Shown piece after piece: positions 1 to 64,000 of a DNA stretch of 64,000 nt. Made by a program: the position numbers and the translations under genes. This DNA is from Kiritimatiellia bacterium. Its GTDB lineage: Bacteria; Verrucomicrobiota; Kiritimatiellia; RFP12; UBA1067. The notes beneath the pieces are model-generated. The model was given only the letters and a program-made list of their open reading frames with translations, was not told where the DNA came from and ran no database searches. Every line of letters starts with the position of its first letter. Position 1 is the stretch's first letter. The DNA is taken from contig JBMNFY010000008.1 of the NCBI GenBank assembly GCA_050949565.1, forward strand, positions 192,001 through 256,000. The letters run 5' to 3'.

Positions 1-3000
1 ACCGTGACATCAGTCGGCGTTTCAAGCGTCACGGCGGGGGGCGACTCCTCGACGGTGAGCTTGTCGACCTGCAGCTTGGCCGCGGTATCGCCGTAATGGT
101 CGTAGGTGCAAAGGGCGAGGCGCAGGTTGGCGACGCGGTGATCGGAAGGGATGGCGAACTGGTAGCGCGTCCACTCCGCTATCTGGGCGATCTGCCCGCT
201 CAGATCGCGCCAGCCCAGACCGCCGTCCTTCGAGATCAAGATGTGGAGACGGGTGTAGCTGTCGCCCTGGCTGCGCTTGGCCCAGAGTGTGACCTGCGGC
301 GCGGTGCTACCGGTAAGGTCGAGCTCCCGGTCGAGAACCATCCAGTAGCGCGCGCGGTTCCGCGCGGTCCAGCGGCAGGGGTAGCCCTCGGCGGCGCCGG
401 TGCCTTCGTAGGCATCTGCCGATACGATCCAGCCGCCGTTGAGCCAGTTGCCGAGGCCGTTCTCGAAGCGCTCGACAAAGGGCAGCGCCTGCACGGCGCC
501 GGGCGCGTGCTCGGCCACGCCCACGTCGTCGATGTGCCAGCCGTCGCCGGTGCCGCTGCCGTTGCTCTCGATGTAGAAGCGGATGTGGAGGTTGGCCTGG
601 CCGCGCCAGCGCGAGAGATCGACCGCCTGCTCGGCCCACTCGGCGCGCGCGCCCGAAACGGCGTAGACGCGCGTCCAGTTCGAGCCGTCGGACGAGACAT
701 CGAGGATGCCGTAGTCGCCGGAGGAAACGTCGTAGAAGGCGTGGCGGTCCTTGAAGCGCAGCACGGGCCACGCGGTGCCGGTAAGGTCGACGGCCGTGAG
801 CGCATAGTTGTTGCCGCTGTTGAGATAGGTGGCGTACTGCACGCCGGGCGAGTCGGTGAGACAGACCTCGGCGTCATTGGTCTCAATGCCCCAGCCGCCG
901 AGCGTGTCCCAGAGCGAGAGGTCGTTGAAGGCGTCCTCCAGCGGCGGCAGGAGCGGGACGGTGGTGGCCTGCGCCTCGTTGGAGCCCGCGTAGGTGTCGT
1001 TGGTGTTGACGATGTAGACGCGGTAGTGATAGGTCTTGCCGATGGAGAGCCCGTTGTCGGTGAAGGCGGTCGCGGCAGAGTCCGCGATGGAGGCCACGCG
1101 TGTGTCCGACCATGTCACGCCGGACGAGTCGCGCCGGTAGATCTCGTAACGCTGGAAATCGCCGCCCGCGTAGGGCGACCACGTGAGCGCCACGCTCTTG
1201 AGCGACGGGACGGGCGACGCGAGCGTCACGGCGGGGGGCGAATCCTCGACGGTGAGCTTGTCGACCTGCAGCTTGGCCTCGACATTGTAGTAGGCATGGG
1301 CTTGGAAGGCGAAGCGCAGGTTGGCGACGCGGTAATCGGCGGGGATGGCGAACTGGTGGCGCGTCCACTCCGGGCCGCGCGCGATGTGCCCGCTCAGATC
1401 GTGCCAGCTCAGGCCGCCGTCCTTGGAGAGGAGGCAGAAGAGGCCAGCGTAGTCGTCCCCTTGACTGCGCCGCGCCCAGAGCGTGACCTGCGGCGCGGCG
1501 GCGCCGGTGAGGTCGAGCTCCCGGTCGAGAACCATCCAGTAGCGCGCGCGGTTCTGCGCGGTCCAGCGGCAGGGGTAGCCTTCGGCGGCACCGGAACCTT
1601 CGAAGGCGTTCGTCGACGCGCCCCAGCCGCCGTTGAGCCAGTTGCCGAGTCCGTCCTCGAAGCGCTCGGCGAAGGGCAGCGTCTGCGCGGTGCCTGGCGC
1701 GTGCTCGGCCACGCTCACGTCGTCGATGTACCAGCCGTCGCCGGTGCCGCTACCGTCACTGCTGATGCAGAAACGAATGCGCAGGTTGGCCTGACCGCGC
1801 CAGCGCGAGAGGTCGATGGCCTGCTCGGCCCACTCGGCGCGCGCGCCGCTGACGGAGTAGACGCGCGTCCAGCCCGATCCGTCGGGCGAGACCTCGAGGA
1901 TGCCGTAGTCGCCGGACGAAACGTCGTAGAAGGCGTGGCGGTCCTTGAAGCGCAGCACGGGCCACGCGGTGCCGGTAAGGTCGACGGCCGTGAGCGCATA
2001 GTTGTTGCCGCCGTGGAGAGAGGTAGCGTACTGCACGCCGGGCGAATCGGTCAGGCAGACCTCGGCGCCGTTGGTCTCAATGCCCCAGCCGCCGAGCGTG
2101 TCCCAGAGCGAGAGGTCGTTGAAGGCGTCCTCCAGCGGCGGCAGGAGCGGGACGGTGGTGGCCTGCGCCTCGTTGGAACCCGCGTAGGTGTCGTTGGTGT
2201 TGACGACGTAGACGCGGTAGTGATAGGTCTTGCCGATGGAGAGGCCGGTGTCGGTGAAGGCGGTCGTGGACGGGTCGGTGAAGGTCGCGATGAGCGTGTG
2301 CGCCTCGTTGACCCCCGGCGCGGTGTGGCGGAAGACCTCGTAGCGCTGGAAGCCGTCGCCCGCGTAAGGCGACCATGTGAGCGCCACGCTCTTGAGCGAC
2401 GGGACGGGCGACGCGAGCGTCACGGCGGGGGGCGACTCCTCGACGGTGAGCTTGTCGACCTGCAGCTTGGCACCAGTATCGTAGTAGGCGTAGGCGTGCA
2501 AGGCGAGGCGCAGGTTGGCGACGCGGTAATCGGCGGGGATGGCGAACTGATGGCGCGTCCATGTTGTGCTGTGCGTGGGGTGTCCGCTCAGATTGTGCCA
2601 GTTCACGCCGCCGTCCTTCGAGATGGTGAGGTAGAGTCGGGCGTTGTCGTCGCCCAGGCTGCGCCGGATCCAGAACGTGACCTGCGGCGCGGCGGCACCG
2701 GAAAGGTTGAGCTCACGGCCGAGGACGATCCAGTAGCTCGAGCGGTTCTGCGCGGTCCAACGGCAGGGGTAGCCCTCGGCGGCGCCGCCGCCCTCGAAGG
2801 CGTTCGGCGACGCGCCCCAGCTGCCGCTGAGCCAGTTGGCGAGTCCGTCCTCGAAGCGCTCGATAAAGGGCAACGCCTGCGCGGCACCAGGCGTGTGCTC
2901 GGCCACGCTCACGTCGTCGATGTGCCAGCCGTCGCCGGCGCCGCCGCCGTCGCTACTGATATAGAAGCGGATGCGGAGGTTGGCCTGCCCGCGCCAGCGT

Positions 3001-3250
3001 GAAAGATCAATGGCCTGCTCGGCCCACTCGGCGCGCGCGCCGCTGACGGCGTAGACGCGCGTCCAGCCCGATCCGTCGGGCGAGACCTCGAGGATGCCGT
3101 AGTCGCCGGACGAAACGTCATAGAAGGCGTGGCGGTCTTTGAAGCGCAGCACGGGCCACGCGGTGCCGGTAAGGTCGACAGCCGTGAGTGCGTAGTTATT
3201 GCCGCTGTTGAGATAGGTGGCGTAGAAGCCGAGGGGCGAGTCGGTCAGGC
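1..3250 (-). repeat. Intragenic tandem repeat of about 1195 bp (about 398 aa), about 2.7 copies visible
   Basis: acggcggggggcga.tcctcgacggtgagcttgtcgacctgcagcttgg recurs at about 31, 1228 and 2422. Confidence 0.9.
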
Positions 3251-4910
3251 AGGCATTGCCGGTGGCATTGGTCTCAGTGGTGATCCCCCAAAGGCCACTG
3301 AAATTCCAACTGAGGTCGCCGTCCTCGAAACCGTCGACGAATGGCAGGGGGTTGTTGAGCGTGCGCGCGGAAGACTCCGCGCCATCCTCGGAATAGGTGC
3401 CGTAGGGCGAGACAACGTAGACGCGGTAGGCATATTCGGTGTCCAGCGCAAGGCCGGCGTCGATCCATTCGGTCTGCTCTGGGTCGTTGATGGTAGCGAC
3501 GCAGGGCGAGTTGGGCGTGACACCGCTGGAGGCTTGCACACGGTGGATGGCGTAGTGCGAGAATTGCGCGGCGGTGCTCTGCGGCCAGGAGAGACGCAGG
3601 GTATGCGACGTCGCCTGATCGACGAGAAGCGAGGAAGTAGCGGGCGGTGCTTCGGCGACGGAGACATCGTCGAGCCACCAGCCGTCCGCCTGATCGGCGG
3701 GACTGGTGGTGAGACGGAAACGCAACAGCACGGAGGGCTGCCCCACATAAGCGGAGAGACTGATACGCTCACGGCTCCAAGCGTTGGTGGCGGTGAGGGC
3801 GGTATAGGTCTTGAGCGCCGTCCAATCGGCACCATTGTTGATGGAGGCCTCGACCACGGCGGAGTCGCCGGAGCGGATGTCGCACTGCTGCCGGAACGAG
3901 AGCACGGGGGCCTGCGCAGCGGCGAGATTGAGCGGCGCGGCAAGACTAAGGCCGGCGTTACTGGAGTTTGGATAGAGCGCACCGGGCGAGTCGCTCCAGG
4001 CGCGCGTGCCGGAGCAGGCGCGCTCGTCCGAACGCGCCCAACCGCCGTCACCGACCCAGTATGCGCCGTCGGTCTCGACCGTATCGATGAAGGGATAGTC
4101 CATGCCGGGTGGCAGCAACACGGATTTCTCGTCGCTCATGGCATGCAAGCCTTCCGACGTGAGAGCCATAACCATGTAGTGCAACTGCGTTTTGGACGCA
4201 ACGGTGACGTCAGTAAAGCATGTTGTCGATGCCGGGGTTTCGCCGACGAGCGTGGCGGAGCGCCAGTCGAGCTGTGCCGTCGCCGAGCGGTAGATGCGGT
4301 ACGTCGAGACAGCAGTGGACGGGCTCGGCGACCAGGCAAGATTGACGGCGCTGACGCCCTGCGCCGTGGCGTTGGTCAAGACAGGCGGCTGCGGAGCTTC
4401 GCCGACGAGCACGTCGTCGATGTACCAACCGTCCATGACGACCGAGGCGTCGGTCACGAGGCGGAAGCGTATTTTGACGGCGGACTGTCCAGCGCAGGAG
4501 GTCAGGTCGAGTTGCTCGCGCACCCATGCGGCACGCGAACCGGTGTAAGCGGCCAACTCGCTCTAAGTGGTACCGCCGTCTGTGGAGACTTCGACCCGTG
4601 CCCAGTCGTACGATTGCTCCAACTCATGCCGGTGATAGAAACGGAGCGCGGGGCGCGTAGACGTCGAGAGGTTGAGCGGCGCAGTCAGCGTCAGCGTGGT
4701 GTCGGCGTTGTTTGCATAATAAGCGCCGGGACTGTCCGTCACGGAACGGGCCGGCGACCAAGCGTCGGCGGTTGTGGTACCCCAAGAACCGCTTGCGCTC
4801 CATGCGCCAAGTCCTGACTCGAAATCCTGATTGGCAAGCTGCGCATGCGCAGACAAAGCAACAACCGCCACAAAACTGAACAGTGCCGTTCCCAACCTCA
4901 TACCGCTCAC
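1..4910 (-). pseudogene. Large secreted repeat protein (FN3 plus MAM/immune-inhibitor-A-like jelly-roll domains), runs off the left edge; one in-frame TAG at 4563-4565
   Basis: Signal peptide MRLGTALFSFVAVVALSAHAQ. After ...VSTDGGTT(TAG) the same frame continues SELAAYTGSRAAW... and still reads LTVEESPPAVTLETPTDVT at base 1; no downstream stop is implied by the ORF track. Repeated DLSRWRGQANL(R/H)IRF/GW(H/Y)IDDV and FN3-like YHYRVY(V/I)VN motifs. Confidence 0.8.
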
Positions 4911-4991
4911 GACCTCTCCTCCTCGTTGACAGGGCTAGATAAACTGACGCCATTCATCTTACACCAAAGTAGACACCATGACAACCACCCC

Positions 4992-7900
4992 TCAAAGGGA
5001 AAGGTCGAGCCTGCCGCAGCGTAGGCGCGCGTCATGCGCAAAAAGCGAGAGCCGCCAGCGTCCAGGAGTCTCCGGCACGGTGAACGAAAGAGTGACCAAA
5101 CCTTCGCTGTCGGACACCGCTTGCGGTAAGAAAAAGCGCGGCGCACGCACCGCCACCGCCCTATGCGTTCCGGCCGTACCGTCCACGCTGGTCTCTTGAA
5201 TCAGCATCGCTGGTATGCGTACATGCTCCGCATCGGACTGCGCATCGTCTTTTGGCGGATCAATGTCATACGTGCGCCACGTACGGTAGCGCCATGCATC
5301 CGGCTCGCGGTCATCACGCCAACTGCCGCACAGTTGCGCCAGTCGCACACCGTGGTTTTGAAACTGGAACCCGACATTCGTCGTACACGCGCCGGTCTGG
5401 TTGTCGTTGTCTGTCTCCCACCATGCCGATATGGCAGGGGCATCTTCGGTTGACAGCAACGCCAAAAGTTCAGCCGCGCAACCCGCGCCGTCCGGCCCCG
5501 TCACCTTGACCGTGCAGGTGATCCGCTCGCCCGGACGTCCTGCAGGCGGCAGGCCCTCTACCGTCAGTGAGAGCTTCTGGTCGCGACGCTCCACCTCCAC
5601 CCGGCGCTCATGCGTGTAGGCGCGGTTCTCGCGTACACACAACGTGCGAAACCAAAACCCACCGCGCACCGCAGTGTCGACAGGCAGTTCGAACCGTTGT
5701 TGCGTGACCTCGGGATCGGTACGCATGCGCAGCAGTTCGAGCCCATCCGTCTCCGCTAACATCAGCGCCGATGCGCGCGCGTAACCGCTGCCCCAGACCG
5801 CACGGAAGCGATCGCCCGCAGGCACACGCCACGATTCGGCCGCGACATGTACCGGCACCGTAAAGGGCAGGCGTCGCGCATCCGGATCGAACACCCGCAC
5901 ATTCCGCCGCGCGGCCACGCGCCGCCCGGCGGGATCGCGCGTTTCGTAGGTCAATCGGAATACGCCGACAGGCAACGGTATTGAGCCGGAGGCGATCCCA
6001 TTGGTACCGGTCTGCACACGCTCTTCACCCAACGTCCGCAACTCCGGCCAAGCTTCAACGGGGTCCTCTCCGTCATCACCAGAGTAGACCCCCGAAGCCG
6101 AACCATCGAGCAACGGCAAGGGAGGCCGCTTGACCCACTCCGGCGGTTTGAGCTGAACAACCCGCAATTCGCCGGGCGTAACGACAGCCGTGCCGCCCAG
6201 AGCCTGCACGCCGATCTCAAATCTGACGGGTTGCGATGAGGTTTGCCAAGCATCAGCCGCAATCCGCGCGTACCATGCTGTCTCATCCAGCACCATCGGC
6301 AGGTCTGCGCGTCCGCTCCCTCCGTCGACGGCGTCCACCTCGGCCGTCACAGTAAACACGCATGCCGCAGAATCGGCTTCCTCACGCTGCGGCGGTGCCT
6401 TGGCGAAGAAGGTTACGGCGTACGTGCCTTGCGCATCGCTCACGGTTGAACCGGCGGTCAGCGGCACCGTCGCACACGGGTCAGTCCCCTTTCGATGCCA
6501 TGCAACCCGCCACGACACGCGAGCACCCGGCACCGCCACACCGTCCCGGACAACCCTCCCGTTGACGGTCAGCACATCTCCGAGCCGTGCACCGGGCGGA
6601 GGCAGCGCCAACGTGACATCCAGCGCCTTAGGATCGGCGGCCTCAATCCGAACCGAAGTCGATCCGATCCCCTCGGCGGCAAGCGTGAAGAGGCCGGGCG
6701 GCGTGTCATCAGGAATGACCATCTCTCCCGAACAGGACCCGAATGGCGTACACGTGACCTCCTGTTCGGCCAAACGCCGATCTGACGCATCCATCCCCGC
6801 GATCTTGACGCGCAAACCGGCCGCCGCATACACGCTATGCGTCACCGGATCATCCTTCCAGAAGAATCCCCGGTAGCGCAGGGGCTGACCGGGGCGATAC
6901 ACGTCGCGGTCGGTCACGAATGCACCACACGTCTCAGGGGCTTCAAAACGCGTGCGCACATTCCCCTTCCAAAGTGGCCTCCATGTTTGCGCGGCATCGC
7001 CCTGCCGTTCGGCAAGGATCATGATCTCCCCCGCACGCCCCCCGAGCACAGCGAACCCGCCATCCTCAGCCGTCTCCATCACCCACTCGCGTTTGAAATT
7101 CCCTTCCGCCTGCTTACGCCACACCGTGACACGTGCCGCCGGGACCGGCTCGCCTTCACGCGCCGTCAGCACATACCCGAGGATGCGATCAGGCTTTTGG
7201 TCGATCACCAATGCCAGGCGTGAGACCCTGAACATCTCCCACATGATCGGCGCACTCTCGGTCTCGAAAGACGCGTCCGGCGAAACGAACAGCGCATAAA
7301 GTCCGTTCGGAAGATCCTGCGGCACCGAAACGCGGTGGTTGCGGATCCGATAATCCCCCGCTGGCGGCAACGCCACCCCCCACTGCTTCAGCGGTCTGCG
7401 CGCCAGCCACTGCGCCGGAGTCGCGTCCTCCTCCGGCTGCCGGGGGCGGCGCGGCACAAATGCTTCATCGAACGGCACACGTACCGCACGGAAATGGAGC
7501 TGCGTCAGGTTCTTGTAAGCGATCTCGAACTGCGGCCACGGCGCACACCAGACACGTTCTGAAGTGAGCGCGAGAGACGGCACCTCGATCCGGGCGATCA
7601 AGTTGCGGCATTGCGCGGCACCAATGCTCGCCGGATATGCGGACGCGCCTTTTTGCGCAACAACGCGTGCCAAAGAGGCGTCCCCCGCATCGAACGCAAG
7701 TTGCGCCCGGAGAGCGAACGCACGCGATGACAGCTCGTGCGTCCGCCACTTGTGCGCGAATCGGTCCAGCGCCGCGCAGTATCGCTCCTCCCGCTCCTCA
7801 CCCACCACCAGCGGATAACAGAACTGCAAGCGATTCAAGTCGGCATCGGCATACGCGGCAGGATCCTCGTCGTCCGCGTGAAAGGCGAGCAGCGCTTGCC

Positions 7901-8666
7901 ACAGGCGCAGTGCCCGCAACACACGGGAATGGCGCGCCGCCCCATCGGGGATCACAAAGTTAAAACCAGCAACGTCTTGCAAGGCGGGGCCGTCAGGGTC
8001 CAGTGTCACCGATTCCGTATCATCAAGCTTCTGCTCCCGGCACCACGCATAGAACTCCAACAGATCATACGCAATGACATCGAACAGCGTCGGGCGCAAC
8101 GCATCCGCCACGGTGCCCGCGTCAAACAACGCCCCGTACATCCCGACAGGAATCCGCTTGAGCACATCCTCAAAGGCCATCGCACGCTGGTAACACTGTT
8201 CGATCTCGTTCAGCAAACCCTCCGGTTGTCGCGGTATGCCTTCGACTGCCGGAACGTCACGTTCTTGGCCACCGAAAAGGTGTTCGGCATACGACCGGAA
8301 GCGACGCGCGGCCAGCACCTCCAGCACGGCCCGCATGGGAAGCGGCGCACGGGACGCCGTGTCTTTCAGCTTCAGCGCGGCCGAACCGGAAGGCACCGTA
8401 TTCGTCGCCACCTCCAACTCGACATATTGTGCAACGGCACGCGCGGCGTGTCCCCATTCCTGCTCCTTCACCGCCGCCTGCTCAATCGACGCCAGCAACG
8501 TCGTCGCCGCCCTGAAATCCCGTTGCTCCAAAGCCGCCTGCGCCTGCTGCCACTGGCCCGCAAGGTCGGCCCCGGCATTGCCAGCCCCAAGCAGACGCGA
8601 GGCCGAACACGCCGCCAAGACAAACACCCTTGCGGCACGCATAAAACGCAAACCATCCAATTGCAT
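4992..8666 (-). CDS. Alpha-2-macroglobulin family (MG2 domain) protein, apparently C-terminally short
   Basis: MG2-type motif FVTDRDVYRPGQ and A2M-type motif FTVPETPGRWRLSLFAH at the very end; N-terminal signal-like segment. Confidence 0.8.
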   Translation of the reverse strand: MQLDGLRFMRAARVFVLAACSASRLLGAGNAGADLAGQWQQAQAALEQRDFRAATTLLASIEQAAVKEQEWGHAARAVAQYVELEVATNTVPSGSAALKLKDTASRAPLPMRAVLEVLAARRFRSYAEHLFGGQERDVPAVEGIPRQPEGLLNEIEQCYQRAMAFEDVLKRIPVGMYGALFDAGTVADALRPTLFDVIAYDLLEFYAWCREQKLDDTESVTLDPDGPALQDVAGFNFVIPDGAARHSRVLRALRLWQALLAFHADDEDPAAYADADLNRLQFCYPLVVGEEREERYCAALDRFAHKWRTHELSSRAFALRAQLAFDAGDASLARVVAQKGASAYPASIGAAQCRNLIARIEVPSLALTSERVWCAPWPQFEIAYKNLTQLHFRAVRVPFDEAFVPRRPRQPEEDATPAQWLARRPLKQWGVALPPAGDYRIRNHRVSVPQDLPNGLYALFVSPDASFETESAPIMWEMFRVSRLALVIDQKPDRILGYVLTAREGEPVPAARVTVWRKQAEGNFKREWVMETAEDGGFAVLGGRAGEIMILAERQGDAAQTWRPLWKGNVRTRFEAPETCGAFVTDRDVYRPGQPLRYRGFFWKDDPVTHSVYAAAGLRVKIAGMDASDRRLAEQEVTCTPFGSCSGEMVIPDDTPPGLFTLAAEGIGSTSVRIEAADPKALDVTLALPPPGARLGDVLTVNGRVVRDGVAVPGARVSWRVAWHRKGTDPCATVPLTAGSTVSDAQGTYAVTFFAKAPPQREEADSAACVFTVTAEVDAVDGGSGRADLPMVLDETAWYARIAADAWQTSSQPVRFEIGVQALGGTAVVTPGELRVVQLKPPEWVKRPPLPLLDGSASGVYSGDDGEDPVEAWPELRTLGEERVQTGTNGIASGSIPLPVGVFRLTYETRDPAGRRVAARRNVRVFDPDARRLPFTVPVHVAAESWRVPAGDRFRAVWGSGYARASALMLAETDGLELLRMRTDPEVTQQRFELPVDTAVRGGFWFRTLCVRENRAYTHERRVEVERRDQKLSLTVEGLPPAGRPGERITCTVKVTGPDGAGCAAELLALLSTEDAPAISAWWETDNDNQTGACTTNVGFQFQNHGVRLAQLCGSWRDDREPDAWRYRTWRTYDIDPPKDDAQSDAEHVRIPAMLIQETSVDGTAGTHRAVAVRAPRFFLPQAVSDSEGLVTLSFTVPETPGRWRLSLFAHDARLRCGRLDLSL

Positions 8667-8792
8667 GTTTGGAGATTACCAAGATGCCCCATTTGCGGCA
8701 AGAACATCACTTTCCGCTTCCAGTCGGAAACGAACTTGGGTACGATGTTACAGAAGGTTTTGTATTGCCTGTTGTCAGCAAAGGAGTGAGTC

Positions 8793-10586
8793 ATGAAACG
8801 AACGGTCCATCGCATCATGTGTACGGTTATTTTTTGTGCATCCGTGTTCGGCGCGCTCGCGCCACGCGCTTCGCGAGCCGGCGTCTATGACGATGCCACC
8901 GCCTGGTGGCATTTGGATTACGATCCAGATCACGATCCCCAAGCCTTGAATATAGCGGTCGCGAACGACATCCGCGATCAACGGGACTGGGGGACGACGG
9001 CGGTGAAGGGCGCGAGCGGATGGCATGCCTCCGGCGTGCGCGGTGTGCTCGGCGGTCCGCTCTGGACCAACGCCCCGGTCGTCTGCCCGGCCGGTGGCCG
9101 GCATTACGGCGGCCTCAGCCTGTGCTTCCGGCAGGAGACCAACGCTTTGGGGCAGGTATGGCCCGACACCATCAAGATCGACAACCTCCGCTTAGGCGGC
9201 TCGTCCACGATCGTGACCCGCTTCCGTTGGGACGGCATCACATGCAGTAGCGGCTACCCCGGTTGGATCTACAACAATTCGCTCAGTTGGAGCAGTCGGC
9301 AGGGCTGGATGTTCGGCGTGCGGCACGACGGCGGCAACCGCCTGGGCATGTTCGTCGGACAGACCGCTTTTTATCTAGGCACCTCCTCAAACGTCATTAC
9401 CGGCAAGTGGTACGATGCCGCCGCCGTGCTCACCGACAACGGCCCCGATAACACGGACACAGTCGAGCTTTTCCTCTGGCCCGAGGACGGCACGCTCCTG
9501 TACCAGAAGTTCACGACCTCTGCCGTCACCAATACGATAAGCGGCTCAGGCACGGTAATCGGCTCGGAGTCTTTTCAGGACGGCTACACCAGCCCATCGG
9601 CATCCAATTCCGGCAAAAGCTTTAAGGGGCTTATCAACCATCTCGCGGTCTGGAATCGGGCGCTCTCCTACGAAGAAGTGCTCGAAGCCTTCTGCTTCCC
9701 GCAACCGCTGGTGCAGATCGGCCTGCACAATAGTGCGGTGACGGAACTGCGTGTCGAGACCGAAGCCGACCCCGTGTTTCATCCCGGCGATCCGTGGCAC
9801 ACCGTACCGCGCGCACTCAACACGACGCATCCCGACCTGACGCTGAAGATCCCACTGACGGATCTACAAACGAACCTCAACTATGTCTTCCACCTCAAGA
9901 CATTCCAGACCAGCACCGCAGGACAAAAAGCCAAGCTGCGCTTCTCCGTCAATGCCGCAACCGGCCGGGACATCCGGCTCGGGGCCAATCAGGATTTCTT
10001 CTGGCCGATCCCCAAGGAGCAGCTTGTGGGCGGCACCAACACCTTCACGCTGAGTTACGTTGGCGGACCCGCCACATGGATATCCTTCGATTGGATGGAA
10101 CTGGGCGGCGCGTGGCAAATGGGAATCGACAACAACAGCGCCGGGGAGTTTATCGCAGAAAACAAGACCGGCGACCACTTTTACATCACCGACCCGAACT
10201 GGAAGAATTTGGAGCGCGCCATTGTGCAAGGATCAGACTCCAACACCGTGCTCCATTTCGTGCTGTCGCCTGAGATGGTATCGAATGTCACCTTCTCCTA
10301 CACCACGCGCATCGTTCAACAGGGGTGCAACCCGGGCACCCTGCCCACGCCACCCTACCCCTTTAGCATCGGCGTGAACGGGCGCATCCTCTACCAATCC
10401 ACCGGTCTGCCGGACAACACACTGCTCAACCTGCCGTTTGTACCCGGCGACCTGCGGCCCGGCGAGAACGACATCAACCTGATGTTCAACAGCACCAACG
10501 GCTGGTTGCAGTTTGATTTTCACCGGCTCGACACGCAGCCGTGGGAGTTGCCATGGCCCGGTGGATCACTCCTCTACCTGCAATAG
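8793..10586 (+). CDS. Secreted protein with LamG/ConA-like domain and two beta-sandwich repeats
   Basis: RBS aaggag; signal peptide; LamG-like FKGLINHLAVWNRALSYEEV; repeats ending WISFDWMEL and WLQFDFHRL; C-terminal tail PWPGGSLLYLQ. Confidence 0.75.
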   Translation: MKRTVHRIMCTVIFCASVFGALAPRASRAGVYDDATAWWHLDYDPDHDPQALNIAVANDIRDQRDWGTTAVKGASGWHASGVRGVLGGPLWTNAPVVCPAGGRHYGGLSLCFRQETNALGQVWPDTIKIDNLRLGGSSTIVTRFRWDGITCSSGYPGWIYNNSLSWSSRQGWMFGVRHDGGNRLGMFVGQTAFYLGTSSNVITGKWYDAAAVLTDNGPDNTDTVELFLWPEDGTLLYQKFTTSAVTNTISGSGTVIGSESFQDGYTSPSASNSGKSFKGLINHLAVWNRALSYEEVLEAFCFPQPLVQIGLHNSAVTELRVETEADPVFHPGDPWHTVPRALNTTHPDLTLKIPLTDLQTNLNYVFHLKTFQTSTAGQKAKLRFSVNAATGRDIRLGANQDFFWPIPKEQLVGGTNTFTLSYVGGPATWISFDWMELGGAWQMGIDNNSAGEFIAENKTGDHFYITDPNWKNLERAIVQGSDSNTVLHFVLSPEMVSNVTFSYTTRIVQQGCNPGTLPTPPYPFSIGVNGRILYQSTGLPDNTLLNLPFVPGDLRPGENDINLMFNSTNGWLQFDFHRLDTQPWELPWPGGSLLYLQ

Positions 10587-10602
10587 CGAACCGAGCAAAG
10601 GC

Positions 10603-10631
10603 TTGCTCCCGCGACTCCGTTCCACTATAAT
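10603..10631 (+). promoter_or_regulatory. Putative sigma70 promoter upstream of rpoN
   Basis: TTGCTC-17 bp-TATAAT. Confidence 0.5.
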
Positions 10632-10700
10632 ACGGGCATTTACAAAATGTGGTACGGATGATGCTTGCAGAAAGTGAGCACTCTCCAGAATGGTACTCGC

Positions 10701-12146
10701 ATGGCAGGTCCATATCTTAGTCTTAGTCAGCAGCAGCGTCAGGTGATGACGCTTGCGCCGCAACTGCGCCAGTCGCTGGAGATGCTCCAGATGCCGGTGA
10801 TGGAGTTGCGTGCCGCGATCCTTAAAGAGATGGCCGTCAACCCGACGATCGACGACGTCAAGGATCCAACCGAAGCCTTGCTGTCGGAGGTCCAGCCCGA
10901 CCCTCCGCAGGAGCACCCCACCGACGAAGGGCTCGATTTCGACCCCGACGTGGACGCGATCCTGCGGCAGGACGACGAGTGGCGCGACTACTTCCTGCAA
11001 GGCATGGAAAACGCGCCGTCAAACGAAGATGCCGAAGAAAAACGGCAGTATCTCTTCGACTCCATACGCCAGGAAGACTCGCTGCAAGACCACTTGATGA
11101 AGCAGCTCGTCCTGACCGAGATATCGCCGGAAGACCGGGAACTGGCCGTGATGCTGATCGGCAATATCAACGACGATGGTTACTTCACCGGCAGCCTGCC
11201 GGACATCATCATGGTCACCGGCCGTAGTGAACACGATGTCGTCAAGGTCCTCAAGGTGATCCAGTCGTTCGATCCGCCCGGCGTCGGCGCACGGACGCTA
11301 CGCGAGTGTCTCCTGCAACAACTCACCCTTGTAGAAGATTCGCCGTGGGAGGACGAGGCGCGTCTGCTGATCGACAAGTATCTGGAAAAACTCGGCGACC
11401 GCGATGAAAGTTTTCTCTGCAAGGCGCTCGCGCTGAACCGCGATGAGTTGGCGCATGTGATCGCGTTGGTGCGCAGCCTCAATCCCCGCCCAGGGCGAGC
11501 CTTTGAGAGCGAGGTGACAGAATACGTCGAGCCGGAAGTTTTTGTAACTTGGGAAAAGGGGCGTTTCGTAGCCAGAGTGGACAACGGCCAACTGCCGCAC
11601 ATCCGCATCAGCACACATTACCGTAAGCTGCTGGAGGACGAGAACGTTTCAGCCGAGACCAAGTCCTACATCCGTGAACGCATCCGGGCCGGCGCGTTTC
11701 TGATCCGCAGCATCCACCAGCGCCAAGAGACCATCCGCAAGATCGCACAGGAAATTGTCGATGCCCAGACCGAATTCCTGCACAAGGGTATCGAGGCCCT
11801 CCGCCCCATGACCATGGCCGAGGTTGCTAAGAAGGTGGGCGTGCATGAAACCACGGTCAGCCGTACCGTCGCCAACAAATACATGCGCACGCCGGTCGGC
11901 CTGTTTGAAATGAAATTCTTCTTCACGCCCGGCCTGAAGGGCAAGGACGGAGTGGCAGTCTCCAACAAGGCGGTGCAGGATCAGATCATGCGTATCGTGC
12001 AGGCCGAAGACCCGACGGCACCGCTTTCCGATCAAGCGATCGAAGAGAAGCTGGCCGAGCAGGGCATCACCGTCGCACGCCGCACCATTGCCAAATACCG
12101 CGGCATCCTCAAGATTCCGCCATCGCACAAACGCCGACGCACGTAA
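10701..12146 (+). CDS. rpoN: RNA polymerase sigma-54 factor
   Basis: Region I QQQRQVMTLAPQLRQSLEMLQ, HTH VHETTVSR, RpoN box ARRTIAKYR. Confidence 0.97.
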   Translation: MAGPYLSLSQQQRQVMTLAPQLRQSLEMLQMPVMELRAAILKEMAVNPTIDDVKDPTEALLSEVQPDPPQEHPTDEGLDFDPDVDAILRQDDEWRDYFLQGMENAPSNEDAEEKRQYLFDSIRQEDSLQDHLMKQLVLTEISPEDRELAVMLIGNINDDGYFTGSLPDIIMVTGRSEHDVVKVLKVIQSFDPPGVGARTLRECLLQQLTLVEDSPWEDEARLLIDKYLEKLGDRDESFLCKALALNRDELAHVIALVRSLNPRPGRAFESEVTEYVEPEVFVTWEKGRFVARVDNGQLPHIRISTHYRKLLEDENVSAETKSYIRERIRAGAFLIRSIHQRQETIRKIAQEIVDAQTEFLHKGIEALRPMTMAEVAKKVGVHETTVSRTVANKYMRTPVGLFEMKFFFTPGLKGKDGVAVSNKAVQDQIMRIVQAEDPTAPLSDQAIEEKLAEQGITVARRTIAKYRGILKIPPSHKRRRT

Positions 12147-12185
12147 CAACAACCGACGACCTCGAACGGAACGAGGACAAAAAAA

Positions 12186-12400
12186 TTTAGGATTTGGGAT
12201 TTAGGATTTAGGATTTTTTCACTTCGGCGTCCGGCGTTCGGTGTTCAAGTTCTGTGGGCGGCGTTTACGCCGCCGGCCGAGCAGACGCTCGTCCCTCCCG
12301 GTGCTGCGCGAGCCCGGATCACAGGCACTGGAGGGCGAGCGTCCTCGCGAGCCGCCTTCCGCGCGTTGCGCGGAGGGACTAAACTCCTAAATCCTAACTG
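12186..12400. repeat. Intergenic REP-like cluster framed by inverted heptamer arrays
   Basis: (aggattt)n on the left and aaatcct on the right; hairpins ggcggcgtttacgccgcc and ggagggcgagcgtcctcgcgagccgccttcc lie between convergent genes. Confidence 0.7.
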
Positions 12401-13354
12401 CTAACTCAGCGCTGTTGCGCTGCTGCGCGGCAGCTTGAAGACCAACGAGTCTTCCTCAACTGCCGCCAGCCTTTCGGGTGCCGGAAATCCGTAGCGCTCA
12501 CGCAGCCGCGCCACCGCCGCATCAAGAAACGATTCGGGCGTGGACGCGCCGCTGGTCAACCCGAGTTCATGCACCGCCTCCAGATCAAGCTCATCAATCT
12601 GCTCCAGCGTACTCACCAACTCCGCGACGGCACCAGCCGCACGGGCGGTCTCGACCAGCCGCTGGCTGTTCGAACTATTGGCAGAGCCCAGCACCAGCAC
12701 ACGCGCACAATGGTCCGCCAGCACCTTCACCGCCTGCTGACGGTTGCGCGTGGCATAGCAGACATCCGTCGCGGCCGACTGGAGCAACGCAGGGAAGCGC
12801 CGACGCAGCACCGCCATGACCGCATCCAACTGCTCACCGCCCAATGTGGTCTGTGCCACCACCGCCACAGGCACATCCGGCGGCACCGCCAACGCTTCGG
12901 CCTCGGCCGCGTTCTCGACAACCCGCACCCGCTCCGGTGCCTCACCGGCCACGCCGATCACCTCTTCGTGCCGACGGTGTCCAATGCAGATCACGCAGGC
13001 ACCCTGCGCCGCGAAGCGCCGCACCGCAGCATGCACCTTGGCGACAAACGGGCAAGTCGCATCAATCGTACGCAACTTCCGCGCTGCCGCACGCGCCACC
13101 ACATCGGGTGCCACGCCGTGCGCGGAGAAGAGCAGCCGCGCGCCCACCGGCACCTCGTCGACCGATTTGACGAACCGCATGCCCAAGCCGGACAACCGCC
13201 CAACCACCAGTTGATTATGTACGATCTCGTTGAGACAGTAGATCGTCTCTCCGGGGTAACGCGCAAGCAGCGCCTCAGCCGTCTGCACCGCCCGCGCGAC
13301 GCCAGAGCAGAAGCCGTGCGGCTCAACCACCACCAATCGTTTGCGCGCGCTCAC
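12401..13354 (-). CDS. ispH: 4-hydroxy-3-methylbut-2-enyl diphosphate reductase
   Basis: GFCSGV, IVHN, SAHG, DATCPFV, AQTTL, CYATRNRQ, SSNS and GASTP motifs; GTG start overlaps the HNH stop (GTGA). Confidence 0.96.
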   Translation of the reverse strand: MSARKRLVVVEPHGFCSGVARAVQTAEALLARYPGETIYCLNEIVHNQLVVGRLSGLGMRFVKSVDEVPVGARLLFSAHGVAPDVVARAAARKLRTIDATCPFVAKVHAAVRRFAAQGACVICIGHRRHEEVIGVAGEAPERVRVVENAAEAEALAVPPDVPVAVVAQTTLGGEQLDAVMAVLRRRFPALLQSAATDVCYATRNRQQAVKVLADHCARVLVLGSANSSNSQRLVETARAAGAVAELVSTLEQIDELDLEAVHELGLTSGASTPESFLDAAVARLRERYGFPAPERLAAVEEDSLVFKLPRSSATALS

Positions 13355-13671
13355 GGTGTCACCTCCCCCTCTCCGTCCGCAGTCCGTTCCAGTTCCGCGA
13401 GGATCCGCTCCGCTGGCGTCAGATACTTCTTCTCGGCGTTGCACGCCTTGCACGCCGGCACGACATTGCCCTTGGTACTGGTGCCGCCACGCGCGACCGG
13501 CACCACATGATCGAGCGTCAGAGCAGCCGCACCAACCTGCCGTCCGCAATAATGGCAAACGCCTTTCTGGATCTGCCGCTGCCACCACTCGCTCTTGCGC
13601 AACGCACGTGCCTTCTCACGCTCGCGCGCCACATGCCGCTCGTCTTTCCGGATATCGATCCACTCGCTCAT
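13351..13671 (-). CDS. Small HNH endonuclease-family protein
   Basis: CHYC...LTLDHVVPVARGG...NVVPACKACNAEK. Confidence 0.9.
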   Translation of the reverse strand: MSEWIDIRKDERHVAREREKARALRKSEWWQRQIQKGVCHYCGRQVGAAALTLDHVVPVARGGTSTKGNVVPACKACNAEKKYLTPAERILAELERTADGEGEVTP

Positions 13672-14420
13672 TTTTTCCTCAGTGCCATCAAGCGCCGCGC
13701 GTGATTCTCCTCGGCCACCGCCAGCGCCGCGAAAGTCTCGCGCAGGCGCGGGATCGTACTCTTCTCGGCAAGCGTCCGGTAGAACTGTGCCATCGCACGC
13801 TCATGCTCGATCGCGTGCTCGACCGCCTTGGACGCTTCGGACGCGTCCTGCATCAGATCCGCCACGGCGGGCAACGCATCGGCCATCTCCTGCGTAATCG
13901 GCAGGTCGCGTTCGGCGCCTGCGGCCAGCGCACCCATCATCGCCTCGTGATGCCAACGCTCTTCCAACGCCAACCGCTCAAAAACCGCCTTTTCCTCTGG
14001 ATCAAGCGAACGCGCCGCCAGCGTCTCGTAGTCTTCAAACGCAGTCTGCTCAAAGATCGCCGCCTGCTGGATCACGAAACTCCCCACCCAATCGGTGATC
14101 GCAGAGATTTCGCGCGTCGGTGCCGCGACCACCTGCCTGCGCGGAAAGAAAGCCTCCCGCAGCATCAGCACGCCGAAAATCAGGAACAGCACACCGCCTG
14201 CGCACTTGATGTAGCGTTCATCAGGCACAAAACGCCGCAACAGGTCGCCCGCCAGCACACCGAACGCCGTCGAGGTAATCAGCGCCAGCGCCCCAGCGGT
14301 GAAAACAGTCCATTTCGCCGACGACGCAGCCGATTGGCTCATCACCGCCAACTGGGTCTTATCGCCCAGCTCCGCCAAGAAAATCAGCATAAAGGTACTT
14401 CCAAACAGCGCCCAATTCAC
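13668..14420 (-). CDS. TMEM165/GDT1 (UPF0016) half-transporter fused to a rubrerythrin/ferritin-like domain
   Basis: FLAELGDKTQL motif and about 3 TM helices, then two E...Y...ExxH helix pairs (EERWH, EENH); RBS aaggag before GTG at 14420. Confidence 0.85.
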   Translation of the reverse strand: MNWALFGSTFMLIFLAELGDKTQLAVMSQSAASSAKWTVFTAGALALITSTAFGVLAGDLLRRFVPDERYIKCAGGVLFLIFGVLMLREAFFPRRQVVAAPTREISAITDWVGSFVIQQAAIFEQTAFEDYETLAARSLDPEEKAVFERLALEERWHHEAMMGALAAGAERDLPITQEMADALPAVADLMQDASEASKAVEHAIEHERAMAQFYRTLAEKSTIPRLRETFAALAVAEENHARRLMALRKK

Positions 14421-14529
14421 ATCGCTCTCCTTGATTAGATGGAAGTCAGGAGTATACCCTTTGCCGGGCTCCGTTGAAAGTTGAACGTTCACAAAGATGA
14501 ATCATCCGTGTTTCACACGAAGATCGCCG

Positions 14530-14559
14530 TTGTCACGACTGGCCCCTCCTTGGTATGAT
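14530..14559 (+). promoter_or_regulatory. Putative sigma70 promoter of the tad operon (possibly leaderless first gene)
   Basis: TTGTCA-18 bp-TATGAT with TGn extension; ATG 7 bases after the -10 box. Confidence 0.45.
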
Positions 14560-14566
14560 ACCCGTG

Positions 14567-14746
14567 ATGTTGAAACTGTCGCATAAAAGAAATTCGCGTC
14601 GTAGCCGTTCCGGTCAGGCCATGGTCGAGTACTTGATCGTATTCGTGGTCATGCTCATGGTCGTCACGGTGTTGTCGGTTTTTCTTTATGCAGTGAGGCA
14701 GCAGTCCAACCGAACGCTGGACCTAGTCGCCTCGGAATACCCCTGA
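14567..14746 (+). CDS. Small Flp/TadE-like prepilin
   Basis: Basic leader, then SGQAMVEYLIVFVV type IVb cleavage motif and hydrophobic helix. Confidence 0.75.
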   Translation: MLKLSHKRNSRRSRSGQAMVEYLIVFVVMLMVVTVLSVFLYAVRQQSNRTLDLVASEYP

Positions 14747-14763
14747 GCAATGAGGTACGGGGA

Positions 14764-15024
14764 ATGAACAAACGGGAGGAACTCATGAAACGTCGTTTCG
14801 GCCGTCGTAACGGCCAGACCATGGTCGAGTACATCATCATCGTGGTGTTGATCGCTATCACGCTACTGGTTCTGTTCTCGCGTCTCAGCAAAGCCACCGG
14901 CCGCAAGATCGCCGGTGCAACATCCGCATTGGACGCCGATGCCGGATCCGAGGCCGAATCTCTCGCTGAGGACATTGACGAGAACAAAGTCAGGAACCTG
15001 AACTCCGACGGCAGCTTCCAGTAA
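14764..15024 (+). CDS. flp: Flp family major pilin
   Basis: RRNGQTMVEYIIIVVLIAI Flp motif; ggagg RBS precedes the alternative ATG near 14785. Confidence 0.85.
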   Translation: MNKREELMKRRFGRRNGQTMVEYIIIVVLIAITLLVLFSRLSKATGRKIAGATSALDADAGSEAESLAEDIDENKVRNLNSDGSFQ

Positions 15025-15085
15025 TACAGAGGTCGGCGTGAACAGACCTTCCAGGCGGACACAGAGTGCCGCCGCGCGGTCCGGT

Positions 15086-15802
15086 ATGCCGGGCAGGCGG
15101 CGGCAATGGAGGGCGAGTGTCCCCACGAGCCGCCTTCCGCTATGCGGAAGGATGGGGTCCAACCGATTACGTTGCGGCCAGGCCATGATTGAATCGGTCT
15201 TCGTGATCATCGTGGCCTGCCTTTGCTTTTTCGCCATCTTCCAATACGCCAACCTGTTCGCGGCCAAAGCCGTCTTGAGCCACGCGGCCGCGCGCGCAGC
15301 ACGTTCCCGGGCGGTGGGATTCAACCAGTGGATGGTTGTGAAAAGCGCCCGCGTGGCGGCCATACCAGCCTCCGGACGACGGCTGACACCGGCATCTGTC
15401 GGCGTCGATCCCGCCGTCAGAGCCGCGCTCCAGAGAAACCGCGTCGGCGACATCTGGGACTTGGCGCTGGAGACCGACGTCCGCTCCCCGGGCACCCAAC
15501 TGGAGGTCGCCCGTGTCCCTGACTACATGGACAGCGATAACGACGCTACCGCTGAGTACCTGCTCAATTATGAACTCTGGGATGCCCTCTCCGTAGACAT
15601 CAGGGAGCCGATGGATGTCGGCGGGATCACCCCCGGCATCCTGACCGTAAACCTGTACCAACGTCACCCCCTGCTCATCGCGCTCGAACCACTGGCCCGC
15701 GGGGAATTGCGCGATGCCGGCGAAGACGATGAGTTGGCGCTCGGAGCGTTCTATTCGATCGAAAGCCATTACCCGCTTTACATGGAGGACATGAACTGGT
15801 GA
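15086..15802 (+). CDS. TadE-like pseudopilin (start uncertain: 15038, 15086 or 15152)
   Basis: GQAMIES, hydrophobic helix and AAARAAR; the leader region contains a REP-like palindrome. Confidence 0.75.
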   Translation: MPGRRRQWRASVPTSRLPLCGRMGSNRLRCGQAMIESVFVIIVACLCFFAIFQYANLFAAKAVLSHAAARAARSRAVGFNQWMVVKSARVAAIPASGRRLTPASVGVDPAVRAALQRNRVGDIWDLALETDVRSPGTQLEVARVPDYMDSDNDATAEYLLNYELWDALSVDIREPMDVGGITPGILTVNLYQRHPLLIALEPLARGELRDAGEDDELALGAFYSIESHYPLYMEDMNW

Positions 15803-17241
15803 GCCGCGGACACAGATCCGGATTGGCGGTACCGCCCGCTCATTCCGGACAGGTGGCGGTCTTCCTGCTGCTCGCGATGACCGTCCTCGTCTTCATGCTG
15901 CTCTTCATCGTCGACCTGCACAGTATCATCCAGCGCAAGAATCAAACCCAGAACGCCGGTGACGCCGCAGCTCTCGCGGCAGCACGCTGGCAGGGTGCCA
16001 CCCTTAACCTCATGGGTGAGTTGAACCTGTTGCATGTGCTGGCGCTTGTCAACAACCAGACCAACGCCGTCGACGCCATCACCAACATGCAGGCGCGGCT
16101 CAACTTCACCGGTCCGATGACCGCACTCTTCGCAGCCCAGATCGCCGCTAAGAACAACCGCATGTACGTTGACTCCGAAATGACCGACCTCCTGCGTGAA
16201 CATGTCGGCACCATCCGCATGCAGTATGCCTCCGTCTTCGACGGTGAACTCTACTTCCCGGAACCCTGGCCGGGCGCTTGGCCGCAAGTCGCCGACATGC
16301 TCGGTCAAATCGTCGCCGACGGCATCGCGGCCGGCCCCGACAACGCCCAGTTCTTCCTTGATCCCTCCACAGACCACATCCTCACGCAGAAAGCCTTTTA
16401 CGACGCTGTCATGGGCCAAAACTGGTGCTGGTTTTATCTCCACGCCCGCGGCTTGCTGGAGTCCTACTCCTCCTTCCGTGACTGGCCCGCACTGCCCGAA
16501 TTGGGCGTGGCCGATTACTCAGACGCCGAAATCTTTGGCATCGGTCTCTTTCCGATGACGGCCCGTCTGGATGCCTTTTTCTCTGCGTCTGAACTTGAAG
16601 AGCGCTTCCATGAAGCCGGGTTCCACACCGTTTCCGCCGCGCAGCTCGTTGACACCAATGTGATGCAACGCGGCGAGACCTGGTACTTTTACAATCCGAG
16701 CGAATGGTCGGAGTGGACACGCATCAAGCCGGACGGTGAGGACAGCTTCCCGGTGACCGGCACCGTGCGTCCGGAATACGACCGCGCCGGCGCTGACGCA
16801 GTGGTCCGGGTCTACGCCACCGTTGAACGTGAAACCCCCGGCGGCGGAGGCAGGCGCCGTAGTGACAAGGTGGTCTGGACTGCAGCCGCCAAGCCCTTCG
16901 GCTATCTGGAGGACGGCACCGGACGGCGACCGGCGACCGACGCCTCTTACTTCGCACTACCCGCCTTTCGCGATGTCCGCCTGATCCCGGTCGATGCCGC
17001 TTCCGGATCCGAAAACAGCACCTCTGACGTCGAATGGGTGCGCCATGTGCGCAACCATCTCCGCCCCTATCTTGAAACAGGGCCGCAATCCCCGACCTGC
17101 CGCTATTGTCTCGCGCTGGCAACGTGGGAAAACGAGGCATTCCGCCAAGCGGGCATTGACTGGCTCGCGCTCTACCATCAAAACTGCCGCGTGCGTTCTC
17201 CCGGCGGCCGCCGCGGCGGGGGTTCTCGGAGGGGACACTGA
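15799..17241 (+). CDS. TadG-like pilus assembly protein
   Basis: SGQVAVFLLL...TQNAGDAAALAAA Tad N-terminal motif; translationally coupled to neighbours. Confidence 0.8.
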   Translation: MSRGHRSGLAVPPAHSGQVAVFLLLAMTVLVFMLLFIVDLHSIIQRKNQTQNAGDAAALAAARWQGATLNLMGELNLLHVLALVNNQTNAVDAITNMQARLNFTGPMTALFAAQIAAKNNRMYVDSEMTDLLREHVGTIRMQYASVFDGELYFPEPWPGAWPQVADMLGQIVADGIAAGPDNAQFFLDPSTDHILTQKAFYDAVMGQNWCWFYLHARGLLESYSSFRDWPALPELGVADYSDAEIFGIGLFPMTARLDAFFSASELEERFHEAGFHTVSAAQLVDTNVMQRGETWYFYNPSEWSEWTRIKPDGEDSFPVTGTVRPEYDRAGADAVVRVYATVERETPGGGGRRRSDKVVWTAAAKPFGYLEDGTGRRPATDASYFALPAFRDVRLIPVDAASGSENSTSDVEWVRHVRNHLRPYLETGPQSPTCRYCLALATWENEAFRQAGIDWLALYHQNCRVRSPGGRRGGGSRRGH

Positions 17242-17780
17242 TGCGCACATGTGCCAGAAACAAAACCGGACAGGCGGCAATTGAATTCGTTGTCTGCCTG
17301 CTGTTGATCCTGCTCGTGCTGACCGGCATCATCCACGTCGCGCGTCTGGCCAGAACCTCGCTCTTCCTGCATGCCGTGCTGCGGGGCGATGCCGGCCGAC
17401 GCGCAATGCGCAGCGGAACGCTCGCCCGCGCACCAACGCACATTTCGGACTGGAGCCCCGGAGCGGACAACATCCGGCACACGGCTGACGACCAGCCCGT
17501 CCATCGTGGAATGGTCGTCCCCAACACAGCGCAAACGCTGACCGACTTTTCCGTCCGCTCCGCCTCCGACTGGACGTTTGTTGCACCAGACAGCCGCCTG
17601 CCGCTCTCTATGATCCGACTGCGCGAATCGCCGAACTCCGTCACCATCGTGGGGTTCGCCCATGGCGAAGAGACCCTGCATGTGCCTGTCGACCACGTGC
17701 TGCGCGAACTCGTCTACGACAAAGACGACGTGGCCATCAAAGAAGAGGTCTGGATGCCGCTAATGGGAGGGCTCTATTGA
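17241..17780 (+). CDS. TadE-like pseudopilin
   Basis: TGQAAIEFVVCLLLILLVLTGII motif. Confidence 0.8.
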   Translation: MRTCARNKTGQAAIEFVVCLLLILLVLTGIIHVARLARTSLFLHAVLRGDAGRRAMRSGTLARAPTHISDWSPGADNIRHTADDQPVHRGMVVPNTAQTLTDFSVRSASDWTFVAPDSRLPLSMIRLRESPNSVTIVGFAHGEETLHVPVDHVLRELVYDKDDVAIKEEVWMPLMGGLY

Positions 17781-17786
17781 TTTTGA

Positions 17787-18250
17787 CATGATGAACATGA
17801 TTAACATGATTTGGAGGCGAGCCATGATTTGGAGGGCGAGCGTCCCCGCGAGCCGCCTTCCGCTGTGCGGAAGGATGATTTCAGGTTTCACGGCGGAGCA
17901 CCGTGAGGGGCAAGCGTCTGCTTGCCCGGCGGCGCATGCGCCGCCCACGCCCGCAGTACCGGCAGTGCCCGCAGTCCCCGCAGCAATCTGGAGTGCGCGT
18001 GACAAGCTCCGCGCTGTGCGCGGCGGCGCTCCGCGCCGCCCCCCTCTCGTGCCCGCGCACCTCCGTGTGCGTGGCGGCGCTCCGCGCCGCCCCCCTCTCG
18101 TGCCCGCGCACCTCCGTGTGCGCGGGGCGCGGCACCGCTTTCCCTCCGCGCCGCGCGCGGAGGGTTCCCCGTCTCTGCCGATCCTGCCGGGACTGCGGAT
18201 CCTGCGGGTGCCGCTCCGCGCCAGACTGTCATCCGGCGGCGCTCCACGAC
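17787..18250. repeat. REP/BIME-like cluster including a 51-bp direct duplication (about 18015-18116)
   Basis: catgatgaa/catgattaa 9-mers, ggagggcgagcgtccccgcgagccgccttcc hairpin, gggcaagcgtctgcttgccc hairpin, and 2 copies of tgtgcgYggcggcgctccgcgccgcccccctctcgtgcccgcgcacctccg. Confidence 0.8.
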
Positions 18251-18954
18251 GCCATCCCATAAAAATCGTCGCGTTGCTCGTCCTGCTCACGCCCGTACTG
18301 GACGCCGAAGTTTTTTGGCGCGTTCCGTCCGATGTCAGCGCAACGCTGCGCGCACTTGGCGGCGCCCGCGTGTATGCCACCGATGTCGAAGTCAACGGCG
18401 CCCCCGGCACCTTGGCCGCCTACGCCTTCAACGAGTCCCCCGCCACGCTCAGCCAGCGCCTGTCACATCGCTTCAATCTAGCGTCAACCGCCGCAAGACC
18501 GAGTGTCCTCGGTCGCGGTAGCGCGTGCATGATAACCCACGCCAGCAAGAACAGCCTGCAACGGCTGCTCGTGTTGCCATCGCCCGCCAGCCGTGACGAT
18601 AGCGTGGTACTCGCCTTCGAACAATCGCTGCGCCATGCGGCCGCCGCACGCCAGCAGTCACCGGTCTGGCCCGACGGCCTGCCCGTCCTGAATGCCACGC
18701 CCCGCTTCACCGCGCTCTGCGCCAAGACCCGCACACGCTTTGTCACGGCTGACGCCGACGCCACGCCCGAAGCTGCCGTGCAGGACGCCGCACGTATTCT
18801 CACGGGGGCAGGCTGGAGCGAAACCACGCCCACAACCCCCACCTTCAAACTCTTCGTCTCCGGCCGGAAGCAGTGCCTGATCTTCGCGCACGCGCCATCA
18901 CCGTCGGACAACACCCAGATTAGTCTCTTGCAACGAGAGGGGGCTACCCCTTAA
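17788..18954 (+). CDS. Hypothetical exported protein in the tad operon with a repeat-derived N-terminal extension
   Basis: Signal-like IKIVALLVLLTPVLDA near 18260 and a normal-looking body; the upstream in-frame ATGs lie in or before a REP cluster. Confidence 0.55.
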   Translation: MMNMINMIWRRAMIWRASVPASRLPLCGRMISGFTAEHREGQASACPAAHAPPTPAVPAVPAVPAAIWSARDKLRAVRGGAPRRPPLVPAHLRVRGGAPRRPPLVPAHLRVRGARHRFPSAPRAEGSPSLPILPGLRILRVPLRARLSSGGAPRRHPIKIVALLVLLTPVLDAEVFWRVPSDVSATLRALGGARVYATDVEVNGAPGTLAAYAFNESPATLSQRLSHRFNLASTAARPSVLGRGSACMITHASKNSLQRLLVLPSPASRDDSVVLAFEQSLRHAAAARQQSPVWPDGLPVLNATPRFTALCAKTRTRFVTADADATPEAAVQDAARILTGAGWSETTPTTPTFKLFVSGRKQCLIFAHAPSPSDNTQISLLQREGATP

Positions 18955-18991
18955 ACTCTCCCCGATCCCATAAAAACCGAAAGAGCCTTGT

Positions 18992-19813
18992 ATGAAGCAG
19001 AAACTCATCCTGATTATCTCCGTGGTCATCGGCCTCTTCGCCGCCTTCCTGACCCGCTCCTACCTGACCGCCAAGGACAATGAGGTTGAACGCATGAAAG
19101 CGGACTTCGACCGCAGAAACAAAAAGATACCGGTCATCGCTACGAAGCGCGCCATTCCTTCCGGCACCGTACTGACCATGGAGGACATCGGTGGGCTTAA
19201 GGTGCCGGAGAGTGCCGTCAAAGATCACGCTGTACGAACCGAAGACATCCTGCTGTTGCTCAACCGCAAAACCGTGCGCCCCCTGTCGGCAGATGCGCCG
19301 ATTTTCTGGACCGACATTGAGGGCGGCGACCCCACGTCGCGCGGCTTGGCCGCCGACATCAAATCGCGTATGCGCGCCATCTCGATCAATGTCAGCGGCG
19401 CGGCCTCGGTCAGCGGCATGGTCAGACCCAACGATCACGTCGACGTGCTCGGCACCTTCTCCTTCCCTTCCAAAACCGTTCAAGGCGAGATGGAACTGGT
19501 TACCCTCACGATGCTCCAAGACGTGCTGGTACTGGCGACCGGCCGCGAGACCGCCAAGTCGCGCTTGTTCTCTGACGCGCGTATGCCCGCCTCGTACAAC
19601 ACCGTGACCCTCGAGGTCACCCCGCGTGAGGCGGAGATGCTGGTCTTCGCCGAACAGATCAAAGGACGCATCTCGCTGGCGTTGCGCAATCCGGAGGACG
19701 TCTATTTTGAAAAGACACTGCCGCGCGTCGACTTCCAGATGATCCAGTCCGAGATTGAATCGCTCAACACCTATCGTCAACAGCAACTATTGCGCAAACG
19801 CGTTACGGACTGA
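18992..19813 (+). CDS. cpaB: Flp pilus assembly protein CpaB/RcpC
   Basis: SAF-like segment, MRAISINV...SGMVRPNDHVDVL, LQDVLVLA, TVTLEVTP, ISLALRN. Confidence 0.93.
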   Translation: MKQKLILIISVVIGLFAAFLTRSYLTAKDNEVERMKADFDRRNKKIPVIATKRAIPSGTVLTMEDIGGLKVPESAVKDHAVRTEDILLLLNRKTVRPLSADAPIFWTDIEGGDPTSRGLAADIKSRMRAISINVSGAASVSGMVRPNDHVDVLGTFSFPSKTVQGEMELVTLTMLQDVLVLATGRETAKSRLFSDARMPASYNTVTLEVTPREAEMLVFAEQIKGRISLALRNPEDVYFEKTLPRVDFQMIQSEIESLNTYRQQQLLRKRVTD

Positions 19814-19836
19814 TCGCACCCGCGCCCCCCACGCCC

Positions 19837-21594
19837 ATGAAATTCTTCCTCGATATCGCTTATCCCGACCAAGCCTCGAACCGCTTCGAGTTGCCGCCCG
19901 GCCTCTACACGATCGGTCGCGGCGACGCCTGCAAGATCCGGTTGCGCCACCCTGAGGTCAGCGAGCGGCACGCACTGCTAACGCTACGCGAAACCGGTGT
20001 CACCATCGAAGATCTCCACTCCAGCAACGGCACCATCGTGGGCGGTCGGCCCATCCAAGAACCCACACGGCTGCGCGCCGACGACGTGGTCAGCTTAGGC
20101 CCCTGCCTGCTGCGTGTCTCGTCTGACGAGCCCGCCACCTCCGACGCTCCGGCCGCGCCCGCCGCCCCCGACGTACCGCAGCCCGAACCGCCGCGCGCGC
20201 CCGCCCCCGAACCCGCGGTTGCGCAACCGCCGTCGATCCCCGTCTCGGCTCCACCTCCACCTCCGCCTCCCCCTCCCCCGGCGCCGGTCGACCCGATGGC
20301 CGCCATCATGCGCGAAATCAAAAACCAGATCCACGGCGAACTGATTCAGCGTCTGGACCTCAAGCGCATGACCGTCTCGCGCATCGGCACCGATGAGCTA
20401 CAGCAGAAGGCCCGCGAAACCATCCGCGCCATCATCGCGGAGGTTCGCCGTAACCGGAAGCTGCCTGCCGGTATTGATCCCGCGCGTCTGGAAAAAGAGA
20501 TTTACGACGAAGCCGTGCGCCTCGGCCCGCTGGAAGACTTTCTAGCCGACGACTCCATCACCGAAATCATGGTCAACGGCCCCGGCCAGGTGTTCGTCGA
20601 GCGCAACGGCCGCATCGAACTGACCGGACAGACCTTCATGGATGACGAGTCGGTGCTAGGTGTCATCGAACGCATCGTCGCCCCGATCGGCCGTCGCATC
20701 GACGAAAGCCAACCCTATGTCGACGCCCGTCTGCCGGACGGTTCGCGCGTCAACGCCATCATCGCGCCGCTCTCCCTCACTGGCCCCTGCATCACCATCC
20801 GCAAATTCTCCAAACGCGCGCTGACCGTTGACGACTTCATCGCCTTTGGCACCTGGACGCACAACATCGCAGAGTTCCTGCGTCTCTGCGTCATCATGCG
20901 TAAGAATATTGTGGTCGCAGGTGGTACCGGCTCCGGAAAAACGACACTGCTCAACGTGCTAAGCGGCTTCATCCCGCCGACGGACCGCATCATCACGATC
21001 GAAGATGCCGCCGAACTGCGCCTCGTCCAGCCCCATGTGGTCCGCCTTGAAGCCCGTCCGCCCAACATCGAAGGCCGCGGTGCGATCACCATCCGCGATC
21101 TCGTCCGTAACGCGCTGCGCATGCGACCGGACCGGATCATCGTGGGCGAGTGTCGCGGCGGCGAAGCACTCGATATGCTCCAGGCAATGAACACCGGGCA
21201 CGACGGCTCGCTCACCACCGTCCACGCGAACTCGCCGCGCGATGTCATCTCGCGTCTCGAAACCATGGTATTGATGTCCGGGCTGGAACTTCCTTCGCGC
21301 GCCATCCGCGAACAGATCGCCTCGGCGATCGACCTCGTGGTGCATGAATCGCGCCTCAGTGACGGCTCGCGTAAAGTGACCTGTGTCTCCGAAGTGGTCG
21401 GACTCGAAGGGCTACAAGTCGTGATGCAGGATCTTTTCGAGTTCGAGCAGACCGGCGTCGATGAAAAAGGCAAAGTTCTCGGACGCTTCAGGCCGACCGG
21501 CGCGGTGCCGACCTTCTTCGAGCACATCAAGAGCCGCGGCCTGCATCTGGACCCCGCCATCTTCGATCCTGCCAAACAAGGCGGTGACGCATGA
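19837..21594 (+). CDS. cpaF: Tad pilus ATPase TadA/CpaF with N-terminal FHA domain and Pro-rich linker
   Basis: FHA motifs IGR, VSERHA, DLHSSNGT; Walker A GGTGSGKTT; LRMRPDRIIVGECRG; MNTGHDG. Confidence 0.95.
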   Translation: MKFFLDIAYPDQASNRFELPPGLYTIGRGDACKIRLRHPEVSERHALLTLRETGVTIEDLHSSNGTIVGGRPIQEPTRLRADDVVSLGPCLLRVSSDEPATSDAPAAPAAPDVPQPEPPRAPAPEPAVAQPPSIPVSAPPPPPPPPPPAPVDPMAAIMREIKNQIHGELIQRLDLKRMTVSRIGTDELQQKARETIRAIIAEVRRNRKLPAGIDPARLEKEIYDEAVRLGPLEDFLADDSITEIMVNGPGQVFVERNGRIELTGQTFMDDESVLGVIERIVAPIGRRIDESQPYVDARLPDGSRVNAIIAPLSLTGPCITIRKFSKRALTVDDFIAFGTWTHNIAEFLRLCVIMRKNIVVAGGTGSGKTTLLNVLSGFIPPTDRIITIEDAAELRLVQPHVVRLEARPPNIEGRGAITIRDLVRNALRMRPDRIIVGECRGGEALDMLQAMNTGHDGSLTTVHANSPRDVISRLETMVLMSGLELPSRAIREQIASAIDLVVHESRLSDGSRKVTCVSEVVGLEGLQVVMQDLFEFEQTGVDEKGKVLGRFRPTGAVPTFFEHIKSRGLHLDPAIFDPAKQGGDA

Positions 21595-22490
21595 CGCCCG
21601 GCACCCTCACTGCGCTCGGCTGGTCTGCGACCGCACTGATCGGTCTAGCCTTCACTGGACTGGGTTACACCGTCGTGCGCGCCTTCGGCTCCGGTGCAGG
21701 CGCCTACGCCGACTCCATGTCCGAGGAAGCCTCGCGCCGTTTCGAGGACCTCTTCCTCTTCATCCCGGCCAAGCGCATCTCCGACATCGGACGCGCCGCA
21801 GCAGCCGCCGTCTTCCTGCTCTGCTTCGTGCCGCTTTTCGACCACACCAATCTGGTCTCGACGGTCGCCGGCACCGTGCTCGGCTTGACCTTCGGTGTGC
21901 TCGCGTTGATGGCACCCTCCAAACTGATCGATATCCTGCGTGAACGCCGCCGCCGTCTATTCAACGAGCAGCTCGTCGAAGCGCTCGGCAGCATGAGCAA
22001 CGCCCTGCGTGCAGGTTTCAGCATCAACCAAGCCTTTGAGTCCGTGGTGCAGAACGGCGAAAAGCCCATCTCTCAGGAGTTCGGCGTCATGCTACAGCAG
22101 ATGCGTGTGGGCATGAATTTTTACGACGCGCTACAAAGCCTCGACAAGCGGGTCGGCTCCGACGACCTGACGCTGGTGGTCACCTCGATCGACATCGCCC
22201 GCCGCACGGGCGGCAACCTGACGGAAATCTTCGACAAGATCAGCCTGACCATCCGCGAGCGCATGCGCATCGAGCGGCGCGTGCAGACGCTCACCGCACA
22301 GGGACGCCTACAGGGCATCATTGTCGCCTGCATGCCGGCGCTACTCGGTGCGGTCATGACCTTCATCAAGCCGGGCATGATGATTCCCTTCTTCAAATCC
22401 GTCAACGGCATGATCGCCATCGGCCTCACCGCCCTGCTCATCGCCGTCGGCTGGTTCTTCATCAGCCGCATCATCCGCATTGATGTTTAG
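21591..22490 (+). CDS. tadB: TadB (T2SS F family) inner-membrane protein
   Basis: ALRAGFS, RTGGNLTEIF, TLTAQGR motifs; directly follows tadA. Confidence 0.9.
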   Translation: MTPGTLTALGWSATALIGLAFTGLGYTVVRAFGSGAGAYADSMSEEASRRFEDLFLFIPAKRISDIGRAAAAAVFLLCFVPLFDHTNLVSTVAGTVLGLTFGVLALMAPSKLIDILRERRRRLFNEQLVEALGSMSNALRAGFSINQAFESVVQNGEKPISQEFGVMLQQMRVGMNFYDALQSLDKRVGSDDLTLVVTSIDIARRTGGNLTEIFDKISLTIRERMRIERRVQTLTAQGRLQGIIVACMPALLGAVMTFIKPGMMIPFFKSVNGMIAIGLTALLIAVGWFFISRIIRIDV

Positions 22491-22494
22491 AAGG

Positions 22495-22932
22495 TTTTAA
22501 GAGCCCATCTCGCTCAACTCACCAACACACCGCCCCACTACGACACCGCATGTCTGCTCCATGCTATTTCCACACCTTGAAAGGTGTGGAAATAGCTGCC
22601 CTCTTCGACAAGTATACCAAAATGCACCCCCACGCACCGAGCAATCACATCAATACCCTTGATTTTAAAGGCTCATCTCGATCAACGCGACAACATGCCG
22701 CACCACTGCGGTGCCTCATATCTGAACCATGCTATTTCCACATATTGAAAGGTGTGGCAGTAGCCGCCCCCTTCGACAAGTATACCAAAATGCACCCCCA
22801 CGCACCGGACGACCACACTAATACCCCGATTTTAAAGGCTCATCTCGATCAATGCGACAACACACCGCATCACTACGGCACCCTATGTCTGATCCATACC
22901 TATTTCCACACCTTGAAAGGTGTGGCAGTTGT
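22495..22932. repeat. 168-bp tandem repeat (about 2.6 copies), each with a REP-like hairpin
   Basis: ctatttccacaccttgaaaggtgtgg (second copy slightly varied) at 22564, 22732 and 22900. Confidence 0.9.
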
Positions 22933-23020
22933 TACCCACTCAGCCGTTTATCCTAAAAAGAGCAGTTGAATCTTCAACTCTCTTTGGTTTCAAGGTTTCT
23001 GGTTTCATGGTTTCATCCAA

Positions 23021-23055
23021 ATCGGGATCGCGATCGGGATCGGGATCGGGATCGG
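23021..23055. repeat. (ATCGGG)n hexamer microsatellite
   Basis: atcgggatcgcgatcgggatcgggatcgggatcgg. Confidence 0.85.
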
Positions 23056-23176
23056 TGCTTCTTCGTGAGTGTGTTGGCGTACGGTTTTTGCCGCGCACAG
23101 CGCGGCCGGTCAAGCAGACGCTTGCCCCGGCGCTTCGCGAGCCCAGCCAAAAGCGTAATTCGCGGTTAACGAACCG

Positions 23177-23217
23177 TTGACATCGATTCCATACTTTTCT
23201 ATCATGCTTTCATACTT
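23177..23217 (+). promoter_or_regulatory. vapBC promoter with a probable autorepression operator
   Basis: TTGACA-17 bp-TATCAT; direct repeats tccatactt and ttcatactt flank the -10 box. Confidence 0.65.
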
Positions 23218-23227
23218 GTGGAGGTGA

Positions 23228-23455
23228 ATGATGTTGACCGCAGTTGTTGCAGAACGGGGGCAGGTGACGATTCCCAAGGTCCTACGCGACCGTCTGGGGA
23301 TCAAGCCTGCGACCGTGCTGGCTTTCAGCGTAAAGAATGGCGTTCTGACGGCTGTGAAAGTCGTGCCGGAGGATCCGGTGGCCGCTGTGACAGGATGCCT
23401 GAAGACGGATCGGGACTCGGATGAATGGATGGACGAGTTGCGGGGTGAACCGTGA
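23228..23455 (+). CDS. vapB: AbrB/MazE/SpoVT-family antitoxin
   Basis: ERGQVTIPKVLRDRLGI; RBS ggaggt; coupled to a PIN gene. Confidence 0.9.
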   Translation: MMLTAVVAERGQVTIPKVLRDRLGIKPATVLAFSVKNGVLTAVKVVPEDPVAAVTGCLKTDRDSDEWMDELRGEP

Positions 23456-23874
23456 TCACTGCCGTCGATACGAATGTGCTGTTGGACGTCTTTTTGAATG
23501 ATCCGACGTTCTGCCCTGGCTCTGCCAACGCTCTGCGTAAATGCCTTGCAGAGGGTGCGCTGATTGCCTGCGATGTCGTCTGGGCAGAGACGATGGCGGT
23601 CTTCCCGACCGACCGCCAGTTCGAAGCCGTCATGTCCGAACTGCAGATCACATTCTCGCCCATGCCGGAAAAAGCTGCCGCGCGAGCTGGGCGACTGTGG
23701 CGGTCGGCTCGGAGCGGTGGGACGCCACGCGGCGGTCGTGTGATCGCCGACTTTTTAGTCGCGGCTCATGCAGCCGAATGCGCGGATCGCCTGCTGACTC
23801 GTGATCGCGGATTTTACCGTTCGCACTTCAAGGGGCTCTCCCTTGTCGATCCGTTGCGCTTGGCGTTGTCGTAA
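23452..23874 (+). CDS. vapC: PIN-domain toxin
   Basis: VDTNVLLD, WAE, IADFLVAAHA, LLTRD. Confidence 0.92.
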   Translation: MITAVDTNVLLDVFLNDPTFCPGSANALRKCLAEGALIACDVVWAETMAVFPTDRQFEAVMSELQITFSPMPEKAAARAGRLWRSARSGGTPRGGRVIADFLVAAHAAECADRLLTRDRGFYRSHFKGLSLVDPLRLALS

Positions 23875-23907
23875 CAGCCTTACCTCTTACCTACTACCTA
23901 TTACTTC

Positions 23908-25965
23908 TCATCGCGACCACTTGGTGGTCGCAATGTGCGCTGTTTCGATCCAGTCACGTGCGGCCGCTTCATCGAGAGTCACGCTGTACCGGATTTCCTG
24001 ATACCGCTCCAACAGCGCGACGAGCTGTGCCGCGTGCTCGTCGGGGAGCCGCTCCGCCACGCGCCGGTACCACTCCGTCCAGCTCTCCGCAGTGCGCCGC
24101 CGCAACGGCGCCGGCAGGGCGCGGCGCTCCACACGGGTCATGGCCCGCGTCAGCTCCTCGCGTAGGCGTGCCTCGGGCGTCATGCGCCACCAGCGGCGGC
24201 GCCAACGCAGCCATGCCAACGCGCCGAACCCCAACGCCACCACCACGCCGGGAACACTCCAGATCATCTGCCAGAGAAACAGGATCAGCAATTCGCCGCC
24301 ATCGGCCAGAACTTGCAGAAAGTTTGCGTTCCGTAGATAGGCCAGCGCGCGCCGCCATGACGCGGCAAACAGATCGAGCGCGAGCCTGAAGCGTCCCGGT
24401 CGCTGCAACGCCGACGGCCGTCCCTCCGGCGGCGTCGGATCGACAATCAGCCAGCGTCCGGACGCGCTGTCCCATACCTCGACCCAAGCATGGCCGTCAC
24501 GTTCCCGCACAACCCAGCGCGCCAACCAAGGGTTCCAGTCGCTACAGACAAAACCGCCGATCATCCGCGCAGGAATGCCGCGCTGACGGAACATCAACGT
24601 GGCCGCGCTCGCAAAAAATGTGCAGGAACCCTCTTTGCGTGCCATGAAATCGATTAGCGGATCGGGATTGGCCTTCATCTTCAACCCGAGACGGTAGACA
24701 AAGTGGGCTGAGAAATCGGCTTCGACACACCGCACCGCCTCACCGACCGAAGACGCGGTCGCGAGTCCCGCGCAAGACTCAACCCAGTTCGAGACCGCAC
24801 CAGCCAGCGAACGGGGCACCTCAAGATACACCGCCGCATTACCCTCCGGTTGCGGCCATGCACGATCCATCATGCGCCGCGGATCGACCTCAATTTCGTA
24901 TGCGTCCGGAAACGGCCCGTTCACCGTCACGCTACCGTTCGTCTCTGCCATCGGTACCGCGCCAACGCAACTCAGCGCCAAACAGGAACCGGGCAGACAG
25001 AAGCCCCCCAACAGGCGCGGTGCCAAAATCTCCACCCGCCACGTCTCACGCCGCTCAGTAGCGGCCACATCCGAACGCAGCAGGTAACGCGGATACTGCG
25101 GCCGTGCCGCTCCGCCGGCAACAGCCGACGGCTCCAGCGGCACGTTGGGTTTCACTACGTCCCACCGGCCCCGGTCATACTGCAAGTAAACGTTCTCGCG
25201 CAAATACCCCGGCATATTGTCACTGCGGATCGCCGCCACCATGCGTGTCCGTTGCCCGAAATCATGCGGCACCGGCAAATTGAGATTGATATCCGACATC
25301 CGGCGTCGCGGCAGACGCTCTGAAAAAAACATCATTCCGTAGAGGCAACGTTGCACCTGCTTGATCCCGAGTCCAAGCGGTTCCTGCAACACCAATGACG
25401 CACCGGTCACAAGGCACAGGACCACCACCCGCTGGGCGAGTTCCCGCACGCCGGGCACCGCGTGCTCACGGCCGCTTCCCTGCGTCAACCGCTGTGCCAT
25501 ATCCGCCGTCAGCATCAACACAACCGTCCCACCCACCATCCACGGCGCGGCATCGCCCACCGCGCCCGGCATCACATCCGGCCGCCCGAGTGCGGTCATC
25601 GCAAGCGGTACACCCCCCAGCACGACCAAGGTCACCGATTGCGCCGTGGGCCGGAAAAACAGCGACGTAACCCCGAATGCGAAAACAACCGTGACCACCC
25701 GGTCCAACATGCGGCTTTCGTCCAGCGCATCATCCGGCGGCACGATCCGCTCCACATTTGCCGCCAAGAAAATCACTGTCAGCACAACCCCGCTCCAGAC
25801 TACCCACCGTGTAGTACTCGGCAGTGCGCGGCCGCGTACCCACGCCAGCACCGCGACGGCCCCCGCCACCACAAGCAGGCCCATACTGGCGTCGCGGCAA
25901 TACCACCAGGCACACCACAGCAGGAACAGCGCATTGAAAAAGACTGGCCAGCGGCTGCGGGTCAT
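23908..25965 (-). CDS. Membrane transglutaminase-like protein (TgpA type)
   Basis: Multiple TM helices; triad GSCTFFA, HAWVEVW, VDPTP; ATG at 25965 coupled to the DUF58 stop. Confidence 0.88.
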   Translation of the reverse strand: MTRSRWPVFFNALFLLWCAWWYCRDASMGLLVVAGAVAVLAWVRGRALPSTTRWVVWSGVVLTVIFLAANVERIVPPDDALDESRMLDRVVTVVFAFGVTSLFFRPTAQSVTLVVLGGVPLAMTALGRPDVMPGAVGDAAPWMVGGTVVLMLTADMAQRLTQGSGREHAVPGVRELAQRVVVLCLVTGASLVLQEPLGLGIKQVQRCLYGMMFFSERLPRRRMSDINLNLPVPHDFGQRTRMVAAIRSDNMPGYLRENVYLQYDRGRWDVVKPNVPLEPSAVAGGAARPQYPRYLLRSDVAATERRETWRVEILAPRLLGGFCLPGSCLALSCVGAVPMAETNGSVTVNGPFPDAYEIEVDPRRMMDRAWPQPEGNAAVYLEVPRSLAGAVSNWVESCAGLATASSVGEAVRCVEADFSAHFVYRLGLKMKANPDPLIDFMARKEGSCTFFASAATLMFRQRGIPARMIGGFVCSDWNPWLARWVVRERDGHAWVEVWDSASGRWLIVDPTPPEGRPSALQRPGRFRLALDLFAASWRRALAYLRNANFLQVLADGGELLILFLWQMIWSVPGVVVALGFGALAWLRWRRRWWRMTPEARLREELTRAMTRVERRALPAPLRRRTAESWTEWYRRVAERLPDEHAAQLVALLERYQEIRYSVTLDEAAARDWIETAHIATTKWSR

Positions 25966-27290
25966 AGGACGCTCACCTCCCCCCGCAACGCCGCCTTCAC
26001 GGGCACGCAGACCACCTCCGGCGGCACGCCGGCGCACGATCTGCCATGCGGCACGAGCAAAACCGTTTTTAGGCCGATGCCCCACGCGTTGATCATACGC
26101 GCCAGCGACGCGCGACGTTCATCCCACCGCGTAAGAATCAAACAAACGCTCTGGATCGCATGGATCTCAGCAAGCAGCAACGGCTCTAAGGCATCCAGCG
26201 GATCGACCCGGCTCGGCTCCACCGCCGCCAGAATGTCCAGCACTGCTTCCAGATAACCGATCCGGCCCTGGCTCACAAAACGATGGACCGCCGGCCCCGC
26301 AACCAGCAACTCAAGCACGCGGTCTGTAGTCGAGAGCGTATCGGTCACTGCGGCCGCCAACGAGAGCGCCGCCTCGACAGGCTCGGCGCGCGTGAGCCCC
26401 GCCCACAACCGTTCTGCGGTACCGCCCTCGTAGGTGTCCACCAACACGGCGGTACGCGAACGCCCTTCGGCCTGAAATTCCTTCACGACCGGTACGCCCA
26501 GCCGTGCCGATGAACGCGGGTGAACATGACGCAGGACATCGCCCTCGCGGAATTCACGGCAACCATGGAACTCCAGCGCCTCACGCGCCAGATCGCGGGA
26601 AGCCGCGAGTTCATTGCGGTTACGCATGCCTAGCGGAATCTCAAACGTTTCCAAGCGCGTATACCGCGGATAGACCGAGAGCTGGCGCTCGCGCAGCTCG
26701 GTCCGCCCCCAACGCCAGAGCCCGCCGGGAAAGGCTGAATCGACGCGCAGCGCCGGCAACGCATAGACGCCGCGCGCCAAGGCGTGACTGGTCGCGGAAA
26801 CCCGCTCGACGGCACCCGGCGGCAGATAGGCCAGATACGCCCGCCCGCGCCGCAAGCTCATCCAATCTGAAAAGATCAGCGTGTCGATGGCCAGATCGCG
26901 CGCGCAACGCCGCCCCGGATTGCGGATCGTGTAGTGGGTCTCGAAACGGCTGCCGCATTCAACACGGGGCGGCATGCGGATTTCAATCTCCAATGCAGGC
27001 CGCCAGAAGAGTCCAGCCACCATGCAAACAACAATCAGCGCCAATGCCGTAAACGCCAGGGGGAGCAAGCGATTTTCAAAACCCACCAGCAGGAACAACA
27101 GCACAGGACCCGCGCCGATCAAACCGGACAGATAGAAGCGCGGCGTTGTGTGCGCAATCAGCAGGTAATAGCTCCAGCACACCAACGGAAAGTTACGCGC
27201 GAAGCGCGCCCGTCTGCCGTGCTGATAGCCGATCGGCGGATGGCGCAACCGGTGCCACAACCGCCGTAAGCGTGTGGCCCGGGGGCTCAT
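25962..27290 (-). CDS. DUF58 domain protein
   Basis: EFHGCREFREGDVLRHVHPRSSAR...VVKEF; lies between MoxR and transglutaminase genes. Confidence 0.9.
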   Translation of the reverse strand: MSPRATRLRRLWHRLRHPPIGYQHGRRARFARNFPLVCWSYYLLIAHTTPRFYLSGLIGAGPVLLFLLVGFENRLLPLAFTALALIVVCMVAGLFWRPALEIEIRMPPRVECGSRFETHYTIRNPGRRCARDLAIDTLIFSDWMSLRRGRAYLAYLPPGAVERVSATSHALARGVYALPALRVDSAFPGGLWRWGRTELRERQLSVYPRYTRLETFEIPLGMRNRNELAASRDLAREALEFHGCREFREGDVLRHVHPRSSARLGVPVVKEFQAEGRSRTAVLVDTYEGGTAERLWAGLTRAEPVEAALSLAAAVTDTLSTTDRVLELLVAGPAVHRFVSQGRIGYLEAVLDILAAVEPSRVDPLDALEPLLLAEIHAIQSVCLILTRWDERRASLARMINAWGIGLKTVLLVPHGRSCAGVPPEVVCVPVKAALRGEVSVL

Positions 27291-28243
27291 GCGGGCACCG
27301 GCTCCGTACGCAGCACCTCGCGCACGACCGCCTCGCCGGTCAGTCCGCTATGCCGCGCCTTGACATCTGCCATCAGCCGGTGCGCCAACACGGGCACGGC
27401 CTGATTCTGCACATCATCCGGCCGCACGGCATCGCGTCCCGCCAAAAACGCGGCGGCCTGCGCGCAGCGTCGCAAGTCAAGCGAACCGCGCGGACTCGCC
27501 CCCAGCCGCAACCGCGCGTCTTGCCGCGTGCGCGCCACCAGTCGCACGATGTAGTCGAGTACCGACGCCTCCACACCCACCTCGCGAACCGCGCGCTGCA
27601 CCTGCGCCAACGCATCCGTATCCATCACCGGCTGCAGCGCATCCAGCGGACGAACACTCGTCTGGTCGTTCAGCATCTGCAGCTCGTGAGCGTGATCCGG
27701 ATACCCGAGCGACAGCCGCAGACAGAAGCGGTCGAGCTGCGCCTCCGGCAACGGATAGGTGCCGTTATACTCCACCGGATTCTGGGTAGCCAGCACCAGA
27801 AAGGGCAGCGACATCGGACGCGTCTCGCCCTCGGTGGTCACCTGACGTTCGCCCATCGCTTCCAACAGCGCCGACTGCGTACGCGGCGACGCGCGGTTGA
27901 TCTCGTCGGCCAACACGATGTGCGCGAAAATCGGTCCGGGGCGAAACGTGAAACTGCCATTGGCCGCCGAGTAGATCATACCGCCCACGATGTCGGTCGG
28001 CAGCAGGTCAGGCGTGAACTGAATACGCGAGAAACGCGCCGCGAGCGAGACCGCCAGTGCCTTGGCGAGCGTCGTCTTGCCCGTTCCGGGGACATCTTCG
28101 ATCAGCACATGACCATCGGCCAGCAGCGCGACCAACAACTGATTGATCGCTTCCTCCTTGCCACGGATCACCGTCGACAGATTTTCCCTCAGTCGCGCCA
28201 GCATACGCAATGGCGCCCATGTCTCATCCCGACTCTTTCCCAT
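27287..28243 (-). CDS. MoxR family AAA+ ATPase
   Basis: GHVLIEDVPGTGKT, RIQFTPDLLP, DEINRASP, ATQNPVE, LPEAQLDRF. Confidence 0.95.
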   Translation of the reverse strand: MGKSRDETWAPLRMLARLRENLSTVIRGKEEAINQLLVALLADGHVLIEDVPGTGKTTLAKALAVSLAARFSRIQFTPDLLPTDIVGGMIYSAANGSFTFRPGPIFAHIVLADEINRASPRTQSALLEAMGERQVTTEGETRPMSLPFLVLATQNPVEYNGTYPLPEAQLDRFCLRLSLGYPDHAHELQMLNDQTSVRPLDALQPVMDTDALAQVQRAVREVGVEASVLDYIVRLVARTRQDARLRLGASPRGSLDLRRCAQAAAFLAGRDAVRPDDVQNQAVPVLAHRLMADVKARHSGLTGEAVVREVLRTEPVPA

Positions 28244-28398
28244 GGCGTAAAGTGTAGCGGTCAATCCCCGCCGCCGCAAGTGCGCAAAAAAGTCTGCGCA
28301 AAAAAATGAAATTTGTGATTGACTTTAGGACACAAAAGAGCGAAAAGCGAGTCGAGTGCCGGAATGACATTTACCATAGAACGAAAGAGACGGTCGAC

Positions 28399-28596
28399 AT
28401 GAATACAAGGAAGACGTTTACTGCCGTTTTCTCTGCTGCTGCCGTATTTATTTCCGCAGCCGTCATCGTACGCCTGCCAGCCGCCGAGCCCGGGCAGGCG
28501 GACAGGTTGCCCTCTGTCGCAGGGCCGGATGCGTTGCGGCGGGAGCTTTGGCTTGTGCAGGCCGAAGCGCTCCCTGCCGGAGAAATAGGGTCGTAG
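28399..28596 (+). pseudogene. N-terminal fragment of a secreted protein truncated by miniature element A
   Basis: Signal peptide MNTRKTFTAVFSAAAVFISAAVIVRL; the frame stops inside the inverted repeat. Confidence 0.55.
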
Positions 28597-28836
28597 TTTG
28601 ACATTAGACATTCAAGGCGGAGAAATAGGGTCGTAGTTTGACATTAGACATTCAAGGGGTGCAAAGCGTTTTCGCGGTGTGGTAACGTGTTGCCGTGGCA
28701 AGGCAACTGAGGCACCTCCGAAGGGATGATGGTGCGGTTGAAAACCGACAACGCCTTGCACCGGTCGACCGTGCGCGTATCAAGGACTGCTGGGGAAACG
28801 AAATGTCTAATGTCAAACTACGACCCCAACAGACGC
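28579..28836 (+). mobile_element. Miniature element A (internally deleted copy of the Y1/HUH element), left end duplicated as 2 x 40 bp
   Basis: IR gggtcgtagtttgacattagacatt twice; 5' of the nuclease gene (MARQLRH) joined to its 3' end; right IR ends at 28827. Confidence 0.9.
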
Positions 28837-29272
28837 AACTGTCATACCGCCATACAAAACGGTTAAAATTGCGAAACGAAATTCCTTGGATCTTGGCGCG
28901 ACATATGATTTTAGCTTCATGAATGTAAAAACCACTGGCGAGGCGTTCGTCCATATCAATGTACTCCACAACAATTTCCCGGTGAACCCAAATGTGATGA
29001 ACGGAACTTTTGCTTTGCCTGTCACGCCCAGTGAAATACGGTTACACTGCATTCTAACGGCTGTCCATGAGGGTTGCCACATGTTCGGTCTGGTGGCTAA
29101 TAACAATGTGCTGGGGGGCGACGCGGATAAACACAACCCCGTCCCGAACGGCACCCGCGTGATGGACGACGGCAAGATCGTACCCTACGAGATCCGGTTC
29201 GGGCGGGCCGGCCCTTGGTGGTGGCTCCCATTGAACGGCGCATACCTGAAATTCGTGTTCCCGAAGGAGTGA
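28829..29272 (+). pseudogene. Orphan C-terminal HExxH zinc-metallopeptidase-like fragment (toxin tip candidate)
   Basis: Frame open from the right IR with no RBS or signal peptide; TAVHEGCHMFGL motif with a downstream His and VM; AT-richer. Confidence 0.65.
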
Positions 29273-29294
29273 GAGATACGTGAAAGGAGAACTC

Positions 29295-30218
29295 ATGAAA
29301 AAGACAACATGGCTACTGTCGTTTCTCATTTCGCTGGCTACGGCTGGCGCACAAGCGCAACAGACCAACCGCTTATATTATTCTTCAAAACTCGGCCTCT
29401 GGGTCGGCATTGGGGGCGAGGAGAGAAAGCCCACGGAGGAGGAGCGTTTCAGAAGGAAAATGCGGAAAGCGCTCCCGTATCAAACCGAGGTTCCGGAGAT
29501 TTTCCGTTACAGTACGCTTGGGCAACTCACAAAGGTGAGCGATCACATTGCCGTAGGAAAGGTTATTTCCGTCAAGTGGATCGAAAACTCATATTCAGAA
29601 AACGTCTCGATCACCTTGAAGCTTGAAGACGTGCTGCTGGGCGACGTGTCTTCCCGAAAGATTAAGGTCACGGGTGGCTGGCCGGAAGACGCTGACTACA
29701 AAAAGGATCTGGAAGTCGGCAAACCTTTCTTGTGGGCTTGGAAGCCGTGCCCCAAGCGTGGCGACCGGCTCCTCATGTATATTTTTGACAGGTCCTCGAT
29801 CGGGAATTACTGGGATTCGCGCAAATTCCATTCCCGAAAAGAGGTGCGCGCTAAAACCGGATTGCTTCACTTCATCTGCGGAAATATGGGCACCAGAGTC
29901 CTGGACACACCGGAGGACACAACGAACTATCTCAATGCCGCCAAGGCATACATACGGGAGTTGAGAGGTGCAAAACGCGACGAGGAGAGCTACTACTCGC
30001 TGCTCTGCACTCTGGTTCGCTCCCCCGTGCAACGCATCCGCGAGGATGCGCGGAGCGACCTGATGTTCTTTATCGAATACTGCCCGTCATTCGACGCCCG
30101 GAGGGTGCTTGCCGATGACAACATCGATGAGGCGATCCAATACTGGGTCGAGCATGACGTGCTCCCGCCGCGCGAAAAACAACAGTCCGATACGCAAAAT
30201 GAAACCAATCATGAATAG
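29295..30218 (+). CDS. Exported hypothetical protein, paralogue 1 (immunity candidate)
   Basis: RBS aaggag; signal peptide; shared motifs LPY, TLGQLTK, GDRLL, RIREDARSDL, CPSFD, NIDE. Confidence 0.8.
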   Translation: MKKTTWLLSFLISLATAGAQAQQTNRLYYSSKLGLWVGIGGEERKPTEEERFRRKMRKALPYQTEVPEIFRYSTLGQLTKVSDHIAVGKVISVKWIENSYSENVSITLKLEDVLLGDVSSRKIKVTGGWPEDADYKKDLEVGKPFLWAWKPCPKRGDRLLMYIFDRSSIGNYWDSRKFHSRKEVRAKTGLLHFICGNMGTRVLDTPEDTTNYLNAAKAYIRELRGAKRDEESYYSLLCTLVRSPVQRIREDARSDLMFFIEYCPSFDARRVLADDNIDEAIQYWVEHDVLPPREKQQSDTQNETNHE

Positions 30219-31071
30219 ACGGTTGTTTTTCGTTGGCCTGTTATTGATGTCATTTCAAGCTAAGGCAGAGAGAGCGGATGTCGTGGTAAGATTGCCGCCT
30301 GAGTTGGATATGCCAGTGCCCAAGCCGTTATCGCCGGAAGAGAGGGAACAAAAAGAGATTCGGGAACGCATAAACAAGAAATTGCCCTATAACAATGACG
30401 CAAGTGGTTCGTTAGGAACCCTCGGGCAATTGACAAAATTATGCGACTGGGTGTTTGTCGGGAAGGTTGTCGATGCCAAAGGCAACAAAGTAGCGGCAGG
30501 AGCTAAGGAAGAGTTTCTTGGCGAGGTCAGCGTGACGCTCAACATTGAAACCAACCTGTTCGGACAAACGCGGAACAAACGTATTGTTGTGACACCAAAC
30601 TGGTGGGAAACGTGGCGTGTCCCGAAGGCGGGTGACCGTATGCTTGTTTTTCTTGCGAAAGAACGCTACGACGAGTATGTTTTCGATGTGATAAAATTCG
30701 ATTTTGACAAGGCCAGGTTCAAAGGAGAAACGAATAAAGGCCCCATCGTTGTCCGTGAGTGCAGGGGAATGATCGGTCTTGGCAGTGCGGAAACCGAAAG
30801 GATCTTTGTTGCGGCCACAGAGGGGTATCTTCAAGTTCTGAGGCGGGAAAGCCGTGACGCCGAGCGCTATTATGCACTTCTTCGTCAACTGGTTCTTTCC
30901 CCTGAGTGCCGTATCAAGGAAGACGCGAGAAGCGACCTGTTAAAAATCCTGCGGAGTTGCCCCTCTTTCGATTTGGACCGCGTCCTCGCCGACGAAAACA
31001 TCGACGAGGGCATCAAGGATTATGTGCGTCTGTATCTGAAGCCGCAGCAAGAGAAAAAGAAAACACCGTGA
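30211..31071 (+). CDS. Exported hypothetical protein, paralogue 2 (immunity candidate)
   Basis: Signal peptide MNRRLFFVGLLLMSFQAKA; LPY, TLGQLTK, GDRML, RIKEDARSDL, CPSFDLDRVLADENIDE. Confidence 0.8.
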   Translation: MNRRLFFVGLLLMSFQAKAERADVVVRLPPELDMPVPKPLSPEEREQKEIRERINKKLPYNNDASGSLGTLGQLTKLCDWVFVGKVVDAKGNKVAAGAKEEFLGEVSVTLNIETNLFGQTRNKRIVVTPNWWETWRVPKAGDRMLVFLAKERYDEYVFDVIKFDFDKARFKGETNKGPIVVRECRGMIGLGSAETERIFVAATEGYLQVLRRESRDAERYYALLRQLVLSPECRIKEDARSDLLKILRSCPSFDLDRVLADENIDEGIKDYVRLYLKPQQEKKKTP

Positions 31072-31130
31072 GAGGAGGCGGCTCCCAAGGAGTAAACTAA
31101 AATCGTTTGCTTGCCATAAAGGAGGTCGGA

Positions 31131-32021
31131 ATGAAAAAGAAAATCGTGTTTATTGCTCTCGCGTGGTCGGTCTTGGTCGCGTGCCGGAGTTGGCCCGAAG
31201 AGGAGGACGTTGTAATCAAACTTCCCGAGGAACTGATGCCACCCCCAAAACCTCTGTCTGAAGCAGAGAAGCAGCGCGAAGACAAAGAGATGGCCCATAG
31301 TGCATTGGTCGCGCGGCTGAATCGGAAACTTCCCTACTACATGATCGCTGATGTCACATGCCAATTCTTTACGTTGGGGCAACTTGTAAAACTTTGCGAC
31401 TCTGTTTCAGTCGTAAACGTTGTTGCTGTTGAAGATGCCGATTCAAAATCGGCAACCAAACGGCTGGTGCCCAGGATCAAAGTAACGGTCAATGCGGAAA
31501 CCAACCTGCTGGGGCATTTGGATCGGGGTGATTTGTCGCTGATTGTCCAATGGTGGGATCGAAAACGGCTCCCGCAGAAAGGGGACAGGTGGCTTGTCTT
31601 CATCACGAGCGAGGATCATAGAGTCAACATGCTTGATGCGATGAAATGGGGTTTCGACAAAACCAAAGCGCGGGGGGAAGTCAAGGAGGCCAAGTTCGTT
31701 CTCGGGCAGAGTCGAGGCGCGATCGACCTTCCTGATGTTAAAGCAGAGAGGGAACTCCTCACAGCGACAATGGGGTATTTACAGAATCTGCGGCAACAGA
31801 AGCGGGATGCGGAAAAATACTATGCCCATCTGCGCGAACTAGTCCTTTCGCTTGATCAGCGAATCAAAGACGATGCAACAATTGATATGTTAAATTTTTT
31901 AAAAAGTTGCCCCTCCTTTGACCTGAACCGCGTGCTCGGCGACACGAACATCGATGAGAGTGTCAAAGACTACGTCAGGCTCATCCTCATGCCATCCCGC
32001 CAGCATCAGGAGGAGCCATGA
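31131..32021 (+). CDS. Exported (possibly lipo-) protein, paralogue 3 (immunity candidate)
   Basis: RBS aggagg; LVAC lipobox-like motif; LPY, TLGQLVK, GDRWL, RIKDDA, CPSFDLNRVLGDTNIDE. Confidence 0.8.
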   Translation: MKKKIVFIALAWSVLVACRSWPEEEDVVIKLPEELMPPPKPLSEAEKQREDKEMAHSALVARLNRKLPYYMIADVTCQFFTLGQLVKLCDSVSVVNVVAVEDADSKSATKRLVPRIKVTVNAETNLLGHLDRGDLSLIVQWWDRKRLPQKGDRWLVFITSEDHRVNMLDAMKWGFDKTKARGEVKEAKFVLGQSRGAIDLPDVKAERELLTATMGYLQNLRQQKRDAEKYYAHLRELVLSLDQRIKDDATIDMLNFLKSCPSFDLNRVLGDTNIDESVKDYVRLILMPSRQHQEEP

Positions 32022-32044
32022 TCTCTGATTGTAGAGGAAACTTC

Positions 32045-32110
32045 ATGAAAAAAAGTGTGTTGAAAACTATTACCGCAACGTTGACTGGGAGAAATGGGGT
32101 CGTAGTTTGA
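32045..32110 (+). pseudogene. Start of a fourth gene truncated by miniature element B
   Basis: RBS gagga then MKKSVLKTITATL, reading into the IR. Confidence 0.45.
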
Positions 32111-32384
32111 CATTAGACATTCAAGTGGGAGAAATGGGGTCGTAGTTTGACATTAGACATTCAAGTGGGAGAAATGGGGTCGTAGTTTGACATTAGACAT
32201 TCAAGGGTTGTTCAGCGTTTTCGCGGTGTGGTCATGTGTTGCCGTGGCAAGGCAACTGAGGCACCTCCGAAGGGATGGTGGTGCGGTTGAAAACCGACAA
32301 CGCCTTGCACCGGTCGACCGTGTACGTATCAAGGCTACTGGGGAAACGAAAAGTCTAATGTCAAACTACGACCCCGACAGACGC
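32086..32384 (+). mobile_element. Miniature element B, left end triplicated as 3 x 40 bp
   Basis: tgggagaaatggggtcgtagtttgacattagacattcaag at 32086, 32126 and 32166; body closely similar to element A; right IR ends at 32375. Confidence 0.9.
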
Positions 32385-32600
32385 CAACAGACGTATTTAA
32401 CTCAGAACACTGAACGTCGAACTCTGAACTCTGAAGGTGAAAACTCCTTGCCTATAACTTACAGCGATCAAGGTTATCTTCATTTAAATGCCAGTGTGAA
32501 GCGTGGGCGGCGGGCTAACCAATTACCCGAGATAGAAGTTGAACGTTGAGCGCTGGGCGTTCTTTTGTTACGGTACCCCAAACGCTTTTCACAGGAGAAG

Positions 32601-35600
32601 ATGCAAATGCGGAAAGTTTATGGGGGAATCGGTCTGCTGCTCGCAACTACGGCGTTATTCGCGTACGCGCAGCAGACTCCGGTCGCAGTATGGCAGGCCT
32701 ACGCGGATGACATGGCGCGCCGACCGGGCATGGTGCGTTTCTACACCTTGTTCGACGATGCCACGCAGCAACCCGACCGCGCCGGTTCGGAAAACGTACT
32801 GGCCTACCGTCCGTACAAAGGTGCGCCTCTCGCTACCGAACCCGGACGTATCGCCGACCGGACGGCGGTGGTGCTCGACAGTGATTATTTTGAGACCGCG
32901 TCCGTTCTCTTCCCCAGCAATGCCTTCACCGTGACCCTCTGGGTGCGTCCGCTCGGTACCGGCACGCAGACCGGCAACGGCGGCAGCGCCAATGGCATGC
33001 TGGCGTGCAGCGGCAGCGGATACACGGACGGCTGGCGTTTGGTCGTTTACGATTGGAAGACGCGTCTGGTCTCTTTTCAAATCGGACGCGAGAAGGGCGC
33101 GATCACGCTCTGCGCCAACGATCCGCTGAGCGCCGGTTTCTGGAACCACCTCGCCGCCACGTGGGACGGCGCTCACATGCGTCTCTACATCAACGGCACC
33201 CTCTCCGCCGAAAGCCCCTATAACGGCACCCTTATCCCGTCGAAATCTTCGCTGAAGATCGGTTTCGCCAACCATGGCGTGGGCTCGTTACGCATGGCGG
33301 TTGACGAATGCGCGCTTTTTGACCGCGCCCTCCCCGCCCCGGCCCTCGCGGCACTTTCGCTGAACGGTGCCCCGCTGAGCGACACGTTGGCTGAGCAGGT
33401 GTGCGCCCTCCAAATGGTCGCCCTTGATTCGGAACGCGCCGCCGACTTCACCCGCGCCGCGCAGAAAATCGCGTCTGACACGCACGCCTCCGCCGCATGG
33501 CGGCATTGGGCCGCGCTGGCTGTCGCGCGTCGAAACGCCGACACCGCAGCATGTGTCGCTTTGGTCGATGACCTTTCTGCGCCGTCCCATCTGCGCGGCA
33601 TGGCGCTCGAAGCACTGACCCAAGCCGCGCGCAAGGGCACAGAATTGCCGAGCCGCGTGCTGGTCAAACTGCCCGAGTATCTGGAGCTTGACGCTGATGA
33701 TCAACGCCTCTTCGCCTTGGCGCTCGCCGACGCCCATGCGCGCGAAGGCAACGTCGATGCCGCCTCGGCCGTTTTCGATCAGCTCCTCTCTTTCCCCGAC
33801 ATGCTGCCGATCGACGCCGCTGAAGTTCGTCAGCGTTGTGCCCGGATCCTGCGGCAAGCCGACCGCTTCGATGCCGCGCGCGACCACTATGCGGCTGTAC
33901 GCGACGACGCGCGTCTGCCCGCGTACGTCCGCGCCATCGCCGCACTCGGTCTGGCGCAGACGTGGCGTCAGGCCGGATGTCTGGAGCAGGCCGAAGCCGC
34001 CTTCCATGACGCAGCCGGTGTGACCAACGCCCCGCCCCATCTGACCGAAGAAGCGCGCGCCTGCGCCGAGGCCTGCGCCAACCTGCGCGCGGGACGCCCG
34101 GCCCGCGACCCGGAGGCTCCCCGCCAACGCCTGCCCGCCCTGCCGCAACCCGCACTCGCCTTCTATGTCTCGCCCAAAGGCGACGATCAAGGCGCGGGAA
34201 CGTTTGAGCAGCCCTTCGCCACACTGGAACGGGCGCGCGACGCGATCCGCGCACAGCGCAAAAATGGCGTCCTGCCGCGCGGTGGCGTCACCGTCTATCT
34301 GCGCGGCGGCACCTATCCGGTCACCAATACCTTCACGCTGACTGAGATCGATTCCGGCAGCAGCGGTGCGCCTGTCGTCTACCGCGCCTGGCGTGATGAA
34401 CGGCCGGTTTTCGACGGCGGTTTCCGCGTGCGCCAACTGCGAACCGTGCGCGACAAAGACGTGCTCGCACGGCTGCCAGCCGAAGCACGCGGCAAGGTGA
34501 AGGTGGCCGACCTCAAGGCGCAGGGTTATCCGTCGTTCGCGCCCCAGCAGAGTTTCGGCTACGGCATCAACAATAAGACGATGCGCGAACTGTTCGAGGA
34601 CGGCCAGCCCCTGACCGTCGCGCGCTGGCCGAACAGCGGCACGGTCATGACCGGCCCGGTGCTTGATTCGACCAACCACGTCTTCACCTTCACCTCTGAG
34701 CGCCTGGCGCGTTGGTCGCAAGCCAAGGACGTTATGGCCAACGGCTACTGGTACCACCTCTGGGCGGTCTGCGCCGTCCCGCTCGGCGTCGACACCGCCG
34801 CCCGCACTTTGACGCTCAGGGAGCGTCCGGGCGGATACGGCGTGCGCGCCGAGCGTCCGTTTTACGTCTTCAACCTGCTGGAGGAGATCGACCAGCCCGG
34901 CGAGTGGTACATGGACAGCGAAACCGGCAATCTGTATGTCTGGCCGAACCGCCACCCTTGGTTCAGCACGCTCGTGCTTTCACGTTGGGACAAGCCCTTC
35001 ATCCAAGCGGATCAGGTGCGCGACGTCGTCTTCCAAGGGTTGACCTTTGAATACGGCCAGCAGCACGGCCTTGTGCTCAATGCCTGCGTCAACACCATCG
35101 TCGCCGGTTGCGTGATCCGCCGCTTGGGCGGCAGCGCGATCATTGCACCCAACAGCGCAAACCTGAAACTGTACGGCAACCGGCTGCACACGTTGGGGCA
35201 CACCGGCATACATGTCGGCGGCGGTAATCGCCGCAACCTCACCTCCGGTCAGGTGCAGATCGAGAACAACGAGGTCCACCACTTCGGCCGCTGCTCCCGC
35301 ACCTACAACCCCGCCGTGCTGCTGGAGGGCTGCGGCGCGCGCGTCGCGTACAACCACTTCCATCACGCGCCGTCCAGCGCCATGCGCATCGAGGGCAACG
35401 ACCACCTGATCGAATACAACGACGTCCACCATGTGGTTCAGGAATCGGACGATCAGGGCGGTATCGACATGTGGTGCAATCCCTCATACCGCGGCGTGGT
35501 GATCCGCTTCAACCGCTGGCGCGACATCGGCGGCGGCGAGCATGTGCCGTGCGGCCAGGCCGGCATTCGCTTTGATGACGCGATCAGCGGCATGTTGGTC

Positions 35601-36059
35601 TACGGCAACCTCTTCGAGCGGACGTCGAACGGCAATTTCGGCGGCGTCCAGATCCACGGTGGCCACAACAACATCATCGATAACAATCTCTTTATCGACT
35701 GCCGCTACGGCGTCAGCTTTTCGCCGTGGGGCCAGAAGCGCTGGACGGAGTTTTTGGGACGCGACCACATCAAGCGGTTGATCTTTACCGATGTTGATGT
35801 CCGCCGCCTCCCCTATTCGCGGCGTTATCCGGAATTGGCCGAACTCGGCACACGCGCCGACCTTAACAGTATCTGGCGCAACGTGTTTGTGAATGCAGAA
35901 GCACCCTACCGTAGAAAGCCGAAAGGTACCGACACATGGGATAATCTGGCGCTTGCCGCAGTACCGGCAAGCGATACCGGCGCGGCGTCGGTTTTCCGTG
36001 CGCTACCGCTCGACGAAATCGGAACGTACGATGACCCATGCGCCGCAGTTGATGAATGA
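32601..36059 (+). CDS. Secreted LamG + TPR-like + right-handed beta-helix protein (putative polysaccharide-active enzyme)
   Basis: RBS aggag; signal peptide; LamG WNHLAATWDG; FYVSPKGDD..GTFEQPFATLERARDAIR; NLLEEIDQPGEWY; beta-helix Asn ladders. Confidence 0.85.
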   Translation: MQMRKVYGGIGLLLATTALFAYAQQTPVAVWQAYADDMARRPGMVRFYTLFDDATQQPDRAGSENVLAYRPYKGAPLATEPGRIADRTAVVLDSDYFETASVLFPSNAFTVTLWVRPLGTGTQTGNGGSANGMLACSGSGYTDGWRLVVYDWKTRLVSFQIGREKGAITLCANDPLSAGFWNHLAATWDGAHMRLYINGTLSAESPYNGTLIPSKSSLKIGFANHGVGSLRMAVDECALFDRALPAPALAALSLNGAPLSDTLAEQVCALQMVALDSERAADFTRAAQKIASDTHASAAWRHWAALAVARRNADTAACVALVDDLSAPSHLRGMALEALTQAARKGTELPSRVLVKLPEYLELDADDQRLFALALADAHAREGNVDAASAVFDQLLSFPDMLPIDAAEVRQRCARILRQADRFDAARDHYAAVRDDARLPAYVRAIAALGLAQTWRQAGCLEQAEAAFHDAAGVTNAPPHLTEEARACAEACANLRAGRPARDPEAPRQRLPALPQPALAFYVSPKGDDQGAGTFEQPFATLERARDAIRAQRKNGVLPRGGVTVYLRGGTYPVTNTFTLTEIDSGSSGAPVVYRAWRDERPVFDGGFRVRQLRTVRDKDVLARLPAEARGKVKVADLKAQGYPSFAPQQSFGYGINNKTMRELFEDGQPLTVARWPNSGTVMTGPVLDSTNHVFTFTSERLARWSQAKDVMANGYWYHLWAVCAVPLGVDTAARTLTLRERPGGYGVRAERPFYVFNLLEEIDQPGEWYMDSETGNLYVWPNRHPWFSTLVLSRWDKPFIQADQVRDVVFQGLTFEYGQQHGLVLNACVNTIVAGCVIRRLGGSAIIAPNSANLKLYGNRLHTLGHTGIHVGGGNRRNLTSGQVQIENNEVHHFGRCSRTYNPAVLLEGCGARVAYNHFHHAPSSAMRIEGNDHLIEYNDVHHVVQESDDQGGIDMWCNPSYRGVVIRFNRWRDIGGGEHVPCGQAGIRFDDAISGMLVYGNLFERTSNGNFGGVQIHGGHNNIIDNNLFIDCRYGVSFSPWGQKRWTEFLGRDHIKRLIFTDVDVRRLPYSRRYPELAELGTRADLNSIWRNVFVNAEAPYRRKPKGTDTWDNLALAAVPASDTGAASVFRALPLDEIGTYDDPCAAVDE

Positions 36060-36073
36060 ACGCTCAACCTATT

Positions 36074-36175
36074 GAAAATCTTGCAAAACCCCTTGCGTTC
36101 GGGTGTGGCACGGGCATCTTGCCCGTGTTTCATGGGCGGGACGCCCATGCCACGAGGAGGTTTTGCAAGAGCCTC
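36074..36175. mobile_element. About 101-bp REP-carrying MITE, copy 1 (intergenic)
   Basis: tcttgcaaaacccct...ggttttgcaagagcctc ends enclosing gtggcacgggcatcttgcccgtg / catgggcgggacgcccatgccac. Confidence 0.8.
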
Positions 36176-36183
36176 AACCCATT

Positions 36184-38949
36184 ATGAAAACATCCATCCG
36201 CCTCATCGCCCTGCTGCCCGTCCTCGCCACTTTGGCAGGACGCGCAGCCGAAGAAGCGCCCCTCACCGCGCTACCGCCGCAACCGACTGAAGACCGGTCG
36301 CCAGCCGAACGCTTCGCCAATCCGCCCGCGTCGGCCCGTTTCCTGCGTATCATCCACGCCCAGCGCGACAAACCGCAAGAGCAGGACAAGCACCTGCTCA
36401 AACTGGCCGAACAGGGGTTCGGCGGTTTCGCGAGCAACGTCGCCTTTGACGGCTACGTCGAGGATGAAACCAAGTGGCCGCCTTTTATACGCGGCGTGAA
36501 GATGGCCCAAGCATCCGGCATGTCGCTCTGGCTCTACGACGAACGCGGCTATCCCTCGGGCAGCGCGGGTGACCTCACCTTGCGCGGTCACCCGGAATGG
36601 GCCGCGCGCGGTCTGCTGATCGCCGAGACAAACGTCACGGGCGGCGCGACAGCATCGCTCGCATTGCCGCCCGGCCGCCTCGTAGCGGCGGTGGCCGTGC
36701 CGCGACACGACGGCGTGATCGCGCTCGACCGTGCGGTTGATCTCACCGCATCGGTCGCGGACGGACGCCTCTCATGGCAGGCACCGGACGGCGAGTGGTT
36801 CGTGACGGTCATGACCGACGACCTGATCTATGAAGGCACCCATGCCGCTATCAGCCTGGCCTACAAGAAACCGTGCATCGACCTGCTGACGCCCGAGCCG
36901 ACCGCGCGCTTCTTGGAAGTCACGCACGACCGCTATGCGGCCAAGCTAGGCAAGGACCTTGGCCGTTATTTCGTCTCGACCTTCACGGACGAACCATCGC
37001 TGCAAAACCTCTGGTTCCGTCCCATGCCCTACCGCGTATTGCCGTGGTCGCTCACGTTCGAGAGCGAATTCCAAAAACGTCGCGGCCGCGCACTGCGCCC
37101 GTTGCTGCCGGCACTGGTCACCGACGCGGGGCCGATCGGTGCCCGCGCCCGTTACGATTTCTGGAACACGGTCGGCGAGTTGGTCTCTGAAAACTTCTTC
37201 GGCCAGATTCAAACGTGGTGCGCCCGCCACAACATCCTCTCGGGCGGCCACCTGCTGGCCGAAGAGAGTCTGGTGGGCCACGTGCCGCTTTACGGCGACT
37301 TCTTCCGCTGCGCCCGTCGGCTCGATGCGCCCAGCATCGACTGCCTCACCAGTCTACCGCCCGGCGTGCCGTGGTACATCGCGCGCATGATCGGCAGTAT
37401 CGCCGATCTGGAGGGCTACACCTACACGATGTGCGAGGTCTCCGACCACAGCCAGCGCTATCGTCCCAAAGGCGACACGCGACCGATTCAAGTCGTGACC
37501 GAGGACGAGATCCGCGGCACCTGCAACCGGCTCATCTGGGGCGGCATCAACACCCTCACCAGTTACTACTCCTTCAAAGACCTCAGCGACGACCAGTTGC
37601 GTCGGCTCAATACGCATGTCGGGCGCTGCCAGACCCTGCTGCGCGGCGGTCACCAAGTGACCGACATCGCCGTGCTCTACCCGATCGAGAGCATCTGGAC
37701 CGTCTTCACGCCGGCCTATCGCGGCGCAAGTTCTGAACCGGCGGCGCACCGGATCGAGAGCACCTTCGACGGCGTAAGCACAGCGCTCTACTCCGCGAAC
37801 CGCGACTTCCGCTATGTGGACGCGCGCGCCCTGTGCGAGGCGTCGGTCGATGGCGACACCATGCGCCACGGCGACCTGCGCTGGCGCGTGCTGGTGCTGC
37901 CGGCGGCCAGCACCCTACCGATGGCCGCTTGGCAGAAAGTCCAGCGCTTCTGGCAGAACGGCGGCACCGTCATCGCCATCGGCACCTTACCGGCCAACAG
38001 CGAATCGGACTTCCCCTCGTCTGCCGTGCAGACGATCGCGCGCGAGATGTTCGGCACGGAGACGCTACCGAATATCGTCACGAACCGCGCCGGTGGCGCA
38101 GGTATCGCGCTGCCGTTCAGCATGCTTGCGCTGACGCCGAAGATGATCGACGCCGTTTTGGAGCGCGACGCCACCTGTGATAATGTGCACGACCCCATCA
38201 AGATCACGCGCCGCCGCGTCGACGGCCATGACCTCTATTTCGCGATCAACGACAGCGCCACCGCATGGGATGGCACCGTACGCTTCTGCGGTGACGGCGT
38301 ACGCGAACAGTGGGACCCGGCGACCGGCACCAGCAGCGCAGTCGCGGAAGCGACGCGCGTCCCCCTGCACCTCGGACCGTACGGCGCGATGTTTTTCCGC
38401 ACGCCGCAGGCTGGCGTTCCGCGCCGCCTCACGAAAACCGCCTCGGTCGCGCTCAAGATGACGTGCAAGCCCCTGCCGGAGGCCGGTCAGCCCACAGCCG
38501 GCAAAGGCACCTACGTGCGCAGCGAACTGAACAAAGACCCGACTGGTGGTTGGCGCGCATTAGCCACGTTGACCCGTGGGCAGGTCGACACCTTCCTTTT
38601 TGTCAACTTCCCCTACGCGCAACCGCTCGATCTCTCCGGTTATGCAGGGCTGGTCCTCGACACCGCCGTCCCGACGGGCCAGCGCACGCCCGCCGAGCTT
38701 CTGGTCTTCATTCAAACGGTCGACGGCGGCACCTATCTCGGACATTCGGGACGCTTCCTGAACGAAGCAGGAACGGCACGCGCCTATGCGCTCTTCGGCC
38801 AGTTCTCCGCCTTCGGCAACACCAAGAAAGCACTGGACCTCACCCAAGTCACCGCCATCCGCATCGGCTGGGGCGGTTACTTCGGCAGCGAAGGCGAAGT
38901 GATCGACCTCACCGTCCACCCACCGCAAGCGCTATCGCTTTCAAACTAG
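36184..38949 (+). CDS. Secreted glycoside hydrolase (GH106/alpha-L-rhamnosidase-like)
   Basis: Signal peptide MKTSIRLIALLPVLATLAG; WLYDERGYPSGSAG, FTDEP, FFGQIQTWCARH, IAVLYP, EQWDPATG. Confidence 0.75.
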   Translation: MKTSIRLIALLPVLATLAGRAAEEAPLTALPPQPTEDRSPAERFANPPASARFLRIIHAQRDKPQEQDKHLLKLAEQGFGGFASNVAFDGYVEDETKWPPFIRGVKMAQASGMSLWLYDERGYPSGSAGDLTLRGHPEWAARGLLIAETNVTGGATASLALPPGRLVAAVAVPRHDGVIALDRAVDLTASVADGRLSWQAPDGEWFVTVMTDDLIYEGTHAAISLAYKKPCIDLLTPEPTARFLEVTHDRYAAKLGKDLGRYFVSTFTDEPSLQNLWFRPMPYRVLPWSLTFESEFQKRRGRALRPLLPALVTDAGPIGARARYDFWNTVGELVSENFFGQIQTWCARHNILSGGHLLAEESLVGHVPLYGDFFRCARRLDAPSIDCLTSLPPGVPWYIARMIGSIADLEGYTYTMCEVSDHSQRYRPKGDTRPIQVVTEDEIRGTCNRLIWGGINTLTSYYSFKDLSDDQLRRLNTHVGRCQTLLRGGHQVTDIAVLYPIESIWTVFTPAYRGASSEPAAHRIESTFDGVSTALYSANRDFRYVDARALCEASVDGDTMRHGDLRWRVLVLPAASTLPMAAWQKVQRFWQNGGTVIAIGTLPANSESDFPSSAVQTIAREMFGTETLPNIVTNRAGGAGIALPFSMLALTPKMIDAVLERDATCDNVHDPIKITRRRVDGHDLYFAINDSATAWDGTVRFCGDGVREQWDPATGTSSAVAEATRVPLHLGPYGAMFFRTPQAGVPRRLTKTASVALKMTCKPLPEAGQPTAGKGTYVRSELNKDPTGGWRALATLTRGQVDTFLFVNFPYAQPLDLSGYAGLVLDTAVPTGQRTPAELLVFIQTVDGGTYLGHSGRFLNEAGTARAYALFGQFSAFGNTKKALDLTQVTAIRIGWGGYFGSEGEVIDLTVHPPQALSLSN

Positions 38950-39065
38950 ACTGAAATCGCCTTGAGCCGGTCAAAAAAACGAATATAGCGGAACACATAG
39001 CCGCCGTCGACCTTTTCGAGGACGCCGGCCGGCGTGTCGCGATAATAGACTGTGCCCTTTTTCAT
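38946..39065 (-). pseudogene. Truncated HipA N-terminal-domain gene (39 aa)
   Basis: MKKGTVYYRDTPAGVLEKVDGGYVFRY resembles HipA N-terminal starts; ATGA-coupled to the HTH gene; no kinase gene follows. Confidence 0.65.
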
Positions 39066-39259
39066 ATGCCGACCGTCACTTTGTAGCCGAGGGTTTTAGC
39101 CACTTTGAGAAGCACATCGAGGGTGACGTTGCCACGCGCTGTTTCCAAATTGGAAAGCGTGTGCACTGATACACCGCTCAACTTCGCCAGCCGTGCTTGC
39201 GTAATATCGAGGGTCTCGCGCCTCACGGCAAACGCCTTTCCTATCTCCTCTTTGTTCAT
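39062..39259 (-). CDS. XRE-family HTH protein (HipB-like)
   Basis: RRETLDITQARLAKLSGVSVHTLSNLETARGNVTLDVLLKVAKTLG. Confidence 0.85.
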   Translation of the reverse strand: MNKEEIGKAFAVRRETLDITQARLAKLSGVSVHTLSNLETARGNVTLDVLLKVAKTLGYKVTVGI

Positions 39260-39341
39260 CAGAATGAATAACACCTTCTCATTACGACAAAGCAAGCCCG
39301 AAAATCAGCAGATTTTTCATTATGATGAATGACCGATTATA

Positions 39342-39677
39342 GGCTGGAGGGCGAGCCGCAACCGCGCTGCGCGCGGATTGTGGCACGGGCATCTTGCCCG
39401 TGTGGCGGCGTGAAACGCCGCCGGTCAAGCAGACGCTTGACCCTCCCGGCGCTTCGCGAGCCCGGTCATAGGCTGGAGGGCGAGCGTCCCCGCGAGCCGC
39501 AGCCGCGCTGCGCGCGGATTTAGGATTTAGCCCGCCGCGCGGCTTCGCCGCGAAAAAACCACGGGGTAACTATGACAAAATGTCCAAGTTATAGGTAAGG
39601 ATTTAGGATTTAGGAGCCGCGCCCGCCCGTTTTTACACTCATCCCAGAAAAACCTCTGCGTCTCTGCGCCTCTGCGT
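39342..39677. repeat. REP-like cluster with 7- and 9-mer arrays
   Basis: Two ggctggagggcgagc...gcgctgcgcgcggatt units, hairpins ggcggcgtgaaacgccgcc and ggtcaagcagacgcttgacc, (aggattt)n, ctctgcgtctctgcgcctctgcg. Confidence 0.75.
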
Positions 39678-42535
39678 TAAAACCTAATCCGCTCCCGCCT
39701 TCTCACAAGCCACACAATCGGCAGAGCCGCCATCACGACACACAGCGCGAGGGCGAAGCAGACGCCCCGCAGAATGATCCGCCACGGCACGCTCAGCGAA
39801 ACCGGCAGACCGCCGAAGATGAACCAGGCGCGTGTCCAGCCGGTGAAGGTCCAACCGATGCAAAAGCCTGAAAGCAGGCTCAGCACGATGCCGCACAGAC
39901 CGACCAGCAACGCCTCCCCGAGCAACATGCGCCCCAGTTGGCTGCACGTCATGCCAACCGCGCGCATCACGGCGATCTCTTTGGCCGAGGCTTGAAAAGA
40001 GGCGATCAACAGCGTAATGAAACCGGTCGAGAGCACGAGCAACGACCAGAACGGCGCGCGCGCCATGTCGCCGATCAGTTGCGCACCATGCGCGATCGTA
40101 CCGTCTTCGATCTCATCGCGGTGATGCACGCAGACCGTGTTCGCTTCGTCGATATCCAGCGCGTTGCGGATATCCGCCTCCAGCAACTGGCTCCCCTGCA
40201 ACGCCCCCATGCTGCGGTACTCCTTGCTGAGGTTGAGCCACAAAAAATACGTCGTGTCGGTGTTGCCGGTCAGACGACGCGCATCGCGCTCGCTCACGAA
40301 CACAGGCCCCATTGTCATGCCCGACATGCCGTTGCGCCCGCGAAGCCGGGCGCGCGCCGTGACCAAGTGCCAGTTCAAATCCGTCACGCCCACGATCTTG
40401 AAGGCCATCTCCTGAGCCGCTCCGTCCGCCCCGTCCGCGCCGCGCCCGCTCTGCGCCGGCGGACATTTGAGGGTCTTGTCCCCCCCCTTGCTTACAGGTG
40501 TGGCACGGGCATCTTGCCCGTGTTTCATGGGCGGGACGCCCATGCCACGAGGGGCTTTGCAAGAACCTCGCTTGACAATCGTCAGCGTGTCCCCCGCATG
40601 CAGACCGGTTTCGCGTGAAAACATCTTCGTGATTACGCACACCCCACCCTCCGCCATCGCCGCTGCCGCCGCCTGCCGGTCGCCTTCCACAAACCGGAAC
40701 GGTGCCAGCGGTCGCTCCCCGCCGAACGCCGCTTGCGGATCGGTGCCCATCAGCAGCACGTTGGGGCTCTCCGGCAACCGACCCGACACACGCACGACCT
40801 GTGCGGTCAAAGCCTCGGAGAGGTCGAACTGCGCAGCTTCCAGCGCGAGACAGCGACCGCCCTCGACCCCCTTCAACCGCGACACGCCATGGGCCGCTGA
40901 GGCCGGTACGCCATTCGGCAGGATCGAAACAATCGCATCCGGAAATTCATGACTGGGGATAAACGGCGCCATCATCGAACCGCCCCAGATATGGATCGAC
41001 ACAAAGGCACCCAGCCCGACCGCCAACGTGAGCACCATGCCTGCCGTCCGCGAGAAGTGCCGACTGATGCGCCGTCGCAGCAAGTGCGGATCAAGCGCCA
41101 GCATCGCACTCACCGCAGGCGCGGCCGCCCGTTCCATGAGAGAGACAAAACTCGGCAGCACCAGCAACAACCCGAGCACATGCAACGGCAACCCCAGCGC
41201 GAGCAGCAGCACACTGCGCGTCATCGCCGTGATGGGCATCGGCAGCACAAGAACCAGCATCGGAAAGAGCAGGATGAAACCGAGAAGCGATCGTCGCCAC
41301 GAGATCGGTTTGGGCTCATCCTCCTGCTCGGCCAGCGCGTCCAACGGCTTGATGCGCACCGCATGTCGGCACGGCCAAATCAGACTGACCGCAGCCACCA
41401 GCGCCACACCGATCAACGACGAGACCGGCGTCACCCATCCCACGATCACGCCCGCCGGAAACGCATCCGGTGTCCGGGCGACAAATGCCGCGAGAATCAT
41501 CCATCCCGCCGCGAGTCCGACAATCCAGCCCGCGAACGCAACAACCGCGCCCTCCAGCATCACCACCTGCGACACCTGTTTCGCCGTCATACCGGCCGCG
41601 CGCAGCAAGGCCAATACACGCCGCTTCTGCTCGACGCCAATGGTCAGGGCATTGACCAACATGCAGAGCGCCGTCAGGATCGAGAGCGTGAGCAGCAGCG
41701 GTGCCTGCCGCTTGAAGTTCTGTAGCTTGTCACTGGAATACCCCGCCTCCACATCCTTCCGCTCCAGCACCTTATATACCGGCTCCGCCACCGCCTTCAC
41801 ACCCTTGGTATCCGCTCCGTCGCGCAACTTGCAGAGCAGCAGATCGGGCGCCGGATCATAGGTGCCGCCGGACGCCTGCCGCATCGCGCCCAGCGTCACA
41901 AAGGATGTCGGGAACCCCGGCAACGCTTCCTTGAAATCAACGTACGCCGTGATCTTCACCTCCACCGTGCCGGACGGCGTGATCAGCGTCAGCATCGATC
42001 CCAACGGCGGCGGCGTCAGACGGCGCGGCGTGAACACCGCCGTGCAGACCGCCGCTTCCAACGCTTCGCTGGCCGGATCGGGCCAACGCCCCGTGACGGT
42101 GGCCTCGGCATACGGACACCCCGATGTCGCGGCCAAGGTCAGAACCGACACCAGCGGCGGCCCCTGCAGGATGCGTCCGCCGGGACGGTAATCCAGCACC
42201 GTGCGGATCGTCTTGTAGGGGGTCGCCACTTCGACCTCCGGCAGCGCCTGAACGGCCGACACCAGATCCGGCGGCAACGGCTGCGCGACCGACGACCGTC
42301 CCACTTGCCGCATCATCGTTTTGCGGTCCGGCCGGACACCCACATGGCCGGCCGACACCCAGCAGGTGTAGGGCGCCGTCATGCGCCGCACCCGCTCCCG
42401 GCTCTGTCCCGCCGAGGTCACGACAAGCCCCAGCGACCAGACAAAGAGCCCCGTCGCCGCCGCCACGCCGAGCGCGGCGGTGCCCAGCCGTATCTTCTCG
42501 TACCGCAGGCTCTTGAGCACCAGTTTGAGGATCAT
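39677..42535 (-). CDS. MacB/FtsX-family ABC transporter permease (two FtsX domains)
   Basis: ALLRAAGMT and AVMRAVGMT FtsX motifs; TM bundles; coupled to the ATPase gene. Confidence 0.9.
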   Translation of the reverse strand: MILKLVLKSLRYEKIRLGTAALGVAAATGLFVWSLGLVVTSAGQSRERVRRMTAPYTCWVSAGHVGVRPDRKTMMRQVGRSSVAQPLPPDLVSAVQALPEVEVATPYKTIRTVLDYRPGGRILQGPPLVSVLTLAATSGCPYAEATVTGRWPDPASEALEAAVCTAVFTPRRLTPPPLGSMLTLITPSGTVEVKITAYVDFKEALPGFPTSFVTLGAMRQASGGTYDPAPDLLLCKLRDGADTKGVKAVAEPVYKVLERKDVEAGYSSDKLQNFKRQAPLLLTLSILTALCMLVNALTIGVEQKRRVLALLRAAGMTAKQVSQVVMLEGAVVAFAGWIVGLAAGWMILAAFVARTPDAFPAGVIVGWVTPVSSLIGVALVAAVSLIWPCRHAVRIKPLDALAEQEDEPKPISWRRSLLGFILLFPMLVLVLPMPITAMTRSVLLLALGLPLHVLGLLLVLPSFVSLMERAAAPAVSAMLALDPHLLRRRISRHFSRTAGMVLTLAVGLGAFVSIHIWGGSMMAPFIPSHEFPDAIVSILPNGVPASAAHGVSRLKGVEGGRCLALEAAQFDLSEALTAQVVRVSGRLPESPNVLLMGTDPQAAFGGERPLAPFRFVEGDRQAAAAAMAEGGVCVITKMFSRETGLHAGDTLTIVKRGSCKAPRGMGVPPMKHGQDARATPVSKGGDKTLKCPPAQSGRGADGADGAAQEMAFKIVGVTDLNWHLVTARARLRGRNGMSGMTMGPVFVSERDARRLTGNTDTTYFLWLNLSKEYRSMGALQGSQLLEADIRNALDIDEANTVCVHHRDEIEDGTIAHGAQLIGDMARAPFWSLLVLSTGFITLLIASFQASAKEIAVMRAVGMTCSQLGRMLLGEALLVGLCGIVLSLLSGFCIGWTFTGWTRAWFIFGGLPVSLSVPWRIILRGVCFALALCVVMAALPIVWLVRRRERIRF
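40469..40569. mobile_element. 101-bp REP-carrying MITE, copy 2, in frame inside the ABC permease gene
   Basis: gagggtcttg...gcaagaacctc; encodes RGSCKAPRGMGVPPMKHGQDARATPVSKGGDKTL in the permease frame. Confidence 0.85.
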
Positions 42536-43275
42536 GGGCGCATCGTCTCCAGATAGCGGTCAGAGACACGCGCCGCATCATGTCCCGTTTCAAAGGTATC
42601 GACAAAGCGTCCGTCCTTCAACAGGTGGACGCGCTTTGCCGCCGCCGCCACCACCGGATCATGGCTCACCATCAAGATGGTACACCCCACCTCGTCATTC
42701 ATCTCGCGCAGCAACTCGCAGAACGCCCGACCTGCCGGCGAATCCAGATTGCCGGTCGGCTCGTCGGCCAAAACGATGTCCGGCTTCATCACCAGTGCGC
42801 GCGCGATCGCCACGCGCTGCCGTTCGCCGCCGCTTAGTTTCGACGGGATATGCGAGCGGCGTTGCGTCAAGCCGAATCGCGCAAGCAGCGCATCGATATG
42901 CGCGGCATCCGGGCGTTGACGGTCGAGCAACAGCGGCAGGGCGATATTCTCCTCGGCTGTCAGCGTCGGAATCAGATTAAAGTCCTGGAACACCAGACCG
43001 ATGCGGCGGCGGCGAAAACAGGTCACATCGTGATCATTCATTGTGCTGATCGACACCCCGCCCACGCGGATATCGCCGTCATCCGCCGCGACCAGTCCCG
43101 CCAGCAGATGTAGCAGCGTACTCTTCCCCGAGCCGCTGGGCCCCATCACAGCGTCAAACGCCCCGCGCGCCAGCGTCAGGTCCACCTCGCTAAGCACCTG
43201 CACCCGATTGGCACCGTCGCCAAAACTCTTACTAAGCCCCTTGACCTGGAGCGCCGCTTCCTGTCCATCCGCCAT
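42532..43275 (-). CDS. ABC transporter ATP-binding protein (LolD/MacB-like)
   Basis: [31 protein letters not shown]. Confidence 0.95.
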
Positions 43276-43367
43276 CACACCCACCTGCCGTTTTCAATCC
43301 TGCGAGCCTCAGCTCGCACTTGTATACAGTGTAAACGATCCAGTAACGCGCCCGGTTCAGAGTGATC

Positions 43368-43730
43368 CTCACACAAAGGCACAAAGTCCACAAAGGTTTT
43401 TTTGGGGGGAGCGGTGCTCGGTTTTTTATCCACAGATGGGCACAGATGACGCAGATTTTTGGGGGAAGGCAGTGCTGACCGCGAGTCGCAAGTCGCGGGT
43501 CGCGAGTCAACCTCTCTTATTGCGACCACCCAGTGGTCGCAATGATGAGTGTAAAAGCACACTGCTCGGCTGTTTCACGCGAAGGCGCGAAGACGCGAAG
43601 ATTGGAGGGCGAGTGTCCCCACGAGCCGCCTTCCGCCATGCGGAAGGATAAGGATAGTTTCAGGTCTCATTGCGACGCGCCGGGAGGGACAAGTGTCACT
43701 TGTCCGGGCGGCGGTCACGCCGCCACTTCT
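43368..43730. repeat. 8-9-mer arrays and REP-like hairpins, left border of the R-M island
   Basis: ctcacacaaaggcacaaagtccacaaagg, cacagatgggcacagatgacgcagat, cgcgaaggcgcgaagacgcgaag, and a ggagggcgag REP. Confidence 0.7.
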
Positions 43731-43849
43731 GGCGTGAGTAGAGAGTGAATCGTACATAAAACCCAAGGAGATGCTGCTGTGAAAAAACGTCGAACTCCGA
43801 ACAGGCGAAACAGTCGCAGCTAGTGCCTCTCGATTCAAAAAACGGGTGC

Positions 43850-43878
43850 TTGACCATCGCCGTCCGAGCGGCTAACAT
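43850..43878 (+). promoter_or_regulatory. Putative sigma70 promoter of the R-M operon
   Basis: TTGACC-17 bp-TAACAT. Confidence 0.45.
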
Positions 43879-44002
43879 GACCACGTAACTAGGGGCTTCT
43901 TGTCTTCGTGGGGCAGGTTTATAGCCCGTTGGACGCAAAGGGACTCGGAACGGCACTCGTAGAATACTACAGTGTGGCTTGATGATGATGAACGATATAT
44001 CC

Positions 44003-45322
44003 ATGTCAAGAAGCTTGATTTATGATCGTAGCCGACACGCAGCAGTGCGTACTACCGACTTCGTCTTTAACCAGTTGATCCCATACATTGGGAACAAGCG
44101 TAAGTTGCTTGACCTTATCATACGGGCACTGAAGCACACCACGAAGTCCGAGGCTCCGACTTTCCTGGACATCTTCGCGGGCAGTGGTGTCGTCTCACGC
44201 CTTGCCAAAACCTTGGGGTACCGTGTCATAGCAAACGACTGGGAGCCCTATGCAAAAGTGATAAACGGCTGCTATATCAGAAACAACACCGCCCCCGCTT
44301 TCAAGGCACTTGGGGGATACGAGAAGGCTCTGACCCGCCTCAATAGCTTGCCTCCCCGTGTTGACTGGATCACCGATCACCTCTGCCCGCGAGATGATGA
44401 AAACTACGACATCAAGGTTGATCGCATGTTCTATATGCGCAAGAACGGTATGCGGATTGATGCAATCCGCCACCAGATTCTTGAGTGGTACGCCTCCGGT
44501 GTCATCGACGATAGGGAGCAGGACTGCCTGCTCGCCCCCTTGCTCTATCAGGCATGTTATACGAGTAACACCAGCGGAGTGTTCAAGGGCTTCCACAATG
44601 GATGGGGGGGACAGACTAAGACGGCTCTTTACCGCATAGCAGGTGACCTGTACCTTACTCCGGCAATGTTCTTCGACAATGGCTACAACAACCAAGTGCT
44701 TTGCGACGACGCGCAACGTGTCGCCGAAAACATGCGTTCCAACGAACTTGATGTCGTGTATCTTGATCCGCCGTACAACCAACATCCCTACGGCAGCAAC
44801 TACCATGTGTTAAATACCGTTGCTCTGTGGGACAAACCTGAACTGAGCAAGACGATCACCCCCGGCACAAAGTCAGCAATACGATTGGACTGGAGAACCG
44901 AACGGCGCAGCGCGTACAACCACGTTGACGAGGCGGCAAAAGCCTATGCAAAGCTTATGCAGACACTCAACGCACGCTTCATTCTGACTAGCTACAGCAC
45001 GGATGGCTTCATTCCTCTGGAGAAGTTGTTGGAAGCCAACATCAATCGCGGGCACGTCCGCATCGAGATGAAGGGTTACAAGCGATATCGCGTAAGTTCG
45101 CAACGGTTCTCCAATAAGCCAATGAACGTCGAGTTTGTGGTGGTGCTGGACACACACAGGGCATCCGACGTCTCGGTTGATGCACTCCATCACTCGATCA
45201 CAGCGAAGGAAAAATCTGTGCTGTGCGGGCACAGGGAATATGCGATCTACAAGCAGGAACAGCTTAACCTTTTTGAAGGGGTAAGGGAGGAATATGTCGC
45301 GCAAACATCAACTCAGAACTGA
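44003..45322 (+). CDS. DNA adenine (m6A) methyltransferase, D12/Dam-like alpha class (start may be 43982-43988)
   Basis: YIGNKRKL, FLDIFAGSGVV (motif I), VIANDW, YLDPPYN (motif IV). Confidence 0.92.
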   Translation: MSRSLIYDRSRHAAVRTTDFVFNQLIPYIGNKRKLLDLIIRALKHTTKSEAPTFLDIFAGSGVVSRLAKTLGYRVIANDWEPYAKVINGCYIRNNTAPAFKALGGYEKALTRLNSLPPRVDWITDHLCPRDDENYDIKVDRMFYMRKNGMRIDAIRHQILEWYASGVIDDREQDCLLAPLLYQACYTSNTSGVFKGFHNGWGGQTKTALYRIAGDLYLTPAMFFDNGYNNQVLCDDAQRVAENMRSNELDVVYLDPPYNQHPYGSNYHVLNTVALWDKPELSKTITPGTKSAIRLDWRTERRSAYNHVDEAAKAYAKLMQTLNARFILTSYSTDGFIPLEKLLEANINRGHVRIEMKGYKRYRVSSQRFSNKPMNVEFVVVLDTHRASDVSVDALHHSITAKEKSVLCGHREYAIYKQEQLNLFEGVREEYVAQTSTQN

Positions 45323-46016
45323 TCGAGCGATCAAGTCGCCTGTCATCAACGTAACCTCCAAGCGACAGGAAAAGGAAATCGTTAGCGCTCTTACCCGCTT
45401 GATTCAACACCTTCAGAACAAATACGGGAAGCAAATAGACTTCGTCCACTCGTGGGAATGGAAACTCAAAGACATCACAAGGGAACTGAGAGAGTCCTAT
45501 CCCGGCGTTGACTTTCACCACCACTTCGATTCTTCGTCAATGGCTCCCGATGGCGGAATTCTTTGTTTGAAGGGAAAGCCTGAGGACAAGTTTATTTACC
45601 CGATTGTTATATCGGAGGTTAAAAATCAGGGTACAAATGACCTACGGCTCAAAGAAGGTAAAAAGAAGCAGGCCAAGGGTAACGCCATTGAACGACTCGG
45701 TAAAAACGTCATCGGTTTTCGTACCGCCCTCATGCGAGAGAGTATTTTCCCGTTCGTATGCTTCGGCTATGGCTGCGACTTTGCCCCTGACTCATCGATA
45801 CTTGATCGCGTTACGACAATCGCAATGTTTGGAAAGCTGAATAAGACATACCTTTACAACGAGGAGCAGGGCAAGTTTAATCGCGGCAGTTTCTATTTTC
45901 GCGAGAAGAAATGGTCTGTTGACGAAATGTTCGAGATCATGAAAGACATCGCCGAACGCTCTGTGCTCTACTATTTCTCAAAATACACGGAAGCGCACTT
46001 CTTAGAACCCGACTAA
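45294..46016 (+). CDS. EcoRI-like type II restriction endonuclease
   Basis: PDGG...SEVKNQG catalytic motif and KGNAIERLGKN, matching the EcoRI GNAIER recognition segment; overlaps the MTase gene. Confidence 0.85.
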   Translation: MSRKHQLRTDRAIKSPVINVTSKRQEKEIVSALTRLIQHLQNKYGKQIDFVHSWEWKLKDITRELRESYPGVDFHHHFDSSSMAPDGGILCLKGKPEDKFIYPIVISEVKNQGTNDLRLKEGKKKQAKGNAIERLGKNVIGFRTALMRESIFPFVCFGYGCDFAPDSSILDRVTTIAMFGKLNKTYLYNEEQGKFNRGSFYFREKKWSVDEMFEIMKDIAERSVLYYFSKYTEAHFLEPD

Positions 46017-46138
46017 TCCTCCAATAACGGGAGCCATTTTTTAATGACAAATCAAATATCGATCAGCCTGTTAGGAGAAATAGGACAATGCACATCCATT
46101 TTGATCAAACTTGCGAAGCACCGGAAAGGAGCAAGACC

Positions 46139-46348
46139 ATGGCAGCCTATGGAACATTCAGAGTGACGGACAAGAAGTGCGCGACGTGCAACTACTACCA
46201 GGGTGCGCGGCGGTTCGGCATGCAGGCCAACAAGCCGTATTACGTCTATGCCGCCGCCGGCACCACGCCCTGCCTTGCCAATCCCAACCGCAAGGTGACG
46301 GCGAACAGCCGGTGCCTGTCATGGCAGAAATGGGTCAGCATCCCGTGA
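46139..46348 (+). CDS. Small 4-Cys protein (69 aa)
   Basis: RBS aaggag; CATC...C...CLSW. Confidence 0.6.
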   Translation: MAAYGTFRVTDKKCATCNYYQGARRFGMQANKPYYVYAAAGTTPCLANPNRKVTANSRCLSWQKWVSIP

Positions 46349-46349
46349 T

Positions 46350-46618
46350 TGAACGTCGAACACAGAACATCGAACGCCCAACTCAGAACGTGAAACCATG
46401 AAACACATGAAACTTCATGAAAATCATGGCGATCTTGGCGTCTTGGCGGTTTAAAAAGCCGAGCCCTGCCTTTCCGTGTGTTCAGTGTATTCCGTGGTTA
46501 AACAAACCCGATCCATGCCCCCCAAAAAAACTCCGTGTCCTCTGTGCCTCTGTGAGAGCAGCGCAAATCTCAAATCCCAAATCTCAAATCCTTAGTGCCC
46601 TTGGTGCCTTTGTGTGAG
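46350..46618. repeat. 7-9-mer arrays, right border of the R-M island (inverted relative to 43368)
   Basis: ccccccaaaaaaactccgtgtcctctgtgcctctgtgagag, gtgcctttgtgtgag, (aaatctc)n. Confidence 0.7.
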
Positions 46619-46638
46619 AAAAACTACGAGGAAAAACG

Positions 46639-46830
46639 ATGGACTCAGTTGTACCGACACCCGAAGAACTGAAGCGGCAAGAAAAACTTATGCGGCGCAT
46701 TCGCGTCGCGGATGATGATGAAATCCACGAAAAGGAACCGCCGACACCACTCCAACAGAAGAAGATCGACAAGGCGTTGCGGGAGATCATCAATGAGACC
46801 ATGGACGATGGAAGTCCAGTGAAGTATTGA
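46639..46830 (+). CDS. Small hypothetical protein
   Basis: RBS gagga; 63-aa charged ORF between repeat arrays. Confidence 0.45.
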   Translation: MDSVVPTPEELKRQEKLMRRIRVADDDEIHEKEPPTPLQQKKIDKALREIINETMDDGSPVKY

Positions 46831-46860
46831 ACGTTCAACGTTCAACGTTCAACGCCTATC

Positions 46861-47090
46861 ATGGCACTCACACCCGAACAGATCGAGTCGAAAATCAGGG
46901 ATGTCTGCTATCAGACCGTGAGCCCGCCCTGCAGGGCACCGTCAAAAAGAACCGTAACCGCCGCACGTGGAAGGACGGCAGCGTCTACGTCTCGCCGGAG
47001 CACTACACTTTCGTGTGCCGGGGCGTGAACGGCAAGGAGCGCTGGAAGCGGGTCAACGCAAAGCATCTGCCCGCCGTCTTCGGCGAATAC
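46861..47090 (+). pseudogene. Frameshifted remnant, possibly an IS accessory ORF
   Basis: MALTPEQIESKIRD, then in another frame LLSDREPALQGTVKKNRNRRTWKDG...HYTF...GKERWKRV. Confidence 0.3.
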
Positions 47091-47394
47091 GGCTGGATGG
47101 GAAGCGGGGGCGGCCCGTCCCGTGGCCCGAGTCGTTTTCCTACATCGTCTCCGGCGGGACCATCGATGAGATGACGCCGCTAACCAGGAAGCACGGCGTG
47201 ACGCGCGGCAACGGCACTGCGGAGCGCATGCTCTGCCTCGCCGACGGGGAGTCCGCGCCACCGCAAGACCGCTTAACCTTCAACAAAATAAAATCACGCC
47301 CAACGGCATGAAAAAGCGAAAAGCGCCCTTCCCTTGGGGCATCGGTCTTGCTAAACTTGGGCCTCGTAAGTACTTATTTGATGCGAACCTCGCC

Positions 47395-49287
47395 GTGAAT
47401 CTCGACTTCATAGAGCAGCAAGGCTTCGACCTCGTCGAAGCCGTCGACGAAACCAGTCAGACCGTCGTGTGGAAGGCCGTGCAGCGGACCTTGGAACGGA
47501 CGGTCATCCTGCGGATTCTCAAGCCCGAGGCAGCCTCTGATCCTGCCGCCGTTGCGCACTTCCTAAACATCGCCCGGATCGTTTCGCGTATCAAAAGCGA
47601 ATCGCTCGCGGCGATTTTCGATATTGTCAGTAACAAAGGCTTGTACTACATCGTCATGGAACACGTCAACGGGCCGACGCTGGAAGAGGAGGTGAGTGCG
47701 GACGGCCCCCTGCCGTTGGAACGCATCCTGCGCATCGCGGCGTCGCTCATCGTAAGCCTCGATCAGTTGTGGGGGGCGTCGTATATCGTACACCGCAACC
47801 TGAAAAGCTCGACCATCCGGACCTCGCGGCGTGGCGTGTCCAAGATCACCGATTTCAGCCTGGCCATCCAAGCCTCACCCGGCGTCAACGCGACCGCCAT
47901 GGACGAGGGCAACATTGTCGGCACGCCCTGTTTCCTCTCGCCCGAACAAGCTCAAGGCTCACACACACTCACCACGCAGTCGGATATGTATGCGTTGGGA
48001 ATTGTGCTCTACCATCTATCCACCGGCACAGTGCCGTTCGAAAATGAGGATGTGGTCTCCATCCTCGCCGCGCACGTCAAGCGGCAGATCCCGCCGCCGC
48101 ATCATCTGAACCCGGCCCTATCGCCTTCTTTCTCGTGGTTGCTTCACCGCTTGATGATGAAGCACCCGGGCAACCGCTATCCCGACTGGAAGAGTGTCCT
48201 GCAGGACATCCGCCTCTTGCTCGCCGGTAGCCAGCCGAGTTGCGCCCATCCCAACGATGGGTTTCTCAGCACAATTGAGACCTTTGAAGACAACGCCCCC
48301 TCCGCACCAACCGATCAAGAGGACGAGCCGCAGTTCCGGTTCAAGCCTGTCCGCCGCGCCAACCGCCGTCTGGCCACCTACCGCTCCCAAAACATTGAGG
48401 AAGAGCACGCCAGCGACATCCGGCGCGAAACACTGATCAAAGAGTCCCTCTGTTGGCTGGCGCTCCTGCTCTGGCTAGCCACCATCTTTTGGTTTCGTGC
48501 AGTCCGGCAGGCCCCCCCGCAATCCGAAGGTAACACCCGCTCGTCGCAACCCTTGGCACAGGCCCCCGCCGTTCCATCCCAGGCTGCGTCCAATCCGGCG
48601 GACAGTTCCGACGCCGCATCAACGGGCCAGCCGAGGGAGGTGGAGACGCCGGCCGCCGATCCGACCGAACAAGTCGCTTCGGCAACGCCGTCACCCGCGC
48701 CGATCCCGAAAGATCCCGCGCCTGCACCCGCCGACACACCGGCACCTGCGCCCGCGTCCCCTGAGCCCGCAAAGGCAACCGTCCTGCCTTCCGGCATTCC
48801 CGACGCACTCGCGGCCCGGCTGGCTGACGCCTTGGCCGCCGGCTCGCCTGCCGCCGCCCTGCGTGTGCTGCAAGCCGACCCCGCGCGCTTTCAGGAAAAA
48901 GCCCGGCTGGCCGAGTTTCTCGGCGGCGTACCGGAGGTCGATGATCTGGTCACTGAGTTTCTGCGTACGCGGATCGGCAGACCGCTGATCTTAGAGCACA
49001 ATGGCAAGCAACGCACCGTTATCCCGCGCAGCGTCCGGGACGGCGTCATCGGCGTCGAAACCAACGGACGCGGCATCGACATCGCAATCAGTGACCTTAC
49101 AGCCGACGAGAAACTGCGCTGGATAGAGCGCCCCAAAGACACGGCGCGGATCGCAGCCTACTGCTTGGTGCTCATGCACTCATCACGACGCGGAGAGGTC
49201 TCCGCTTATGCGACTGCCTGTCCGCCGTTTGTCGCGCCGCTGATCACCGAAGCGGCGAAGCGCGCAGCGGCTACTGCGCGGCCGTAG
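47395..49287 (+). CDS. Membrane Hanks-type Ser/Thr kinase-like protein, probable pseudokinase (start may be 47308)
   Basis: YIVMEHV, GTPCFLSPEQ and SDMYALG are intact, but HRNLKSSTI, DFS and VILRIL replace catalytic motifs; TM helix and Pro/Ala linker. Confidence 0.85.
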   Translation: MNLDFIEQQGFDLVEAVDETSQTVVWKAVQRTLERTVILRILKPEAASDPAAVAHFLNIARIVSRIKSESLAAIFDIVSNKGLYYIVMEHVNGPTLEEEVSADGPLPLERILRIAASLIVSLDQLWGASYIVHRNLKSSTIRTSRRGVSKITDFSLAIQASPGVNATAMDEGNIVGTPCFLSPEQAQGSHTLTTQSDMYALGIVLYHLSTGTVPFENEDVVSILAAHVKRQIPPPHHLNPALSPSFSWLLHRLMMKHPGNRYPDWKSVLQDIRLLLAGSQPSCAHPNDGFLSTIETFEDNAPSAPTDQEDEPQFRFKPVRRANRRLATYRSQNIEEEHASDIRRETLIKESLCWLALLLWLATIFWFRAVRQAPPQSEGNTRSSQPLAQAPAVPSQAASNPADSSDAASTGQPREVETPAADPTEQVASATPSPAPIPKDPAPAPADTPAPAPASPEPAKATVLPSGIPDALAARLADALAAGSPAAALRVLQADPARFQEKARLAEFLGGVPEVDDLVTEFLRTRIGRPLILEHNGKQRTVIPRSVRDGVIGVETNGRGIDIAISDLTADEKLRWIERPKDTARIAAYCLVLMHSSRRGEVSAYATACPPFVAPLITEAAKRAAATARP

Positions 49288-50140
49288 GTTCCTTCTTTTC
49301 CGGCAGCGACCAGCCCTCTATCACCGCTGTCGCCTTCAGGGCATCCAGATGCGCGTCTAACGTCTCCTGGTACGCCCGCTCGAACAGCACGGTCTTGAGG
49401 TCTGCCGCAATTTCATCGTGCGACACTTGACGCGGCTCCTCTTTGTGCAGCAACCTAAAGAGATGCAGCGTCTGTATGTCGAGATCAATCACATCACTGA
49501 TTGCGCCCGGCTCCAGCGCGAACAGAGCCTCCTCCACCGCTTCAGGCAACTCGCCACGCCTCACCGTGCTAAAGTCAAAATATCCGAGGTCACGCTCTAC
49601 CGTGTCTGAGTAAGCTCTCACCGCCTCAAACCACCCGATTTGGCCCTGTTCGATTTCAGACTTGATGCGCAACAACTCCAAAAACTCATTCGCTCTCGTG
49701 GCGGGGGTGACCAAACGGCAGATATGGCTGAGTTGTACGCCTTCGCCGAGCATCAAGGAACTGGCGTTCTCCGTGTAAAACGCGCGCACCTCCTCATCAC
49801 TCGGCGGCTTCACACGCTTGCGCATTTCCCGCAGTAGCCTGCGCTGCTGCAGAGCGACGCGCGCTTCTTCCGCCCGTTGCTCTTCAGGAAAAGCCGAATA
49901 GTCTGCCGACTCCAGTTCCTTGCGCACCCGCTCGTCGTTCGGCACAGGCTGAGTCTTGATCGCCTCATTCCGCAGCAGCACCCCCTCGACCAGATTCTCC
50001 ACCGCCCAATCACGAAGTTGCTCCTCACTCGGCTCGCCGCCGTGCTTCTGCACGTACTCGACATACGCCGGGCGCAGCGCATCAATCTCGGACAGAATCT
50101 TTTGCTCTGTGATCTCTACCCCGTCTACTTTTACAGCCAT
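49271..50140 (-). CDS. PpiC/parvulin-type peptidyl-prolyl isomerase (SurA/PrsA-like)
   Basis: VKVDGVEIT, EEVRAFY, LSHI, YSD...DLG, ALFALEPGAISDVI, LHLFRL. Confidence 0.85.
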   Translation of the reverse strand: MAVKVDGVEITEQKILSEIDALRPAYVEYVQKHGGEPSEEQLRDWAVENLVEGVLLRNEAIKTQPVPNDERVRKELESADYSAFPEEQRAEEARVALQQRRLLREMRKRVKPPSDEEVRAFYTENASSLMLGEGVQLSHICRLVTPATRANEFLELLRIKSEIEQGQIGWFEAVRAYSDTVERDLGYFDFSTVRRGELPEAVEEALFALEPGAISDVIDLDIQTLHLFRLLHKEEPRQVSHDEIAADLKTVLFERAYQETLDAHLDALKATAVIEGWSLPEKKEPTAAQ

Positions 50141-50457
50141 CTTACCATCCCCATTTCAACCGAACCGCTCCGCGCACACCACCGCGCGCCCAAACAAATG
50201 TGGCGAGTTTCTCACACCCTTTACTCCCGCGTCAAGCGCCGTTCGCCTCCGATTCGTCGATTCGCCGTAATCGGTTAGTGACAGGAAGTATGTGAGTTTA
50301 GTGCGTGGTTGGTGCTCATTTCGGCACTCACAAGTCAGGTGAAAAGATTTGGAGACAAGCTATAACCATCACAAGTCGAAAATTCTGAAGTTATCAACAC
50401 GGTTTCACCTTGGTTTTCGGGGGTACGAAGTCAGTGTTGGTCTTGTACACGAGTACT

Positions 50458-51598
50458 GGGGTCGTAGTTTGACATTAGACATTCGAGAGTTGCGGAGCGT
50501 TTTCTCGATGTGGTAATGTATCGCCATGGCAAGACAACTGAGGCACCACTATGCGGGGGGATGGTATCACATCACCAGCCGGGGCATGGGGCGGATGGCG
50601 ATCTTTATCGATGACCGCGACCGCGAGCACTTCGTGGAGTTGCTGTCCGAGATGGTCGAGCGTTACGGGGTCGTGCTACACGCCTACGTGCTGATGGATA
50701 ATCACTACCATCTGCTGATCGAGACACCTACCGCTAATGCGAGCCGGGCACTGCAATGGCTGAACCTGAGCCACAGCATGTGGTTCAAAACTCGGCATGG
50801 CCACGCGGGGTCTGTTTTTCAGGCGCGTTTCAAGAGCATCCCCGTCGAGGATGCTGGCTCGTGGGCGCTGACGTGCAGCGTGTACATCCACCTGAACCCC
50901 GTGCGGATCAAAGCGCTGGGGCTCGGCAAAGAGGATCGTGCGATGGAGAAGGCGGCACTCCCGCCTGAAGGGCCACCCAAAGAGCTGGTGCGCGCGCGGC
51001 TGGCCAAACTGCGGGGCTATCGGTGGAGTTCTTACCGAGCGTACGCGGGTTATGCGCCGTCTCCGGAATGGCTGACCTGCGCGACGCTCTGGGAGCGTTG
51101 TTGTCCGGCGGCCGAAGACCCAAAAATGGAATACCGCCGGCATCTGGAGGACTATCTGCGACAGGGTGTCGGGGAGGACCTGTTCGCCAGAATCAGTGCT
51201 GCAGTCGCCATCGGCGGGGCGGCTTTCGTCGAAAACCTGCGCAAGAGAGTACCGAGGCGGGCGCGCGGCGAGACGAACGCGCGCGCATGGCGCAGGATGT
51301 TGCCGTTCGACGAGGTCGTGCGCGCGGTCGAGTCGGTCAAGGGCATGGGATGGGCTGACTTTGCTGAACGCAGGGGCGACTGGGGCCGTGACTTGGCTCT
51401 GTACATCGGGAGGATGCGGTGCGGACTGACGTTGAAGGAACTCGGAGCACAGGCTGGCGGGTTGAGCGTGCCCGCAGTTGCCAAGGCAGTCGAACGGATG
51501 GCGGCGCGGCTGAAAAACGACAAAGCCTTGCATCGGTCGGCGGCACACGTATTAAAGTTACTGGAAAAACGAAATGTCTAATGTCAAACTACGACCCC
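50458..51598 (+). mobile_element. Full-length IR-bounded Y1/HUH nuclease element
   Basis: Perfect 26-bp IR ggggtcgtagtttgacattagacatt (50458-50483) / aatgtctaatgtcaaactacgacccc (51573-51598); no target-site duplication. Confidence 0.92.
50526..51581 (+). CDS. Y1/HUH transposase-like (RAYT/IS200-fold) nuclease with C-terminal HTH
   Basis: WYHITSRG, HAYVLMDNHYHLL (HUH), VFQARFKS, YIHLNPVR, YRWSSY; C-terminal RDLALY...LTLKELG HTH; stop codon lies inside the right IR. Confidence 0.93.
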   Translation: MARQLRHHYAGGWYHITSRGMGRMAIFIDDRDREHFVELLSEMVERYGVVLHAYVLMDNHYHLLIETPTANASRALQWLNLSHSMWFKTRHGHAGSVFQARFKSIPVEDAGSWALTCSVYIHLNPVRIKALGLGKEDRAMEKAALPPEGPPKELVRARLAKLRGYRWSSYRAYAGYAPSPEWLTCATLWERCCPAAEDPKMEYRRHLEDYLRQGVGEDLFARISAAVAIGGAAFVENLRKRVPRRARGETNARAWRRMLPFDEVVRAVESVKGMGWADFAERRGDWGRDLALYIGRMRCGLTLKELGAQAGGLSVPAVAKAVERMAARLKNDKALHRSAAHVLKLLEKRNV

Positions 51599-51620
51599 GC
51601 ACTGCTTCTAGGAGGAGTTC

Positions 51621-52583
51621 ATGATGCGCGGCAAAGACATATTCTTTCTGTGTGGCATTATCATTACGGTTGCGATGATCGTGCTGATTTTCCGAAACGG
51701 AACCAATGATCCGCTTGCACCGGGAATGCCTTCCTCTGAACGACGGGCGACAAACGTTGCCAAGGCACCCCAACAAGACGCTGTCCCAATTTCAGAAAAG
51801 GCCGTGTTTGTCCTCACACAGCAGACAGAGATTGCGCCTCCCAACACTGTAGAGCCGAGTGACGAATCGGTGAAATCTGAAACGATTTTAATCAAGGTGG
51901 CAGGCCGCGAATTTCCATTGCTGTTTGAAGATCCAGATATATCCGATACCCTAAAGAGTGTGATAGGCCGTGATATTACCCTGAATCTCGCTCATTTTAA
52001 GCATGTCACTCTAAGGGATGTCTCTGGCGAACGCTCGGATTCTGAACACAGATCATCACTGAAGGCGACCCATCTTTTGGATGAAGGGTGTCAGGAGCGT
52101 CTGTTCCCAGAAGTGTTCGAGAATAATTTCGGAGGTGTCATCGTGAGTAATTCGACACCCCATATTGTTGTTTGCAAAAAGTTGATTGAAGAGTACGAGC
52201 GAGCGCTAGATTACAAAACACGGCATCCTGTCATGTTTAAGCGCTTGGAAGAATTTCTTGCCCGACTGCGAAGCGCTCAGTTTCTCAAAACAATCGAGGA
52301 CAATCCCGAAAAAGCACAAAATGCTTTCTTCTTGGAAAGAGGTCCTAACGAAGGTGTTGACTACTCGCAACAACTCTCCGGACTATTGAGAAATGCCACG
52401 ATACGAGACCCCAGCATTCTTGATTTTTATCCATCAGATAACTACGGCATAAAGCAAGGAACGGTCTGTATGCCGTTACTGATATGGCCAGATGACATGA
52501 ACAGTGAACCTGTCTTGAAAGGGATTCCCTTGTTTATCTACATCGATGGAGAATGGCGCATATACGTGCCGCGTTTGCTTTGA
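51621..52583 (+). CDS. AT-richer hypothetical protein with N-terminal membrane anchor (cargo)
   Basis: RBS aggagg; hydrophobic IFFLCGIIITVAMIVLIF; fills nearly all the space between the full element and miniature element C. Confidence 0.8.
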   Translation: MMRGKDIFFLCGIIITVAMIVLIFRNGTNDPLAPGMPSSERRATNVAKAPQQDAVPISEKAVFVLTQQTEIAPPNTVEPSDESVKSETILIKVAGREFPLLFEDPDISDTLKSVIGRDITLNLAHFKHVTLRDVSGERSDSEHRSSLKATHLLDEGCQERLFPEVFENNFGGVIVSNSTPHIVVCKKLIEEYERALDYKTRHPVMFKRLEEFLARLRSAQFLKTIEDNPEKAQNAFFLERGPNEGVDYSQQLSGLLRNATIRDPSILDFYPSDNYGIKQGTVCMPLLIWPDDMNSEPVLKGIPLFIYIDGEWRIYVPRLL

Positions 52584-52621
52584 ATAGTGAGTTGTGCGGT
52601 CGTGTGTCTCCAGAGAGTAGT

Positions 52622-52875
52622 GGGGTCGTAGTTTGACATTAGACATTCGAGAGTTGCGGAGCGTTTTTGTGGTATGGTAATGCATCGTCATGGCAAGGCA
52701 ACTGAGGCACCACCGAAAGGATGGCGGCGTGTCTGGAAAAACGAAATGTCTAATGAGGGTCTTGCAAAACCCCTTGCTTGCAGGTGTGGCACGGGCATCT
52801 TGCCCGTGTCTCATGGGCGGGACGCCCATGCCACGAGGGGTTTTGCAAGAGCCTCTAATGTCAAACTACGACCCC
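52622..52875 (+). mobile_element. Miniature element C, right IR interrupted by the 101-bp MITE
   Basis: Left IR and adjacent bases identical to the full element; same internal deletion junction as A and B plus a second deletion. Confidence 0.9.
52755..52855. mobile_element. 101-bp REP-carrying MITE, copy 3, with TAAT target-site duplication
   Basis: 20-bp TIR gagggtcttgcaaaacccct / aggggttttgcaagagcctc (1 mismatch); TAAT at 52751-54 and 52856-59; removal restores the host IR. Confidence 0.92.
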
Positions 52876-53193
52876 CACTGCTTGGTCGATCGCGGCACTC
52901 TTGGCCTTCTTGCTCTTCAGTTTTGAATAGGCGCGCCGCTTCGCGCCGACGTATTCCATCGTGGCTTTCCGTGACATCTCGTTTCTCATGCGAGCCGATT
53001 CTAGCACGGTGTCCAGTATTTGACGAATGCGCTTGATTTCCGGACACCGCGATTTTGGCTACGGTGTCCATGACTATGACATACCGCGCGCAATTCCCTT
53101 CTCTCGATGATCGTTTGACAAAACCGGCACCGGTGCGTTACCCTTCTTTCTCAATTTCACTGTATTCTGTATCTGTAAAGCAAAGGACATCGT

Positions 53194-53961
53194 ATGAACA
53201 TCATTATTTGCCCGACCGCCGAAGCGGCCAGCCTGCGGGCTGCTGATATGATTACTGAAGCCGTGCGCAAACGCCCTGAGACCGTGCTCGGCCTCGCCAC
53301 CGGCAGCACGCCCACGCTCCTTTACAAGGCGCTGATCCAAGCCCACCGTGACGGACTCGACTTCAGCCGGGTGCGCACCTTCAACCTCGATGAGTACCAC
53401 GGGCTCGCCCCCGACCATCCGCAATCCTACCGCCGGTTCATGGAAGAACAACTCTTCAACCACCTGAATCTGGATCTGGCCAACACGCATGTGCCCGATG
53501 GCTTGGCAAAGGATGTTGCGGCGCACTGCGCGGCGTATGAGGCGGAGATCAAAGCAGCCGGCGGCATCGACATCCAGGTGCTCGGCATCGGCTCCAACGG
53601 CCACATCGGCTTCAACGAGCCCGCCTCTTCGCTGGTCTCGCGCACTCGGCTTGTGGCGCTTACCCAGCAGACCATCAGCGACAACGCGCGCTTTTTCGAT
53701 GCAGCCGACGAAGTGCCGCGCCACGCCATTTCGATGGGCATCGGTACGATCCTCGAAGCCAAGCGCTGCATCATGCTCTGCTTCGGCGAACACAAGGCCA
53801 AGGCCGTGCGCGCCGCGATCGAAGGCGGCGTCTCGCAGTTCACGCCGGCCTCGGCGTTGCAGATGCACCCTGACACCACGGTCTTCCTGGACGAGGCCGC
53901 AGCGGCCGATCTCGAGTTGAAAGAGTACTATCGCTGGAGCGCTGCCAACCAGCCAGCTTGA
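53194..53961 (+). CDS. nagB: Glucosamine-6-phosphate deaminase
   Basis: LGLATGSTP, TFNLDEY, HPQSY, LGIGSNGHIGFNEP, PASALQMHP. Confidence 0.97.
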   Translation: MNIIICPTAEAASLRAADMITEAVRKRPETVLGLATGSTPTLLYKALIQAHRDGLDFSRVRTFNLDEYHGLAPDHPQSYRRFMEEQLFNHLNLDLANTHVPDGLAKDVAAHCAAYEAEIKAAGGIDIQVLGIGSNGHIGFNEPASSLVSRTRLVALTQQTISDNARFFDAADEVPRHAISMGIGTILEAKRCIMLCFGEHKAKAVRAAIEGGVSQFTPASALQMHPDTTVFLDEAAAADLELKEYYRWSAANQPA

Positions 53962-53971
53962 GCTGGAGCCA

Positions 53972-54895
53972 ATGTCCGCCACCCCGACTCTTGCGCCTTG
54001 GTTCCGGCTGCTGCGTCTGCCCAACCTGCTGACCGTGCCGGGCGACCCCGTCGCCGGCGCCTTGTTGGCCGCCGCAGCCGTGTCGCGTGCACCTAGTGCT
54101 CCGGCGCTGGCTGCCGCAGCGGGTGCCTCGCTTTGCCTGTACGCCTTCGGTCTGATCCTGAACGACCTGATGGATATCGAGACCGACCGCGCCGAACGGC
54201 CGGACAGGCCGCTGCCGTCGGGCGAAATCCCGGTGTCACAGGCGCGCATGGCGGCCGTTGTCGTAGCGCTCGCCGGGCTCAATCTGGCGCTGATTGCCGG
54301 ACGTCCGGCACTGCACGCCGCAGCAGTGCTGGCCGCTCTGATCATCCTCTACAACGGCGGTGCGAAGCGCATTCCCGTAGTGGGCGCGCTGACGATGGGT
54401 CTCTGTCGCGGCATGAACTTGATGCTCGGCGCGCTGGCTCTCGGAGCGCCTGCCTCAATCGGCCAGTGGTTGCCCGTCTTGCTTGCCGCTGTCGGCCTAA
54501 CGCTCTACGTGGCCGCCTTCTCAGCGTTAGCCGCGCGTGAGATGGCGACCGAAAAACCGCAAGGTTCGCTACGCTGGCTGCCGTTCGCCGCGTTGCTCAT
54601 TGTGCTGCCCGCTGTGCTCGTGGCAAGCACCGTGCAACATCCACCACAAACGCTGCTCCCTGTGGCCTACGTGTTCCTGATGGTCATGACCCTGATGCGC
54701 GCGTGGTTGTTGGGCGGCGTCATGTACCAACTGCAACCGGTGCCCGTGACTATCGGCGGTCACATCCGCAATCTCTTGATGGTACAGGCCTGTTTTTGCT
54801 TGGCGGCTGGTTTGCGCGGGTTGCTGCCAGCGCTCTTCTTCGTCCTGCTTGCGTGCATCTTTCCGCGCCTCGCCGCCCGTTTTTACAGCAGTTGA
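53972..54895 (+). CDS. UbiA-family prenyltransferase (EboC-like)
   Basis: LLRLPNL, NDLMDIETDRAERPDRPLPSG, MGLCRGMN; many TM helices. Confidence 0.9.
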   Translation: MSATPTLAPWFRLLRLPNLLTVPGDPVAGALLAAAAVSRAPSAPALAAAAGASLCLYAFGLILNDLMDIETDRAERPDRPLPSGEIPVSQARMAAVVVALAGLNLALIAGRPALHAAAVLAALIILYNGGAKRIPVVGALTMGLCRGMNLMLGALALGAPASIGQWLPVLLAAVGLTLYVAAFSALAAREMATEKPQGSLRWLPFAALLIVLPAVLVASTVQHPPQTLLPVAYVFLMVMTLMRAWLLGGVMYQLQPVPVTIGGHIRNLLMVQACFCLAAGLRGLLPALFFVLLACIFPRLAARFYSS

Positions 54896-54904
54896 CTCAC
54901 GCCG

Positions 54905-57900
54905 TTACGGTTGCTGCACCCTCAGCCTGAAAAAGCGCACCGGCGCGGACGGACCGGGGATGATTTCGAGCCGCGTGATCGCGATCGCCGGATCTTCCGT
55001 GGCTTGCGGGTCAAGCAGACGTACCGTGAGTCCCGTGTCTTGCTGCGCGTCCAGCCAAGATGCGGCGGACGCGGTCAGATCGTCGGTGCAGACCACTAGG
55101 TATGACAGCCCCGCCTGTTCGTCCACGCGCGTGCGATACGCGTAAACCAGTGCACCTGCGACGCGGTCGAGGCGCGGCAGATACGGCGTGATCGGTTCTG
55201 TACGACCGGCTCCCAACGCATACCGCAACAGATTGGCTACGCCGTCCGCACCAACCGCCAGCGGACCGCTCACGGCAACATCCGTACGTTCAGCCAGCGT
55301 GAACCACTCGGCACACCATGCCGCGTAGCCGTGCGTAGGGCGGGATATTTTGAGCATGCGGCCCGAACCTGCCGCAACCGTTGACAGATTGAGCGCCACC
55401 GGGCACGGGGCGTAGGTCTGCCCTTCAAACACTTCGGTGCCGTACGGATCGAGTACAAAAAAGTGCCACGATGCCAACGCGATCCACCGCGTGAAATCCA
55501 CGGAAGACGCCGTCGCGAAACCACCCAGTACGTAACCGTCTTCTGGCGGCAACACGTCGAGATAGACATAAATACGATTATCGGCGTCCAGTATCTTCGA
55601 GAAAGGTGCTGCGCTGAACCGCAACTCCAGCGTGTCGTTGCCCGCGCTGTTATCCCCCGCCGTAGTGAAGCGGAACGCGAAATCCACTCCGCCACCCACA
55701 GATTGCGCTTGAAGGCGACCCGCTCCCCCTGCCCCAGGCGAGATCCAGCCGCCGCCCGTCACGCTACCCACGCAGCCAGTGCCGCACAGCCAAGCGTTAT
55801 CGCCGATTGCGATATCCGCGCCGCGCATCGCCGTGTCCACCTGCAAGCCGCCCCCCGCAACCGTGACCACGCCTTCATAATCCGCCGCATCACGCGCGAC
55901 CACGAGCCGTCCACCGCCCTGCTTCATCAACGGCGACACCCCCCAGAGCCCGCCATCCAACACGAGTGTATTGCACAGCAGACGGTCGCCGGAAACATCC
56001 TCCACAGCGATACATGCATCACCCGCCGTCAGCACGACCGGCACCGGCACAGCGGCCCAGTTCGCGACACCGCCCGGCGCATAACGCAGGCCGCCCGTTC
56101 CGGCCGCGCCCGCCGCTCCGGCACTTGCCAGCGTCACCGCGCCGCCGAACGCATACGTGCGCGGCGGTCCGCTCAGCGGATCGCCCGATGTCAAACAAAG
56201 CTGGCCGCCGGACTCAATCGTGACACCGGCTGCGGCGGACGGCGCGGCCGGTTGCGTCATACTCAACACGCCCTCTCGAATGACCGTGCTCCCGCTATAC
56301 GTCTTGCCGCCACCGGTCATCGTGCAGCGTCCCGGCCCCTCTTTGATCAAGCCGCCCGAACCGCTCCACCCCGCCTGTACGCGCAAGCCGCCGTATTCCG
56401 CATCACCCACCGTGTTGCTCACCACCACTCGCAGGTCGGTGGCCAGCACCACACCGCGCGTCACCTCCACCGCCGTGAACCCCACGTCATCGCCAACCAC
56501 CGTCAACGAGGCCGCCTCCGCCCCGCCATCGAACGTTAACGTAGCTCCCGCCGGCGCATCCTTCTTGTTGCGGATACGGTTACTGAACGTCCCGTTGTCG
56601 ACCGTCACATGGCCGACCGTCACCGGCTGCGTGGCGATGCGCACATTGCGGCGCGGCAATCCGTCCTCGTCCGGCACGGTCGGCGGCGGGATGACCACGC
56701 GCGCGCCCGGCCAATTCGGGAAGAGCCCGCTGTCCCAGCAAGCATCCTTATCCCAGTTCTCTTCACCGGCGGGCAGAAAGACCGCAGGCGCTTGCGCATT
56801 GGGATCAGGCTCGAAACGGGCAGTGAACGTCTGTTGCGCGGACACCGGCAACACGGAGAGGCAAGCGTTGGTGCTACCGGGCTCGATCCAGCCGGCGAAC
56901 CGATAGCCCGGACGCGGCAGCGCGCGCAGAGTCACCGGCACTTCGCGGAAATACCAGCCGCGCCACGGATAGGGCGTCGCAGGATCGGGAATGCCCAGCG
57001 TGTCGCCATCCACGAGGATGTCGTTGACCTGCACACGTCCGTGCGCCGGATCGGACGTTGCCACGCATACCTCGGCCGTACTCAAGTTGAAGCGCGTACA
57101 CATGTGCCGCCACTCCCACGCATGACGGTCACGCGCGTACGCCCAAATACTGGCCACCTGATTGGACCACGTCGCTGTGCTAAAAATCGCGCCGGGCCAG
57201 CGCGCGATGTGCCGCGGCATCTCAGGCGCCACGGCATCGCGGAACTGTTCGGTCAGCGCGCGCGTGCGACGCGGCTGATAGGCAGTATTGAGTTGATCGG
57301 CGTAGCGCGTCAACATCCGCGTGCGGAAATCCGCGTTTTCCAGCAGCCTTCGGAACAGCCGCGTGGCAGCCTCGCAGACGCGGCCGCTGCCGGTTGTCGA
57401 CGTGGCCCAGGCCCACATGTCGGTGTCGGGCGGATCGGGGTCCCAACCCGCGAATGCGAAATCGACGTCAAACATCAACCAGCGCCAGCGCGCGTCGTGG
57501 GCGTACGGTGCGTCGGGCGCAGTGTTCGCGGTGCGCGTGCGCCAGAACTTGATGTTGTTGCCGGGCCAATCCTTGTTTACCACAAACATGTTGGCCAGCA
57601 TGTAATCCATGAAGTTCGCCACATCCACCTGACTGGTCACGGTGGCGTACGCGGCGGCATTGACGAGCGAGTTGGTCGAGAGCCATGTCAACAGCGCGTT
57701 GAAATCGGACGCCGAGCCTTCATCCGCCACCGTCACGGAAGAGCCGTACGGAAAACCGATGATGTCCACCTGCTCAGGATCAGCACCGTACACGCGTTCC
57801 AGATAACGCGCATCGTAGCGCTCGCGCAGATTGTGGACGCCCCAGTATTCGCCGTTCAGGAACACGACCGACGGCCGGTATGCCTGCGTGTCATGCCGCA

Positions 57901-59683
57901 GATGCTTGCACAACTCCTGCGCCACAGCGTCGCGCATCATGGACTTCGTCCAGTCGTTGCCGCCATTGCGCAGCAGCACACGCTTATAGGCGCCAAACTG
58001 CGGCTGGTCGGGAAAAACCGGATAGGCAAGGGTCGATGCGCCATATTCCGACCGCGCGTAAAGGCGCAACGTTTTCTGCGCCATGGCCCTCGAGTAACCG
58101 CCATGAATACGGAACCCCATGGTCTGACCCACCACGCGCGCCTGATCCACGAACATCTCCACATTCAGCGGATACTCCCAGTCATACCTGTCGGCCGCAT
58201 CAGGATTACCGTAGATACCGGTCTCGCCGAAGATGTTCGTGTGGTCCGACGCAAGGGCAAGCACCGGCACCGTAAACGACGCGGTCTGCGGTCCCACGAA
58301 CCACGTACCGCCGAAAAGCGGCGACGCCATCCAACCGGGGCGTACCGCCACCGCACGCACAATGCACGCCTTGGGTTGCAGGGTTGTCGGCGTGACGTAA
58401 AAAGAGCCGGTATTGATCAAGCAGAGGGCGTTGGTCTCAAGACTGCGGTTGTTGAGGGTAAAGGGGTGGGTGTAACGCAGCGAATTGGTAGTCGGTGTGG
58501 AGCCGTCAGTCGTGTAGTAGATTTCCGCGTCCGGCGTCGCCGTACTCAACGCGAGCAGTGTCGGCCCCGCATAAAAGCCGGGGGGAACCGACGCCGTGAC
58601 CGCGCTGACCACGCCCTCATAGACTTGGTTGGTGTTGTTCGCGAATCCCGGCGTAGGAACCGGCAACACGTGCCAAGCGCCGACGCCATCCGGTGCGCGG
58701 CCAACCGCACAGTCCGACGGCATCACCGGCACCGCTACATGGTCCGCCGTCGTGCCGTTCGGTTGCGTGAGAAAGAGGTCGCAACCGCTGGCACTGATTT
58801 TGAAATTGGTGTGCAGTTCCTTGTCGGTCCCGGCCAAGAAACGGAGGCCCAAGTCAAAAATCGCGTCGCTGGTGGTCGGCTTCGACTGATGCAGACTCAC
58901 CGCGCACACATTGTCGCCCGGTTGCAACAGCGCGAGCACCTGTGCTTTATTGAGCGTGTTGGTCAGCCAACTGCCGTTGTAGTCCACATTGTAACCGTCA
59001 CCCGTATAGGCCGTATAATCGACCGCGCCGGGCGGCATCTTATAGCGGTAAATCTCCTCGCCGTTCAGCCACACCACCGCGCCGTCATCAAAGTGGTGGC
59101 GGATGTTGAGCACACCGACCTCCTCGGCCGAGGGCACGGCATTCAGCGTGAAGGTCCGGCGGAAAAAATAGGCCGGATAAAACTGGGAAGCCGGGCTTCT
59201 GGCCAGCGGCGTGCCATCCGGTACCGACGGATGGCCGAAGCGGGCATTCCCCTGCGGCCAGGCCGAATCGTCGAACGCGAGCGTCTGCCACGCGCCGGCC
59301 GGCACGCTACCGGCGTCCCAATACCGCCATGCGCTGCTCTCCGGGATCAAGATCAGTTCCCCGCCGGCCACCACGTCCGGGCGACGATCTTTCTTGGAGG
59401 CCCACACCAGCAGATGCGCACCCGGACCGAGGCTCACCGACGGGAAGGTCCATAAGAAAGGAGCGGCGGCATCATTCGACATCCCCCATCCAGTCAGCGC
59501 CACCGGGAGGGTGCCGGTATTGACCAGTTCGAACCAATCCGAACTCTCGCCGTCTTCATCCACCAGGCCGGCGTGATTCGAGGCGACAACCTCGTTGATG
59601 CGCACGTCACTCAGCGCAACCCCTGCAATCAGCAACGCCGCCACGAGGCAACCGAGTGTCGTTAAAAGATCGTTCCCCTGCAT
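54905..59683 (-). CDS. Secreted CotH-kinase-family protein with lamin-tail, chitobiase/FN3-like and autotransporter-associated repeat domains
   Basis: INEVVASN..DWFEL, IYYTTDGSTP, RIHGGYSR..QKT, LRNGGND, NKDWPGNN, WRWLMFDVD, GGLIKEGPG; C-terminal RFFRLRV. Confidence 0.88.
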   Translation of the reverse strand: MQGNDLLTTLGCLVAALLIAGVALSDVRINEVVASNHAGLVDEDGESSDWFELVNTGTLPVALTGWGMSNDAAAPFLWTFPSVSLGPGAHLLVWASKKDRRPDVVAGGELILIPESSAWRYWDAGSVPAGAWQTLAFDDSAWPQGNARFGHPSVPDGTPLARSPASQFYPAYFFRRTFTLNAVPSAEEVGVLNIRHHFDDGAVVWLNGEEIYRYKMPPGAVDYTAYTGDGYNVDYNGSWLTNTLNKAQVLALLQPGDNVCAVSLHQSKPTTSDAIFDLGLRFLAGTDKELHTNFKISASGCDLFLTQPNGTTADHVAVPVMPSDCAVGRAPDGVGAWHVLPVPTPGFANNTNQVYEGVVSAVTASVPPGFYAGPTLLALSTATPDAEIYYTTDGSTPTTNSLRYTHPFTLNNRSLETNALCLINTGSFYVTPTTLQPKACIVRAVAVRPGWMASPLFGGTWFVGPQTASFTVPVLALASDHTNIFGETGIYGNPDAADRYDWEYPLNVEMFVDQARVVGQTMGFRIHGGYSRAMAQKTLRLYARSEYGASTLAYPVFPDQPQFGAYKRVLLRNGGNDWTKSMMRDAVAQELCKHLRHDTQAYRPSVVFLNGEYWGVHNLRERYDARYLERVYGADPEQVDIIGFPYGSSVTVADEGSASDFNALLTWLSTNSLVNAAAYATVTSQVDVANFMDYMLANMFVVNKDWPGNNIKFWRTRTANTAPDAPYAHDARWRWLMFDVDFAFAGWDPDPPDTDMWAWATSTTGSGRVCEAATRLFRRLLENADFRTRMLTRYADQLNTAYQPRRTRALTEQFRDAVAPEMPRHIARWPGAIFSTATWSNQVASIWAYARDRHAWEWRHMCTRFNLSTAEVCVATSDPAHGRVQVNDILVDGDTLGIPDPATPYPWRGWYFREVPVTLRALPRPGYRFAGWIEPGSTNACLSVLPVSAQQTFTARFEPDPNAQAPAVFLPAGEENWDKDACWDSGLFPNWPGARVVIPPPTVPDEDGLPRRNVRIATQPVTVGHVTVDNGTFSNRIRNKKDAPAGATLTFDGGAEAASLTVVGDDVGFTAVEVTRGVVLATDLRVVVSNTVGDAEYGGLRVQAGWSGSGGLIKEGPGRCTMTGGGKTYSGSTVIREGVLSMTQPAAPSAAAGVTIESGGQLCLTSGDPLSGPPRTYAFGGAVTLASAGAAGAAGTGGLRYAPGGVANWAAVPVPVVLTAGDACIAVEDVSGDRLLCNTLVLDGGLWGVSPLMKQGGGRLVVARDAADYEGVVTVAGGGLQVDTAMRGADIAIGDNAWLCGTGCVGSVTGGGWISPGAGGAGRLQAQSVGGGVDFAFRFTTAGDNSAGNDTLELRFSAAPFSKILDADNRIYVYLDVLPPEDGYVLGGFATASSVDFTRWIALASWHFFVLDPYGTEVFEGQTYAPCPVALNLSTVAAGSGRMLKISRPTHGYAAWCAEWFTLAERTDVAVSGPLAVGADGVANLLRYALGAGRTEPITPYLPRLDRVAGALVYAYRTRVDEQAGLSYLVVCTDDLTASAASWLDAQQDTGLTVRLLDPQATEDPAIAITRLEIIPGPSAPVRFFRLRVQQP

Positions 59684-59732
59684 GATGGCTCATCTCACCC
59701 CCTCTCTTCCCCGGGAACGCATGGGGCGCGTA

Positions 59733-60863
59733 TCACGGAGCCTTAAGCGTGAAGCTGAATGTGCTGCCACAACCGGGCTGGCTCTGCGCATCGACCGTAC
59801 CGTCCAGCTTGTCCACGATGCGTTGCACGATAGACAGTCCGAGCCCGTACCCTGCCAAAGAAGTCCCATTGACTTGGTAAAGTGGAGCGAAGATTTTGGG
59901 GAGTTTTTCCTGCGGAATACCGGCACCATTGTCCGAAACCCAGAACCGAACCTCGCCTGCTTCCGTAGACTCGCCCCCAAGGACAAGGCGCGGCGGATTG
60001 CCGCCATACTTGAGTCCGTTGCTGATGTAGTTATACCAAACCTCTTCGACCCAAGCCGCTACGCCGAGCGCACGCGGGAAATGCTCCGGCACCACCACTT
60101 CCGCCTCCCGCTCTTGAATCACATAGTGGAGGCGGTGCAGTACCTCTTTAACGATCGCGCCCATATCCAATTCACTGACCACAACATCTTCCTTGCGGAT
60201 GCTGGCGAACAACAACAAGCTCTTAATGATGTCGCCCATCTTCAGGCCCGCCTTCGCGATCGACAGCAGGTCATTCTTTATCTCCTGCGGCGAAAGGGTC
60301 TCGTAGCTATCCGCCAACGACTCGCTCAATCCGACTATCGGCGTAAGCGCCCCGCTAAGATCATGCGCGACCGTATGCGCGAACGCATCCAGTTCTGCAT
60401 TGCGGGCCTTCAGCTCCATCTCCATCTTTTTTCTGACCGAGATATCGGCCACGATGGCGATACTCAACTCGCAGTGCCCGACGTTGAACGCACACAATCC
60501 GACCTCAACCGGAAACGTCTCCCCGTTCTTCCGCTTGGCGACGAGATCTCTTCCGTGCCCCATCGAACGGGCACGGGGGTTTTTAAAAAAGCTCTCTATG
60601 GCCAGCGCATGGCTCCTATGGAACTTTTCCGGCAGCAGAATATCCAACGGGCGGCCCAACATCTCATCCGCACCGTAGCCGAATATCTCTTTGACGCGGC
60701 GATTCACGAGCACGATACGTCCGCTATGGTCAACAACAACCACGCCCTCGCTCAGCAGTCCAAAAATTGCCTTCGCGTCCACACCACACAGCACTAGCCC
60801 TTTCAGATGGGCGTACTTGTCCGTTTTAACGATCGCTTGCTCAGTCATGTCCACAGCCGTCAT
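59733..60863 (-). CDS. PAS-domain sensor histidine kinase (cytoplasmic)
   Basis: PAS (VLVNRRVKEIFGY...RKNGETFPVEV), H-box AHDL, N-box NGLKY, DNGAGI, GYGLGL. Confidence 0.93.
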   Translation of the reverse strand: MTAVDMTEQAIVKTDKYAHLKGLVLCGVDAKAIFGLLSEGVVVVDHSGRIVLVNRRVKEIFGYGADEMLGRPLDILLPEKFHRSHALAIESFFKNPRARSMGHGRDLVAKRKNGETFPVEVGLCAFNVGHCELSIAIVADISVRKKMEMELKARNAELDAFAHTVAHDLSGALTPIVGLSESLADSYETLSPQEIKNDLLSIAKAGLKMGDIIKSLLLFASIRKEDVVVSELDMGAIVKEVLHRLHYVIQEREAEVVVPEHFPRALGVAAWVEEVWYNYISNGLKYGGNPPRLVLGGESTEAGEVRFWVSDNGAGIPQEKLPKIFAPLYQVNGTSLAGYGLGLSIVQRIVDKLDGTVDAQSQPGCGSTFSFTLKAP

Positions 60864-61035
60864 TTCATCCCCTCAAGTGCGTAAATCATATCGCATCTTA
60901 TAAGCAAACGTCAACAAGACGGGGCTTGCGAAACACTTGGGAAAAGAGTACTGTTGAGACGATGTGAAGTCTGCCGTGCGTTTGGTTGGCGTAACGGAGA
61001 TCTCTCACAAGTTTACTTTAAGTAAGGAGTCACGC

Positions 61036-64000
61036 ATGACGCCCCGATATAACGCTTTGACGCTCGTTTTCGGTTTCGTTCTATTCACCGGGTTCGTGAC
61101 AGCCCAGCCAACACCGATCCGCATCATGCCGCTTGGTGACTCCATCACCCACGGCACGCCGGTCGCCGGCGGATACCGGCTCCCGCTTTACCACATGCTC
61201 ACGAATGCGTCTTATATCGTCGACTATGTCGGAACCTCGACCGCCAACCCTTCACCCGACCTGCCGGAAATCAACCACGAAGGACATGGCGGCTGGAGAA
61301 TTTCCGACCCATCGCTCGGCCTTTACGAGAACATCTTCGGCTGGTTCGAGACCATCGAAGACCCGCACGCGGTCCTCCTGCACATCGGCACCAATGACTC
61401 AGGCGGCGGCACGCGGTTCACGAATGCCGTCGACCGCCTTGACGCTCTCATCACGCGCATCGCGCTCTGCCAGCCGAGCGCGCATATCATCGTCACCACC
61501 CTCATGAAGCGCGGCGAGCCGAACTACACCGCCATCACCAACTGGTTCAACCCGTTCGTTCCGACTAAGGTCGCCGCCCAGCAGGCTCTGGGACGCCGCG
61601 TCCATTTTCTCGACATGCACGCCTATCTCGAGTTGAGCGACATGGCGGACAATCTGCATCCCAACGCTGTCGGCTACCAGAAAATGGCCAACGCCTGGTT
61701 CCCGGCCATCACCAACATCATCGGCACCTCGCCCGCACCCAATCAGCCCGCACCCATCCGCGCCCTCGGCACCGTGGCCAACAGGGGCGCAGCGACCATT
61801 ACCTTCAACAAGCCCCTCTCGCTCGACAGCGCCACCAACACGGCGAACTACGCCATCGACCAAGGTCTGACCGTCACGTCCGCGACGCTGGACGCCAACC
61901 TGCGGACGGTCACGCTCGCCACCTCACAGCAGGCTCCGCAGACCACCTACACCGTCACGCTCAATAACATCCAGGACCGAACCGAGCCCGCCGCACTGAC
62001 AATCCCGGCCAACAGCCAAGTGACTTTCACCTCGCCCGCGCCCCCCGCCCTGCTCAGTGCGTCCGGTCGCTCCAACCGGACGCAGATCGATGTCGTGTTC
62101 AGCAAACCGATGTCCCCCAGCAGTGCCACCAACATCGCTCACTACACGCTCAGTGGCGGCCTCACGCTCCACTCAGCCACAATCAGTGGCGATCATCTGA
62201 CCGTCACCCTAGTCACCTCGAAACAGACGGAAGGCGCGTCTTACACCGTCACCGCCAGCGACATCGACGACGAGAGCACGCCGACGCCGTTCACGATCCC
62301 GGCCAACAGCCAAGTCACGTTCACCGCATACAAGCCACCCATGCCCCGCGGCTACTGGAACTACGTGCCTTAATCCGCCGCCTACGCGCTGGTCTACAAG
62401 CTCGATCTCGCCACCCAACCGAACTACAGTTCCATCGTCCCCTATGCATTCGATTACAGCGCGGATGTCGGCAGTTTTGATCGCGTGGCCTATTACCTCG
62501 AACTCCAGCGGCAGCCCGAGGACGACCTCCAGTACGTGTGGGTCTCCATGGATGCCTTCACCAATCGCGCCGACAAACTCGGCATCCCGAACCTCGCCTC
62601 CGGCGTGGTGTATCAGCAGTTTGTAAGCAATCTGCACGTTGTCTGCAATGTGGACGGCGTCGTAACCGGCGACATCTCCTCCGGTAACATCGAGTTCTGG
62701 CCCTACAATTACACCTCGGGCAATAAGCTCGGCCTCCCCGGCGCAAACTCCAGCAAATATGATTTCGATGACACCTGTTCGTTCAGTGCCAACTACAGTT
62801 GCATGCAGGTGCACAACTACAATGCGCGCCAGACCCTCTTCGCGATCAACCACTGGAGTTCAGGCGACGTGATTGATATCGGCATCGGCAACCGTCCGAC
62901 AGACCATCCCGACTGGACCTTCAGCGGTAACGGCGGCGATTTCACCGTCAAGACGCTCTACGTGCTGGTCCGCCGCGACGCGAGCGACACCACCCCGCCG
63001 GTGCCGTTATCGGCGCAGGCCGACTTCTCGCGCCGACTCGTGACCGTCAGCTTCTCCGAACTGCTGGCCCCATCTTCCGCTGACCCGCGCCTCTTCACGC
63101 TCGATCACGGTGTCGCGATATTCGACGCCACCCTTGAGGCTGACTTCCGGACAATCAGACTGCTGACTTCGCAACAGCCCGCCGATGTCGCGCTGACACT
63201 TACGATCACCGGTGTCCGTGACGCATCGCCCAACGCCAATGCGGTGGCCCCCGGCACTGCGCTCCCAGTAGCGGCCCCCGCCCTGCCCCCGGAGATCATC
63301 ACGAACATCGGCACCAACGCCGGCGACTTTGCGAGCGGCTACGAATGCGTCTACACGCTCGATATTCCCGTCATCGGCAACTTCAATGCCGCCGCTGACC
63401 CGTACCGCGTCAACCGCGCGCGTACAGCACCGGTGATTGATACGTTCGACCGTATCGCCTATTACCTTGAACTGGCCAAAAAGGACGGTACCGTCCAATA
63501 CCTCTGGGCGTCGATGGACGCCTTCACGACCGACCGCACAAAAATCGCCGTGCCGACCCTGGCCTCCGGCGCGATCTTCCAGCAGCCGGTCTCCAACCTC
63601 GACGTCAAGTCCAACGTTGACGGCATCGTCAACGGCAGCGGTATGGCCGGCGGCAACCTTGAGTTCTGGCCCCATAACTACAGCGCCACCAACGCGGCCG
63701 CTGTCCCCGGTGCCAGTGACACCACCTACGACTTCGGCGACCGCCGTGACCCCGGCGGACACGGCTCCATGCAGCTTCACAATTCAGCCGCCGCGCAGAC
63801 GCTCTTCGCCATGAACAATTGGGGCGTCGACGGTAACACGCTTGCGCTCGGCATCGGCAACCGCCCCACCAGCCACCCCGACTGGACCTTCGCGAGCAAC
63901 GCTGGTAGCGACTACACGCGCCGCACCATGCATGTGCTGGTGCGTCCCACTGCCGCTCCGCCCCTGCCGCAACCTGTCGCGGAAAATGTGCCCGATGCTC
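61036..64000 (+). pseudogene. Large secreted SGNH/GDSL esterase with Ig-like and repeated beta domains; in-frame TAA at 62371-62373; runs off the right edge
   Basis: RBS aaggag; signal peptide; GDSIT, HEGHGG, GTND, DNLHPN. After NYVP(TAA) the frame continues SAAYALVYKLDL...FDRVAYYLEL...WVSMDAFT, a domain repeated near 63340-63940. Confidence 0.8.

What the first reader, a model, noticed from the sequence alone, without database searches (positions are those of the whole stretch)
50458..52875. IR-bounded Y1/HUH nuclease element with a miniature family that brackets cargo genes: candidate cassette-capture system
Seen: an HUH/Y1 nuclease gene with a C-terminal HTH is enclosed by perfect 26-bp inverted repeats with no target duplication. 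Three miniature copies (28.6, 32.1 and 52.6 kb) join the first codons (MARQLRH) to the 3' end at the same junction, and all point the same way. The full element and copy C enclose one AT-richer gene; copies A and B enclose a toxin-tip/immunity-like block. Known: IS200/IS605 TnpA uses subterminal hairpins and RAYTs use REP palindromes; neither classically uses long terminal IRs. Inference: a distinct HUH element class whose miniatures act as recombination or insertion sites for gene cassettes, giving an element-cargo-element layout.
Basis: partly seen in the sequence, partly recalled or inferred. Interest (0 to 1): 0.9.

Follow-up and report, generated by a model that had tools for sequence, protein, structure and literature searches.

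The report
TIRtron transposon with miniature copies
This is a member of an already named but never tested class of bacterial jumping genes (a tyrosine nuclease gene between inverted repeats), and its gene-less miniature copies mark the borders of DNA blocks that differ between closely related strains.

Summary
A 351-aa Y1/HUH nuclease gene lies between perfect 26-bp inverted repeats. Three co-oriented miniatures share one deletion junction. AT-richer genes lie between neighbouring copies.

The claim of a distinct HUH class does not hold. This is a TIRtron/TIRYT (Di Nocera 2013), which is TnpA_REP subclass 2.1 with a DnaA-domain-IV-like tail (Quentin 2018). This scan has noted TIRtrons in at least eight other genomes. 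In 55 of 70 scorable relatives from many phyla, inverted repeats with a GGGTC-type core flank the gene.

The cassette idea is partly supported. The closest relative lacks the whole A-to-B island, but that island is wider than the miniatures. Metagenome contigs of near-identical strains carry no cargo, or unrelated cargo, between the same elements. A related 6.1-Mb genome has two element-cargo-element pairs.

Two results point to homologous recombination between repeat copies rather than a dedicated capture reaction. Single miniatures are A-left/B-right mosaics. One cargo gene occurs elsewhere with no repeat beside it.

Partial end copies always keep one fixed border 8-10 nt outside the repeats. 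These borders are probably the nuclease cut sites.

Verdict: a new member of a known kind, of moderate interest.

The parts
50450..50457 (+). 8-nt outer head of the left end (CGAGTACT). It travels with the element.
   Evidence: It is conserved as CGAGTAGT at the unrelated G006 locus. It precedes every left-end copy of this subfamily, whatever lies upstream.
50458..50483 (+). Left terminal inverted repeat, 26 bp
50526..51581 (+). TIRYT gene: a Y1/HUH nuclease (residues 12-125) plus a DnaA-domain-IV-like HTH (residues about 256-348)
51573..51598 (-). Right terminal inverted repeat, 26 bp. It overlaps the stop codon.
51599..51607 (+). Short tail beyond the right repeat (GCACTGCTT). Its type varies between copies.
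51621..52583 (+). Cargo ORF, 320 aa, with an N-terminal membrane or signal segment and no family match. Other strains carry unrelated DNA here.
52614..52883 (+). Miniature C with its head and tail. It includes a nested 98-bp hairpin element at 52756-52853.
28579..28836 (+). Miniature A: two tandem 40-bp left-end units, body, right repeat and 9-nt tail AACAGACGC
28837..32087 (+). Cargo block. It holds a 3' fragment of a longer HExxH protein (28886-29272) and three paralogous ORFs of about 310 aa (29280-30218, 30109-31071, 31107-32021).
32088..32385 (+). Miniature B: three tandem left-end units, body, right repeat and tail GACAGACGC(C)
28282..32533 (.). The whole island, absent from the closest relative G002. 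It is wider than A-cargo-B.

Best explanation
The 1.15-kb unit is a TIRtron: a transposon-like element whose only gene encodes a TIRYT. A TIRYT is a RAYT-like single-strand-DNA tyrosine (HUH) nuclease fused to a DnaA-domain-IV-type DNA-binding domain.

Proposed working (inferred):
- The DNA-binding tail and the nuclease recognise the 26-bp terminal repeats.
- In single-stranded DNA the two repeats pair into a stem.
- The nuclease cuts in the unpaired tails 8-10 nt outside each repeat.

The roughly 200-bp miniatures are internal-deletion derivatives. They all descend from one ancestral deletion and depend on the single full-length gene in trans.

Neighbouring copies in one orientation are sister copies made locally. 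Once present, they are direct repeats of about 200 bp. The accessory DNA between them is then lost or swapped between strains, mainly by homologous recombination within the repeats. On this reading the elements do not actively capture the genes.

Shown: the element's identity, its family-wide repeats, one intact gene copy among many miniature, partial and solo-end copies, the fixed-border end copies, the strain-to-strain cargo differences, and the mosaic miniatures.

Inferred: the cut sites, mobilisation in trans, and recombination as the cause of cargo turnover.
For: Identity
- Y1_Tnp matches at E 1e-11. NCBIfam REP_Tyr_transpos scores 53.7 bits against 17.3 for IS200.
- The best fold match is the E. 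coli REP-associated transposase 4er8_A (E 2.3e-5). The tail superposes on DnaA domain IV at TM 0.85-0.86.
- The class is described in PMC3733652 and PMC6006769.

Family-wide repeats
- I examined 80 genome-contig loci. Nine had flanks too short and one gave no seed.
- Of the 70 scored, 63 had flanking inverted repeats with at least 14 identities, and 55 had a GGGTC-type core in both arms.
- The median repeat starts 75 nt before the ATG and ends 13 nt after the stop.

Census in this genome
- There is 1 intact gene, 1 intermediate deletion, and about a dozen miniatures with the same 90/1034 junction at 75-91% identity.
- The 26-mer has 39 hits at up to 4 mismatches.

Mobility
- G006 holds the element at 97% identity over 1149 bp at an unrelated locus, while genome flanks are 73-86% alike.
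- 14 of 41 relatives have a match.
- G304 has at least 5 full copies.

Ends
- At least 15 partial left-end copies all start 8 nt before the repeat.
- At least 6 partial right-end copies all stop 8-10 nt after it.
- Miniature A folds as one long hairpin (z -5.8) that leaves exactly these tails unpaired.

Cargo turnover
- G002 lacks the island.
- L154 and L145 carry a miniature but no cargo.
- L157 carries a different 1-kb ORF between A and B.
- L155 and L141 carry an ankyrin gene in place of the window's cargo. L144 and L143 carry further cargos.

Recombination
- The L154 and L145 miniatures are A-type up to nt 68 and B-type from nt 111. L157's B is b-left and a-right.
- A and B are each other's closest copies, at 93-95%.
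- In G304 the paired full elements are 97% alike.
Against: - I found no clean filled-versus-empty site for a single miniature, so transposition of miniatures is inferred and not seen.
- Element orientation shows no bias relative to GC skew: 6 loci the same, 7 opposite, 1 ambiguous. IS200/IS605-type single-strand transposons are known for such a bias (PMC5027513, abstract seen in the listing).
- The variants come from short-read metagenome contigs. Assemblers can mis-join at 200-bp repeats. The A/B switch in L154 and L145 lies in a 42-nt identical stretch, which is also where a graph collapse would fall. Only the ankyrin variant (L155, L141), the cargo-less variant (L154, L145) and the window-like form (L142, L146, L156) are seen in more than one contig.
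- Homologous recombination explains loss of cargo. It does not explain how unrelated cargo first came to lie between two copies.
- Cargo ORFs run the same way as the nuclease gene in all pairs seen. Plain recombination does not predict this.
Confidence: 0.6

Rival explanations
1. Active cassette capture. The TIRYT nuclease, or its miniatures, joins foreign gene blocks site-specifically at the element ends. It would build element-cargo-element arrays as integrons or rolling-circle HUH elements do.
For: - Cargo always begins just after the 8-10-nt right tail and ends just before the 8-nt left head. These are the same borders kept by the partial end copies.
- At least four unrelated cargos occupy the site after the full element, and at least two the A-B site.
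- Several cargos are about 1 kb (1015, 1015, 958 and 1048 bp).
- Cargo ORFs are co-oriented with the nuclease gene here and in G304.
- Two cargos start inside a gene: an Rhs core end in L143 and a 3' fragment of a longer protein in the window.
- An earlier scan note describes a cargo gene held between TIRYT ends in another genome (e1-5213445). That note is unchecked.
Against: - Any repeat-bounded exchange would show borders at the repeat ends, so the border match does not discriminate.
- The mosaic miniatures have interior switch points.
- The island missing from G002 is wider than the miniatures.
- The G006 element has no cargo or miniature within 9 kb.
- The cargo homologue in G037 has no repeat beside it.
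- I found no circular or excised forms, but only contigs could be examined.
Confidence: 0.17
2. A domesticated REPIN-RAYT-like system: one vertically inherited nuclease gene that maintains a population of hairpin repeats for the host, rather than a selfish transposon.
For: - The genome has a single intact gene and many gene-less hairpin-forming copies.
- The repeat carries a GTAG at positions 7-10.
- Clusters and tandem units of ends recall REP/BIME clusters.
- JGI names relatives 'REP element-mobilizing transposase RayT'.
Against: - The gene sits at different loci in G000 and G006, yet is 97% identical there.
- Its distribution is patchy: 14 of 41 relatives.
- G304 has several full copies.
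- Many homologues lie on 1-3-kb contigs, as multi-copy elements do.
- The score is below the NCBIfam RAYT cut-off (53.7 against 80).
- By my reading, the 26-mer is not itself a palindrome.
Confidence: 0.1
3. The arrays are integron cassettes. An integron integrase, not the Y1 nuclease, moves the blocks, and the miniatures serve as or sit in its recombination sites.
For: - Metagenome contig L149 has an integron integrase gene (TIGR02249, 393 bits, cut-off 265) ending 44 bp before miniature B.
- This genome has its own integron-like locus.
- The cargos are small, promoter-poor, co-oriented accessory genes.
Against: - The window has no integrase. The genome's only integrase above cut-off lies on another contig with no copies of this repeat near it.
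- Cargo ORFs end 2-40 nt before the left head, so there is no room for a separate recombination site.
- The repeats between ORFs at the genome's own integron-like locus are unlike these elements.
- In L149 the integrase may simply be one more cargo.
Confidence: 0.05
4. Passive co-occurrence. Miniatures merely accumulate in strain-variable, AT-rich intergenic DNA where insertions are tolerated, and they play no part in its turnover.
For: - Elements lie in low-GC patches at most loci.
- Miniatures specific to G002 sit 100-200 bp from the nearest conserved DNA.
Against: - Variant borders coincide with element ends at two sites and in several contigs.
- The mosaic miniatures show that the copies themselves recombine.
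Confidence: 0.08

Closest known systems
TIRtron / TIRYT (Di Nocera, De Gregorio and Rocco 2013, PMC3733652), equated with TnpA_REP subclass 2.1 (Quentin et al. 2018, PMC6006769)
   Same: - It is a RAYT-like Y1/HUH gene flanked by long terminal inverted repeats with a GGGG head.
- It has a C-terminal DnaA_C-type HTH.
- The repeat also occurs alone, in pairs and in clusters in the genome.
   Different: - The repeat head is GGGGTCGT, which fits 6 of 8 positions of the published GGGGWSAS.
- About a dozen copies are internal-deletion miniatures that keep the first codons and the 3' end of the gene.
- Partial end copies keep fixed outer borders.
- Cargo differs between strains at the same pair of elements.
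- I did not see the last three points in the passages I read. Both papers' supplements were closed and may bear on them.
REPIN-RAYT systems (Bertels and Rainey 2011, PMC3116915, seen in listing only) and E. coli TnpA_REP (PDB 4er8, PMC3479197, seen in listing only)
   Same: - It gives the best structural match for the nuclease domain.
- One gene accompanies many hairpin-forming, gene-less repeats.
   Different: - The repeats here are 26-bp arms that pair with each other, not self-palindromic REPs.
- The protein has an extra DNA-binding domain.
- The gene is not fixed in position or copy number.
IS200/IS605 transposons and their gene-less derivatives (recalled; mechanism as in PMC5027513, abstract seen in the listing)
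   Same: - It shares the Y1 HUH fold.
- There is no target duplication.
- The likely cut sites lie a few nt outside a DNA stem.
- There are miniature non-autonomous copies.
   Different: - The ends are terminal inverted repeats rather than two different subterminal hairpins.
- The protein is 351 aa with an HTH.
- The IS200 model scores 17.3 bits against a cut-off of 55.
- There is no orientation bias relative to GC skew.
Integron cassette arrays and other repeat-bounded gene modules (recalled)
   Same: Co-oriented small accessory genes are separated by hairpin-forming repeats, and the content differs between strains.
   Different: - No integrase lies at the locus.
- The separators are derivatives of a Y1 transposon.
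- The switch points seen lie inside the repeat bodies.

Membership tests
TIRtron / TIRYT | The gene encodes a RAYT-like Y1 nuclease with an HUH motif and a catalytic tyrosine. | tested here: met
   Pfam Y1_Tnp matches at E 1e-11. H60-Y61-H62 and Y120 are invariant in 29 sequences. The best fold match is 4er8_A.
TIRtron / TIRYT | The gene is flanked by long terminal inverted repeats rather than by REP hairpins. | tested here: met
   The arms are perfect 26-bp repeats lying 68 nt before the ATG and 17 nt past the stop. In relatives, 63 of 70 scored loci have such repeats.
TIRtron / TIRYT | The repeat head fits GGGGWSAS. The paper states this for 'some' TIRs. | tested here: inconclusive
   Here the head is GGGGTCGT, a 6 of 8 fit. 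In relatives, 29 of 63 left arms fit strictly and 55 of 63 have a GGGTC-type core in both arms.
TIRtron / TIRYT | The repeat also occurs as single, paired or grouped copies in the genome. | tested here: met
   The 26-mer has 39 hits at up to 4 mismatches. They include solo copies, tandem units and inverted pairs.
TnpA_REP subclass 2.1 (Quentin 2018) | A C-terminal extension related to Bac_DnaA_C, HTH_23 or HTH_28. | tested here: met
   Pfam alone finds nothing. A family profile matches DnaA domain IV at E 0.007. The fold matches at TM 0.85-0.86 and rmsd 1.7-1.9.
TnpA_REP subclass 2.1 (Quentin 2018) | Placement inside the subclass 2.1 clade of the published tree. | not tested
   The reference sequences are in supplements that were closed. 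I built no tree.
REPIN-RAYT | The flanking repeat is a GTAG-headed self-palindrome (REP). | tested here: not met
   The 26-mer contains GTAG, but its body is a direct GACATT-A-GACATT repeat and not a palindrome (read). The stem forms only between the two arms.
REPIN-RAYT | A single-copy gene, vertically inherited at a fixed locus. | tested here: not met
   The locus differs in G006. 14 of 41 relatives have a match. G304 has several copies.
IS200/IS605 | A TnpA of the IS200 family with subterminal hairpins and no terminal inverted repeats. | tested here: not met
   NF033573 scores 17.3 bits against a cut-off of 55. Terminal inverted repeats are present.
Integron | An integron integrase lies next to an array of cassettes, each ending in its own recombination site. 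| tested here: not met
   Neither the window nor its contig has an integrase. There is no room for a site between the cargo stop and the left head. One metagenome variant (L149) does carry an integrase beside miniature B.

The most novel reading that the evidence does not exclude
TIRYT elements are gene-module shufflers. The nuclease cuts single-stranded DNA 8-10 nt outside each repeat and can join a right end to foreign DNA and foreign DNA to a left end. Co-oriented elements and miniatures would then build exchangeable, polar arrays of roughly 1-kb accessory genes (toxin/immunity-like, ankyrin, TA-like). This would be an integron-like cassette system run by an HUH enzyme instead of a tyrosine recombinase.
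Probability: 0.17. Interest if true: 0.8.

Novelty: new member of a known kind. Interest (0 to 1): 0.5.

Why it matters
TIRYTs are very common. Only two papers in the searched library name them, and in what I read no activity has been shown.

This locus offers three things that an experiment can use:
- Natural partial copies that point to the exact ends and probable cut sites.
- A one-gene, many-miniature set-up suited to a trans-mobilisation test.
- Closely related strains whose accessory genes differ exactly between element copies.

If the nuclease takes part in that exchange, it would be a new route of gene-cassette flux. If not, the locus is a clear example of transposon relics acting as portable homology for island turnover.

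Tried and rejected
- Reads. Only Logan contigs were on offer. They break at the repeats and show no joint that skips the element, the miniature or the cargo. Contigs cannot show rare circles or excisions, so this is no evidence either way. Of the 24 listed runs, 16 hold at least half of the words of 49800-53200, and the 19 rows holding any part of it come from 13 studies. This shows only that the layout is widespread.
- Clean empty sites for single miniatures in G002 and G006. G002 contigs end near the repeats, or only one flank is conserved, so nothing was decided.
- Synteny of the A-B flanks in G001, G003 and G006. It is not kept, so these genomes are uninformative.
- Replication-strand bias. 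None was found.
- Pfam and NCBIfam on the window's cargo ORFs. No family matched. The 'toxin tip' label for 28886-29272 rests only on an HExxH-like motif and on its being the last 126 residues of longer hypothetical proteins. Those longer proteins have no Pfam match either.
- L153, which joins a right end to DNA from two other contigs and then to a left end, has stated coverage of only 1.36. I set it aside as a possible chimera.
- Subterminal hairpins inside the left end, seen by eye, are not kept in copy C. I dropped the idea.
- I built no tree against IS200 TnpA and the RAYT subclasses. Placement rests on model scores and fold ranking.
Full report
WHAT IS THERE

The coordinates are right. 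A perfect 26-bp inverted repeat sits at 50458-50483 and 51573-51598. It encloses one ORF (50526-51581, 351 aa). The window holds 11 copies of the 26-mer at up to 3 mismatches, where none is expected by chance.

Three miniatures lie at 28.6, 32.1 and 52.6 kb. Each joins about nt 90 of the element to about nt 1034, so each keeps the first codons and the 3' end of the gene. All point the same way.

- Miniatures A and B begin with two and three tandem 40-bp left-end units.
- Miniature C has a second internal deletion.
- Miniature C carries a nested 98-bp hairpin element with a 7-bp target duplication. That element is absent from the same miniature in other strains.

THE PROTEIN

- The N-terminal part matches Pfam Y1_Tnp (E 1e-11).
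- It scores 53.7 bits on NCBIfam's REP-associated tyrosine transposase model (cut-off 80) and 17.3 on the IS200 model (cut-off 55).
- HUH (H60-Y61-H62) and Y120 are invariant in 29 relatives that are 56-81% identical over the whole length.
- Pfam sees nothing in the tail. A family profile matches DnaA domain IV (E 0.007).
- An AlphaFold model (mean pLDDT 69.4; both domains mostly 75-93) gives 4er8_A, the E. coli REP-associated transposase, as its best match (E 2.3e-5). IS608, ISDra2 and IS200 transposases follow.
- The tail superposes on DnaA domain IV (3pvp_A TM 0.85; 1j1v_A TM 0.86).

IT IS A KNOWN CLASS

Di Nocera et al. 2013 (PMC3733652, passages read) named RAYT-like genes flanked by long terminal inverted repeats TIRYTs, and the units TIRtrons. 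They noted a GGGGWSAS head on some repeats. They also reported that the repeats occur as single, dimeric or grouped copies.

Quentin et al. 2018 (PMC6006769, passages and section 20 read) equated most TIRYTs with TnpA_REP subclass 2.1, whose members carry a DnaA_C/HTH tail.

Only these two papers in the library use the names. A search for RAYT/HUH/Y1 transposase together with 'gene cassette' found nothing on cassettes. This scan has already filed TIRtrons from at least eight other genomes. One of those notes describes a cargo gene between ends with tandem end repeats (e1-5213445).

FAMILY-WIDE TEST

- They occur in Kiritimatiellia, Lentisphaerae, Verrucomicrobia, Planctomycetota, Desulfobacterota, Nitrospirota, Acidobacteriota and others.
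- I examined the best 80 loci. Nine had flanks too short and one gave no seed.
- Of the 70 scored, 63 had flanking inverted repeats with at least 14 identities, and 55 had a GGGTC-type core in both arms. Of those 63, 29 fit the strict published head.
- The repeats start a median 75 nt before the ATG and end 13 nt after the stop.
- The inner part of the repeat changes along with the protein. This fits the idea that the repeat is the protein's site.

IN THIS GENOME

The genome is 4.66 Mb in 21 contigs. Earlier notes call it Kiritimatiellia.
- There is one intact gene, one intermediate deletion (contig C4), and about a dozen miniatures with the same junction at 75-91% identity to the full copy.
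- There are also solo and tandem ends. The 26-mer has 39 hits at up to 4 mismatches.
- A shared junction across diverged copies, also seen in G002 and G006, means one old deletion derivative spread.
- Within every cluster the copies are co-oriented.
- Orientation does not follow GC skew: 6 loci the same, 7 opposite, 1 ambiguous.
- A and B are each other's nearest copies (93-95%). The left ends of the full copy and of C are 89% alike.

MOBILITY

- In the congener G006 the element is 97% identical over 1149 bp but lies at an unrelated locus. Flanking genes of the two genomes are 73-86% alike.
- 14 of 41 relatives have a match.
- A 6.1-Mb single-contig relative (G304) has at least five full copies.
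- This behaviour is IS-like. It is not that of a domesticated RAYT.

THE TRUE ENDS

- Every left-end copy of the full/C subfamily is preceded by GAGTAGT-like letters, whatever lies upstream. Copies of the A/B subfamily are preceded by GGAGAAAT (variants AGGTAATA and CGGGAATA).
- Every right end carries an 8-10-nt tail of a few types.
- At least 15 partial left-end copies all start 8 nt before the repeat and stop at variable inner points, from 6 to 224 nt.
- At least 6 partial right-end copies all stop after the tail and start at variable inner points.
- Folded as single-stranded DNA, miniature A forms one long hairpin (-52 kcal/mol, z -5.8) that leaves exactly these tails unpaired.
- I infer that the nuclease cuts there, and that the partial copies are footprints of one correct cut joined to an arbitrary 3' end.

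THE CARGO QUESTION

The A-B site
- The closest relative, G002 (96-97% identity), joins window 28281 to 32534 with 12 bp between them, in two contigs. The whole island is therefore absent. The island reaches 305 bp left of A and 158 bp right of B.
- A metagenome scan with the miniature junction gave 17 contigs.
- L154 and L145 have a miniature but no cargo.
- L157 has A and B with an unrelated 1,015-bp segment that encodes a 321-aa secreted protein.
- L149 has an integron integrase gene ending 44 bp before B.

The site after the full element
- L142, L146 and L156 match the window.
- L155 and L141 carry an ankyrin-repeat gene instead, plus an extra miniature.
- L144 carries a 466-bp segment with an 86-aa membrane ORF.
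- L143 continues after C with an Rhs core end, a tip and a small lipoprotein, followed by another left end.

General features of the cargos
- They are unrelated to each other.
- Their GC content is 36-51%.
- They are co-oriented with the nuclease gene.
- They begin right after the right tail and end right before the left head.
- In G304, two pairs of full-length copies that are 97% alike enclose 3.07 kb and 1.11 kb of low-GC genes.

HOW THE TURNOVER HAPPENS

- The single miniatures of L154 and L145 are A-type up to nt 68 and B-type from nt 111. L157's B is b-type on the left and a-type on the right. Switches inside identical stretches are the mark of homologous recombination or gene conversion between copies.
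- The window's 320-aa cargo is found in only 2 of 301 genomes of the order. In G037 it has no repeat beside it.
- The G006 element has neither miniature nor cargo within 9 kb.
- So the elements clearly bound exchangeable blocks. The evidence favours portable homology over a dedicated capture reaction.
- Two features keep the active-capture reading alive at about one chance in six: the polarity of the cargo, and cargos that start inside genes.

CAVEATS

- The variants are short-read metagenome contigs, and repeats of 200 bp invite mis-joins.
- The A/B switch in L154 and L145 lies where a graph collapse would also fall.
- Only three forms are seen in more than one contig.
- Laid contigs of four runs showed no skipping joints, but contigs cannot show rare forms.
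- I found no clean filled/empty site for a lone miniature.
- I built no tree. The papers' supplements were closed.

VERDICT

The 'new class' reading is rejected. The 'brackets cargo' reading is partly upheld, with a more ordinary mechanism preferred. This is a new member of the TIRtron class. Its value is that it defines the class's ends and offers natural variants for experiment.

Noticed in passing
window 52756-52853: A 98-bp hairpin element is nested in miniature C, with a 7-bp target duplication (TCTAATG). It is absent from the same miniature in L155, L141, L144 and L143. G002 has more than 40 copies. Summed contig depth is about 3,600 in run X1.
   Followed up: partly
window 52967-53088: This stretch recurs at 94-99% identity at the start of four G002 contigs, and its contig depth in run X1 is 10-15 times that of its neighbours. 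It is probably another multi-copy sequence.
   Followed up: no
window 32396-32518: The DNA right of miniature B belongs to a dispersed repeat of about 173 bp with at least 20 copies in this genome. Intergenic DNA here is a mosaic of several repeat families.
   Followed up: no
G000 contig C17:745500-751415 (locus L158): This is an integron-like locus. It has an integron integrase (TIGR02249, 358.6 bits, cut-off 265), divergent low-GC ORFs and short repeats between them. No copies of the TIRYT repeat lie near it.
   Followed up: partly
L149:200-1531: A different integron integrase (393 bits) ends 44 bp before miniature B in one metagenome variant of the A-B site.
   Followed up: partly
window 28886-29272: This ORF equals the last 126 residues (75% identity) of longer hypothetical proteins (at least 455-498 aa) from Lentisphaerae-type metagenomes. 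It is therefore a 3' gene fragment cut at the miniature's right tail. It has an HExxH-like motif but no family match.
   Followed up: partly
L143:393-1440: The cargo after miniature C in one strain starts inside an Rhs core end (TIGR03696, E 8e-11). A short tip and a 146-aa lipoprotein-like ORF follow. This is an orphan toxin/immunity-like module.
   Followed up: partly
G000 contig C4:30386-31314 (L035:3887-4815): Between two element copies on contig C4 lie a DUF6036 nucleotidyltransferase ORF and a 135-aa partner. They look like a toxin-antitoxin-type pair.
   Followed up: no
G000 contig C17:1660315-1660845: A second, distant Y1 gene fragment or paralogue, 27.5% identical over 178 residues.
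   Followed up: no
window 52614 and loci L142, L146, L156, L147: The number of left-end units before miniature C varies in the population. Run X1 has a 14-nt insert, three contigs have an extra 58-bp unit, and L147 has a 16-nt unit.
   Followed up: partly
G304 (L164, L165): In this relative the 8-nt outer heads and tails are complementary, which makes a TIR of about 32 bp (GAGGCAAA/GGAGGCAGA heads). In the window's subfamily they are not complementary.
   Followed up: no
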